DNA of 45,092 nt from Planctomycetota bacterium (GCA_038213805.1 JBBQSO010000042.1:1-45092), one strand, 5' to 3'; shown: positions 1 through 45,092, counted from the stretch's first letter. The notes: generated from the letters alone by a model not told the origin. Program-made: numbers and translations.

Positions 1-197
1 ACCGCGGCGCGGTTCCGGAGGGCGCAGGCGGCGGTCGCGGCCTCGAGCGAGTCGAAGGCGTCGTGGGTGCCGAAGGCGTCGACGACGCAGGGGCGACCGG
101 CGCGGTTGGTGGCGACGTGGAAGGCGGCAGGGGCGAGCGCGACGCTGAGCAGCAGGGGCGGCGCAGCGGTAGTACTGGTGGTGGCGCGGGTGCCCAT
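1..197 (-). CDS. Partial hypothetical protein running off the window's left edge (MGTRATTSTTAAPPLLLSVALAPAAFHVATNRAGRPCVVDAFGTHDAFDSLEAATAA...)
   Basis: ATG at 197, 3 nt after the sugar porter stop. The frame is open to the edge with GC-rich third codon positions. No family recognised. Confidence 0.45.
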   Translation of the reverse strand, partial: MGTRATTSTTAAPPLLLSVALAPAAFHVATNRAGRPCVVDAFGTHDAFDSLEAATAACALRNRAA

Positions 198-200
198 GGC

Positions 201-1607
201 TCAGTGTATACCAAGATGCTGCTGGATGCCTTCGAGCGAGGCGCCTTTGGTCTCGGGCATGTAGCGCCACGCCAGGAAGGCCTGGAGCAGCATCATCGCG
301 GCGAAGAAGGCGAAGGCGTGCCCGCCCGAGGCGCTGGCGATGACCGGGAAGATCCAGCTGATCGCCGCCGCCCACACCCAGTGGACGAGGCTGCCCAGCG
401 CCTGGCCCTGGGTGCGCACGCGGTTGGGGAAGATCTCGCTGATGAACACCCAGATCACCGCGCCCTGCGAGAAGGCGAAGCACGCGATGTAACCGAGCAG
501 GCAGGCGAGCACCAGCGCGCCGTCCTGACCGGTCGCCGGGCTGCCTGGCGGGTGACGGTAAAAGGTCCACGCCACGCCGGCCAGGCACAGCGCGGTGCCA
601 AGCCCGCCGACGATCAGCAGCGGCCGGCGGCCGAAGCGGTCGATGCAGGTCATGGCGAGCAGGGTGAAGACCAGGTTGGTGCCGCCGAGCAGCATGGACT
701 GGAACAACGCGGTTCCGCGGTCGGCCCCGGCGAGCGCGAAGATGTCCCCGGCGTAGTAGATCAGCGCGTTGATGCCCGACACCTGGTTGAAGGTCGCCAC
801 CAGGATGGTCGCGATGATGGGCAGGGAGTGGGCACGCTGGAACAGACGCTCGCGCCGCCCAACCACCACGCCGGGCAGCGAGGCGCGGATCCGTTCCACC
901 TCTTGCGCGGCGTCGACGGTACCCAGCCCAGCGAGGACACAGCGCGCCTCGTCGTCGCGGCCACGGCCGACCAGCCAGCGCGGGCTCTCGGGGATGAATG
1001 CCAGCAGCACGAAGAAGGCGGCCGCCGGAACCATCTGCACCGCCAGCATCCAGCGCCAGGCGCTGTCGCTGCTGCCGCAGATGCTGAAGACCGCCCAGTT
1101 CGACACGTAGGCGAGCAGGATGCCGCTGACCACGTTGGCCTGGCTGATCGCGACCAGGCGTCCGCGCAGGCGCGCCGGCGCGATCTCGGCGATGTAGAGC
1201 GGCGACACCACCGAGGCGGCGCCCACCGCGATGCCGCCGAGGAAGCGACAGGCGACCAGCACCGACCACACCGGTGCCAGGCTGCAGCCCAGCGCGGACA
1301 TGAAGAACAGCGCCGCGACCGCGTACAGGACCTTGCGTCGGCCGAAACGCTCGCTGGGCGCACCGCCGAGCAACGCTCCGACGATGGTGCCGAGCAGCGC
1401 GCTTGCCACGGTGAAGCCGAGCTGCACGCCGCCGGCATCGAGGGCGAAGACCCGCGGCAGCACCGCGGTGGTGCCGGAGATCACCGCGGTGTCGAAGCCG
1501 AAGAGCAGGCCGCCCAGGGCCGCGACGATGCTGCTGGGCACGACGCCGAAACGGGCGGTGGGAGTGCTCGCCGCGAGGGCGGGCGCGGAGGTTTCCGTGA
1601 CGTGCAT
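201..1607 (-). CDS. Sugar porter family MFS transporter (XylE/AraE/GalP-like), ~468 aa
   Basis: Motifs GGLLFGFDTAVISG, ERFGRR, PLYIAEIAPARLRG, PESPRWL, QVSGINALIYY, DRFGRR, SEIFP and PETKG, with about 12 hydrophobic segments. Start set at MHVTET (1607). Confidence 0.95.
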   Translation of the reverse strand: MHVTETSAPALAASTPTARFGVVPSSIVAALGGLLFGFDTAVISGTTAVLPRVFALDAGGVQLGFTVASALLGTIVGALLGGAPSERFGRRKVLYAVAALFFMSALGCSLAPVWSVLVACRFLGGIAVGAASVVSPLYIAEIAPARLRGRLVAISQANVVSGILLAYVSNWAVFSICGSSDSAWRWMLAVQMVPAAAFFVLLAFIPESPRWLVGRGRDDEARCVLAGLGTVDAAQEVERIRASLPGVVVGRRERLFQRAHSLPIIATILVATFNQVSGINALIYYAGDIFALAGADRGTALFQSMLLGGTNLVFTLLAMTCIDRFGRRPLLIVGGLGTALCLAGVAWTFYRHPPGSPATGQDGALVLACLLGYIACFAFSQGAVIWVFISEIFPNRVRTQGQALGSLVHWVWAAAISWIFPVIASASGGHAFAFFAAMMLLQAFLAWRYMPETKGASLEGIQQHLGIH

Positions 1608-1844
1608 GGCTTCACCCGAGGGCAAGGAGGAGGGCGGGGGCATGCCGTGCATTGTACCGGCATGCCGCGGACCGCCATGCACTCCGACCCATCGGTGCAT
1701 GCATTTTTGTGATATTCCGGGCGGCGCGCAGCCGAACCTCAACAGGTGGGAAGCGCCCCGCTCCCCCGCGCCGTCTCCTGCTCACCTCGGCTTGCCGTCC
1801 GAGGCGACCGCGGAACTGCTCGCACCGTGGCCCGCGCGCTTACC

Positions 1845-4025
1845 TCACAGCGGCGTCCCATTCACCTTCGTCCACGGCGTGAACGCGCCCATGCCGTGGA
1901 TCTTCACGGCGCGCTTCCAAATGCTGCCGCCGCAGAACGCGAACAGGGTGGTCATGCCCGGTCCGCCCAGGCACACGCCCAGCACCCGCGCGTGGCCGGG
2001 CACCGGCAGGATGACCTGGGCTGGGCCGTCATCAGCGCACACCTGCACGCCCAGGCGCGTGGCCAACAGCAGTTGGCCCTCGCGCGCGTAGCAGATGCCC
2101 TGCGTGCCGGCGTCGTCGTCCTGGTCGGCGACTTCGAGGTGGAAGAAGCGCTCCTTGTCGGTGAGCGTGCCGTCCGGTGCGATGGCCATGCTCCATGCCC
2201 AGTGCGAATGGCCGTCGGCGATCGCCATCAGCCACTGGTCCGGGCGGTAGGCGAGGCCGGTAGGCGTGGCGACGCCGCTGTCCACGACGGTGCGCTGCCC
2301 GCCCCTGAGCAGCCACATCTTCCCGCCCTGGTCGGCGCCGCCCGCGACGTAGAGGCCACCGTCCGGCCGCGCCAGCGCGAAGCGGCCGGGCACGCCCTCG
2401 GCGATGACGTGCGCGGCGCCCATCGCGGGGTGGCCGGTGACCACGCCGGTGCGCGTCGAGACCGCGATGATCTCGCCCGTGGCGGAGACGGTCAGGCCGT
2501 CGGCCTGGCCGGCGTCGGCGACCACCGTGGCGATGTGCCCGTCCAGGCCGATGCAGCGCACGCTGCGCCCGCCGTCGCACAGGAAGAACACCTCGCCGGT
2601 CGGGCCGCAGGCCGGCGCGCGCGCGTCCGCGCCGGCGAAGGCGACCGCTTCCCAGCCGGCTTCGCCCGCGATCACGTCGCGCACGCGCGGCGCGCTGGTG
2701 CCGGCCTTCACCGGCGCCGGCCAGTCCTTCCAGATGAAGCGCATGGCATCCGGGAAGTGTTCGTTCCACCCCGCCACGTGGCCGCCCTCGAGGGCGTGGA
2801 AGGCGTAGTCGTAGCCACTGAAGCGTAGCGCCTTGTCCATCTCCTGATCGAGCAGGAACCAGTCGCCGGCGCAGTTCTCCATGTCGTGGGTACCGGTGGT
2901 CAGGTAGGCGCGAATGGGCCGCGCCTCGCACTTGCGGATCAGGGTGGGAAACTCGTGGCCGCCGCGGAAAGCCACGAAGCTGCCACTGTTCGCATAGACG
3001 CGACTGAACGCGTCGGGACGCTCCCAGGCGGCGTTGAAGGCGGCGATGCCGCCGCTGCTGCCACCGGCGATGCAGCGGTCATTGCCGCTCTGTGACAGCT
3101 TCAGCGCGTAGGTCTGCGCCACCCACGGCAGCAGTTCGTCGACCAGGAAGCGTGCGTAGGCGTCGCCGACGCCGTCGTACTCGAAGCAGCGGTTGCGCCG
3201 GCCGATGGTGCCCGGCAGCGGCGCCGGCAGATCGCCGGGGCGGATGAACACGCCGATCGTCACCGGCATCTCCTTCGCTGCGATGAGCGCCTCGAGCATG
3301 CCCTTCTCGCGGGCGTTGTAGCCGTCCTGGCGCACGTACACGCAGGCGGGGGCCGTGCCGTCGTACTGTGCGGGGATGAACAGCGTGCCGCTGCGCCGCG
3401 TGCCGGGGAAGACCTTGCTGGCGGTGAAGGTGAACTCCTTGAGCTGGCCGCGCGCGATGCTCAGCGGATCGAGGTAGCCCACGGGCACCGTCGCGCCCGC
3501 GAGCGGCCGCAGCACCCACTGCAGATGTTCGTCGCCGGGATTCAGGTCCCACAGGTCCTGGCGCGCGCCCGCCTGATCGGCGCCGGCGAAATCGTCGAGG
3601 CCCTTGCCCGGCGCGTGCTTCGGCACCAGGGTCCACGGGCCTCCGGCCCCACCGCTGATCCGCCACGCCTGCGACGGCTTGCCCGCAGCGGTCTCGAGCA
3701 CCACCGGCGTGGCGTTGGCCGAGCCACCGGCGGCCGCCGCCAGCACCAGGGTCTGCGATTCCGCCGGGCTGATGGCATAGGTGCCATCGCCATTGGCCGT
3801 GACCCGCCACTGCCGTGCGGTCGGATCGGCGGGCGCCGCCAGCGCGACCCGCGCGCCGGCGGCGAGGGCCTCGTCGCCCGTGCCCAGCACCAGCAGGGGC
3901 GCGCTCATCGGCACGATCGTGAAGATGCCGTCCCAACCCTCGGTGTGGGTTTCCGCCGCGCCGCCGCGCGCGCAGCATGAGAGCAGGAGGATCACGAAGG
4001 CCGGGCTGGTGGGGAACCTGCGCAT
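1845..4025 (-). CDS. Secreted fusion: ricin-B lectin + Fes-like alpha/beta-hydrolase esterase + SMP-30/gluconolactonase-like propeller, ~726 aa
   Basis: Signal-peptide-like MRRFPTSPAFVILLLSCCARGGAA. (Q)xW repeats ARQWRV, SQAWRI, HLQWVL. Nucleophile elbow IAGGSSGG with GTHD and GGH. C-terminal TPTGLAYRPD...LGVQV...VCLGGPGMTTLF is typical of SMP-30/SGL. Confidence 0.8.
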   Translation of the reverse strand: MRRFPTSPAFVILLLSCCARGGAAETHTEGWDGIFTIVPMSAPLLVLGTGDEALAAGARVALAAPADPTARQWRVTANGDGTYAISPAESQTLVLAAAAGGSANATPVVLETAAGKPSQAWRISGGAGGPWTLVPKHAPGKGLDDFAGADQAGARQDLWDLNPGDEHLQWVLRPLAGATVPVGYLDPLSIARGQLKEFTFTASKVFPGTRRSGTLFIPAQYDGTAPACVYVRQDGYNAREKGMLEALIAAKEMPVTIGVFIRPGDLPAPLPGTIGRRNRCFEYDGVGDAYARFLVDELLPWVAQTYALKLSQSGNDRCIAGGSSGGIAAFNAAWERPDAFSRVYANSGSFVAFRGGHEFPTLIRKCEARPIRAYLTTGTHDMENCAGDWFLLDQEMDKALRFSGYDYAFHALEGGHVAGWNEHFPDAMRFIWKDWPAPVKAGTSAPRVRDVIAGEAGWEAVAFAGADARAPACGPTGEVFFLCDGGRSVRCIGLDGHIATVVADAGQADGLTVSATGEIIAVSTRTGVVTGHPAMGAAHVIAEGVPGRFALARPDGGLYVAGGADQGGKMWLLRGGQRTVVDSGVATPTGLAYRPDQWLMAIADGHSHWAWSMAIAPDGTLTDKERFFHLEVADQDDDAGTQGICYAREGQLLLATRLGVQVCADDGPAQVILPVPGHARVLGVCLGGPGMTTLFAFCGGSIWKRAVKIHGMGAFTPWTKVNGTPL

Positions 4026-4139
4026 GGCGAGGGCATTCCAAGGAGCGGGTACGTGGGAGCCGGTCTCTGCCGGATGCAGTGCGCGAAGGCGCCCGCGGTT
4101 GTTACCTACTCTCCAGGCCCGCCCACCGCTGACACCCAC

Positions 4140-4386
4140 TGGGCCAGAATGCGCAGGATGGACTGCGGGTGGGGAGCGGCGGGAATACTATCGTCTTTAG
4201 CGTGGGCGGTGTGCTCATGCCTTGGATCTGCTCATCGACCAGCTCGCGATTCTGGACCCGCAATTTTCATTGCCCCCGGCGGTAATCTCAGGTCCAGGAC
4301 GAACGGCAATGTGCAAGATCAACGGCCTAGCCTTCCGCCGCCCGTTACCCGCTGCTCGCCTCTCGCAGCTAGCGCCTATCGCCCAC
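4140..4386. other. Long imperfect intergenic inverted repeat (rod-like hairpin)
   Basis: 4163-4183 pairs with 4348-4368 (21 bp, 2 mismatches, 2 G-U). 4205-4258 pairs imperfectly with 4291-4339. A small apical stem lies at 4269-4286. Confidence 0.5.
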
Positions 4387-4391
4387 CCCCA

Positions 4392-7300
4392 TCACTCCTT
4401 CGGCAACGCCACCTGCTCCTTGCCCATCAGGTACGCGACCAGATCGCGCACCTGCTCCGGCGTCATCAGGCCGAGCAGTCCCTCGGGCATCAGCGACGAT
4501 GGCAGCTCCTGGAGTTTGGCGATCTGGCTGCGCTCGAGCGGCATGACCTCGGTCATGGTCTGGATGACCAGGCCGCGCTCGGTGCGGCTCTTGACCATGC
4601 CGGTGACCACGCGTCCATCGCTGAGGGTGGCGATCACCAGGCGGAAGTCTGCGGCGACCACCGCACTGGGGTCGACCACGCTCTCGAGCAGGAAGGCGAG
4701 GTTGCTGCGCTGCGAGCCGGTCAGGTCTGGGCCGATCGCGCCGCCCGCGCCGAAGAGCTTGTGGCAGGCGCTGCAGGTCTGCACGAAGGTGCGGCGGCCG
4801 CGCCCGGCATCCGCGCCGGCCAGCGCCGCCGGCGAAAGCTTCTCCGTCCAGGCGCGGATCTCCGCCGCCTTGGGCGCGGAGCTGTCGCGCAGCACGCCCC
4901 ACACCGCGGTAAGCTGGGCGTCGAGTTCCTTGTCGCCCAGCGCGCGCAACTGGCGGATGTGGAAGGCGGTGAGGTCGCCGCGCGGCACCTGCTCTGGCCC
5001 ATCCCCGATGGCGGCGACCAGCACGCGCGCGGACGAGGCGCGCCCGACCAGCGCGGCCAGCACCGCGGGCTTGGCGTCGTCATGGAAACCGGCGCGGTAA
5101 CGCTTCACCAGCGCGCCAGCGAGCGCGGGATCGTCGAACAGCGCCAGGCCGCGCACCGCCTCGCCGTTGACGTCCTGGTCGTCGAGCAGGCCGACGCACA
5201 CGGCGCGCAGATCATCGGGCTTGTTCTCGATCAGCGCGTGCAGGGCGGCGCGGCGCTTGCCGGCGTCCTGGGTGCGGTCGAGCGCCAGATGGCGGCTCTC
5301 GGCGAGCGCCGCCTGGCTGCCGAAGAGCACGTCGAGATCGTGCAGCTTCCCGGTCAGCGCCGCGTCGGCGCCGGCGGCCGCGCGGAACGCGTCCCACGCA
5401 CCCGGCTGGGCCGCGTGGCGGCGGCCGAGCAGGCCCTCGCCCAGGCCGGCGACCACCGCGCCCCGGGCTTCCGGGGTGGTGGCAAGCTGCAGCAGCAGAT
5501 CGAGGCCGGCGGGATGCTGATCGAGGTCCTCGCTGAGGCGCCGGGTGGCGTACTGCATGACGATGGGGATGCGGCCGGTGGTGGCGAGGCGGGCGAGATT
5601 CTCCGGCGCAGCCGTGGCGAGGTCCTTGACCCCATACCACAGCATCAGCGGCAGGTTGTGGTCACCGGCATCCTCGGCGTGCGCGAGCAGCGGCGCGGCG
5701 ATGGCGGACCGGGCGGCGAGCGGCAGACGCTGCAGGCAGGCGGCCAGGGCCAGGCGCACGCTCGGCGCGGTTTCGCCCACGGCGAGCTTCTCAAGCGCGG
5801 CGCGCACCGCGTCGTCCATGGTCTCGGCCGGCGGCAGCGTGGCGTTGCCGCGCAGCGGCAGCGCGTCGGTGAGCAGGCGCACCGCCCAGGTGCGCAGCGC
5901 GGGCGCGGCATCGCCGAGCAATCCGATCAGCAGCCCGGCATCGGCGCCGCCGATCCCGTGCAGCGTCCACAGCGCGCGCAGGCGCTGCACCAGCGGGCCG
6001 CTCGCGAGCAGCGCCCGCAGGCGCGGTCGCACGGCGCCGGTGTCGTGGCCCGCGGCAGCGCGGCTGGCGAGCAGCAGCTGCGCCTGGCGCGCATACCAGG
6101 CATCGTCGCGGGTCAGCAGCTCGACCAGCGCGGTGTCATCCGCCTTGGCGAGGTCGAGCGGCCCCGGGGCCGTCGGCGTGCCGTAGGTGACCTTGAAGAT
6201 GCGCCCACTGCTGCGGTGGATGCCGTCGTGCTCGTGGCACTCGCCGATGTCCGACCAGTCGAGCAGGTAGACGCCGCCGTCCGGGCCGCTGTCCAGGTCG
6301 ACGCCGCGGAACCACGGATCAGCGCTGGCGATGACGTCGGGCGCGTGGTGGCCGACGAAGCCCGAGCCCTCCGGCGCCAGGCTGTCCATGTTCACGCGCC
6401 GGCCGTGGAAGTTCAGGGTGAAAAGCCCACCGCGGTAGGCTGCGGGCCAGTTGGCGCCCTGGTAGATCATCAGACCGCTGTGCGCGTGCCCGCCGCCGGC
6501 GGCGGAGGTGGCATCGCTGGGCTTGCCCTTGCGCACGTCCGTCCACTTCTCGCCGGTCGCCCAATGGACGTGGTCGGCGTGCTGGGCGATCAGCCCGTAG
6601 ACCGCCGGGTCGAGATCGGCGCCGCCCATGCGCTGGTAGTGCGCGCCGGGGATGAAGTGCCAGAGATGGCCGATGACGGTGTTGATGAAGAAGCCCTCGC
6701 CCTGCGCGTCCCAGTCCATGCCCCAGGAATTGGTGGTGCCGGACGCGACCGCCTCGAAGACGTGGCGCACCGGGTGGTAGCGCCAGATGCTGCAGTTGAT
6801 GGCCACCCGCCCGCCCGCCGGCGCGCCGGGCAGGCCGACGTGCGAGGTCGCCTGGATGCCGTGGCGGCCGTAGAGCCAGCCGTCCGGCCCCCACTTCAGG
6901 CCGTTGGCGACGTTGTGCCCGACACGGTCGTCGTCGAAGCCGTCGAGCAGCACCTGGGGCTCGCCATCGGGATGATCATCGCCATCAGCGTCGGGGATGA
7001 AGAGCAGGCGCGGCGGGCACAGCGCGAAGACGCCGCCGTGGCCCACGGCGATGCTGGTCAGTTCCGAGCCCTTGTCCCAGAACACCGTGCGCTGGTCGCC
7101 GTGCCCGTCGCCCTTGCTGTCGGCGAAGACCAGGATGCGGTCGCGCAGCTTGTGGTCGAAGTTCGGGTGACCGTCGCCGTAGGTATAGTTCTCGGCGACC
7201 CACAGGCGGCCGCGCCCATCGAAGCTCATGGCGATCGGCTGGCAGACTGCGGGTTCCGACGCGTAGAGCGTGGCGGCGAAGCCGGCGGGCATGGTCAGCC

Positions 7301-7445
7301 GGTGCAGCGACTCCTCGGCCGGGGTCAGGGGGTTGCCGGCGGTCGATTGGGTGTCGTTGGGCACCGGAAAGTCATCGGCGGCGCGCACGGTGGCGGTGGC
7401 GCCGGCGAGCAGGGCGAGCGCGGGCAGCAGGGCGAGGCGGTGCAT
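4392..7445 (-). CDS. PVC-type heme-binding CxxCH protein (membrane-bound dehydrogenase-like propeller + HEAT repeats + cytochrome c), ~1017 aa
   Basis: Signal peptide MHRLALLPALALLAGATATVRA. Propeller motifs QPIAMSFDGRGRLWVAE, ANGLKWGPDGWLYG, FRGVDLDSGPDGGVYLLDW. Ala/Leu-rich HEAT helices. C-terminal GRRTFVQTCSACH...IGPDLTG...SLMPEGL. Confidence 0.9.
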   Translation of the reverse strand: MHRLALLPALALLAGATATVRAADDFPVPNDTQSTAGNPLTPAEESLHRLTMPAGFAATLYASEPAVCQPIAMSFDGRGRLWVAENYTYGDGHPNFDHKLRDRILVFADSKGDGHGDQRTVFWDKGSELTSIAVGHGGVFALCPPRLLFIPDADGDDHPDGEPQVLLDGFDDDRVGHNVANGLKWGPDGWLYGRHGIQATSHVGLPGAPAGGRVAINCSIWRYHPVRHVFEAVASGTTNSWGMDWDAQGEGFFINTVIGHLWHFIPGAHYQRMGGADLDPAVYGLIAQHADHVHWATGEKWTDVRKGKPSDATSAAGGGHAHSGLMIYQGANWPAAYRGGLFTLNFHGRRVNMDSLAPEGSGFVGHHAPDVIASADPWFRGVDLDSGPDGGVYLLDWSDIGECHEHDGIHRSSGRIFKVTYGTPTAPGPLDLAKADDTALVELLTRDDAWYARQAQLLLASRAAAGHDTGAVRPRLRALLASGPLVQRLRALWTLHGIGGADAGLLIGLLGDAAPALRTWAVRLLTDALPLRGNATLPPAETMDDAVRAALEKLAVGETAPSVRLALAACLQRLPLAARSAIAAPLLAHAEDAGDHNLPLMLWYGVKDLATAAPENLARLATTGRIPIVMQYATRRLSEDLDQHPAGLDLLLQLATTPEARGAVVAGLGEGLLGRRHAAQPGAWDAFRAAAGADAALTGKLHDLDVLFGSQAALAESRHLALDRTQDAGKRRAALHALIENKPDDLRAVCVGLLDDQDVNGEAVRGLALFDDPALAGALVKRYRAGFHDDAKPAVLAALVGRASSARVLVAAIGDGPEQVPRGDLTAFHIRQLRALGDKELDAQLTAVWGVLRDSSAPKAAEIRAWTEKLSPAALAGADAGRGRRTFVQTCSACHKLFGAGGAIGPDLTGSQRSNLAFLLESVVDPSAVVAADFRLVIATLSDGRVVTGMVKSRTERGLVIQTMTEVMPLERSQIAKLQELPSSLMPEGLLGLMTPEQVRDLVAYLMGKEQVALPKE

Positions 7446-7508
7446 GGCGGTGTCCGGCGGTGGTCGTGAGCTGGCGGCAACGGTTCGCGGCACCGTTCCC
7501 GCCAGGAT

Positions 7509-7536
7509 TGTTCTCCTGGCGGGCGAAAAGGTTGCA
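7509..7536 (-). promoter_or_regulatory. Candidate ECF-sigma promoter TGCAAC-N16-AGAACA
   Basis: AAC-containing -35 with 16 nt spacing, upstream of the 7445 start. The -10 deviates from CGTC. Confidence 0.3.
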
Positions 7537-7724
7537 CACCAATATGCGTGATGGCGCGGAGGCGTGCATCCCGACGGAGTGGCCGTCGGCCGCCCAATGC
7601 GGGGATCCCGGCGTCGGCGCATGCCAGGACGGCGCAACTCGGTGGCGCCATGGTGACTGAGCGCAGCGCTCCAGCGGGGTGACGCCGCACCATCCTCGTG
7701 GGCGCGTGGCCCAGTCAGCCTTCC

Positions 7725-10700
7725 TCAATGGACCAATTCAGCCGGCGGCGGGAGGTGGGATGGAGCCGCGAGCAGGGCGGCCCGCCACGCGACGAAGCGG
7801 TCCATGATGGGGTCGGGGTCGAAGCCATGGCGCTGCGGCGGCAGAGCCAGGTAGGCCGTGTAGGCGGCGTGCGCGGCCGCCGGCTGGTCCGCGCGCTCGG
7901 CGCGCATGCCGGTCAGGGCCAGCAGCCAGGCCCGGACGCTGAGCTGGTCGGGCTGCGCGAGGAACTCATCTGCACTGCACGCGCCGGTCAGGAAGCGCGC
8001 CGCGTACCACGGACGCTGCGCGTCGGCCCAGCGGAAGCCGGCGATGATCGCGGCGCAGCTGGACGTCAGCGCATCCGGCCGGGCAGGTGGCGCGGACCCG
8101 CCACCCAGGTCGGCGATGAATGGCGCCATGAATCCGCCTGCGAAGGACAGCGTGACGTGGTCGAAGCTGTAGATCAGGCCCGGGGTTTCCGGCGGCCCCG
8201 CCGGGGCGGCCCCCACTGCGCGCCCATCCAGGTCGAGCAGCAGGCGCGCGCCCCAGCCGTCCACGCTGCCGCGGTCGCAGCGCTCGAGCAGCGCGCGCGG
8301 CTGGTCGAGCGCCAGCAGATGCAGCCCCTGGACCCTAACAGGCGGCTCACGCTGCGCCCGGCCCAGGCCGATCTGCGCGACCGCGACCCAGTGGCCGCCG
8401 ACTCCCGGCACCTCAAGCGCCTCCTGGTAGCGGCCAAGCGCAATCAGCACCCGCGCATGCACGTCCGGCTCGAGGTCGCCCTCCGCCAGGGCTTCCTCGC
8501 CGCGGCCCAGCATCGCCAAGCCCATGGCGCGCTGATCATGATCGGAGCAGCGCGCGAGTGCGGCAAATTCGCCAATGCGCAAGCTGGCCTCGGTCCAGAC
8601 CGCGAGCTGATCCGGATAGTCCCGCGCGATCTCGACCCAGCGCCCGAGCTGGGCCAGCGCCTGGACGCAGCAGTTGCGGTTGGCGGGGAACCGGTTGAGG
8701 ATCTCCTGCGGACGGCCGACGGACTTGAAACACTCCGCCGCCGCGCGCTCGGCAAGGTCGATGTCGCGCAGGCCGGCGTCGTAGGTGCGCAGGTAAGCCT
8801 CAAGGAGTTCGCGGCGTTGGTTGGCCGCGGGGATCGTGCGCACCTGGTAGACGTAAGTCGCCCAGCGCACCGCCGCCTGCGCGCGCACTTCCTGGTCAGG
8901 GCGCCGCGCCAGCGCGTCCAGGCCCGCGAGCACCGCCGGGTGGTCGCCGGCGGCGAAAGCGCGGTCGATGCGCTGCAGGAAGACGCGATCGTCGAACTCC
9001 GTGCCGGCCAGCGGCTGCCAGGTGGCGAAGGCCTGATCGTAGCGTTCCATGCGGAACCAGCACAATCCCTCCCGGAACCGCGCCTCGCGCCCGAGACCGC
9101 TGCCGGGGAACGAGGCGGAGACGCGCGCATACTGCCCGGCCGCCGGTGCGAAGCTGCGCTGCTGCGCGAGCACGTCGCCGATCACCGTGGCCGGCAGGCG
9201 CTGCGGCAATCCAAGCGCATAGAGCGACACGTCGGAGAAGGCCTTGCCGCGGTAGTAGCCGTACAGCCCGATGTAGCCGCCGGCGAAGGGGAAGGGATCG
9301 GTATAGGAGAGGATCTGCCGGCCGTCGACCAGCAGGCGCAGGGTGCTGTCGACGATCTCGGCGCGGATGCGGTAGCGGCGGCCGTGCTGCAGGCGGAAAG
9401 GGCTGAGGGCGACCTGGCGCTCGTCGGGCAGGATGATGGCGCTGTAGGAGTTGTCGTAGGCGCCGACCTGCAACTTATACAGGTCGTCGATGCGCGTGGT
9501 GCGCGCACCCTCGAGGTCGGCGTCGCGGCTCCAGCACACCGATAGGTCGCAGAGCGGCGAACCAGGCAGCACCTCGCCGGTGAACTCGATGGCGGTGTCG
9601 CCGGCGCAGCGCGCGCGATACAGCACCAGCGCCTCGTACTTCGAGGTCGATACCAGGCGCCCACCCTGGGGGGCGAAGGCGCCGTCGCGCACCAGCCAGC
9701 GCGCGCGCCAGCCCTCGTCCGCGAAGGTCTCGGTGAGGATCGGCGCGCCCCAGGTGGCGATCTCTTTGAGGCGCTCGCCGAACAGCAGCAGCAGCGGCAC
9801 CGCCAGCGCCACCAGCAGCGCCACCCCCCACAGGGCGGTGCGCGCGTGGCGGCGCAACCAGCGCGCCGCGGTCTCGTGCAGCGGATAGCGGTGCGCGCTG
9901 ACTGCCAGCCCGGTCTGGTAGGCCTCGAGGTCGCGGATCAGCGCGCCCATGTCCGGGTAGCGCGCGGCCGGGTCCGGCGCCAGGGCCTTGAGCGCGATCG
10001 CCAGCAGCGGCGCCGGCACCGCGGCGCGCTCCGCGGGCGTCGGCGCGTCGATCTCGCCGCTGCGCTTGCGCTCCCAGAACTCGTCGAGGTCGTCGCGCCA
10101 CAGCGGCACGCGTAGCAGGAGTGCGTGGAACAGCGTCGCGCCCAGGCAGTACACGTCGCTGACCACGCCCGCGCCCTCGCGCCGCGCCTGCTCCGGGCTC
10201 ATGTACAGCGGCGTGCCGTACATCTTCGCGCTGGCGCGGCCGTCGGCGTCCAGGCGCGCGGCCGCACCCCAGTCGAGTACCAGCACCTCGCCGAAATCGC
10301 CGAGCATGATGTTGGCCGGCTTAATGTCGCCATGCAGGATGCGGCGGTTGTGCGCAAACGAGATCGCCTGGCTGACGGCGATGAAGGCTGTGACGATGGC
10401 GTTGGAAGAGGCCAGCCGGCCGTCGCGCGCATCCAGCCGCGAGGCCACGAGGATGTCGTCCAGCGCGCGGCCCTCGACGTGGCTCATGGTGAAGAACAGG
10501 CGGCCGTCCGCGCTGCGGTCGAGGTCGTGCACCGGCAGCACGTTCGGGTGGCGCAACACGGCGGTCAGACGCGCCTCTTCGACGAAGCCCCGTTCAGCCT
10601 CCGGGTCGGGGCCGTCGCCCGCGCCCAGGAGTTTGACCGCGACCAGTCGATCGAGGTTGCGGTCGCGCACCGAGAAGACCTCGCCGCTGCCGCCGGCGCC

Positions 10701-10922
10701 GAGCAGGCCCACGACTTCGAAGCGCGCGTGACCATCCGGCACACCGTCGAGCGGCGTGCCGGGGAGCCCGCTGGGCGGGTGCGGCGCGACCGGCGCGGCG
10801 CCGCCCGGCGTCTGTGTGGCGAGCCGCCGCGTACCCTCGGCCGAGAAGTCTACGTCCGGGATGGTGCGGCCCAGGGTCAGGTGTTCTGAAGGCGCTGCCG
10901 ATGGCCCAGGATCCGGGTGCAT
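7725..10922 (-). CDS. Transmembrane Ser/Thr protein kinase with ConA/LamG-like beta-sandwich and TPR-like repeats, ~1065 aa
   Basis: LGAGGSGEV, VAVK, FVEEAR, HPNV, HGDIKPAN, DWG, GTPLYMSPE, SDVYCLG. TM segment ALWGVALLVALAVPLLLLF. Beta-rich domain ending GGYIGLYGY...FSDVSLY, then helical repeats (ARFREGLCWFRMERYDQAF; ARVLIALGRYQEAL). Start moved to MHPDP because of the promoter position. Confidence 0.9.
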   Translation of the reverse strand: MHPDPGPSAAPSEHLTLGRTIPDVDFSAEGTRRLATQTPGGAAPVAPHPPSGLPGTPLDGVPDGHARFEVVGLLGAGGSGEVFSVRDRNLDRLVAVKLLGAGDGPDPEAERGFVEEARLTAVLRHPNVLPVHDLDRSADGRLFFTMSHVEGRALDDILVASRLDARDGRLASSNAIVTAFIAVSQAISFAHNRRILHGDIKPANIMLGDFGEVLVLDWGAAARLDADGRASAKMYGTPLYMSPEQARREGAGVVSDVYCLGATLFHALLLRVPLWRDDLDEFWERKRSGEIDAPTPAERAAVPAPLLAIALKALAPDPAARYPDMGALIRDLEAYQTGLAVSAHRYPLHETAARWLRRHARTALWGVALLVALAVPLLLLFGERLKEIATWGAPILTETFADEGWRARWLVRDGAFAPQGGRLVSTSKYEALVLYRARCAGDTAIEFTGEVLPGSPLCDLSVCWSRDADLEGARTTRIDDLYKLQVGAYDNSYSAIILPDERQVALSPFRLQHGRRYRIRAEIVDSTLRLLVDGRQILSYTDPFPFAGGYIGLYGYYRGKAFSDVSLYALGLPQRLPATVIGDVLAQQRSFAPAAGQYARVSASFPGSGLGREARFREGLCWFRMERYDQAFATWQPLAGTEFDDRVFLQRIDRAFAAGDHPAVLAGLDALARRPDQEVRAQAAVRWATYVYQVRTIPAANQRRELLEAYLRTYDAGLRDIDLAERAAAECFKSVGRPQEILNRFPANRNCCVQALAQLGRWVEIARDYPDQLAVWTEASLRIGEFAALARCSDHDQRAMGLAMLGRGEEALAEGDLEPDVHARVLIALGRYQEALEVPGVGGHWVAVAQIGLGRAQREPPVRVQGLHLLALDQPRALLERCDRGSVDGWGARLLLDLDGRAVGAAPAGPPETPGLIYSFDHVTLSFAGGFMAPFIADLGGGSAPPARPDALTSSCAAIIAGFRWADAQRPWYAARFLTGACSADEFLAQPDQLSVRAWLLALTGMRAERADQPAAAHAAYTAYLALPPQRHGFDPDPIMDRFVAWRAALLAAPSHLPPPAELVH

Positions 10923-10927
10923 CGTCA

Positions 10928-10956
10928 AGTATAGCATGGGGATGCGTTCCGGGCAA
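10928..10956 (-). promoter_or_regulatory. Sigma70-type promoter TTGCCC-N17-TATACT upstream of the kinase
   Basis: Near-consensus -35 (10951-10956) and -10 (10928-10933) with exact 17 nt spacing in a very GC-rich context. Confidence 0.6.
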
Positions 10957-11049
10957 ACCCGCTACGCACGAGTTGGGCGTGGGCGTGGCGGGAAGTCGGA
11001 AACGAGGCGTGGGAAGCGGCTTCCGGACTCGCCGGTAGCAACGCCGTCC

Positions 11050-13353
11050 TCAGGGCGTCGCGACCACCGCTGTGGCCAGCAGCGCGGCGAATGCATCGGG
11101 GCCGATGCCGAGCGGCTGCAGGTAGAGCGGCGCCCCACTGAGCGCCAGGCGCAGATCGGCGCCCTCGCTGGTCGCCGCCGCCGCCGGATTGCCGAGCACG
11201 TCGAGCACGCGGATGCGCTTGGCACCGCCCGGGATGCGCAACGGCGCGGGGCTGCCATCGTCAGCAAACGACCAGGCGGCGGCGATGGCGCTCGCGCCGC
11301 TGGTAAAGACGTAGAGCTTGCGCGTATCGCCCACCGCGACCTCGGCGCGCGGCTTCGCCCCGGTGAACAGCCACGCCAGGGTGTTGTAGACCACGAAGCC
11401 GGTCGAGGGGTCCATGCCCACGGTCAGGTGGCTGTTCACCGCCCACGACGCGGGCGCGAACAGGCTGAAGTAATTCATGTCGGGGACGGTGAAGGAACGG
11501 CCCAGGCCGGTGGCGAGATCGATGAGCCAGCGCCGCGCCAGGGTCTCGCCGCGCACCTTGCGGCCCAGGTAGTTGTCGTCCTCGCCCGGGGCGCCGGGCT
11601 TGCAGACGTGGAACATCTCGGTGTTCCACAGCGCCTTGCCGCGGCCGCCGGCCTGGTCGACGTAGGTGCGCACGCGCGCGTTCATCGCCATCGCCGAGAG
11701 CGGCGCCGACCAGTCAAGGCGTGCGCCATAGGGATGGAAGCTGACCACGTCGCAGAGCGGCAGGGCCCCCGCCTTGAGGCAGCCGTCGAGGTAGTCGAAT
11801 GCGTCGCGGCCGTGGTCCTGGCTGGTGCAGAAGGCCACCACGGTGATCGCCGGGTCGATGCGCTTCAGCGCCGCCGAGGCGCTGGCGAGGTAGTCGCGGT
11901 AGACTTCGGGCGTGATGTACATGTTCGGCTCGTTCAGCACCTCGTAGGTGGTGATCACGCCACGGTAGCGCCGGGCGATGGCTTCGACGTAGCGCACCCA
12001 GCGGTCCTGGGCCGGCAGCAGCACCTGCTGATGCGGGTCCATGGTGCGCGGCTGCAGACGGCTGCCGGGCGCGCTGCGCAGCCACGCGGGCGGGTCGCGG
12101 CTGTTGTCGAGGATGAAGTCATCGCCCAGCACCGGCATCACGCGCATGCCGCGCTCACGCGCCTTCTGCACCAGGATGTCGGGCAGGCTCCAGTCGAATT
12201 CCCCATCGCGCGGCTCGATGTTGCACCACGCGAAGTCCCAGCTGCGGATCCAGCGGTCGCCGGCCTCGGCGCGGAAGTCGAAGATGGCGTCGGCCGAGGC
12301 GGCGTACTGCAGCCACAGGCCGCGGCTCTCGCCCTCGGGCCCCATCGGCCGGCCCCCGCCCTGGGCAAGGTTGTCGCTGACCGTGAAGTCGTCGGTGAAC
12401 TGGTCGAGGCCGCGCTTGACGCTGTCGATCACCGCGAAGGCCAAGCTGGTGCGGTCGGCGACCGCACCATCCGGGCCGAGCAGCTCGGCCTGCAGGGTGA
12501 AGCGCCCGCGGCGATGCGGCGAGACGTCGGGCAGGAAGCGCTGCGCGCTGGCGCCGGCGGCGAGCGCGAGTCCGGGCAGTTCGACGATGGGCCCGTTGCT
12601 GTTCCAGAAGTCGTCGTGCACGCGGTAGCGCAGCGCGCAGGTGGCCGGCGCGACGCCGTTGTTGCGCAGCGCGATGCGCACCGGCACCGCCTCGCCGCTG
12701 GCGAGGGTGTACTGGCGCGCGCTGCCGGCGGCGAGGCCGAGCTCGAGCGGGCGGGCCGCGTCGTCGGCCGCCGGCACCGCGCGCACCTGGATGGCGTCGA
12801 GCCACAGCGGGGTGCCCTGGGGGATGCGCGCGTAGACGCCCCATACGAACTGCAGCTTGCACAGGCTGCGCACCGCCGGCACCTCGACCGGGCCGATCGT
12901 ATAGCGCTGCCAGGTGGCACCCACCGTGACGCCGCCGCCGGCTTCGCCGTACGGTCCTTCCGCGGTCTCCAGCCCTACGGACAGGTTCTGCCCCGCGCTG
13001 CCGGCGCGCGCGGCGAACGAGATCAGATAGCGCTGGTGCGGATCGACCGCGAACGGACGGGTGAAAAGCCGCACCGACCCCGCATCGGGATTGTCGAGGC
13101 GCAGGCTGACGGCGCCGTGATAGGGATTGTCCGCGTCGAACACCGGCGCGTGGTAGGGCACGTCGTGCTGGCCGGTGGTCAGATATTCGGCGCGCGTGAT
13201 GCCGTAACCATCGAAGCCGACCTCGAAGCTGGAGTTGCGCACCAGGTTGGGGCAGGGTGACGGTTCGCCTTCGCCGAAGGTAGCGGCATGGATGGAGGAG
13301 GAGGAGCACAAGAACGCCGCGCTGAGGGCGAGGAGCAGGCGGGCGGACATCAT
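11050..13353 (-). CDS. Secreted clan GH-A glycoside hydrolase (GH39/GH5/GH42-like barrel) with N-terminal CBM4/9-like domain, ~767 aa
   Basis: Signal peptide MMSARLLLALSAAFLCSSSSIHA. CBM-like NLVRNSSFE...LWLDAIQV. Barrel motifs WCNIEPRDGEFDWS, YEVLNEPN (acid/base), DVVSFHPY, LWNTE (nucleophile). Confidence 0.8.
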   Translation of the reverse strand: MMSARLLLALSAAFLCSSSSIHAATFGEGEPSPCPNLVRNSSFEVGFDGYGITRAEYLTTGQHDVPYHAPVFDADNPYHGAVSLRLDNPDAGSVRLFTRPFAVDPHQRYLISFAARAGSAGQNLSVGLETAEGPYGEAGGGVTVGATWQRYTIGPVEVPAVRSLCKLQFVWGVYARIPQGTPLWLDAIQVRAVPAADDAARPLELGLAAGSARQYTLASGEAVPVRIALRNNGVAPATCALRYRVHDDFWNSNGPIVELPGLALAAGASAQRFLPDVSPHRRGRFTLQAELLGPDGAVADRTSLAFAVIDSVKRGLDQFTDDFTVSDNLAQGGGRPMGPEGESRGLWLQYAASADAIFDFRAEAGDRWIRSWDFAWCNIEPRDGEFDWSLPDILVQKARERGMRVMPVLGDDFILDNSRDPPAWLRSAPGSRLQPRTMDPHQQVLLPAQDRWVRYVEAIARRYRGVITTYEVLNEPNMYITPEVYRDYLASASAALKRIDPAITVVAFCTSQDHGRDAFDYLDGCLKAGALPLCDVVSFHPYGARLDWSAPLSAMAMNARVRTYVDQAGGRGKALWNTEMFHVCKPGAPGEDDNYLGRKVRGETLARRWLIDLATGLGRSFTVPDMNYFSLFAPASWAVNSHLTVGMDPSTGFVVYNTLAWLFTGAKPRAEVAVGDTRKLYVFTSGASAIAAAWSFADDGSPAPLRIPGGAKRIRVLDVLGNPAAAATSEGADLRLALSGAPLYLQPLGIGPDAFAALLATAVVATP

Positions 13354-13410
13354 GCTGGTCTCCAGGGCGCGGAACGGCCGGCGTGAGGTGCGGGCGCCGG
13401 ACAGTCTACA

Positions 13411-13438
13411 ATGACGCGGACGTTCGCGCGCCGTTGCC
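13411..13438 (-). promoter_or_regulatory. Candidate ECF-sigma promoter GGCAAC-N16-CGTCAT
   Basis: Matches the general ECF AAC-N16-CGTC pattern, ~58 nt upstream of the hydrolase start. Confidence 0.5.
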
Positions 13439-13595
13439 GTGGATTTCCGCCCGGAATGGTGGAACTCGTGAGATCGTCCATGGGAAACGGTGGAGGCATG
13501 ACGGTGCGCGCGGGAATGGGTGCCGTGCGGCACGGCGGGCCTCGGTCGCAAGCCCGTCTGGATTCCCGCACGACCGCAGGGGCCAATCCTGGGAC

Positions 13596-13827
13596 CGCGA
13601 TTCCTACGTCGTGCGATCCGCAAACAGAGCGCCGCTCATCACACCGGCTCCAGCGCCAAGACCACCGGTGTCAGGAAACGGGACGAACGCGTGGGTCTTT
13701 CCCGGGACCGCACGCCGCTGGCGCGCATCTGCTGGAGAGCGCGTTCGCGGCGCGCGGTCCCAGGAAGGTCCCGGACGCTGTTATCGCGGTTCCTACGTCG
13801 TGCGATCCGCAGACAGAGCCCCCCTCA
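13596..13827. repeat. 43 bp direct repeat pair flanking a strong hairpin
   Basis: 13596-13638 (cgcgattcctacgtcgtgcgatccgcaaacagagcgccgctca) vs 13785-13827 (cgcggttcctacgtcgtgcgatccgcagacagagccccctca-like), 4 mismatches. A 22 bp stem forms between 13697-13718 and 13747-13768. Confidence 0.8.
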
Positions 13828-15129
13828 CCCCATCTCCAACCCCCGCATCGTCCCCTTCCCGCTCGCAAAGGTGTCCGTCGCCACCCCCATGCGCTGCAGC
13901 AGCGCGACGTACAGGTTGGTGAGCGGGTAGTTGTGCGCCCGGTCGAAGGCCAGGTGCCCGGCGTGCTTGAACCCGCCACCGGCGAGCAGCACCGGCAGGT
14001 TGTCGTTGGCGTGCGAATTCGCGCTGCCCATGTTGGTACCGTAGAGCACCGCGGTCTGGTCGAGCAGCGTGCGCCCGCCCTGCGCCGTGGCGCGCAGGCC
14101 GTCGAGGAAGGTCGCCAGCTCGGTGAACTGCGCGGCCTCGACGCGCGCCAGTTCGGCGAGCACGGCGGGGCGGCCGCCGTGGTGGGTGATCTCGTGGATC
14201 ATCGAGCTCACGCCGGGAATCTCCTTCGGCGTCACCGAGCCGGAATTGCAGGCCACCGTCACCACGCGCGTGGAGTCGCTGGCCAGCGCCAGCCGCACCA
14301 GGGCAAGCATGCTGCGTGTCTGGGTGATCAGGCGCTGGGTGTCGCGCTGGTCCTCGGGTTTGGGCTGGCCGGGGTCGGGCTTGGCGCGGTCGACCCAGCC
14401 ATCCGCGCCCGCCAGATCGCGCTCCAGGTCGCGGATGGCGGAGAAATACTGGTCGAGCTCGCGGCGGTCGCCGGCGCCGACGCTGCGTTCCAGCTCCTTG
14501 GTGCGCGCGCGCAGGCTGTCAAGCAGGCTGCGGTCGGCGCTGATGCGCGCGTGCGCGGCGACGCGCGCCTCCGGCGAGTCGGCGATGAACAGGCGCTCAT
14601 AAAGCTGCACCGGGCTACGTAGCGGCGGGATCATCGCGCCGCTGCGGGTGTACGAGATGCTCATCTCCTCGGCGCCGACCATCAGCGTCAGCGACGGGAA
14701 GCGCGTCGCCGCGCCGACCTGTTCGGCCAGCACCTGGTCGAGCGAGACGCTGTTGTGGAACGAGGCGCGGCTGGCGCCGGGCGCGCCGGTCAGGAAGGAG
14801 CGCTCGGAGGCGTGGCCGCCGTCGACGCCCGGCAGCGAGACGCCGGACAGCACCGTGAAATCCTTGCGGTGCGCGGCGAGCAGCGCCAGGTAGGGCGGCG
14901 CGGTGTAGTCGCGCCCGACTTCCTTGGGGAAGAAGTTGTCCGGCAGGATGCCCATGTTGGTGAGCATGCCGACGAAGCGCCGCGGCGGCGCGGCCGCGAC
15001 CGCAGCGGCGCCGTCCCCCGCCCAGGCGACGGCCGGGACCATCGCGTCGAGCAGCGGCAGGGCGAGCAGCACGCCTGCGCCGCGCAGCAGGGTGCGGCGG
15101 TCGAGGACGCGGCGGCGGAGCGGGGTCAT
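13825..15129 (-). CDS. DUF1552 domain protein, 434 aa
   Basis: Tat-like N-terminus RRTLLRGAGVLLALPLLDAM. Family-typical SVSLDQVLA, RELDQYFSAIRDLE, ALASDSTRVVT, HEITHH, TLLDQTAVLYG, HANDNLPVLLAGG, PLTNLYVALL. GGAG RBS upstream. Confidence 0.9.
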   Translation of the reverse strand: MTPLRRRVLDRRTLLRGAGVLLALPLLDAMVPAVAWAGDGAAAVAAAPPRRFVGMLTNMGILPDNFFPKEVGRDYTAPPYLALLAAHRKDFTVLSGVSLPGVDGGHASERSFLTGAPGASRASFHNSVSLDQVLAEQVGAATRFPSLTLMVGAEEMSISYTRSGAMIPPLRSPVQLYERLFIADSPEARVAAHARISADRSLLDSLRARTKELERSVGAGDRRELDQYFSAIRDLERDLAGADGWVDRAKPDPGQPKPEDQRDTQRLITQTRSMLALVRLALASDSTRVVTVACNSGSVTPKEIPGVSSMIHEITHHGGRPAVLAELARVEAAQFTELATFLDGLRATAQGGRTLLDQTAVLYGTNMGSANSHANDNLPVLLAGGGFKHAGHLAFDRAHNYPLTNLYVALLQRMGVATDTFASGKGTMRGLEMG

Positions 15130-15145
15130 GTTCGGATCTCCGGGT

Positions 15146-17812
15146 TCATTTGTTCAGGAACAGGTCGCTCTGCACGACCTCGTGCAGCAGCGTGCGCAGG
15201 CCGTAGCCCTTGGCCTTCGCGCGCAGCAGGATGCCAGCGATGACGGCGCGGTCGGCGAAGGAGATCGGCGCACCGGTGGCATAGGTCGCAAGCTGCTCGG
15301 TGAAGGAGCGCGCCAGGCGCTCGGGGTCGGCGACCAGCAGGTCGCGCAACGCCTCGACGTCGGCGAAGGCGCGGCCATCGGCGAGGGTGCCGGCGCAGTC
15401 GACCGCGGGGCCGTCGTGGTACTCGACTAGGCGTGCGTTGACGACCTTGCGGTCCGCGTCGGCGCCGGCGCCGCCGACCGCGCGATACTGGCTGCGCCAC
15501 GCGCCGGTGACGTCGAAGCTCTCCAGCGCGAAGCCGTAGCCGTCGATCTTGGCGTGGCAGGCCTTGCAGGTGTCGTTGCGGCGGTGTTTGGCGAGCTGCT
15601 CGCGCACCGTGGTGGCGCCCTGCACGTCGGGCTCGATGGCGCCGGCGTCGGGCGGGGGCGGGTCGGGCACGATGCCGAGCAGGCGCTCGAGCACGAAGGC
15701 GCCGCGCTTGACCGGCGAGGTGGTGGTGCCGGCCGCGGTGACCTTCAACACCGCCGCCTGGGTCAGGAATCCGCCGCGGTGGCTGCCCGGCGGCAGCACC
15801 ACTTTGCGCACCTGGAAACCAGTGAGCCCCGGGCTGTCCGTCCACGGGATGCCGTAGTGGTGGGCGAGCGGCTCATTGAGCATGGCGAAGTCGGAACGCA
15901 CCAGGTTGGTCGCCGGCAGGTCGCTTTTCAGCAGCTCGGCGAGGAAGGCGCGCGATTCCAGCAGCATCGCCTCGCCCAGCCACGGCATGTACTCCGGGTA
16001 GAGCTTCTTGTCCGGCTGGGTCGCGGCGATGGCCTGCAGCGACAGCCACATGTCGAGGAAGTGCTCGACGAAGCGCGCGCAGCGCGGGTCGGCGAGCAGC
16101 CGCTCGGTCTGCGCGCGCAGCACCGCCGGCTTGAGCAGCTCGCCGCGGTCGGCCAGCGCGGACAGTTCATCGTCGGGCAGCGAGCTCCACAGCAGATAGG
16201 ACAGGCGCGTGGCCAGCGCGTGCGCGTCGAGCCGGCCCGCCGCTTCGCGGCGCAGCAGGAAGTCCGGCGCGGTGAGCACGCCACGGTAGGCGGCGAGCAT
16301 GGCGTCCTGGAAGGCGGCACCGGCCGCGAGGCGCTGCGTCACGATCGCCAGGTAGGGCGCGAGGTCGCTGCCGCCCACCGGCCGGCGGAAGGCGCGGTGC
16401 GCGAAGCGCTGCAGCAGGCGTGGCGCGTCGGTGGCCGGATCCGCGCTCGGTACATAAACCGCCGGGCGCTTCTCGCCGCGCTCGCCGTAGGGATCCTTGG
16501 GGAAGGACCAGGGATTGCCTTGCGGCCAGGTCTGCTGGACCGGCTTGGGCACGCCGCTCTGTGGCGTCCACGCCGCCACCGGCAGGTCGCCGAACAACGC
16601 GCGGTGGCTGGCCGGCGGCCATTGATCGTAGAGCGGCCCCTCGATCTCGATCCATGCGATGGCCAGGCCGGGCGCGGGCCGCGGTGGGCCGCGCAGCTTC
16701 TTCTCCTGGTCGCCGATGTCGCGGACGTTTTCGCACGACGCCAGCACCACACGCAGGTGGTCATCGGCACCGCCGGTCATGCCGCCGCCGCGCTGCACCC
16801 AGGCGGTCAGTTCCGCCACCGCCGGCGTGTTGGCGGGCACGCCGACGGTGCCGTACATTTCGTTGCGGCTATACACACCCCACGAGATCGCACCGGGGCG
16901 TGTCGCCGGCACCACCTGCTTGCCGTCCCAGCCGAAGCTGTAGGCCGAGACCCGCAGCTTGTGCCAGCCGGTGAGCACCGGGTGGATGGTGTCGAGCGAG
17001 CAGCGGTAATCGGCATCCTCGTTGCGGAACAGTCCAAGGGCGGTGGCGCGGTGGTCGCCGTCCGTGACCTGGAACGACGTCGGTGCGGTGAAATGCTCGA
17101 GCTGCTCCATCCCGGCCAAGCCGATGCCGATGCACGACTGCACCGAGAGGCCCACCCAGCCCTCGCATTCCTTGCCCTCCTTGCGGGACAGATCCCACGG
17201 GCGGTAGCGGTACGTCTGCACCGGCGGCCGCTCGGGCAGCGGGCAGAGCGCCGCGTCAAGCGCGCGGTCGACCGCCGCGAGGTAGGCCTGCAGGTGGACG
17301 GACGAGAAGTCGAGCGCGCCGGCGAGGCGGTCGAAACCGTGCGCCTTCCCATCTTCCGGCAGGGTGTCCTTGAGGCGCAGCGCCGGCATCGCCAGCAGGT
17401 CGCGCACGCTCCACTCGAACTCCTCGCGGCTGAGGCGGCGCAGCGGGCTGCGCCCCTGGCCGACGCGCCCCGCGAGCTCCGCCTTGGTCAGGCGCGCGGC
17501 GAGGCCGGCGAGCAGCGCCGCGCGCTCCGTGGCCGCGGGCTGGGTCTTCTTCGGCGGCGGCATCTCGCCGTTCGCGATGCGGTCGTGGATCTTCACCCAG
17601 CGCGCGGCGTTGTCGGGATCCTGCGGCAGCCAGGGCAGGGCTTCGAGATCGAGCCCGCCCTTGTGCGCGTCGTGGTCGTGGCAATCGCTGCAGTAGGTCT
17701 GCAGGAAGCCGTGGTCGGGGAGGTCCGCTGCGCCGGCGGCGCAGACGAGCAGGCTGAGCAGCGCAGCGAGGGCGCGGCGCACCAGACGATGATGCCGTTT
17801 GGCGTAGGACAT
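15146..17812 (-). CDS. Planctomycete cytochrome c + DUF1587/1595/1592/1588/1585 (PSD-type) protein, ~888 aa
   Basis: Signal peptide. YCSDCH...GEMPP, LRRLSREEF, FAHRAFRRP, LATRLSYLLWSSLPDDEL, RGGFLTQAAVL, TSPVKRGAFV, CKACHAKIDGYGFALESFD, LATYATG. Confidence 0.9.
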   Translation of the reverse strand: MSYAKRHHRLVRRALAALLSLLVCAAGAADLPDHGFLQTYCSDCHDHDAHKGGLDLEALPWLPQDPDNAARWVKIHDRIANGEMPPPKKTQPAATERAALLAGLAARLTKAELAGRVGQGRSPLRRLSREEFEWSVRDLLAMPALRLKDTLPEDGKAHGFDRLAGALDFSSVHLQAYLAAVDRALDAALCPLPERPPVQTYRYRPWDLSRKEGKECEGWVGLSVQSCIGIGLAGMEQLEHFTAPTSFQVTDGDHRATALGLFRNEDADYRCSLDTIHPVLTGWHKLRVSAYSFGWDGKQVVPATRPGAISWGVYSRNEMYGTVGVPANTPAVAELTAWVQRGGGMTGGADDHLRVVLASCENVRDIGDQEKKLRGPPRPAPGLAIAWIEIEGPLYDQWPPASHRALFGDLPVAAWTPQSGVPKPVQQTWPQGNPWSFPKDPYGERGEKRPAVYVPSADPATDAPRLLQRFAHRAFRRPVGGSDLAPYLAIVTQRLAAGAAFQDAMLAAYRGVLTAPDFLLRREAAGRLDAHALATRLSYLLWSSLPDDELSALADRGELLKPAVLRAQTERLLADPRCARFVEHFLDMWLSLQAIAATQPDKKLYPEYMPWLGEAMLLESRAFLAELLKSDLPATNLVRSDFAMLNEPLAHHYGIPWTDSPGLTGFQVRKVVLPPGSHRGGFLTQAAVLKVTAAGTTTSPVKRGAFVLERLLGIVPDPPPPDAGAIEPDVQGATTVREQLAKHRRNDTCKACHAKIDGYGFALESFDVTGAWRSQYRAVGGAGADADRKVVNARLVEYHDGPAVDCAGTLADGRAFADVEALRDLLVADPERLARSFTEQLATYATGAPISFADRAVIAGILLRAKAKGYGLRTLLHEVVQSDLFLNK

Positions 17813-17816
17813 GGTT

Positions 17817-19505
17817 TCAGAACCGTGGGGTGACTGCTTGCCAGGTGGTGCCGAGGCGCACCTCGTCGATGGAGTAGGCGCGCTCGGTGCCGTTGTAGAT
17901 GTGCAGCGAACCGAGCACGCCCGGGAAGCGGCCGGCCTGGCCGACCACCGTCCAGTGCGCGGGCTCGTAGGCGTCGACCACCTCGCGCTGGCCATAGACC
18001 TTGAGGAAGGTCTGGCCCGGCGCGCCGCGCGCGCAGCTGAGCTTGAGCACGCACAGGTACGGCTGGCCATCGATGAGCGGCGACGCGGCGACGCTGTTGC
18101 CGAACCGGCCGATCAGCTCGGGCCGGCCGTCGCTGAGCACACCGAAGCCCAGTCGGTCGGCGGGTACGGTCTCAGAGATCAGCATGCAGCGCAGCCAGTG
18201 GTGGGTCGGCCCGGCGGTGGTGGCGCTGCGCCGCACCAGCAGGCTGAGATAGCGCACCACGTCGCCATCGAGGTGGATGGGCTCGGCGAACCGGCGCATG
18301 CAGGCGTCGCGGTAGGTATCGGGTTTCTCCGGCTCAGTGGGCAGCTCCATGGTGCCGCCCTGACCTGGGCGCAGGCCGACGGGCGCGTCCAGGCTGGCGC
18401 CCGGGGTGAAGTCGAGGACCAGGTCGTTGTCCGGCTGCTGACGGAACCACGGCGAGCGCCAGCCGAAGCCGCCAGCAGCCTGGTGCTGCCGGCTGGTGGT
18501 GGTGGCGAAGGGGTAGGCGAAGCCGTCGTAGCTGAGCAGGCCATCCGGCCGCTCCGCCGCGCCCGCTTCAGACTGGGCGATGCGCGCGGCGATGGACGGC
18601 GCGGAGCACGCCAGCGGTTCGCCGGTGCGGTCGCTGGACGTGCGCACGCGCAGGGCCTGGCCGGCGTGCAGCATGGTGCCCGGGCCGGCGGCCGGCGCTT
18701 CGAGAGCGCGCCAGGCGATGTCGCCTTCCAGCACCTGCAGCGTGGTCGCGCCGCCAGGCTCGACGCTGAGCGCGAACTCGGTGCCGAGGTCGGTGACCTC
18801 GGCCACCGGCGAGCGCAGGATGAAGCCGGCGGCCTGGGCCGCGGCGCGCAGCGTCACCGTACCGCGGCGTACCAGCGCGCTGCCGCCGGATTCCAGGCGC
18901 AGCGCCACCGGCGCGTCGAGCAGGGCCTCGGCGCCGCCGGCGAAGCGCAACAGAGCTTGGCCGACCGACAGTTCCAAATCGCCGACCGCCAGGCGCTGGC
19001 CGGTGGCGAGGGCGGCACCCTGCCAGCGCGCGCCGTCGATCAGCACCAGGGTGGCGACGGCCGCGCTGTCCGTCGGCAGCGCGGGCGGCGTGGCATCCGG
19101 CCGCGGTGTCGCGACGCCGGGGCGCAGCAGCAACGCGGCGGCGAGCAGGCTGGCGGCGAGTGCGGCGAACGGCCAGCCCGGCAGGCGCCGCGCCGGCACG
19201 GCGACCGGCAGCGGCACCACGATCGGCTGGGCTGGGGTCAGACGCAGCTGCACCTGCGCGGCGAAGCTGCGGCCCTCGGCGGCGACGCGCGCCCTGGTCG
19301 CCTGCACGAAGCGGCCTGTCTCCTCGCGCTGCAGCGCGAGGCCGAGCAGGCGGTGCTCGACATAGAGGTCGCCCGCGTGCGCCGCGGCCGCGGGGTCCTC
19401 GCGCAGCAGGCGCTCGAGCGCCTCGGCCTGCGCGGGCTCCAGGCCGCCGTCGAGGAAGGCCTGCCACAGCGCGGCGAATTCAGGGGCGGGCGCGTCCGGC
19501 ATCAC
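17817..19505 (-). CDS. FecR-domain anti-sigma factor with C-terminal beta-sandwich domain, ~562 aa
   Basis: N-terminal helical LDGGLEPAQAEALERLLREDP, TM segment WPFAALAASLLAAALLL, FecR motif VTDLGTEFALSV...LQVLEG, C-terminal ...IDEVRLGTTW. Its start overlaps the sigma factor stop. Confidence 0.85.
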   Translation of the reverse strand: MMPDAPAPEFAALWQAFLDGGLEPAQAEALERLLREDPAAAAHAGDLYVEHRLLGLALQREETGRFVQATRARVAAEGRSFAAQVQLRLTPAQPIVVPLPVAVPARRLPGWPFAALAASLLAAALLLRPGVATPRPDATPPALPTDSAAVATLVLIDGARWQGAALATGQRLAVGDLELSVGQALLRFAGGAEALLDAPVALRLESGGSALVRRGTVTLRAAAQAAGFILRSPVAEVTDLGTEFALSVEPGGATTLQVLEGDIAWRALEAPAAGPGTMLHAGQALRVRTSSDRTGEPLACSAPSIAARIAQSEAGAAERPDGLLSYDGFAYPFATTTSRQHQAAGGFGWRSPWFRQQPDNDLVLDFTPGASLDAPVGLRPGQGGTMELPTEPEKPDTYRDACMRRFAEPIHLDGDVVRYLSLLVRRSATTAGPTHHWLRCMLISETVPADRLGFGVLSDGRPELIGRFGNSVAASPLIDGQPYLCVLKLSCARGAPGQTFLKVYGQREVVDAYEPAHWTVVGQAGRFPGVLGSLHIYNGTERAYSIDEVRLGTTWQAVTPRF

Positions 19506-20074
19506 GGCTCCTGGCGCGCCAGGCGGCGCAGCAAGCAGGAGTGCAGGCGCTCGCGCAGCAGAAACAGGTGCTTCTTGATCGCGCCCTCGCTGCGCGCGCG
19601 CTGGTCGGCGATCTGCTGCAAGGGCAGTTCGTCGGCGTAGCGCGCCGTGAGCAGCGCGCGCGCGTCGTCATCCAGACCCGCCAGACAGGCGCGCAGCGCG
19701 GCGAGGCGCTCGTCCTCGTGCTCGTCGGGGGCCAGCGCGCGGCGCTCCAGCTCCTGCCACAGCGCGTGCGGCACGTAGCGCTCGCGCTGGTCGGCGAGGC
19801 GCCGCAGGCGGGTCAGTTCCGCCATCACCTGGTAGCGCGCGATGGTGAACAGCCAGGCGCGGAAGTCGCCACCGACGCTGTAGCGCCCGAGGTTCTTGAA
19901 GGCCTCCACGAAGGTCGCCTGGGCGACGTCGTCGGCATCCGCGCCAGCCGGGCAGCGCGCCGTGATCCACGCGCGCACCGCCCATTCGCAGGCGCGCACC
20001 AGCGCTCCGAACGCTTCCGCATCGCCCGCCTGGGCGCGCAGGACGAGGGCATCGGTGGCGGCAGGGTCGAGCAT
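19502..20074 (-). CDS. ECF sigma-70 family RNA polymerase sigma factor, 190 aa
   Basis: LVLRAQAGDAEAFGALV, ADDVAQATF, FRAWLFTIAR (region 2). CLAGL...LQQIADQRARSEGAIKKHLFLLRERL (region 4). Confidence 0.95.
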   Translation of the reverse strand: MLDPAATDALVLRAQAGDAEAFGALVRACEWAVRAWITARCPAGADADDVAQATFVEAFKNLGRYSVGGDFRAWLFTIARYQVMAELTRLRRLADQRERYVPHALWQELERRALAPDEHEDERLAALRACLAGLDDDARALLTARYADELPLQQIADQRARSEGAIKKHLFLLRERLHSCLLRRLARQEP

Positions 20075-20155
20075 GGTCCGTCCCAGGGATAGCGCGGGGG
20101 CGGGGGAGGTTACCCTCGGATCGGTGGTGCTGGGGAAGCGGTTGGGGAAAGGGGC

Positions 20156-20182
20156 TTACGACGGAGGCACGCTGGGATTTGC
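20156..20182 (-). promoter_or_regulatory. Candidate ECF autoregulatory promoter GCAAAT-N16-CGTAA
   Basis: Resembles the AAC-N16-CGTA pattern, ~80 nt upstream of the sigma gene. The -35 is imperfect. Confidence 0.3.
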
Positions 20183-20279
20183 GCTGCGTACCGCAGCAGC
20201 TGCGCGGTGGTGGTGGCGATGCGGCTTCCTCCGCACGCGAACGCGCCCCGCACCGCGCACCGCACACCGGTCGCGAAAT

Positions 20280-23200
20280 CTACTCCGGCCGCGCCGCCCA
20301 CGTCGCCGTCAACGGCTTGCCCGCCGCATCCAGCAGCTCGCAGTACATCCCCCACCCGCCGCCGCCCTGCATGACCTTGAACAGCACCTGGTTCCACCCC
20401 GCCTTCAGTTCCACCGGCACCTTCACCGCACCCGGAGCTGCGCCGTGGCTGCCGCGGTCATCCTGCACCTGGAGGCCGTTGAACCACGCCTTGCCGCCAT
20501 CGTCAGTGCCGAAGGCGAGCGTCGCGCTGCCGGGCTTCAGGGTGCGCACCCACGCGGCGGCATAGGCGCAGACGTTGTCGTGCTGCGGAAAGGCCGCACT
20601 CAGGTCGAGGTAACCCTGGGCGTCGGTGGTCAGCTGGCGCCAGCGCTGCTCGTTGCCCATGCGGTCGACGGTCGCCTTGGCGAGGTCGACGCCGGCCTCG
20701 GGGCCGAAGTCGTGGTCGATCTCCGGCGCAAAGGTTCCGAGCACCGCCCAGCGGCGCACGCCCAGGTCCTGGCTTGCAGTCATCACGACGTGGTCGGCGG
20801 TCACCGTCCACTGCGCGGTCCAGGTGCCGGCGGCAAGGTCGATGCCGGGCACCTGCACGGCGATGGTGGCGGACTGGCCCGGCGCGATGGCGGGGAAGTC
20901 CTGCTCGACCGGCTGGGCGGTGGCCGGCCCGCGCAGGACGAGGCGCACGCGTCCGGCAAGCGGCTGGGCCGCGCCGGAATGCAGCGCGATGGCCAGGGTC
21001 TGACCCTTCGCGTCGAGCGCGCCCGGAGCCTGTGGGGCAAGGGTCAACGGCGGCGCCACCACCAGCGTCGCCCAGGCGACGTCGAGCGGTGCGCCCTCGC
21101 CAGTACGCAGCGTCACGTCGATCGGCGTGGCGCCGGCCGGCAGATCCGCCGGCGGGGTCAGGGTGACCGCGATCTGCACGGCCTTGCCCGCCACGATCGC
21201 CACCGGCGCATCCGCGGGGCTCGCCGTCCAGCCCGCCGGCGGCGCCACGTGCACCGTCGCGCTGCGCGGCGCGCCCGGTCCAGGCGTGACCGTGACGGTG
21301 AGCACGGTGCTGGCGAAAGCCGCCGTGCGCTGCGGCACGTCCAGCGCCGCGCTGACCGTCACCGTCGGCGGCGGACCATAGACCGCGATCTCGCGCAGCA
21401 TCAGCTTGCTGGGCACGGCGTTGCCCCAGGCGCGCGTGCTGGCGTCGGGCAGGAAGCCGTGCGTGGCGCGGCGCGCGATCACGCGCACGCCGTCGGCGAC
21501 CACCGCAGGGAAGGCGTCGCAGTGGCGGTTGTCGTCGAGCAGCCAGGTGGCATAGCGGCAGCCGACCGTGGCCAGCGACTCGCTCGGCGCACAGGCGCTG
21601 CGCACTTCGCGCACCGTGGTCCAGGCGCCCGCACTGCGCACCTGCAGATCGTAGTCGAGCAGCGCGCAGAAGCCGTTGTCGGCGTGCAGGCCGTAGAGCA
21701 CCACGTGGTCGATGCGGCGCGGCTGATCGAAGGTCAGGTCGAGGGTCTGCGGCGCTGCCGTCAGATCGCCGCTCCACAGCGCCTTACCGTCGGTGCCGCC
21801 AGTGGGATTCCCGGCCTGCCAGGTCTGCAGCACGCCATCGGTCAGCGTGGCGGGATCGCCCTCGGCCGCGCCCGACCAGGCGAGATGCGCGCGCGGCGCG
21901 TGGTTGCGGCCAAAATCCTGGCGCACCGGCTGCGCCGTGCGGCCGGGCGCGAGGCGCACGTAGGTGGCGAGCTGGCCGACGTCGAGGCGCAGCGTGCCGC
22001 CGCTGGGCTTGAGCGCGCGCAGGTTGCCGAAAGCGTCGACCGCCTCGACCGACGCATCGCCACCGCTGACCGTGAGTGCGAGCGGCAGCGGCTCCAGGCC
22101 GAGATTGCGCAGCACCAGCACCTCGCCGGCGGCGCTGGCGTAGCGCAGGCCGAGAAACAATTCATTGCCCGGATCGCCGAAGTCGAGCGCGCCGGCGTAG
22201 GCGCGGCCGGCAGTCAGCGCCTGGCGCACGCGCTGGGTGAAGACCGCGGGGTGCGGACCGTTGCCCGACCACACCCAGCTCGGGCAGTCGCCGAAGCCGT
22301 GGTCGTTGACGTAGAAGTGGTTGTCGTGCTCGGGCGGGATGCCCAGGCTGGCCATCAGGTCGACGTGCAGCCCCAGGCGCGCGGCCTGCGCGCCACCCAT
22401 CCAGTTCTCGCCGCGCACACCGCTGATCGCGCGCTCGGTCTGCCAGACCTCCTTGCCGCCATCGCCGTATTTCGCCATCAGCGCGCGCAGCGCGCCGACC
22501 TTCCAGCGCCAATGCGTCGGGTCGATGCTCTCGTGACCCTCGTAGTCGTGCAGCGAGAGGATGTCGACCAGGTCCTTGCCGCCCTCCTTGTAGAAAGCCT
22601 CGTACCAGCCCAGGTCGATGCCGCAGACATTGGGGCCCATGACGCGCGCGGCCGGATCGATTTCCTTGATCACTGCGCGCGCGGCCTTCAGCGTGGCCAC
22701 GTAGTCGTGCGGATTGAAGGTGAAGTTCGGTTCGTTCATCACCTCCCAGATCGGCACCTTGCCCTTGAAGCGGGTGACGATGGTGCGCACCGCATCGGGC
22801 TGGCAGTCCTTCTTGTCGGAGAGCTGGACGAACCAGGTGCAGCCGCTGGCCTGGGCTGCGGTGATCTGCTTCTCAAGCTCGTCCAGGCGCTGCGGTTCGT
22901 TGACCGCGTGCAGGCGCTGGTTGATCAGCCCGGCGAAGGCGTTGCGCATGGGATCGGTGGCGCCACCGGGCGGTGTGTCGCGCTCAAGGGCGACCAGCCC
23001 GGCATAGCGCTGGGTGACACCGATGAACTGCGCGCTGGTGCCGAGTTCGACGCCGCCGCTGGTCCACGCACACTCGACCAGGCACCAGCCGTAGGCCGCC
23101 GGCGTGAAGGCCAGTTCCTGACGCGCCTCGGCACCATCGACCAGGTCGAGATCGAAGGCGCCGGCCGCCAGTTCGTGGCGCAGGGTGTCGAGCACGCGCC

Positions 23201-24404
23201 ACGCACCGTGCGCACGGTGCACCCGGCGCTCCGCCTTGCCCACCAGCGCTGTGATGCGGATCGGCGCGAGGTCATAGGCCACGCCGCTGGGCAGGTCGAC
23301 GGTCAGCGCCGGGTTGAAGCCCAGCGCCAACACCTGACGCTGGGTGACCCCGGCGCGCTGCGGATCGAAGAAGTCTGTGGCCACACGCAGCACCGCCGGC
23401 GCCGGGCGGTAGTAGGCGAAGTTGGGATTGTCGCGCGCAAACTCGTGCGCTGCGCCGACCCACAGCCGCCCGGTGGGATCGATCGCCAGCGGGGTGTAGC
23501 CGCTGTGCACACTCCACGGGTCGGCCCAGCGGAACTGCCCTTCGCGCGCGGTGACCGTGGCCAGATCCGGGCTGTAGCGCAGCAGGTGGCCGGGATTGCC
23601 GAAGGTCCACGCGTACAGCGCACCGTCCGCACCGACCGCGATGCTATGCAGCGGCTCGCTGCCGTCGGCGCTGCGCGTCTCGCTGGCGGCGCCGATCACC
23701 GTCACCAGCTTCCCGGTGGGATCGACGCGGTAGAGCTGGTGGCGGCTCGCGAGGATCCACAGGTCGCCCGTGGGATCGGCGGCGACGTCGACGACATCGC
23801 TGAGCGGGCGCTGCAGCGGGATCGGCGCACCCAGGGCGCCGTCCGCGCCGATGACGTCGATGTGGTCGGCGGCGACGCGCTCATCGCCGCCGGCGAGCAC
23901 GGCGAAGCGCGTGACGCCGCCGGCCGGCCAGGCGGTGATCGCCAGCGCGTGCGGGATGGCGACGGGCGGCAGCGCCGCGCCAGCGGCGCTGAAGCGCTGC
24001 ACGCGGTCGGCGCGCGGCTGGGTGACGTAGATGGTGCCGTCGGCGCCGAGCGCCAGGCGCTGCGGATCCTGATGGTCGCCGAGCGCGGCATCGCGCACGT
24101 CGACCTGGCGCAGCGGTTTGCCGGTCTGGTCAAAGGTCTGCACGCGGCCGTTGCCGGTGACGCCGCCCCCCTGGCGGGCGCGCTCCTGGCCTTCGAGCAC
24201 ATACAGGATGCCCTTGGCGTCGAAGGCAAGATCACGCAGCTCGTGGAACTGCCCCGGCTGGTCGCCGGGACCGCCGAAGTCGATGTCCGACCCCTCAGCC
24301 GCCCCCAGACTCGTCGTTAATGGCGCCAGGATCAACCCCAGAGCAACGGCCAAGGCTAGTCTGGACAGAGCGTTGCGAGGATTGTCGCAGGGATCGATGG
24401 GCAT
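20280..24404 (-). CDS. Large secreted multidomain glycoside hydrolase: NHL propeller + clan GH-A barrel + discoidin-like + NEW3-like + PA14-like beta domain, ~1374 aa
   Basis: Signal peptide ending LILAPLTTSLGA. NHL repeat FGGPGDQPGQFHELRDLAFD...NGRVQTFD. Barrel motifs WEVMNEPN, DILSLHDY, EVWQTE. Then LTDG...LTFDQPRRIDHVVLY...LREIAVYG, VAPPAGWTASP, and GTDDGGKAWFNG...LKAGWNQVLFK. Confidence 0.8.
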   Translation of the reverse strand: MPIDPCDNPRNALSRLALAVALGLILAPLTTSLGAAEGSDIDFGGPGDQPGQFHELRDLAFDAKGILYVLEGQERARQGGGVTGNGRVQTFDQTGKPLRQVDVRDAALGDHQDPQRLALGADGTIYVTQPRADRVQRFSAAGAALPPVAIPHALAITAWPAGGVTRFAVLAGGDERVAADHIDVIGADGALGAPIPLQRPLSDVVDVAADPTGDLWILASRHQLYRVDPTGKLVTVIGAASETRSADGSEPLHSIAVGADGALYAWTFGNPGHLLRYSPDLATVTAREGQFRWADPWSVHSGYTPLAIDPTGRLWVGAAHEFARDNPNFAYYRPAPAVLRVATDFFDPQRAGVTQRQVLALGFNPALTVDLPSGVAYDLAPIRITALVGKAERRVHRAHGAWRVLDTLRHELAAGAFDLDLVDGAEARQELAFTPAAYGWCLVECAWTSGGVELGTSAQFIGVTQRYAGLVALERDTPPGGATDPMRNAFAGLINQRLHAVNEPQRLDELEKQITAAQASGCTWFVQLSDKKDCQPDAVRTIVTRFKGKVPIWEVMNEPNFTFNPHDYVATLKAARAVIKEIDPAARVMGPNVCGIDLGWYEAFYKEGGKDLVDILSLHDYEGHESIDPTHWRWKVGALRALMAKYGDGGKEVWQTERAISGVRGENWMGGAQAARLGLHVDLMASLGIPPEHDNHFYVNDHGFGDCPSWVWSGNGPHPAVFTQRVRQALTAGRAYAGALDFGDPGNELFLGLRYASAAGEVLVLRNLGLEPLPLALTVSGGDASVEAVDAFGNLRALKPSGGTLRLDVGQLATYVRLAPGRTAQPVRQDFGRNHAPRAHLAWSGAAEGDPATLTDGVLQTWQAGNPTGGTDGKALWSGDLTAAPQTLDLTFDQPRRIDHVVLYGLHADNGFCALLDYDLQVRSAGAWTTVREVRSACAPSESLATVGCRYATWLLDDNRHCDAFPAVVADGVRVIARRATHGFLPDASTRAWGNAVPSKLMLREIAVYGPPPTVTVSAALDVPQRTAAFASTVLTVTVTPGPGAPRSATVHVAPPAGWTASPADAPVAIVAGKAVQIAVTLTPPADLPAGATPIDVTLRTGEGAPLDVAWATLVVAPPLTLAPQAPGALDAKGQTLAIALHSGAAQPLAGRVRLVLRGPATAQPVEQDFPAIAPGQSATIAVQVPGIDLAAGTWTAQWTVTADHVVMTASQDLGVRRWAVLGTFAPEIDHDFGPEAGVDLAKATVDRMGNEQRWRQLTTDAQGYLDLSAAFPQHDNVCAYAAAWVRTLKPGSATLAFGTDDGGKAWFNGLQVQDDRGSHGAAPGAVKVPVELKAGWNQVLFKVMQGGGGWGMYCELLDAAGKPLTATWAARPE

Positions 24405-24478
24405 GGCATTCTCCGCGGCGGTGGCCGTGATCAACTCATTGAGTCTTATGAATGTCTCATATGCGACGCTGTGACGCC

Positions 24479-25609
24479 TCAGGCTGGCGCCGGCCCACTT
24501 GAGGCGCGCTCGACCACGAAGGTGGGCAGCAAACGCGAGCGCCGTTCCGCACCGCTGACGAAAAGCAGTTCGACGGCGTGCGCGCCCAGCCCGGCGCGGT
24601 CGACGGCCACCGTCGTCAGGGCCGGCGTGCACACCTGGGCGGCGAGGATGTCGTCGTAGCCGGTGACGCTGACCGCGCCCGGCACGGCGATGCCGTGCTC
24701 GTGCAGCCAGCGCAGCGCACCCACCGCCATCAAATCGTTGCCGCACACCAGCGCGGTCGGCCGCGGCGTGCGGGCCATGGCCACCGCCGCGGCGGCATGG
24801 CCCGCCTCAAGCGAGCCGCCGACCGCCAGCGGGCTATCGACCACCACCGGCACGAGGCCGGCCGCGGCCATGGTGGTGGTGAAGGCCTCGCGCACCGCGC
24901 GCCAGTGCGGGGTGCGCTCGCCACTGTGCAGATGGACGAGACGGCGGTGGCCGAGCGCGAGCAGGCGCCCGACCAGGGCGGCGGCACCGGCGTGCTCCTC
25001 GGGCTGTACCGACGGCAGACCCGCGACCTCCAGATTCACGGTGGCCACCGGCAGGCCGAGCGCGGCGAAGGCGGTGGCGCGTTCCGCCGCGCCATCGCCG
25101 ACCACCGCCACCACGCCGACCACGCGCGCGCCACCCGCGCGCGCCACCGCCGCGGCCACGTCGCGCTCGCCGGGGTCGTCGACCAGCACCGCGCAGCCGC
25201 GCGCCTGCGCCGCGCGCAGCGCGCCGGCATAGATGTCGCGGAAGAAGATCGCGTCCCAGCCGCTGAGCGCGTCCAGCCCCCAGCCCGCGAACAGCACCAG
25301 ACCGGGGCCCGCGGGCGTGGCCAGCGCGGCGCCCTTGGCCGAGACCCGGCTGCCGCTGCCGTGCTTGCGCGCCAGCAGCCCCGCGTCGACCAGCGCGCCC
25401 ACCGCCTGACGCACCGTCAGCAGGCTGAGCCCGCTGGCGGCGACCAGGGCGCTGTCGGAATAGTAGCGGTCGCCGGCGGCGAAGCGCCCGGCCCGGAGTT
25501 CGGCGCGCAGGCGTTCGGCGAGCTGGTGGTAGAGCGGCAGCGGGCTGGCGCGCTCCAGCTCCAGGGCGGGCGGCACGGGCGCGGCCTGGGGCGTGGAGCG
25601 GCGGGGCAT
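24479..25609 (-). CDS. GntR winged-HTH + LacI-type sugar-binding domain regulator (AraR-like architecture), 376 aa
   Basis: PLYHQLAERLRAELRAGRFAAGD...GLSLLTVRQAVGALVDAGLL. C-terminal LGHRR, PTALVCGNDLMAVG, VPGAVSVTGYDD, PALTTV. Confidence 0.9.
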   Translation of the reverse strand: MPRRSTPQAAPVPPALELERASPLPLYHQLAERLRAELRAGRFAAGDRYYSDSALVAASGLSLLTVRQAVGALVDAGLLARKHGSGSRVSAKGAALATPAGPGLVLFAGWGLDALSGWDAIFFRDIYAGALRAAQARGCAVLVDDPGERDVAAAVARAGGARVVGVVAVVGDGAAERATAFAALGLPVATVNLEVAGLPSVQPEEHAGAAALVGRLLALGHRRLVHLHSGERTPHWRAVREAFTTTMAAAGLVPVVVDSPLAVGGSLEAGHAAAAVAMARTPRPTALVCGNDLMAVGALRWLHEHGIAVPGAVSVTGYDDILAAQVCTPALTTVAVDRAGLGAHAVELLFVSGAERRSRLLPTFVVERASSGPAPA

Positions 25610-25742
25610 GGCTGTGCATGCTCCGAGTCCGAGTTGGCGGTCAATAGTCCTTCCTGTTTATGAATGAGTTTGTCGAAACACGCCGCGACCGGAGTTCTGC
25701 CAGGGCATCTTCGCCGACTGCGGAGGGGTGGCGCGGACTTCC

Positions 25743-25769
25743 GTTGAAAATTTTCAGAAAATTTTCAAC
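25743..25769. promoter_or_regulatory. 27 bp AT-rich palindrome, probable operator
   Basis: GTTGAAAATTTTC-A-GAAAATTTTCAAC, perfect 13 bp arms, between two divergent regulator genes. Confidence 0.7.
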
Positions 25770-25807
25770 ATCTTCGCCGACCTGCCGTATCACCGCGCGG
25801 AATCCCC

Positions 25808-26893
25808 ATGACCGTCACCCTCGCCGCCGTCAGCCAGCGTTCCGGATATTCGCTCGCGACCGTGTCGCGGGTGGTCAATGGCGGCGATGGGGTGCGGAAA
25901 GAGGTCCAGGAGCGCGTCGCCGTCGCCATCCGCGAGCTCGGCTTCGTGGCGCGCCGGCCGCGCGTGCCCGCAGTCGCGGCGCGCACCGTCGACGTCATCC
26001 TGCACCGCCAGACGCCGCTCGAGCAGGTCGCGCTCGATGGTGCGGCGCTCAGCGTCGGACCGCTGACCGCGGCTGCAGGCGAGACCCTGCTGACCGGGCC
26101 GTGGAAGCTCAGCAACGATTTCTACCGGCAGATCCTCGACGGCATCCTCGCCGAGCTGGCGGTGCACGGACACAAGGCCCTCCTGCAGGTCGCCCACGAC
26201 CTGAGCGCGCCGGAGCTGCTCGCCGAGGCCGCCGATGCGACCCTCGGCGTGCTGCTGCTGGGCGAGAGCGGCAGCGGACTGGAGCGCTTCATTGCCGCCT
26301 GTCCGCGCCCGCTGGTGCTGGTCGACATCCTGCACCCGGGTGGCCCCGACCAGGTGACCACCGACAATCTGGGCGGCATCGGCCAGGCCTTCGAACACCT
26401 CATCAGTCTCGGTCACCGCGACATCGGCTACGTCGGAACCGAACAGGGCCTGGCCGCCAAGGAGCGCGCCCGCGCCTTCGCCATCCACCGCCAGCGCCTG
26501 GGCCTGCCCGCGCCGGCCGGCTGGGTGCTGCTAGGTGACAGCCACATCGAGCGCACCAGCGCGGCGGTGGCGGCGCTGCTGGCCCGCCCGCAGCGGCCCA
26601 CCGCGCTGATCTGCGCCAACGATTCGATCGCCATCGGCGTGTTGCGCGCCGCCGAGCGTTGCGACCTGCGCGTGCCGCACGACCTCAGCGTGGTCGGCTT
26701 CGACGATGTCGAGGTCGCCGCGCTGCTGACCCCGGCGCTGACCAGCGTGCGCGTCGCCATGCACGGCATCGGCCGCGCCGCGGTGCGCCAGCTGCTCGGC
26801 CGGCGCACCCGCCCGACGGTCGAGGACCCCGGCTGTACCGTGCGCCTGCCCACCACTTTGATGGTACGCTCCTCATCCGGACCGCGGCCGTAA
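25808..26893 (+). CDS. LacI family transcriptional regulator, 361 aa
   Basis: VTLAAVSQRSGYSLATVSRVVNG HTH, HLISLGHRDIGYVG, PTALICANDSIAIG, VPHDLSVVGFDD, PALTSV. Confidence 0.95.
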   Translation: MTVTLAAVSQRSGYSLATVSRVVNGGDGVRKEVQERVAVAIRELGFVARRPRVPAVAARTVDVILHRQTPLEQVALDGAALSVGPLTAAAGETLLTGPWKLSNDFYRQILDGILAELAVHGHKALLQVAHDLSAPELLAEAADATLGVLLLGESGSGLERFIAACPRPLVLVDILHPGGPDQVTTDNLGGIGQAFEHLISLGHRDIGYVGTEQGLAAKERARAFAIHRQRLGLPAPAGWVLLGDSHIERTSAAVAALLARPQRPTALICANDSIAIGVLRAAERCDLRVPHDLSVVGFDDVEVAALLTPALTSVRVAMHGIGRAAVRQLLGRRTRPTVEDPGCTVRLPTTLMVRSSSGPRP

Positions 26894-26953
26894 CGGACGC
26901 AGATGCGCTTTTGACCTGACTTGCCGTCTCCTTCAATCCCCGTTGAGCACCCC

Positions 26954-29683
26954 ATGAACACGATCACGTCCGTCCCTCTGCCACGCGCCTACCGCTGGTC
27001 CGCCTGCTGCCTGCTGGCGCTCGTCGCCGGGGGCGCGAGCGCGGCCGATCTGCGCCTGGGCGATGACGGCCCGTCGGTGGTGGTGAAGGGCCTGGGCACC
27101 TTCGGCATCAGCTGGCCGAAGCTGATGCCCGGCGACAAGTCGCCGATCGAGAAACACGTCAATGGTCGCAGCGCCGAACTGAAGTACGACGACGGCGCCG
27201 AGGCCACCGTCTCGCTCGGCGACGGCGACGCGGTCGAGATGCGCTTCCGCAAGGTGCCGCCGGAGATCGTCACCTTCCACCTCACCACCGGGGTCGGTGC
27301 GGACATCGGCGACGGCGGCACCTGGAAGGTCGGCCACGGCGAGGCCAAGCCCTTCCCCAAGCTGAAACCGCCGAAGCCCTTCCTCTACCAGGGCAATGAC
27401 GACTCCTTCACCTTCACCGATGTGGTCGGACACACCGTCACGCTGGGCGTGCCCGAGCACTCGTACCAGCAGCTGCAGGACAACCGCGAGTGGGGCAACC
27501 CGACCTTCCAGTGGCAGGTGTGGGTGCCCTACAACCGCGGTTGGGAGGTGCACAAGCTGGTGATCGGCGTGACCGAGCCGGCGCAGGCCACCGTCCTGAT
27601 CGACCAGTTCGGCCAGAGCATCCGCAAGAGTTTCCCGGGCAAGGTCAAGGACGAGGCCGAGCTGAAGGCCGACGTGCAGAGCGAGGGCGCGTACTACGCG
27701 GGCCTCAAGCCGGTGGCGACCGACACCTGGGGCGGTCTCGCCGGCAGCGCGGTCAAGCTCGGCACCAAGGCCAGCGGCTTCTTCCGCGTGCAGAAGGTCG
27801 GCGGGCGCTGGGCCATGCTCGATCCCGACGGCAACGCCTTCTTCCACCTCGGCATCTGCTCGTTCGGTTTCATCGAGGACTTCACCTACACGCGCGAACG
27901 CGAAAGCATCTATGCCTGGCTGCCGCCGGTCTCGGGCGACGCGTTCTCGCCGTGCTGGCACCCGGACGGCTTCTGGCACGACAAGGCGTTCTCGTTCCTG
28001 CGCGCCAACCTGCTGCGCAAGTACGGCGCGTCCTACGACCTCGACAGCCACATGGGCGTGATGGTCGACCGCGTGCGGCAGATGGGCTTCAACTCGATCG
28101 GCGCGTTCTCGGGCGACAAGGCCTTCGCCGCGAAGCGCATCCCGCGCGTCGAGATGATCTGGGTCGGGCCCGAGCTGCCCGGCATCCGCGGCATCGCCGA
28201 CCCCTTCGACGCCGCCACCCTGAAGGGCATGGACGCGGAGTGGGCGAAGAGCGTGGCCGCGCACGCCGACGACCCGCTGATCATCGGCTACTTCTTCGCC
28301 AATGAACAGGCCTTCGAGGACATCCCGCGCGGTGTCGCGCAGCTGCCCGGCACGCACGCGGCCAAGCGCCGCCTGGTGAAGCTGCTCCAGGACAAGTACA
28401 AGGACATCGCCGCGTTCAACACCGCGTGGAACCTCAAGGCAGCGAGCTTCGACGCGCTCGCCGACCAGGGCCTGGCGATCACCACGCCGCAGGCGAACGC
28501 CGACCTGGGCGCCTACGACGAACTGTTCCTCGAGACCTACTACCAGGCGGTGGCCACCACCTTCCGCAAGTATGACCACAACCACCTGATGATCGGCCAC
28601 CGCTGGCAGCCCGGCACCGCCAACAGCGAGGCGCTGTGCCGCATCGCCGGCAAGTACATGGACGTGATCAGCATCAACTACTACACGCGCACCGCCGACC
28701 TCGCCTTCATGGACCGCCTGCACAAATGGACCGGCGACAAGCCGCAGATGTGGAGCGAGTTCTATTACACCGGCGCCGACGAGAGCAACGTCGCGCCGGC
28801 AGCGCTCGACCTGCGCACCCAGCGCAAGCGTGGCGAAGCCTACCGCGCCTTCGTCGAGGCGGGCGCCGCCACCGGCTACGTGGTCGGCACCGAGTGGTTC
28901 ACGCTCATCGACCAGTCGGTGACCGGGCGCTTCTTCCAGTACCTGAACGGCGAGCGCGCCAACACCGGCATCTTCAACGTCGCCGACCGGCCCTACCGCG
29001 ACCTGGTCGACGAGATGGCGACCGCGCACCGCGAGATCTACGACGTGTGGTTCGACAAGAAGAAGCCGTTCGTCGGCACGGGCGCGAGCGACAGCCGGCT
29101 CCTCCAGGCGGGCCACGCGCTTGGGCCGATCACCCTTGACGGTTCCATCACCAACTGGCCGGGCCGCCCGCCAGAGCGCATCGGCGCCGAGCGCATCGCC
29201 GCGGGTGGCGACGGCCAGGGGCTGGAGGCCGCGGTGAAGGTGTGCTGGGACGAGCGCAATCTCTACGTGCAGACCGTGGTCACCGATCCGACGCCGCTCG
29301 CCGGCCAGGATGCGGCCAAAGGCGACGGCATCGAACTGTTCATCGGCAGCGAGCATACCGACCAGGTCGGTGCCCTGCTGCCCAGCGATCGCCGCGTCCA
29401 GCTCGGCGCCGCGCCGGGCAAGACCTGGAACCTGGTGAATGGCAAGGCCGACGCGGGAATCCACCTGATCGCCCAGCCCGCGGTCGACGGTAAGGGCTAC
29501 ACCCTGCAGGCCGCGATCCCGTGGACCGCGCTCGGCACCACTGCCAAGGCCGGCCAGGAACTGCGCTGCGATGTCGTGATCGTCGATGCCGCGCACGGCA
29601 AGGCGCGGCAGCTGGTGTGGAATGGGAATGAGCACGACGCGACGGACCGCGGTGGGTGGGGAAGGCTGCAGCTGGTGCCGTAG
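26954..29683 (+). CDS. GH50-like (beta-agarase family) glycoside hydrolase with C-terminal CBM9/DOMON-like domain, ~909 aa
   Basis: GFFRVQKVGGRWAMLDPDG, MGFNSIG, DPLIIGYFFANE, DHNHLMIGHR, KYMDVISINYY, KPQMWSEF, VGTEWFTLIDQSVTGR, NVADRPY. C-terminal ITLDG...WDERNLYV...GDGIELFI...GYTLQAAIPW. Signal peptide present. Confidence 0.8.
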   Translation: MNTITSVPLPRAYRWSACCLLALVAGGASAADLRLGDDGPSVVVKGLGTFGISWPKLMPGDKSPIEKHVNGRSAELKYDDGAEATVSLGDGDAVEMRFRKVPPEIVTFHLTTGVGADIGDGGTWKVGHGEAKPFPKLKPPKPFLYQGNDDSFTFTDVVGHTVTLGVPEHSYQQLQDNREWGNPTFQWQVWVPYNRGWEVHKLVIGVTEPAQATVLIDQFGQSIRKSFPGKVKDEAELKADVQSEGAYYAGLKPVATDTWGGLAGSAVKLGTKASGFFRVQKVGGRWAMLDPDGNAFFHLGICSFGFIEDFTYTRERESIYAWLPPVSGDAFSPCWHPDGFWHDKAFSFLRANLLRKYGASYDLDSHMGVMVDRVRQMGFNSIGAFSGDKAFAAKRIPRVEMIWVGPELPGIRGIADPFDAATLKGMDAEWAKSVAAHADDPLIIGYFFANEQAFEDIPRGVAQLPGTHAAKRRLVKLLQDKYKDIAAFNTAWNLKAASFDALADQGLAITTPQANADLGAYDELFLETYYQAVATTFRKYDHNHLMIGHRWQPGTANSEALCRIAGKYMDVISINYYTRTADLAFMDRLHKWTGDKPQMWSEFYYTGADESNVAPAALDLRTQRKRGEAYRAFVEAGAATGYVVGTEWFTLIDQSVTGRFFQYLNGERANTGIFNVADRPYRDLVDEMATAHREIYDVWFDKKKPFVGTGASDSRLLQAGHALGPITLDGSITNWPGRPPERIGAERIAAGGDGQGLEAAVKVCWDERNLYVQTVVTDPTPLAGQDAAKGDGIELFIGSEHTDQVGALLPSDRRVQLGAAPGKTWNLVNGKADAGIHLIAQPAVDGKGYTLQAAIPWTALGTTAKAGQELRCDVVIVDAAHGKARQLVWNGNEHDATDRGGWGRLQLVP

Positions 29684-29692
29684 GGCGGCGCA

Positions 29693-29781
29693 GCCGGAAG
29701 AGTCAGTCGTCTGTTCAGAGCGCCAACGGCACGGCGCCCATTTCCAGCCCAGGGCAACGCCTTGCTCGTTACCCACAACCG
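29693..29781 (+). repeat. Degenerate truncated copy of the REP/MITE unit
   Basis: gccggaag...gtcgtctg...gagcgccaacggc...cagcccagggcaacgcc followed by a decayed terminal repeat (gctcgttacccacaac). Confidence 0.6.
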
Positions 29782-29807
29782 CAGTGCGGTCCCAGGGCTC
29801 ACGCCCT

Positions 29808-30202
29808 ACCCATTACCCACAAGTCAGGGTCGTCCGGTAACCATATGCCGGAAGGCCGTCTGATTTGAGCGCCAACGGCGCGACCAGAGGGGCAGCCCAG
29901 GGCAACGCCCTGGGATTACTGGAAAAAAGGAGAATGAGCCCTGAAGGGGCGGCCACTGGCATCCTGTCAGTCTGCTGCTGTGACCGCGCGCATTTCATGC
30001 GCCGAGAATGCGCTCGTGCGCGAGCCTACTTTGCTGATTCCGCTCGATAGGAACCGCCCCTTCAGGGCTCAGAATCTTTTTTTGCACTACCCAGGGCTTC
30101 GCCCTGGGCTGCACGTCTGGCCGCGCCGTTGGCGCTCTTAACAAATAGTCACTATGTCCCCCGTGAGCTGCCGCACGTCCTTCTGACTTGTGGGCAATGG
30201 GT
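29808..30202. mobile_element. 395 bp MITE-like element inserted in a REP-like hairpin, with an internal REP doublet
   Basis: Terminal inverted repeats 29808-29827 and 30183-30202 (19/20 identical). Flanking direct repeat AGGGCTCACGCCCT at 29794-29807 and 30203-30216. Internal inverted arms 29867-29952 and 30054-30137. No transposase ORF. Confidence 0.75.
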
Positions 30203-30450
30203 AGGGCTCACGCCCTGAGCTAATTTCTTTCGCCCGCTCCACGACCTCGTCGCCGCTGCGCCGGACCCGTCCTGTTGGACCCGGACGCCCCGCCGACGCC
30301 CACCTCGACGCCATCCGGTACAATCTTCGCCTTGGACTGGTACGATCCTTCCGCGCATCCGCGGGTGCCTGCCGCGCCGCGCGGCGGCGCGCGGGTATTC
30401 CGTCAGCATCCCGCGGCGGAGACGGTACTTCCGTATTCCGAGGTGACCCC

Positions 30451-33400
30451 ATGTCCGTGACCATCACGTCCCGCTGGCCGCTGGCTGCCGTGTTCTTCGC
30501 CCTGGCGGCGTGCCTGTTCGGCGCCGAGCCGCTCGAGGTGCGCGCCGGCGACCGCGTCCTGCTGATCGGCGACACGCTGTTCGAGCGCGAAGGCGTGGCA
30601 GCGGCGCTCGAGACGCGGCTCTACCAGCGCTGGGCGCCGCGCGGCTTCACGGTGCGCAACCTCGCGGTCAGCGGCGACCGCCCGGACGGCATCGCGCGCG
30701 CCAGCTTCGATCCGCTCGGCGCGGGCATGACCCGGCTGACCGAGCAGCTCGCCCTGGTCAAGCCGACCGTGGCGATCCTCGGCTACGGCATGGCGGCCAG
30801 CCTCGATCAGCTCGCCTGGCAGAGCGGCGACCCGGCCCTCAACCCCGATCCCGCGCGTTACGGCGAGGGCTATCCTGCTGGCCGCTTCAAGGACGACCTC
30901 GGCAAACTGATGGACGCCATCACCGCCAGCAACGGTGGTACGCCGGTGCGCTTCGTGCTGGTCGCGCCGATCGCGCCCGAGGACCTGCGCGCCGGTCGCC
31001 CGGCGATGACGGATCCGGCCGCACACCGCGCACTGCTCGCTGAATACGTGACCGTCCTGCGCGACCTCGCCCAGGCGCGCGGCGCGCGCTTCGTCGACGC
31101 CGCGGCGCTGCTGCCCGGCGGCGGCCTGACCGACAACGGCATCCACCCGACTCCGGCCGGCCTCGAGCGCTGGGCCGACGCAGTGGCAGGCGCGCTGGGT
31201 TGGAACGGCGCCGGCGAGCACCCGTGGACGCCCGCGGCGCTGGCCGCGCTGCGCGCCACCCTGCGAGCCAAGAACGACCTGTTCTTCCACCGCTGGCGCC
31301 CGGCGAACCAGACCTACCTGTTCGGTTTCCGCAAACACGAGCAGGGCCGCAATGGCGCCGAGATCGCGGTCTTCGACCGCATGATCGCCGAGACCGAGAC
31401 CGCCATCGCCGCGCAGGTCGCCGGCCAGCCCGCGCCCGCGCTGCCCATCAAGGCGGCGATCGGCCCCGCGCAGGAGGCGGTGCCCGCGCCCGCCTTCCAG
31501 ACCGCGCCCGGCGTCGAGGTCGCGCTGTGGGCGCAGAATCCGCTGCTCTCCAAGCCGGTGCACCTGGCTTGGGATGCGCACGGCCGCCTGTGGGTGTCGT
31601 CGACGCCCCTCTATCCGATGATCGAGCCGGGCGCGGTGGCCAGCGACCGCGTCTACGTGCTCGAGGACACCGACCACGACGGCAAGGCCGATAAGGCCAC
31701 GGTCTTCAGCGACCAGCTGCTCATCCCCAGCGGCCTGGCGCCGGTGGAGCGCGCCGACGGCAAGGCGGAAGCCTATGTCGGCGCCTCGACCGAGCTGCTG
31801 CTGCTGACCGACACCGACGGCGACGGCAAGGCCGACCAGCGCCGCGTGGTGCTGAGCGGCTTCGGCACCGAGGACACCCACCACACCCTGCACACGCTGT
31901 ACTGGGGCGTCGACGGCCGCCTCTATTTCGACCAGAGCGTCTACATCCACAGCCACCTCGAAACGCCATGGGGCGTAGTGCGCCTGAACAGCGGCGGCGT
32001 CTTCGCCTACGATCCGCGCAGCGAGCGCGTCACGGTGTTCATCAAGGGCCTGTGGAATCCGTGGGGCCACAAGATGGACGCCGAGGGCCAGAGCTTCTTC
32101 ACCGACGGCGCCGGCAGCAGCGGCATCAGCTGGGGCTTCCCGGGCGCGGTGTTCGGGCCCAGCGAGGGCTCGCGCGCGACCATGCCCGGCATTAGTCCCG
32201 GCAGCTATCCCAAGTTCTGCGGCCTGGAGCTGATCGCCAGCCCGGCCTTCCCCGCCGACTGGCAGGGCCAAGCCATCACCTGCGATTTCCGCGCCCACCG
32301 CGTGGTGCGCATGGCGATCACGCCGCTCGCCGGCAAGGCCGGTTACGTCACCGCCGACCAGGCCGACCCGATCCGCTCGCCGGATGCGTTCTTCCGCCCG
32401 ATCGACGCCAAGCTCGGCCCCGACGGCGCGCTCTACCTCGCCGACTGGACCAATAGCGTCATCAACCACGGCGAGGTCGATTTCCGCGATCCGCGCCGCG
32501 ACAAGGATCACGGCCGCATCTGGCGCGTGACCAGCACCGGACTGGCGCCGCTGGTGTGGAAGCCGGTCGCCGGGCGCAGCGTCGCCGAGCTGTGCGACGC
32601 CCTGCTGTCGGCCAACGCCTGGGAGCGCGACAGCGCGCGCCGCGTCCTCGCCGCTGCGTTCGATGACGCCGCCGACGCCGCGCTGACGGCGTGGAGCGCC
32701 AAGCAGGGCACGCCGGCCGCCGCGCGCGCCGCCGCGTTCGTGCGCCGCTCGGCCGGCCGCGACGCCGCCGCGCTCGCCGGACTCGATGCCGCTGCCGCCG
32801 ACCAGCGCGCGATCGCCGCCCGCTGGCTGGGCGACCTGCCGCAGGCGCCCGAGCGCCTCGCGCGCCTCGCCAAGCTCGCCACCGACGAGGTCCCGCGCGT
32901 GCGCCTCGAGGCGATGCGCGCCCTGGCGCGCATCCCCACCATCGCCGCCTTCGACGCGGCCCTGGCCGCCATCGCCACGGTGCCGGGCGACGACGTGCAC
33001 GCGAACTTCGCCGCGCTGGTCACCCTCGACACCTTCGGCAAGCGCTGGGTCGACGCGCTGGTCGCGGGCAGCTGGGATCCCGCCGGCCGCGAGGCGGCCA
33101 CGGTGCGCGCGCTGCAGATCCTGCCGGCGAACGTCGCGGCGCCCGCGGCCGCCAAGTTGCTCGCCACCCAGCCGCACCTTGAGCAGGAGCCGTGGCCAGA
33201 GCTCGCCGCGCACGCCGGCGACCAGGCCGCGATTGCGCGCCTGTTCGCGGTCGCCGCCGCCAGTAAGGACGCCGGCGCCCAGGCGCGCCTGCTCGCCGCC
33301 TGCGGCGAAGCCGCCGGCCGCGGAGTGCCCGCACCCGCCGACGTCGGCGCGCTCACCGGCCTGCTCGCCAGCCCGGACGTCGCGGTGCGCAAGGGCGCGC

Positions 33401-34719
33401 TGCGCCTGGTCGGCGCGTGGCGCCGGCTGGAACTGATCGCGCCGCTGCGCGACGCGGTGCTCGACGCCGCGGTCGCCAACGAGGCGGTCGCCGCGCTGCA
33501 GGCGATCGGTGGCGCCGACGCGGTGCGCGCACTGGAAGGCCTGATCGATGCGGCCAAGGACGGCGACGCGCGACGCAGCGCACTCGCGGCCCTGGCCAAG
33601 GTCGACGGCGGCGCGGCGCTTGCGCACGCCTGGCCGCTGCTCGCCAAGGCCGCCAGCCCGGACGAGGCGCTCGGCATCTGGCGCGCGCTGTGGCCCGGCA
33701 ACGGCGTCATCGACCGCGTGCTGAAGGCGGGCCTGCCCGGCGATCTCACCCCGACCGCGCTGGCGGCGGGCCTGGCCAGCGCGCGCGAACTGGGCAATCG
33801 CGGCAACGCGCTCGCCGAGCGCTTCGCCGCGGCGCAGCCCAAGCCGGCCGACACGGCGGCCGCGCCCGCCAGCCTCGCCGAGTGGGTCGAGCGCACCAAG
33901 AGCGGCGACGCGGGCCGCGGCGAACGCCTCTACTTCGCCGCCGGCACGGCCTGCATCCAGTGCCACGCCATCGGCGGCGCCGGCGGCAAGCTCGGGCCGG
34001 ATCTGACCACCATCGGCACCAGCGCACCGCTCGACTACATCATCGAGAGCGTGCTGCAGCCCGCGGCCAAGATAAAAGAAGGCTACCACGCCGTCACCTT
34101 CAAGCTCAAGGATGGCAGCTTCGTGGTCGGCATCCCGTTCGCCGAGAGCGAGCGCGCCTGGTCGGTGCGCACGCCCGCCGGCGAGCAGTCCGTGGCCAAG
34201 GCGGACGTGGTCTCCAAGGAGGTCGGCGGCAGCCTGATGCCGCCCGGCCTGACCCAGGCGCTGAGCGCCGGCGACCAGGCCGACCTCTACGCCTTCCTCG
34301 GCGCGCTCGGCAAGCCGGGCGCGTGGGACGCCAGCGACGGCCGCACCGCGCGCCAGTTCCGCGTCAGCGGCGACCAGGCCGAGGCCGCGCCCGGCAAGCT
34401 GCCGGCGACCGCCCCGCTGCTCTTCAGCCTAGTCGACGGCCGCGTGCTGCCCGCGCAGTGGCGCACCGCGCTCGGCGCCCTGCCGCCCGGCGAGAAGGCC
34501 TTCGCGGTCGCGCGCTTCCAGCTCGCCGCCCCGGCCCGCGTGACCATCACCTTCGACGGCGGCTGGCGCCCGTGGATCGACGGCATCCCGATGGAGGAGA
34601 ACTCGCACGAGGTCGCCCTGCCGGCCGGCGAGCACAGCATCACCGTGGGGGTGACGCGGAAGGGGCTGCCCAAGGAGCTGCGCGTGAAGGTCAGCGAAGG
34701 ACGGTTCATCGCGCCGTAG
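30451..34719 (+). CDS. PVC-type heme-binding protein: SGNH-like domain + dehydrogenase-like propeller + HEAT repeats + cytochrome c, 1422 aa
   Basis: Signal peptide. DRVLLIGDTL...VRNLAVSGD...TDNGIHP. KPVHLAWDAHGRLWV, LSGFGTEDTHH, FRPIDAKLGPDGALYLADW, NHGEVDFRDPRRD. RVRLEAMRAL. CIQCHAIGGAGGKLGPDLT...SLMPPGL. Confidence 0.9.
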   Translation: MSVTITSRWPLAAVFFALAACLFGAEPLEVRAGDRVLLIGDTLFEREGVAAALETRLYQRWAPRGFTVRNLAVSGDRPDGIARASFDPLGAGMTRLTEQLALVKPTVAILGYGMAASLDQLAWQSGDPALNPDPARYGEGYPAGRFKDDLGKLMDAITASNGGTPVRFVLVAPIAPEDLRAGRPAMTDPAAHRALLAEYVTVLRDLAQARGARFVDAAALLPGGGLTDNGIHPTPAGLERWADAVAGALGWNGAGEHPWTPAALAALRATLRAKNDLFFHRWRPANQTYLFGFRKHEQGRNGAEIAVFDRMIAETETAIAAQVAGQPAPALPIKAAIGPAQEAVPAPAFQTAPGVEVALWAQNPLLSKPVHLAWDAHGRLWVSSTPLYPMIEPGAVASDRVYVLEDTDHDGKADKATVFSDQLLIPSGLAPVERADGKAEAYVGASTELLLLTDTDGDGKADQRRVVLSGFGTEDTHHTLHTLYWGVDGRLYFDQSVYIHSHLETPWGVVRLNSGGVFAYDPRSERVTVFIKGLWNPWGHKMDAEGQSFFTDGAGSSGISWGFPGAVFGPSEGSRATMPGISPGSYPKFCGLELIASPAFPADWQGQAITCDFRAHRVVRMAITPLAGKAGYVTADQADPIRSPDAFFRPIDAKLGPDGALYLADWTNSVINHGEVDFRDPRRDKDHGRIWRVTSTGLAPLVWKPVAGRSVAELCDALLSANAWERDSARRVLAAAFDDAADAALTAWSAKQGTPAAARAAAFVRRSAGRDAAALAGLDAAAADQRAIAARWLGDLPQAPERLARLAKLATDEVPRVRLEAMRALARIPTIAAFDAALAAIATVPGDDVHANFAALVTLDTFGKRWVDALVAGSWDPAGREAATVRALQILPANVAAPAAAKLLATQPHLEQEPWPELAAHAGDQAAIARLFAVAAASKDAGAQARLLAACGEAAGRGVPAPADVGALTGLLASPDVAVRKGALRLVGAWRRLELIAPLRDAVLDAAVANEAVAALQAIGGADAVRALEGLIDAAKDGDARRSALAALAKVDGGAALAHAWPLLAKAASPDEALGIWRALWPGNGVIDRVLKAGLPGDLTPTALAAGLASARELGNRGNALAERFAAAQPKPADTAAAPASLAEWVERTKSGDAGRGERLYFAAGTACIQCHAIGGAGGKLGPDLTTIGTSAPLDYIIESVLQPAAKIKEGYHAVTFKLKDGSFVVGIPFAESERAWSVRTPAGEQSVAKADVVSKEVGGSLMPPGLTQALSAGDQADLYAFLGALGKPGAWDASDGRTARQFRVSGDQAEAAPGKLPATAPLLFSLVDGRVLPAQWRTALGALPPGEKAFAVARFQLAAPARVTITFDGGWRPWIDGIPMEENSHEVALPAGEHSITVGVTRKGLPKELRVKVSEGRFIAP

Positions 34720-34854
34720 GCGCGATGGGATTTCCGCCAGGAGACATGGGTCCCAATCCGGCTGAACCGCGGAAGATGCGCACATCATCCGCGCTAGCGT
34801 GTCGTTTTGGGATTCCGCTCGTGGGCATCAAGATCGCCCGTTACTGCTCATGAC

Positions 34855-35353
34855 GAGCCCGCGGAGGCGGGCGGAAGAAATTTGCCCAGGGCGTGAGTCC
34901 TGCTCACTACCCACAAGTCGCAGCGCTCGGGCACTGACCGTCTTGTCAGCCCAGTCCTGTCCGCAGCCCGCGGAGCGGGCGACACATCGTAGCCCAGGGC
35001 GTGAGCCCTGGGAACCTCGGTTAGAGAGGAGGATCGGAGCCCGCGGAGCGGGCGGCACAGGTCCTGCCATATCGAAATGCGGTGAATGCAGGTCATTGCC
35101 GGAGTTTTCGAGACGTGATGATCCACGGACATCCCCAGATCGGACCCCAATGGTCGTGCATTACCGATGAGCCTGCTGTGTCGCCCACTCCGTGGGCTGA
35201 CCCGCAGACACTCTGCGCGACCCAGGGCTGGGGCCCTGGGCTACGATGTGTCGCCCGCTCCGCGGGCTCTGAGTGGCTGCGATTCGACTGACTTGTGGGT
35301 AATGGGTAGGGCTCACGCTCTGGGCCAATTTCTTCCGCCTGCTCCGCAGGCTC
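34855..35353. mobile_element. Second nested REP/MITE structure (406 bp between terminal repeats) with a different internal REP doublet
   Basis: Terminal repeats 34902-34919 (decayed) and 35290-35307 (perfect). Outer inverted REP arms 34855-34901 and 35308-35353. Inner arms 34965-35060 and 35176-35268. Confidence 0.7.
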
Positions 35354-35465
35354 ATGTTCAGACCTCCGGCGCTGTTGCCGAGATTCCAAACCCAATCATG
35401 CGCTCCACCCCGATACCAAATCCAATCCGTCGCGTCTCCTGCGATGAACGACAGGGATGGCCACC

Positions 35466-36590
35466 TCACCCCCCTGGCCGCGTCACGCTGCCCCTGGTCA
35501 CCAGCAGCCACGGCTCCATGCGCTGCACCTTCGGCCCCGCGCGCCACGCCTGTGGATCGGCGAGTCCCGAGACGGCGAGTTCGACGGCCATCGTGCCGGC
35601 GGCGAAGAACGGCGGCTGCAGAGCGGTGAGCGGCGGCGCGAAGCGGTAGGCGTAGACGTCGTCAAAAGCGATCACCGAGAGGCGCGCGGGGATGGCCCAG
35701 CCGAGCGCGGCGGCGGCGGCGTAGAGGCCGGCGGCGTAGGTCTCGTCGTAGCACAGCACGGCGGTGGCCTTGGCGAGCTGCGCGCGCGCGCCGAGCGCGG
35801 CGTCGCGGGCGACATCGATGCGGCGGCCGCCAATCGGCGCGTCGAGTGCCACCTCCAGCGCCTGCCAGGTCTGCCCCAGGCGCGCGGCGTGCTCGGCGAC
35901 GGCGTCGCTGCGGCGCAGCGCCCAACGGTGGGCGTCACGCGGCGGGCCGAACCAGAAGATGGAGCGGTGACCGTGGCCGGCGAAATGCTCGAGCGCGGAT
36001 ACGGCCCCGGCAGCGTCGTCCAGGCAGATGCTGGGCAGGCCGGCGTTGTCGGGCCACTCGATGGTCACCACCGGGGCGGTGAGGCCGGTGAACAGCGCCG
36101 GGTTCTCGGGACCGCGCTTGCCGAAGCCGAGCAGCATCAGCGCGTCGATGCGCCCTTCGAGCAGGGCGGCGCGCGCGGCGAGCGGCGCGCTCAGTCCGTC
36201 GGCGGCGTAGACCGGCGCCAGGTACATGCCGGCCGCGTGCGCGGCCGAGATCAGGCCTTCGCGCAGGGGCGCCCAGAAATGGGCGTCGTAGATCACCGGA
36301 TCATTGTCGTAGGCGCGCAGCGGCGTCTCGGCGCTGACCAGGCCGAGCACGCGCGCGCGCCGGCCCTCGCGCAGGGACTTGGCGAAAAAGGAGGGGACAT
36401 AACCGAGGTCGCGCGCCGCGTCGACGATGCGCGTGCGGCAGGCCGCGCTCACCCGGGTGTAGCTGACGGGCGCGCTGAGCACCTTGCTGGCCGTGCCGAC
36501 GCTCACCGCCGCCTGCCGCGCGACGTCGCGCAAGGTCACTCGCTGGAGCACCTTGCGCGGTGTGAAATCCTTTTCCCGGGAATGGTCCAT
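35466..36590 (-). CDS. LacI family transcriptional regulator, ~374 aa
   Basis: VTLRDVARQAAVSVGTASKVLS HTH, LGYVPSFFAKSLR hinge, GHGHRSI, ATAVLCYDE, IPARLSVIAFDD, PPLTAL. Confidence 0.9.
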   Translation of the reverse strand: MDHSREKDFTPRKVLQRVTLRDVARQAAVSVGTASKVLSAPVSYTRVSAACRTRIVDAARDLGYVPSFFAKSLREGRRARVLGLVSAETPLRAYDNDPVIYDAHFWAPLREGLISAAHAAGMYLAPVYAADGLSAPLAARAALLEGRIDALMLLGFGKRGPENPALFTGLTAPVVTIEWPDNAGLPSICLDDAAGAVSALEHFAGHGHRSIFWFGPPRDAHRWALRRSDAVAEHAARLGQTWQALEVALDAPIGGRRIDVARDAALGARAQLAKATAVLCYDETYAAGLYAAAAALGWAIPARLSVIAFDDVYAYRFAPPLTALQPPFFAAGTMAVELAVSGLADPQAWRAGPKVQRMEPWLLVTRGSVTRPGG

Positions 36591-36689
36591 GAGCCTCTGG
36601 GTAGGGTATATTACCCCATGCTCAAGCCCCGACACCCGGCCAGGCGGCCTCAGCATGGACGCACCGGAAGCCGCGCGCGCAGCGGCACG

Positions 36690-38660
36690 ATGATCCTCGC
36701 CGTGGGTCTGGCCATGGCTTTCTGGAGCGTGGCTGGCGGCCGTGCCATGGGCGCCGACAGCCGACCGGTACCTGGGGAAGCTGCGGGAGCGCTCGCCGCC
36801 GTGCGCCCGCTGCTCGAAACCCAATGCTTTCCCTGCCACGGACCGGCCAAACACAAGGCCGGGATCGATTTGAGCGCCTCCTGCGACGCCGCCGGGGTGC
36901 TGCGCGATTACAAGACCTGGTCGAAGGTGCGCGCGCAGCTCGCCTCCGGCGACATGCCGCCGGAGGAGGCCAAGGCCCACCCCACGCCCGAGCAGGCCAG
37001 GCAGCTCGCCGCCGCCGTCGAGCGTGCCCTGGCGGTCGCGGACACCGCCCTGGCGCAGCTCAAGGATCCCGGTCCAGCGCCCGCCCGCCGGCTGAACCGC
37101 CGCGAGTACACCGCCACCGTCAAGGACCTGCTCGGCATCAGCCTGGATGTCGGCGAGGCCGCCGGCCTGCCCGATGACGGCGCGCGCGGGTACGACACCT
37201 ACGCCGGCGGCCTGGGCATGGCGACGCTGGAATTCGAGAAGCTGTTCGCCGCCGCCGACCTCGCGCTGCACGCCGTCGTCGAGCCGCCCGCGAGCGCTCC
37301 GGCGCCGGCCCGCGCCGCGTGGGACGCGCTGTTCGCACTACCCGCCGGCAGCGCGCCCACGGAGGTCGCGCGCACCGACCTCAGCGCCTTCCTGCGCCGC
37401 GCCTACCGCCGCCCGCCGGCGCCGGACGAGGTCGCGCGCACCGTCGCCGTGTTCACCGCCGCTACGGCGCGTGGTCGCGATTTCGCCACGGCCATGCGCC
37501 TGGCGCTCAAGACCGTGCTGGTCTCGCCCGCCTTCCTCTACCGCGTCGAGCCGCTGACCGCTTCGGCCGGCGCGGTGGGCGAGCCGCGCCGCGTCGGCGA
37601 TCATGAACTCGCCTCGCGGCTGTCCTACTTCCTGTGGTCGAGCATGCCCGACCGCGAACTGTCCGAACTCGCCGACCGCGGCCGCCTCGCCGATCCCGCG
37701 ACCGTCGCCGCGCAGGTCGCGCGGCTGCTCGCCAGCCCGCGCGCCCATGCCCTGGTGGATGGCTTCTTCGCCGCATGGCTGCAGATCGACCACCTCGACC
37801 GCGCGCGCCCGCAGCAGCAGTTCTTCCCGCAGCTGACCGCGCCGCTGCGCACTGCGATGTACGACGAGACCGCACTGTTCATCGACCAGCTGCGCGCGCA
37901 GGACCGTCCCGTGCTCGAGCTGCTCGACTGCGACTACGCCTACGTCAACGAGGACCTGGCGCGACTCTACAACCTGCCCGGCGTCGACGGCGCACAGCTG
38001 CGCCGCGTGGCGCTGAAGCCCGGCGATCACCGCGGCGGCCTGCTCGGCATGGCCAGCGTGCTGACCGCGACCTCGCACACGTCACGCACCAGCCCGACGC
38101 TGCGCGGCAAGTGGGTGCTGGAGGTGCTATTCGGTACCCCGCCGCCGCCGCCACCGCCGGGCGTCAACACCCAGATCGACACGGCGGCCAAGAACGCGGA
38201 CGCGCCGCACACCTTCCGCGAGCAGCTCGCCCGCCACGTCACCGACGCGGCCTGCGCGGCGTGCCACCGCAAGATGGACCCGCTCGGCTTTGGACTCGAT
38301 ACCTTCGACGGCATCGGCGCCTGGCGCACGGCCACCGCCGAGCGGCCGCTCGACACCAGCGGCGTGCTGCCCGGCGGCGCACGCTTCGCCGGCGCCGACG
38401 AGCTCAAGAAGGTGCTGTGGGAGCGGCGCGAGCGCATCATGCGCAACCTTGTCGAGCAGGTCTTCATCTACGCCCTCGGACGCGACCTCATCCCCGCGGA
38501 CGAAAAGCCGCTGGCCCAAGCGTGCGCGCGCCTGGCCAAGGACGGCTACCGCTTCTCGGCGCTGATCCTGGCGGTGGTGGAGAGCTACCCGTTCCAGAAC
38601 CGCCGCGGCGCCGGGATCGCCGCCAGCGAGCACGTTCCAGCCCCCGCGGGAAAGCCATGA
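36690..38660 (+). CDS. Cytochrome c + DUF1587/1595/1592/1588/1585 protein, ~656 aa (alternative start 36618)
   Basis: QCFPCHG...GDMPP, RRLNRREY, FLRRAYRRP, ELASRLSYFLWSSMPD, RGGLLGMASVL, TSPTLRGKWV, CAACHRKMDPLGFG, YALGR. Confidence 0.9.
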   Translation: MILAVGLAMAFWSVAGGRAMGADSRPVPGEAAGALAAVRPLLETQCFPCHGPAKHKAGIDLSASCDAAGVLRDYKTWSKVRAQLASGDMPPEEAKAHPTPEQARQLAAAVERALAVADTALAQLKDPGPAPARRLNRREYTATVKDLLGISLDVGEAAGLPDDGARGYDTYAGGLGMATLEFEKLFAAADLALHAVVEPPASAPAPARAAWDALFALPAGSAPTEVARTDLSAFLRRAYRRPPAPDEVARTVAVFTAATARGRDFATAMRLALKTVLVSPAFLYRVEPLTASAGAVGEPRRVGDHELASRLSYFLWSSMPDRELSELADRGRLADPATVAAQVARLLASPRAHALVDGFFAAWLQIDHLDRARPQQQFFPQLTAPLRTAMYDETALFIDQLRAQDRPVLELLDCDYAYVNEDLARLYNLPGVDGAQLRRVALKPGDHRGGLLGMASVLTATSHTSRTSPTLRGKWVLEVLFGTPPPPPPPGVNTQIDTAAKNADAPHTFREQLARHVTDAACAACHRKMDPLGFGLDTFDGIGAWRTATAERPLDTSGVLPGGARFAGADELKKVLWERRERIMRNLVEQVFIYALGRDLIPADEKPLAQACARLAKDGYRFSALILAVVESYPFQNRRGAGIAASEHVPAPAGKP

Positions 38661-40090
38661 CCCATCCGCCGCTCCCCTCCCGCCGCCGTTTCCTGCGCGG
38701 CGCCGGCGCGCTGCTCGCGCTGCCCTTCCTGGAATCGCTGCCCGCGCGGGCCTGGGCAGGCGATCCCGCGCCCGTGCGCGGCGCCGGCGGGCCGCCGCTG
38801 CGCCAGCTCATCATCACCGTCGCCGGCGGCACGGTCATCGAGTCGTGGAAGCCCAAGGCCGCGGGCCCGCTCGGCAAGCTGCCCTCGATCCTGCGCCCGC
38901 TTGAAGGCCATCAACAGGATCTGCTGCTGCTTTCCGGACTCGGCCACAACGGCCGCCAGGAGGGCGGCGGCAACGCGCACACCTGCTGCGCGGGCCTGCA
39001 CCTGACCGGCACCAAGCTGTTCAGCTGGGAGGGCAAGGTCCCGCGCTCGACCATCTCCGTCGACCAGGCCGCCGCCGCCGCGGTGGCGGGCGCGACCATC
39101 CTGCCCTCGCTTGAGCTGGGCGAGCCCAACGGCGAGCAGACCTACTCGTGGAGCGAGGCCGGCGCGGTGGTGCCCTACGAGCGCAGCCCCAAGCAGGCCT
39201 TCGACCGCCTGTTCCGCGGCCGCGTGCCGGCCGCGCCCGATTGGAAGAAGCGCGCGACGGCGAAGCCGGCGGCGGGCGGCGGCGGAAAGGCCGCAGCCGG
39301 CAGCGACGACCGCCTGGTCATCGACGCGGTGCTCGACCAGGCCAAGGCGCTGCGCGGCCGGGTAGGGCGCGCCGACCTGCAGCGCGTCGACGAGTACCTG
39401 GAGAGCGTGCACGCGCTGGAACGCCGCGTCATCCGCCTCGACCAGCGCGTCGCCGCCGAAGCCGCCGATACGCGCGGTGGGCGTGGCGTCCCGTCGCCCG
39501 CCCTGCCCGCGGACGGCGCACCCGGCTGGAATCTGCGCTGGAGCGGCGACGACCCCGAGCAGCGCGCCGAATACATGCGGCTGATGACCACCCTCGCCCT
39601 GCTCGCCTTCCAGACCGACACCACGCGTGTTGCGACGCTGTCCTTCGGCCAGGACGGCGAGCTGTGGGATGGCGTGGTCACCGTCACCAACGAGTTCCAC
39701 CACCACACCCTCGAGCACCAGGGCAACGCCAACCCGGTGAGCAACGCCGACCCGCTGTCGCGCGAGGGCTGCCGCCAGATCCACGAGTGGTACTCGGCGC
39801 GCTTGGCCGAGACCCTGGCCATGATGAAGGGCATCGACGAGGGCGGCAGCTCGCTGCTCGACAACAGCATGGTGCTGTACACCAGCTACATGGCCGACGG
39901 CGGCCACGGCACCAAGGACTACCCGGTGCTGCTCGCCGGGCGCGCACAGGGCACGCTGAAGACCGGGCGCCACGTCGCCTACGCGCCGGCCACGCCGGTC
40001 GCCAACCTCTACGTGTCGATGCTCGAGCGCATGGGGGCGGCGCCGACCGCCTTCGGCGAGAGCACCGGCCCGCTCGCCGACCTGGCCTGA
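38657..40090 (+). CDS. DUF1552 domain protein, ~477 aa
   Basis: ATGA overlap with the upstream gene. SRRRFLRGAGALLALPFLESL, ISVDQAAA, RVDEYLESVHALE, LAFQTDTTRVAT, SLLDNSMVLY, PVLLAG, PVANLYVSML. Confidence 0.9.
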   Translation: MTHPPLPSRRRFLRGAGALLALPFLESLPARAWAGDPAPVRGAGGPPLRQLIITVAGGTVIESWKPKAAGPLGKLPSILRPLEGHQQDLLLLSGLGHNGRQEGGGNAHTCCAGLHLTGTKLFSWEGKVPRSTISVDQAAAAAVAGATILPSLELGEPNGEQTYSWSEAGAVVPYERSPKQAFDRLFRGRVPAAPDWKKRATAKPAAGGGGKAAAGSDDRLVIDAVLDQAKALRGRVGRADLQRVDEYLESVHALERRVIRLDQRVAAEAADTRGGRGVPSPALPADGAPGWNLRWSGDDPEQRAEYMRLMTTLALLAFQTDTTRVATLSFGQDGELWDGVVTVTNEFHHHTLEHQGNANPVSNADPLSREGCRQIHEWYSARLAETLAMMKGIDEGGSSLLDNSMVLYTSYMADGGHGTKDYPVLLAGRAQGTLKTGRHVAYAPATPVANLYVSMLERMGAAPTAFGESTGPLADLA

Positions 40091-40124
40091 GCTGCGCTGC
40101 GCTGGACGGAACGGAAAGCACGCC

Positions 40125-40991
40125 ATGTTCAACCACTTTATCGCCGTCGGCCGCATGGGCCTGCGCCTGACCAGCCCCGACGGCGCGGCATGGTCCGCGC
40201 CGCAGCTCGCCAAGGATCCGCACACCCTCGCGAGCATCGCCACCGGCAACGGCTGCGTGGTCGCGGCGGGCATGTTCGGCACCGGGCAGAATGTGTTCTA
40301 CCGCAGCACCGATCTCCAGCAGTGGGAGAGCGCCACGGCGAAGAGCGACTACGTCTACATGCTGCACCAGGTCGCCTTCGGCGGCGGGCGCTTCATGGCG
40401 ATGTCGGCCGGCGGCGTCAACGGCGATGATTCGGGAGTGATGCAGTTCTCGGACGACGGCCTGAAGTGGGGCGAGCGCCTGCCGCGCGCGAAGAAGGCCC
40501 ACTCCCTGGGCCGGGTGGTGCGCGGCAAGGATGCCTGGCTGGGCATCGGCTCCTTCGGGTTGAAGTCGGTGTCCGCCGACGGCCAGACCTGGCAGGACGC
40601 CACCGGACAGACCCCTGCCGACACCCTGATCGACGTCGCCTACGGCAACGGCATGTATGTCGGCGGCGGCCTGGGCGGTCTGCGCATGAGCAGCGCCGAC
40701 GGCCTGACCTGGGGCGCGCGTGACGTCGGCGAAGAAGGCGAACACATCCACGCCATGGTCTTCACCGGCAAGGAATTCGTCGGCGTCGGCCTGGGCGCGA
40801 CCTACGTCTCGAAGGACGGCCAGCGCTGGACGCGCACGCCCAACCACGACGCCCCGGTGTCGTGCGCCTATGCGCGCGGCACCTTCGTCGGCGCCGCCTA
40901 CAAGGGCCGCATCCTGGTCTCGCGCGACGCCATCACCTGGAAGCAGGTCGCCACCTGCCCCCAGCACATCCAGGCCATCGCGTTCGTGTGA
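40125..40991 (+). CDS. Asp-box/BNR-like repeat beta-propeller protein without signal peptide, 288 aa
   Basis: Seven S-x-D-G-x-x-W-like repeats (SPDGAAW, STDLQQW, SDDGLKW, SADGQTW, SADGLTW, SKDGQRW, SRDAITW) and VAYGNG motifs. GGAAAG RBS. Confidence 0.8.
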   Translation: MFNHFIAVGRMGLRLTSPDGAAWSAPQLAKDPHTLASIATGNGCVVAAGMFGTGQNVFYRSTDLQQWESATAKSDYVYMLHQVAFGGGRFMAMSAGGVNGDDSGVMQFSDDGLKWGERLPRAKKAHSLGRVVRGKDAWLGIGSFGLKSVSADGQTWQDATGQTPADTLIDVAYGNGMYVGGGLGGLRMSSADGLTWGARDVGEEGEHIHAMVFTGKEFVGVGLGATYVSKDGQRWTRTPNHDAPVSCAYARGTFVGAAYKGRILVSRDAITWKQVATCPQHIQAIAFV

Positions 40992-41042
40992 GATCCACGC
41001 TGGGGACTTTAGGTCTGAGACGGGACAGACAGCAGATAGAAC

Positions 41043-41183
41043 AGGCGCGGAGACGCGGAGGCCGGAGGAGGTGGGACGGGTGCCGCCGAACCCGCTTCAC
41101 CAGCGCGGCTCACGAGCGGACGCTCCACCGCAGTCCTGCAAAGCTTCCATGCGTCCTCATCCGGACTCCGCGTCTCCGCGCCT
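41043..41183. repeat. 24 bp inverted repeat pair (REP-like doublet of a second type)
   Basis: aggcgcggagacgcggaggccgga (41043-41066) vs tccggactccgcgtctccgcgcct (41160-41183), 23/24 complementary. Confidence 0.8.
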
Positions 41184-41210
41184 CGTGTCCTCTCCTTCTC
41201 CGTTGGGAAA

Positions 41211-42197
41211 ATGCCGATGCTCCGACTTCTCATCCTCGCCGCGCTCCTGGTCACCGCCGCCGCGCAGGAGGCGCCCGGGGTGTTCGTCGCGGTCGGGTAC
41301 GGTGGTTTCCGCGGCTGGTCGGCTGACGGGCGGACCTGGACGGCCGAGCGCACAGAGGCGGAGAGCAGGGATGACGATCAGGTGATCTTCTCGCTGACGT
41401 ACCGCGCCGGCGTGTTCCTGTGCGCCGGCGGCGGCGGCGCCAGGGGCTTCATCCTGCGCTCGACGGATGGGAAGCAGTGGATGGAGGTCGCCACCGATCG
41501 TCACCGCATCCACGATGTGATCGCGCTCGACGACGGTTTCCTGGCGGTGTTCGACGGCCATTTCCAGGCCTCGGTAGACGGCAGCGCGTGGCGGCCGCTG
41601 GCAGAGGCGAAGCCCACGGCCGCTGACGGCATCGGCGGCGGCTTCTTCCGCCGCTACGCGGTGGGCAAGGGAGCCATCGTGTTCGCCGGCGACTACGGCC
41701 TGCCCGGCGGCGTGCCGCGCGTCGGCTGGATCGGCACCACGCGCGGCGGCACCACCCCGATGACCATGGCCATGCAGCCGAGTGACGTGCGCGGCCTGGC
41801 TTTCGGCAACGGCCGCTTCGTCGCCTGCACCCACGCCGGAACGGTGCTGGTCTCGAACGACGGGCAGGCGTTCACCAGCAGCGGCCCCGCAACCGGCGAC
41901 GAGCACGACGACGACTGCGTGCGCTTCCAGGGTGGCGCCTTCTGGCTCATCGGCAGAAAAGGTTGGCACACCTCTGCTGACGGCGCGCAGTGGGCCCCGG
42001 TCGCGCATCCGCCGCACCTGGCCCGCGCCGCGGCGCCGGGCGGCGCGGCCATCGACGGCGGCTGGGGCGGCCTCCAGGTCGCTGCCGATGGCAGGACCTG
42101 GGAGAAAGCCACGGTTTCCGTCGATGCCACGGGCATCACCGCGGTCGCCTATGGCGTGCCGCTCGCGGCCCTGCCAAAGCGCGCCGCAACCCACTGA
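41211..42197 (+). CDS. Secreted Asp-box/BNR-like repeat beta-propeller protein, ~328 aa
   Basis: Signal peptide MLRLLILAALLVTAAA. Repeats SADGRTW, STDGKQW, SVDGSAW, SNDGQAF, SADGAQW, AADGRTW, plus LAFGNGRFV. Confidence 0.8.
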   Translation: MPMLRLLILAALLVTAAAQEAPGVFVAVGYGGFRGWSADGRTWTAERTEAESRDDDQVIFSLTYRAGVFLCAGGGGARGFILRSTDGKQWMEVATDRHRIHDVIALDDGFLAVFDGHFQASVDGSAWRPLAEAKPTAADGIGGGFFRRYAVGKGAIVFAGDYGLPGGVPRVGWIGTTRGGTTPMTMAMQPSDVRGLAFGNGRFVACTHAGTVLVSNDGQAFTSSGPATGDEHDDDCVRFQGGAFWLIGRKGWHTSADGAQWAPVAHPPHLARAAAPGGAAIDGGWGGLQVAADGRTWEKATVSVDATGITAVAYGVPLAALPKRAATH

Positions 42198-42538
42198 CCG
42201 CGGTTTCCCCGACGATTGCCGCCACCAAAGCGTCACGAATCGCCCAGGTTGCCGAAGGTTTCGACCTGGATGGCGCTGGCATGGGAAGTCGCCGGCCTGG
42301 CGTTGGGGGTTTCCGACTTTCACGGCTGTCTGGTGACGTGGCGATGACGGTGACCGGCACTTCGTGCGGTGACGCGGCGCGGTCGCGTCCGCTACCTCCC
42401 GCGCGCCGCGCCGCGCCATCGTCGCCCGCTGCATCACACCGGTACATGGCGCTCTGGAAGCCCTTCCGGCAACCGTCTTGCGAGTCGGCAGGCGCCAGTA
42501 GGTTACGGGTCTCGCCGAGCTGCGGGGAAGGGTCGGGC

Positions 42539-44830
42539 ATGACGCACGCGCTACGAGATCGCCGTTCGCTGGCTTCAGGTCACCGCACCCAGCGGGTGAC
42601 GACGGTGCTGTGGCTGTTGGCCGCCTGCATCGGCCTACGCGGCGCCGACGCGCCGACGCCCTTCGACACCACCAGGCGCGTCGCATGGACGACCTCGCAG
42701 ATGCACGGCACCGCCGAGCCGCCCGCCGCCTACCACGTGGTCCGCGTCTATCCCAAGCTGACCCTCGAAAGCCCGGTCGACCTGCGCCTGGATGCGGCCG
42801 GTCAGCGCTGGTACGTGCTCGAACTCAGCGGCGCCGTGCGCAGCTTCCCGGTCCAGCTCCAGGGCGCGCAGCCGCAGGCGGCGCAGAAGCCCGAGCTGGT
42901 CCTCGACCTCGCCACCCCCGGCCTGCCCGAGCGCGTGCGCCGCGTCGCGTACGGCCTGGTCCTGCATCCGCGCTTCGCCGAGAACGGCCAGATCTACGTC
43001 TTCTACCGCGAGCAATTCCCCGGGCCGCCGCGCACGCGCATTTCACGCTTCATCGTCGACCTGCGTGAACCCGAAGTGGTGCCGCGCGCGCGCCTCGACA
43101 GCGAGACGGTGATCTGCGAGTTCCTCTCCGGCGAGGACCACTTCGGCAGCAGCATGGCCTTCGGGCCTGACGGCTTCCTCTACTTCTCGGTCGGCGACGG
43201 CAGCGGCTACGGCGACGGCGGCGAAAGCGGCCAGGACCTGGGCGATTTCCAGGCGTCGATCCACCGCATCGACGTCGACCATCCCAGCCGCGGGCGCATG
43301 TACTCCATCCCGGCCGGCAACCCCTTCGCCGAGCGTCTGGGCGCACGGCCGGAGATCTGGGCCTACGGCCTGCGCAACATCTGGCGCATGGCCTTCGACC
43401 GCACCACCGGTGACCTGTGGGCCGGTGACGTCGGCCAGGACCTGTGGGAATCGGTGTTCAAGATCGAGCGCGGCGGCAACTACGGTTGGTCGATCCTTGA
43501 GGGCACCCATGGTTTCCGCCCGGAGCGCCCGCACGGACCGACGCCGATCATCGCCCCGGTGATCGAGCACGCGCACTTCGAGGCGCGTTCACTGATCGGC
43601 GGCCAGGTCTACCGCGGCAAGCGCCTGCCTGAACTCGCCGGCGCCTTCATCTATGGCGACTACGACACCGGCCTGGTGTGGGGCGTGCGCGGCGAGGCCG
43701 GCAAGCCCACCTGGCACGCGCAGCTTGCCTCGACCGCGCTGCGCATGGTCGATTTCGCCGAGGACGCCGATGGCGAACTGCTGCTGGTCGACCTGATGGG
43801 CGGCCTCTACCGCTTCGAAGCCGAGGACCCCGCGGTGCTCGCCACCGCGGCCGGCCACCACTTTCCGCACCTGCTGAGCGAGACCGGGTTGTTCTCCTCC
43901 ACCGCCGAACACCGCGTCGCACCCGGGGTCATCCCCTACAGCGTCAACTCGCCGCTGTGGTCGGACGGCGCGGCCAAGCAGCGCTTCATGGCCATCCCCG
44001 GCGACGGCAAGCTCGAGAATCAGGGCGACAACGGCTGGACCTTCCCGCAGGACAGCGTGCTGGTGAAGACCTTCGCGCTCGACCTCGAGACCGGCAATCC
44101 GGCGACGCGCAAGCGCCTCGAGACGCGCCTGCTGCATCTGGTGCAGAACACCTGGCACGGCTACACCTACCTGTGGAACGACGCGCAGACCGACGCCGAG
44201 CTGCTCGAGCAGCCGGCCGGCCTGGACCGCACCTACAGCATCCGCGACGCCCAGGCGCCCGGCGGCGTGCGCGAGCAGCGCTGGCACTTCCCCGGGCGCG
44301 CGGAATGCACGCTGTGCCACACCATGCCGGCGAACTACGTGCTGGGCGCCAGTACCGCGCAGCTCAACCGCGACCAGGACTACGGCGGCGGCGTGGTGGC
44401 GAACCAGCTGACGGTCTTCGACCACCTGGGCCTGCTTGCCCACCCGCTCGGCGGACAGCCGCCCGCGCAGCTCGCGCGCCTGGCCGACCCGCACGACCAG
44501 CACGCTCCGCTCGAGGCGCGCGCCCGCGCCTACCTGCAGGCCAACTGCGCGCACTGCCACATGAAGTACGGCGGCGGCAACGCCTACTTCTTCCTCACCA
44601 GCACCATCCCGCTGGCGCAGACCGGCGCGGTCAACCTCGACCCCCAGCACGGCGATCTCGGCATTCCCGGCGCGAAGGTGCTGCGCCCCGGCGACCCCGA
44701 CCACTCGCTGATGCTCGCGCGCATGGCCGCCCTCGGCCCGCTGCGCATGCCCCGCATCGCCTCGAGCGTCGTCGACCAGGACGGCGTGGCGCTGATCCGC
44801 GCGTGGATCGCGGGGATGCCGCGGCAGTAA
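42539..44830 (+). CDS. PQQ-dependent glucose/sorbosone dehydrogenase-like propeller fused to a diheme cytochrome c (SO2930-like), ~763 aa
   Basis: GLVLHPRFAENG, HFGSSMAFGPDGFLYFSVGDG, IPAGNPF, EIWAYGLRNIWR, GDVGQD, GGNYGW. Then LSETGLF, PYSVNSPLWSDGAAKQRF, LETRLL, CTLCH, ARAYLQANCAHCH, RMP. Confidence 0.9.
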   Translation: MTHALRDRRSLASGHRTQRVTTVLWLLAACIGLRGADAPTPFDTTRRVAWTTSQMHGTAEPPAAYHVVRVYPKLTLESPVDLRLDAAGQRWYVLELSGAVRSFPVQLQGAQPQAAQKPELVLDLATPGLPERVRRVAYGLVLHPRFAENGQIYVFYREQFPGPPRTRISRFIVDLREPEVVPRARLDSETVICEFLSGEDHFGSSMAFGPDGFLYFSVGDGSGYGDGGESGQDLGDFQASIHRIDVDHPSRGRMYSIPAGNPFAERLGARPEIWAYGLRNIWRMAFDRTTGDLWAGDVGQDLWESVFKIERGGNYGWSILEGTHGFRPERPHGPTPIIAPVIEHAHFEARSLIGGQVYRGKRLPELAGAFIYGDYDTGLVWGVRGEAGKPTWHAQLASTALRMVDFAEDADGELLLVDLMGGLYRFEAEDPAVLATAAGHHFPHLLSETGLFSSTAEHRVAPGVIPYSVNSPLWSDGAAKQRFMAIPGDGKLENQGDNGWTFPQDSVLVKTFALDLETGNPATRKRLETRLLHLVQNTWHGYTYLWNDAQTDAELLEQPAGLDRTYSIRDAQAPGGVREQRWHFPGRAECTLCHTMPANYVLGASTAQLNRDQDYGGGVVANQLTVFDHLGLLAHPLGGQPPAQLARLADPHDQHAPLEARARAYLQANCAHCHMKYGGGNAYFFLTSTIPLAQTGAVNLDPQHGDLGIPGAKVLRPGDPDHSLMLARMAALGPLRMPRIASSVVDQDGVALIRAWIAGMPRQ

Positions 44831-44904
44831 ATGGTGGAGTGCGACGCGGGACCGTGTTCTTGCACGGTCGTGCGCGCGAGGAGCGCGAGCCCGGAAGTGA
44901 TGAT

Positions 44905-45092
44905 CCCGCGGAGCGGACGGAAGAAAGCAGCCCAGGGCGTTAGCCCTAACCATTACCCACAAGTCTGCGTCGGCCGGGAACCACAGGCCGGAAGGTCGTC
45001 TGCCGTGAGCGCCAACGGCGCGACCAGACGGGCAGCCCAGGGCAACGCCCTGGGTTCATGGGAATACATGACGTTCGAGCCCTGAAGGGGCG
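44905..45092 (+). mobile_element. Third REP/MITE copy, left part only (truncated by window end)
   Basis: REP arm 44905-44947, terminal repeat 44948-44965, then linker and inner arm colinear with 29826-29952. Confidence 0.75.

Follow-up and report, generated by a model that had tools for sequence, protein, structure and literature searches.

A miniature element with Tn5-like ends, very probably inserted in a RAYT-type REP hairpin of an uncultured planctomycete

Symmetric target preferences are known in the IS4 family for IS10 (hot-spot consensus), IS231A (GGG-N5-CCC) and Tn5. REPIN-RAYT systems were reportedly described by Nunvar in 2010 and by Bertels and Rainey in 2011. Insertion sequences (IS) that target REP sequences are treated in the available parts of Tobes and Pareja 2006 (PMC1525189) and of a review (PMC3184786). 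In the former, they comprise IS1397, ISKpn1, IS621, ISPpu9/10, ISPsy8, ISPa11, ISRm22 and ISRm19, from five families. ISRm22 is filed there under IS4; it inserts on the dyad of a palindromic site. Some copies have no duplication, which the authors ascribe to recombination between copies. The same portion of the paper mentions Tn5 sites that are palindromic and have G/C where the repeats end. De Palmenaer et al. 2008 (PMC2266710), in the part available, report some insertion specificity of IS231A and give CW------Y---CA-A--W- as the end consensus of the IS50 subgroup. Nezha/ISNpu3, which appears in the accessible section of the review, is a cyanobacterial MITE and IS.

The locus described here belongs to an uncultured planctomycete (GCA_038213805.1; genome G000, 5.5 Mb in 180 contigs, 69% G+C). 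The window, that is, the whole stretch of 45,092 nucleotides that was analysed, is its contig C42. It holds a MITE at 29806-30204 that is real and recently inserted. Our overall reading is that this MITE has Tn5-like ends, lies in a REP hairpin of a RAYT system, is flanked by a 10-bp duplication and carries a REP pair as cargo; we regard this reading as very probable. The example is new; the kinds of element to which it belongs (IS-derived MITE, REP-targeting element) are already known, and MITEs derived from IS are common. A preliminary description of the locus had taken it for something not described before, which is at odds with the REP-targeting IS in the portion of Tobes and Pareja 2006 cited above.

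Compared with IS50/Tn5 as presented in the available part of PMC2266710, the end fits the consensus at 7/7 positions and the partner transposase has Tn5 domains and the YREK spacing. The IS50 subgroup is listed there with 1350-1550 bp and with duplications of 8-9 bp; the partner IS at locus L119 is 1563 bp long, and the duplication measures 10 bp in the present case (9 bp with 3-nt loops). The 10 bp of the window MITE are within the IS4-family figure of about one helical turn and one above that of the subgroup. Unlike IS50/Tn5, the elements strongly prefer one hairpin, and the nearest plasmid-borne relatives are about 37% identical. With the REP-targeting IS, as far as the portion of PMC1525189 goes, they share that nearly all copies lie in REPs at one fixed position. 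They differ in that most copies are MITEs rather than IS, that the cargo itself consists of REPs, that the duplication spans the loop and the inner stem (10 bp, versus 2-6 bp) and that the host is an uncultured planctomycete.

As in the IS4-family preferences, the site GGC-N3/4-GCC is dyad-symmetric, with outer G/C triplets at the ends of the duplication, as for a symmetric dimer. In contrast, the preference here exceeds the duplicated core (42/23,538 core sites take 37/45 ends) and the spacing follows loop length. As in REPIN-RAYT systems, target and cargo REPs flank Y1_Tnp genes in inverted orientation and the cargo is a REPIN-like inverted pair; unlike them, the window MITE has inverted DDE-type ends and target duplications. 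Particular to the present case are the IS4/IS50 family, a target and a cargo of the same hairpin kind, a duplication length that tracks loop length and an end conserved across many phyla.

Boundaries of the element and of the duplicated target

The segment, its terminal motif, the flanking repeat and the internal hairpins are all found where the preliminary description placed them. The ends are inverted (21/22 bases) and the 14-base flanking repeat AGGGCTCACGCCCT is perfect at 29794-29807 and 30203-30216. In the window, AGGGCTCACGCCCT has 6 matches at up to 2 mismatches, versus a shuffle mean of 0.86, and none of 100 shuffles reaches 6. The terminal 20-mer ACCCATTACCCACAAGTCAG has 4 matches at up to 3 mismatches, versus 0 in 100 shuffles: 29808-29827 (+, 0 mismatches), 30183-30202 (-, 1), 35288-35307 (-, 0) and 44948-44967 (+, 2). 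Two "decayed" copies of the end, near 29764 and 34902, are visible in the sequence with more than 3 mismatches to ACCCATTACCCACAAGTCAG. Inside the MITE, two intact hairpins have the form CCCAGGGC-NNN-GCCCTGGG. In silico excision of the element and one repeat leaves CCCAGGGCTCACGCCCTGAGC followed by AATTTCTTTCGCCCGCTCC, thus restoring a single REP-like hairpin as had been claimed.

The preliminary description drew a segment of 395 bp with a 14-bp duplication. The repeat is indeed perfect; the boundaries are redrawn on the basis of copies at other sites. In G015, from another genus, and in G007, copies lie at non-REP sites. There, 6 of 7 pairs with CT...AG termini have perfect 10-bp duplications, 0 of 42 cross-paired flanks match, and the dinucleotides CT and AG stay constant where the adjoining flanks vary. 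Locus L014 of G003, a genome of the same genus as that of the window, has a hairpin target whose stem, CCCCGGGC..GCCCGGGG, is a variant one. T and A nevertheless adjoin the element, at positions where a 14-bp duplication would predict G and C. Together, the non-REP copies with their clean duplications and L014 place the element at 29806-30204 (399 bp, termini CT...AG, non-coding, no long ORF expected), with the 10-bp duplication GGCTCACGCC. The apparent length of 14 bp arises because the stem (AG|GGC..GCC|CT) equals the terminal CT/AG, so that the extra 2+2 bases are the element's own termini.

With these boundaries, the left terminal inverted repeat (29806-29827, +) consists of CT and the 20-mer, and the right one (30183-30204, -) is 21/22 identical to it; features given here without a sign have no strand assigned. 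The two copies of GGCTCACGCC, at 29796-29805 and 30205-30214, match at 10/10 positions, and the 9- and 11-bp registers misfit. The left part of the split target hairpin, CCCAGGGCTCACGCC (29791-29805), is of the class with a 4-nt GTGA/TCAC loop. The right part (30205-30243) comprises the remaining hairpin (…CTGAG), a spacer AATTTCTTT and the partner REP CGCCCGCTCC. This hairpin-spacer-REP unit is also found upstream of many element ends and beside a RAYT gene on contig C97.

In G003, a perfect direct flank repeat of 9 or 10 bp is present in 10 of 15 elements, and 13 of 15 have at most one mismatch. When flanks are cross-paired, a perfect repeat is seen in 29 of 210 pairings (14%); some direct flanks are thus expected by chance, because GTGA/TCAC loops dominate. 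The matches include rare loops (AAC, GTT, AGGG) and therefore represent duplicated targets rather than parts of the element. With hairpin targets having a 3-nt loop, the duplication is 9 bp (L012, L015), and lengths across phyla range from 8 to 11 bp. In the genome of the window, a perfect duplication flanks only 3 of 11 CT/CT pairs. Such cases are usually put down to recombination between copies, which may also account for the missing duplications here.

The interior contains two cargo REP doublets. The left one (29867-29914, +) consists of GAGCGCCAACGGCGC (29867-29881) and the hairpin CCCAGGGCAACGCCCTGGG (29896-29914). The right one is inverted (30090-30137, -) and consists of the hairpin CCCAGGGCTTCGCCCTGGG (30090-30108) and GCGCCGTTGGCGCTC (30123-30137). 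Between them, the cargo centre (29938-30068) has inverted GCCCTGAAGGGGC / GCCCCTTCAGGGC at its borders, a motif that is also found beside the RAYT gene on contig C48. Upstream of the MITE, the decayed end of an older element (29762-29784, +) abuts the half hairpin CCCAGGGCAACGCC (29748-29761). The left part of a third copy, of the same family as the MITE at 29806-30204 and 83% identical, lies at 44946-45092 (+), where the window end cuts it.

A second MITE, of another family but with the same ends, occupies 34900-35309. Its flanks match at 4/10 positions in direct and at 8/10 in inverted orientation, so that no duplication is visible; the outer flanks are inverted hairpin copies. Its cargo, of the other REP type, is a complete inverted REP pair made of GCCCGC-loop-GCGGGC and a 4-nt-loop hairpin.

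REP hairpins as target and cargo

A Y1_Tnp (RAYT-type) gene at C97:14408-14752 (77.3 bits) lies between units carrying 4-nt-loop hairpins. On both sides and in inverted orientation, its flanks show GCCCGC-loop-GCGGGC units with a 4-nt-loop hairpin, which is the class hit in the window. Another Y1_Tnp gene, at C48:21166-21507 (93.2 bits), lies between doublets carrying 3-nt-loop hairpins. Its flanks are also inverted and show GAGCGCCAACGGCGC with a 3-nt-loop hairpin, the class found inside the MITE. The cargo doublets (window 29867-29954 and 30054-30138) are 83-85% identical to the two flanks of the C48 gene. These RAYT-gene flanks identify target and cargo as REPs belonging to two RAYT systems; the cargo resembles an inverted REP pair devoid of its RAYT. 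Weaker Y1_Tnp matches occur at C11:20588-20812 (36.5 bits, in a 222-aa frame) and C70:3522-3821 (32.6 bits, in a 318-aa frame); the searched hairpin motifs were not found beside these two.

The insertion into REP hairpins at a fixed position, proposed from the window, is borne out by the whole genome. There, 37 of 45 CT-bearing ends follow CCCAGGGC-N3-5-GCC at one exact position (...GCC|CT). Five of the remaining ends come after heptamer-array-like sequence and three after other sequence, two of the latter being decayed or variant hairpins (C65:13100, C7:33774). The genome contains 12,003 GGC-N4-GCC sites (19 in perfect hairpins) and 11,535 GGC-N3-GCC sites (23 in perfect hairpins). Perfect hairpins thus make up only 42 of 23,538 core sites, and hairpins at up to 2 mismatches number 154. 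Among 90 strand-wise perfect hairpins, 15 have the tag GTAG in front; CCAG (12), GCAG (9), CTAG (4), ACAG (2) and TTAG (2) are found there as well.

The cut falls after CAG on each strand and is symmetric about the dyad. This fits a symmetric transposase dimer, and recognition by such a dimer may be the cause of the preference. In 18 elements of other genomes with perfect 8-11-bp duplications, the mean complementarity of symmetric positions is 0.50, versus 0.26 in shuffled sequences (maximum 0.36 in 200 shuffles). Palindromic targets therefore seem common for the lineage. The copies of G015 are mostly without palindromic targets.

Heptamer arrays, (CCCTAGA)n / (AGGGTCT)n, form a second landing site for the elements. 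Cases are found in this genome at C40:46740-46780, C31:48465-48900 and C21:7880-7900, and at L009 in G003. Further microsatellites of heptamers and hexamers, among them (CAGCCAT)n, (GCGAGAA)n and (GATGCG)n, are common in the spacers of both genomes.

In Rfam, the REP doublets give only sub-threshold matches to the Acido-Lenti-1 RNA (RF01687), with 24.9, 18.8 and 18.3 bits for a gathering score of 37. The matches are located at window 30090-30136 (+), 30203-30238 (+) and 29868-29914 (-). The Acido-Lenti-1 "sRNA" motif may be a REP-type repeat and not an RNA gene.

The suggestion, first made from the window, that the element disseminates REP doublets and so gives rise to nested arrays is supported by a single clear case of nesting and by a rough count. 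The nested case is a copy of the MITE family at C105:17188-17299; the right end of an IS interrupts it exactly in the cargo hairpin equivalent to window 30090-30108. Regarding the doublets, counting modules at up to 2 mismatches gives 283 sites, mostly noise; only the 39 sites in a BLAST match to the element were therefore used. Of these doublet sites homologous to the cargo, 20 lie within matches that also cover non-REP parts of the MITE, and hence within copies of the family.

Spacers appear to turn over quickly. The window loci 29684-30451 and 34731-35477 were compared with G003:C23 and G010:C189. The flanking genes are 86-94% identical between these congeners, but the orthologous spacers of G003 and G010 have unrelated REP/MITE content. 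Repeat turnover is therefore much faster than gene divergence, and the comparison leads to no conclusion on an empty site, either for the window MITE or for the second copy. In contigs of four public runs, no joint skipping the element was found that would represent an empty site of the 29806-30204 insertion. In runs X1 and X2, some contigs cross the left junction by about 13-15 bases, and the others start within the element and continue past its right junction; the contigs of the four runs speak neither for nor against polymorphism. In the reverse direction, the flanks of 9 of 15 G003 elements are collinear with this genome and 7 were aligned. One usable presence/absence contrast between species emerged, for a related element: L023 in G003 corresponds to C65:24300-24540 in G000, where the REP unit is without the MITE. 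The contrast is imperfect, since 6-7 hairpin bases are missing in G000 and the G003 copy itself has no duplication.

Ends, candidate transposase and distribution

When aligned with the IS50-subgroup consensus, the end CTACCCATTACCCACAAGTC agrees at all seven defined positions (C1, T2, T9, C13, A14, A16 and T19). Judged from their sequence, the ends of the MITE are those of an IS4-family, IS50-subgroup (Tn5-like) IS, whose transposase would mobilise it. The preliminary description had pointed to IS982 instead. This lead does not fit the ends or the partner, and the "ACCC" start on which it relied vanishes once the termini are placed at CT.

The partner was found in the surroundings of the end core CTNNCCATTACCCACAAGTC. 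Among the matches listed for this core, seven loci have in common a long ORF inward of the end. One of them, L119 2501-4063, is an autonomous element of 1563 bp with the same end core and the 9-bp duplication AGCTCCGCT; it is a copy enclosing a transposase ORF, of the sort that the preliminary description suggested looking for. The element encodes a 479-aa protein with the Pfam domains Tnp_DNA_bind, DDE_Tnp_1 and Dimer_Tnp_Tn5, which scores 402.8 bits with NCBIfam transpos_IS4_3 (NF033590; cut-off 160). In the PDB, it matches Tn5 transposase over residues 18-463 (E 5e-37). The YREK signature, Y-2-R-3-E-6-K, is readable in ...WYGQRWQIEIYFRTLK.... MITE and IS have only their roughly 22-bp ends in common. 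The MITE is small, non-coding and multi-copy, and its family shows no relation to the IS end sequence in the interiors. The earlier proposal that the element is non-autonomous and mobilised in trans would agree with the existence of this Tn5-like partner.

Genes of transpos_IS4_3 type scoring above the family cut-off are present in 3 of 48 genomes of the window's order. Full-length transposase genes are found in G008 and G002 (same genus) and in G020 (same family). G002 has variants of the end core (1-3 mismatches in 16), and the same 10-bp flank, CTTTGGAGAC, adjoins two of its outer ends. In the genome of the window, contig C66 starts with the last 37 or more transposase codons, followed by the end inside a REP hairpin. 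Two further contigs, C55 and C105, terminate within this IS right end. The three junctions (C55:35606, C66:205 and C105:17298) are nearly identical over about 140 bases and each breaks the assembly. The partner IS is therefore probably present here at three or more sites, collapsed in the assembly. Since its body is absent from the assembly, an intact transposase gene is inferred in this genome from about 200 bases at three contig ends. A tblastn search of this genome with four transposases gave the C-terminal fragment on C66 as sole match.

Among 27 DDE_Tnp_1 loci scanned in G000, G003, G010, G015 and G007, none has these ends. When six of the 27 loci were scanned for inverted repeats, the clear pairs obtained were unrelated to these ends (e.g. 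CAATGCCGTTCACTT). The CAATGCCGTTCACTT ends belong to another, unrelated IS, which is about 1.35 kb long, contains a DDE_Tnp_1 gene and is found at C123:1-1353 in G000 and at L043 (G003:C3). Around the nearest plasmid-borne transposase relatives (about 37% identity), the end core was not found within 6 mismatches; the IS50-type end of the Ralstonia relative is a different one. Another Tn5-like IS, L176 (G020:C416) 1229-2751, has an inverted repeat that extends past CT on both sides (…CCCGCGAATGAATT in each flank). This copy has either longer ends or a palindromic site; no direct duplication was seen.

The 20-mer ACCCATTACCCACAAGTCAG has 44 matches in the whole genome at up to 4 mismatches, and a stricter core with the leading CT yields 45 element ends. 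Inward of the end, the DNA belongs to several classes with no relation to each other. Outward, one finds a hairpin with a 4-nt or a 3-nt loop, a heptamer array of (AGGGTCT)n type or, in rare cases, unique sequence. From this diversity on both sides, the end motif is a junction common to several element families and not a fixed part of a REP. Besides the window copy, the MITE family has six copies with 289-396 aligned bases and 75-85% identity, one of which is cut by a contig end. There are further fragments at contig ends, and copies in the genome span 75-86% identity.

The end core is present in 7 of 41 related genomes sampled, including this one, and an exact-match search of the whole order found it in 6 of 48 genomes. 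In an exact scan of one genome per species, CTNNCCATTACCCACAAGTC occurs in at least 107 stretches that span many phyla and do not have this REP. Chloroflexota, Planctomycetota, Verrucomicrobiota, Cyanobacteria and Bacteroidota are represented among the matches listed. In these, the partner end, where visible, is mostly about 130-490 bp away, which designates them as MITEs; many stretches have a single end. G003 contains a family of about 200 bp with these ends. The three "single" ends of G003 that were compared (L016-L018) turned out to be small elements, about 160-200 bp long, whose partner end has decayed; their assignment as IS was rejected. A full-text literature search with the end core sequence found no paper containing it. 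An IS with these ends may well be catalogued already.

Alternative explanations and wider reading

The locus could be read in other ways. In the version of the preliminary description, the termini are ACCC...GGGT and the element is of a new kind, moved by some hairpin-specific transposase, with duplication of all 14 bp of the hairpin. At the window MITE, the 14-bp repeat is indeed perfect, and at canonical hairpins the two sets of boundaries are indistinguishable because stem and termini are both AG/CT. However, non-REP targets show 10 bp next to invariant CT/AG (6/7 pairs), L014 has T and A where G and C are predicted, the IS50 consensus fits from the C of CT, and a Tn5-like partner was found. 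We therefore hold this version to be very improbable. Even less credit can be given to a recombination mosaic in which the 20-mer is a fixed module of one REP/BIME class and no transposition occurs. Most ends are beside the same hairpin, 8 of 11 pairs in this genome have no duplication, and the spacers are mosaics with quick turnover, all of which a mosaic would explain. It is nevertheless ruled out by the three left contexts of the end (4-nt-loop hairpins, 3-nt-loop hairpins, heptamer arrays) in addition to unique sequence, by the unrelated interiors that it bounds, by its spread over many phyla without this REP, by the transposase gene that it also bounds, and by duplications that match within elements far more often than across. 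Other duplication-flanked copies, an autonomous partner and occurrences of the motif outside one REP class were indeed found.

Movement by a RAYT (Y1/HUH) enzyme is hardly tenable either. In that case, the element would be a REPIN-like unit and the flanking hairpins would be its recognition sites in direct orientation, as in IS200/IS605. In favour of this, the genome has two RAYT genes and REPs that match them, the interior resembles a REPIN in being an inverted pair, and IS200/IS605-type ends carry like-oriented hairpins. Against it, the flanking hairpins differ between copies of one family and match within a copy, which identifies them as a duplicated target and not as a part of the element. 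Moreover, copies at non-hairpin sites have 10-bp duplications, and single-strand Y1 transposition yields no duplication. A different question is whether the MITE, though real, is a dead relic in a genome left with no active transposase to move it. Only about 200 bases of the IS are assembled, and most copies here are diverged (75-86% identity) or without duplications. Yet the window copy has 21/22 matching ends and a perfect duplication, and the three IS right-end junctions are near-identical over about 140 bases, with the assembly broken as by a multi-copy repeat. A relic is thus somewhat unlikely.

We favour a Tn5-like MITE mobilised in trans by cut-and-paste chemistry. The DDE transposase supplied by the IS would bind the two 22-bp inverted ends and excise the element. 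Its 3' AG ends would then be joined to target DNA with a 10-bp stagger, the repair of which would create the duplication GGCTCACGCC. The target is the symmetric core GGC-N4-GCC of the REP hairpin (CCCAGGGC-loop-GCCCTGGG) of one of the two RAYT systems. As the cut comes after CAG on each strand, the stem bases at the cut equal the CT/AG termini, hence the apparent 14-bp repeat. As the interior is an inverted pair of REP doublets of the second RAYT system, each insertion would add two hairpins of the preferred kind.

A bolder proposal, which we consider unlikely, is that a widespread Tn5-like transposase lineage, whose end hardly varies across many phyla, is specialised to capture hairpins or cruciforms over plain duplex, and forms a loop with REP-RAYT systems in this planctomycete lineage. 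The stem arms would place the cuts, so that the duplication would follow loop length (9 or 10 bp). If true, REPs would be safe landing sites and MITEs would copy REP pairs around the genome, with about half of one REP-doublet class carried in such MITEs.

The locus is a worked example of how microhomology between element termini and target inflates an apparent duplication. What seemed an oddity, a 14-bp duplication made by an unknown enzyme, is recast as an ordinary and testable case. With its very conserved end and with palindromic targets in other phyla, this Tn5-like transposase lineage could suit the study of symmetric or structured target choice by Tn5-type enzymes. On our favoured reading, REPs of RAYT type are the main landing pad of a Tn5-like IS and its MITEs, and the MITEs carry REP pairs in turn. 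Two mobile systems feeding each other are documented here in a little-studied phylum.
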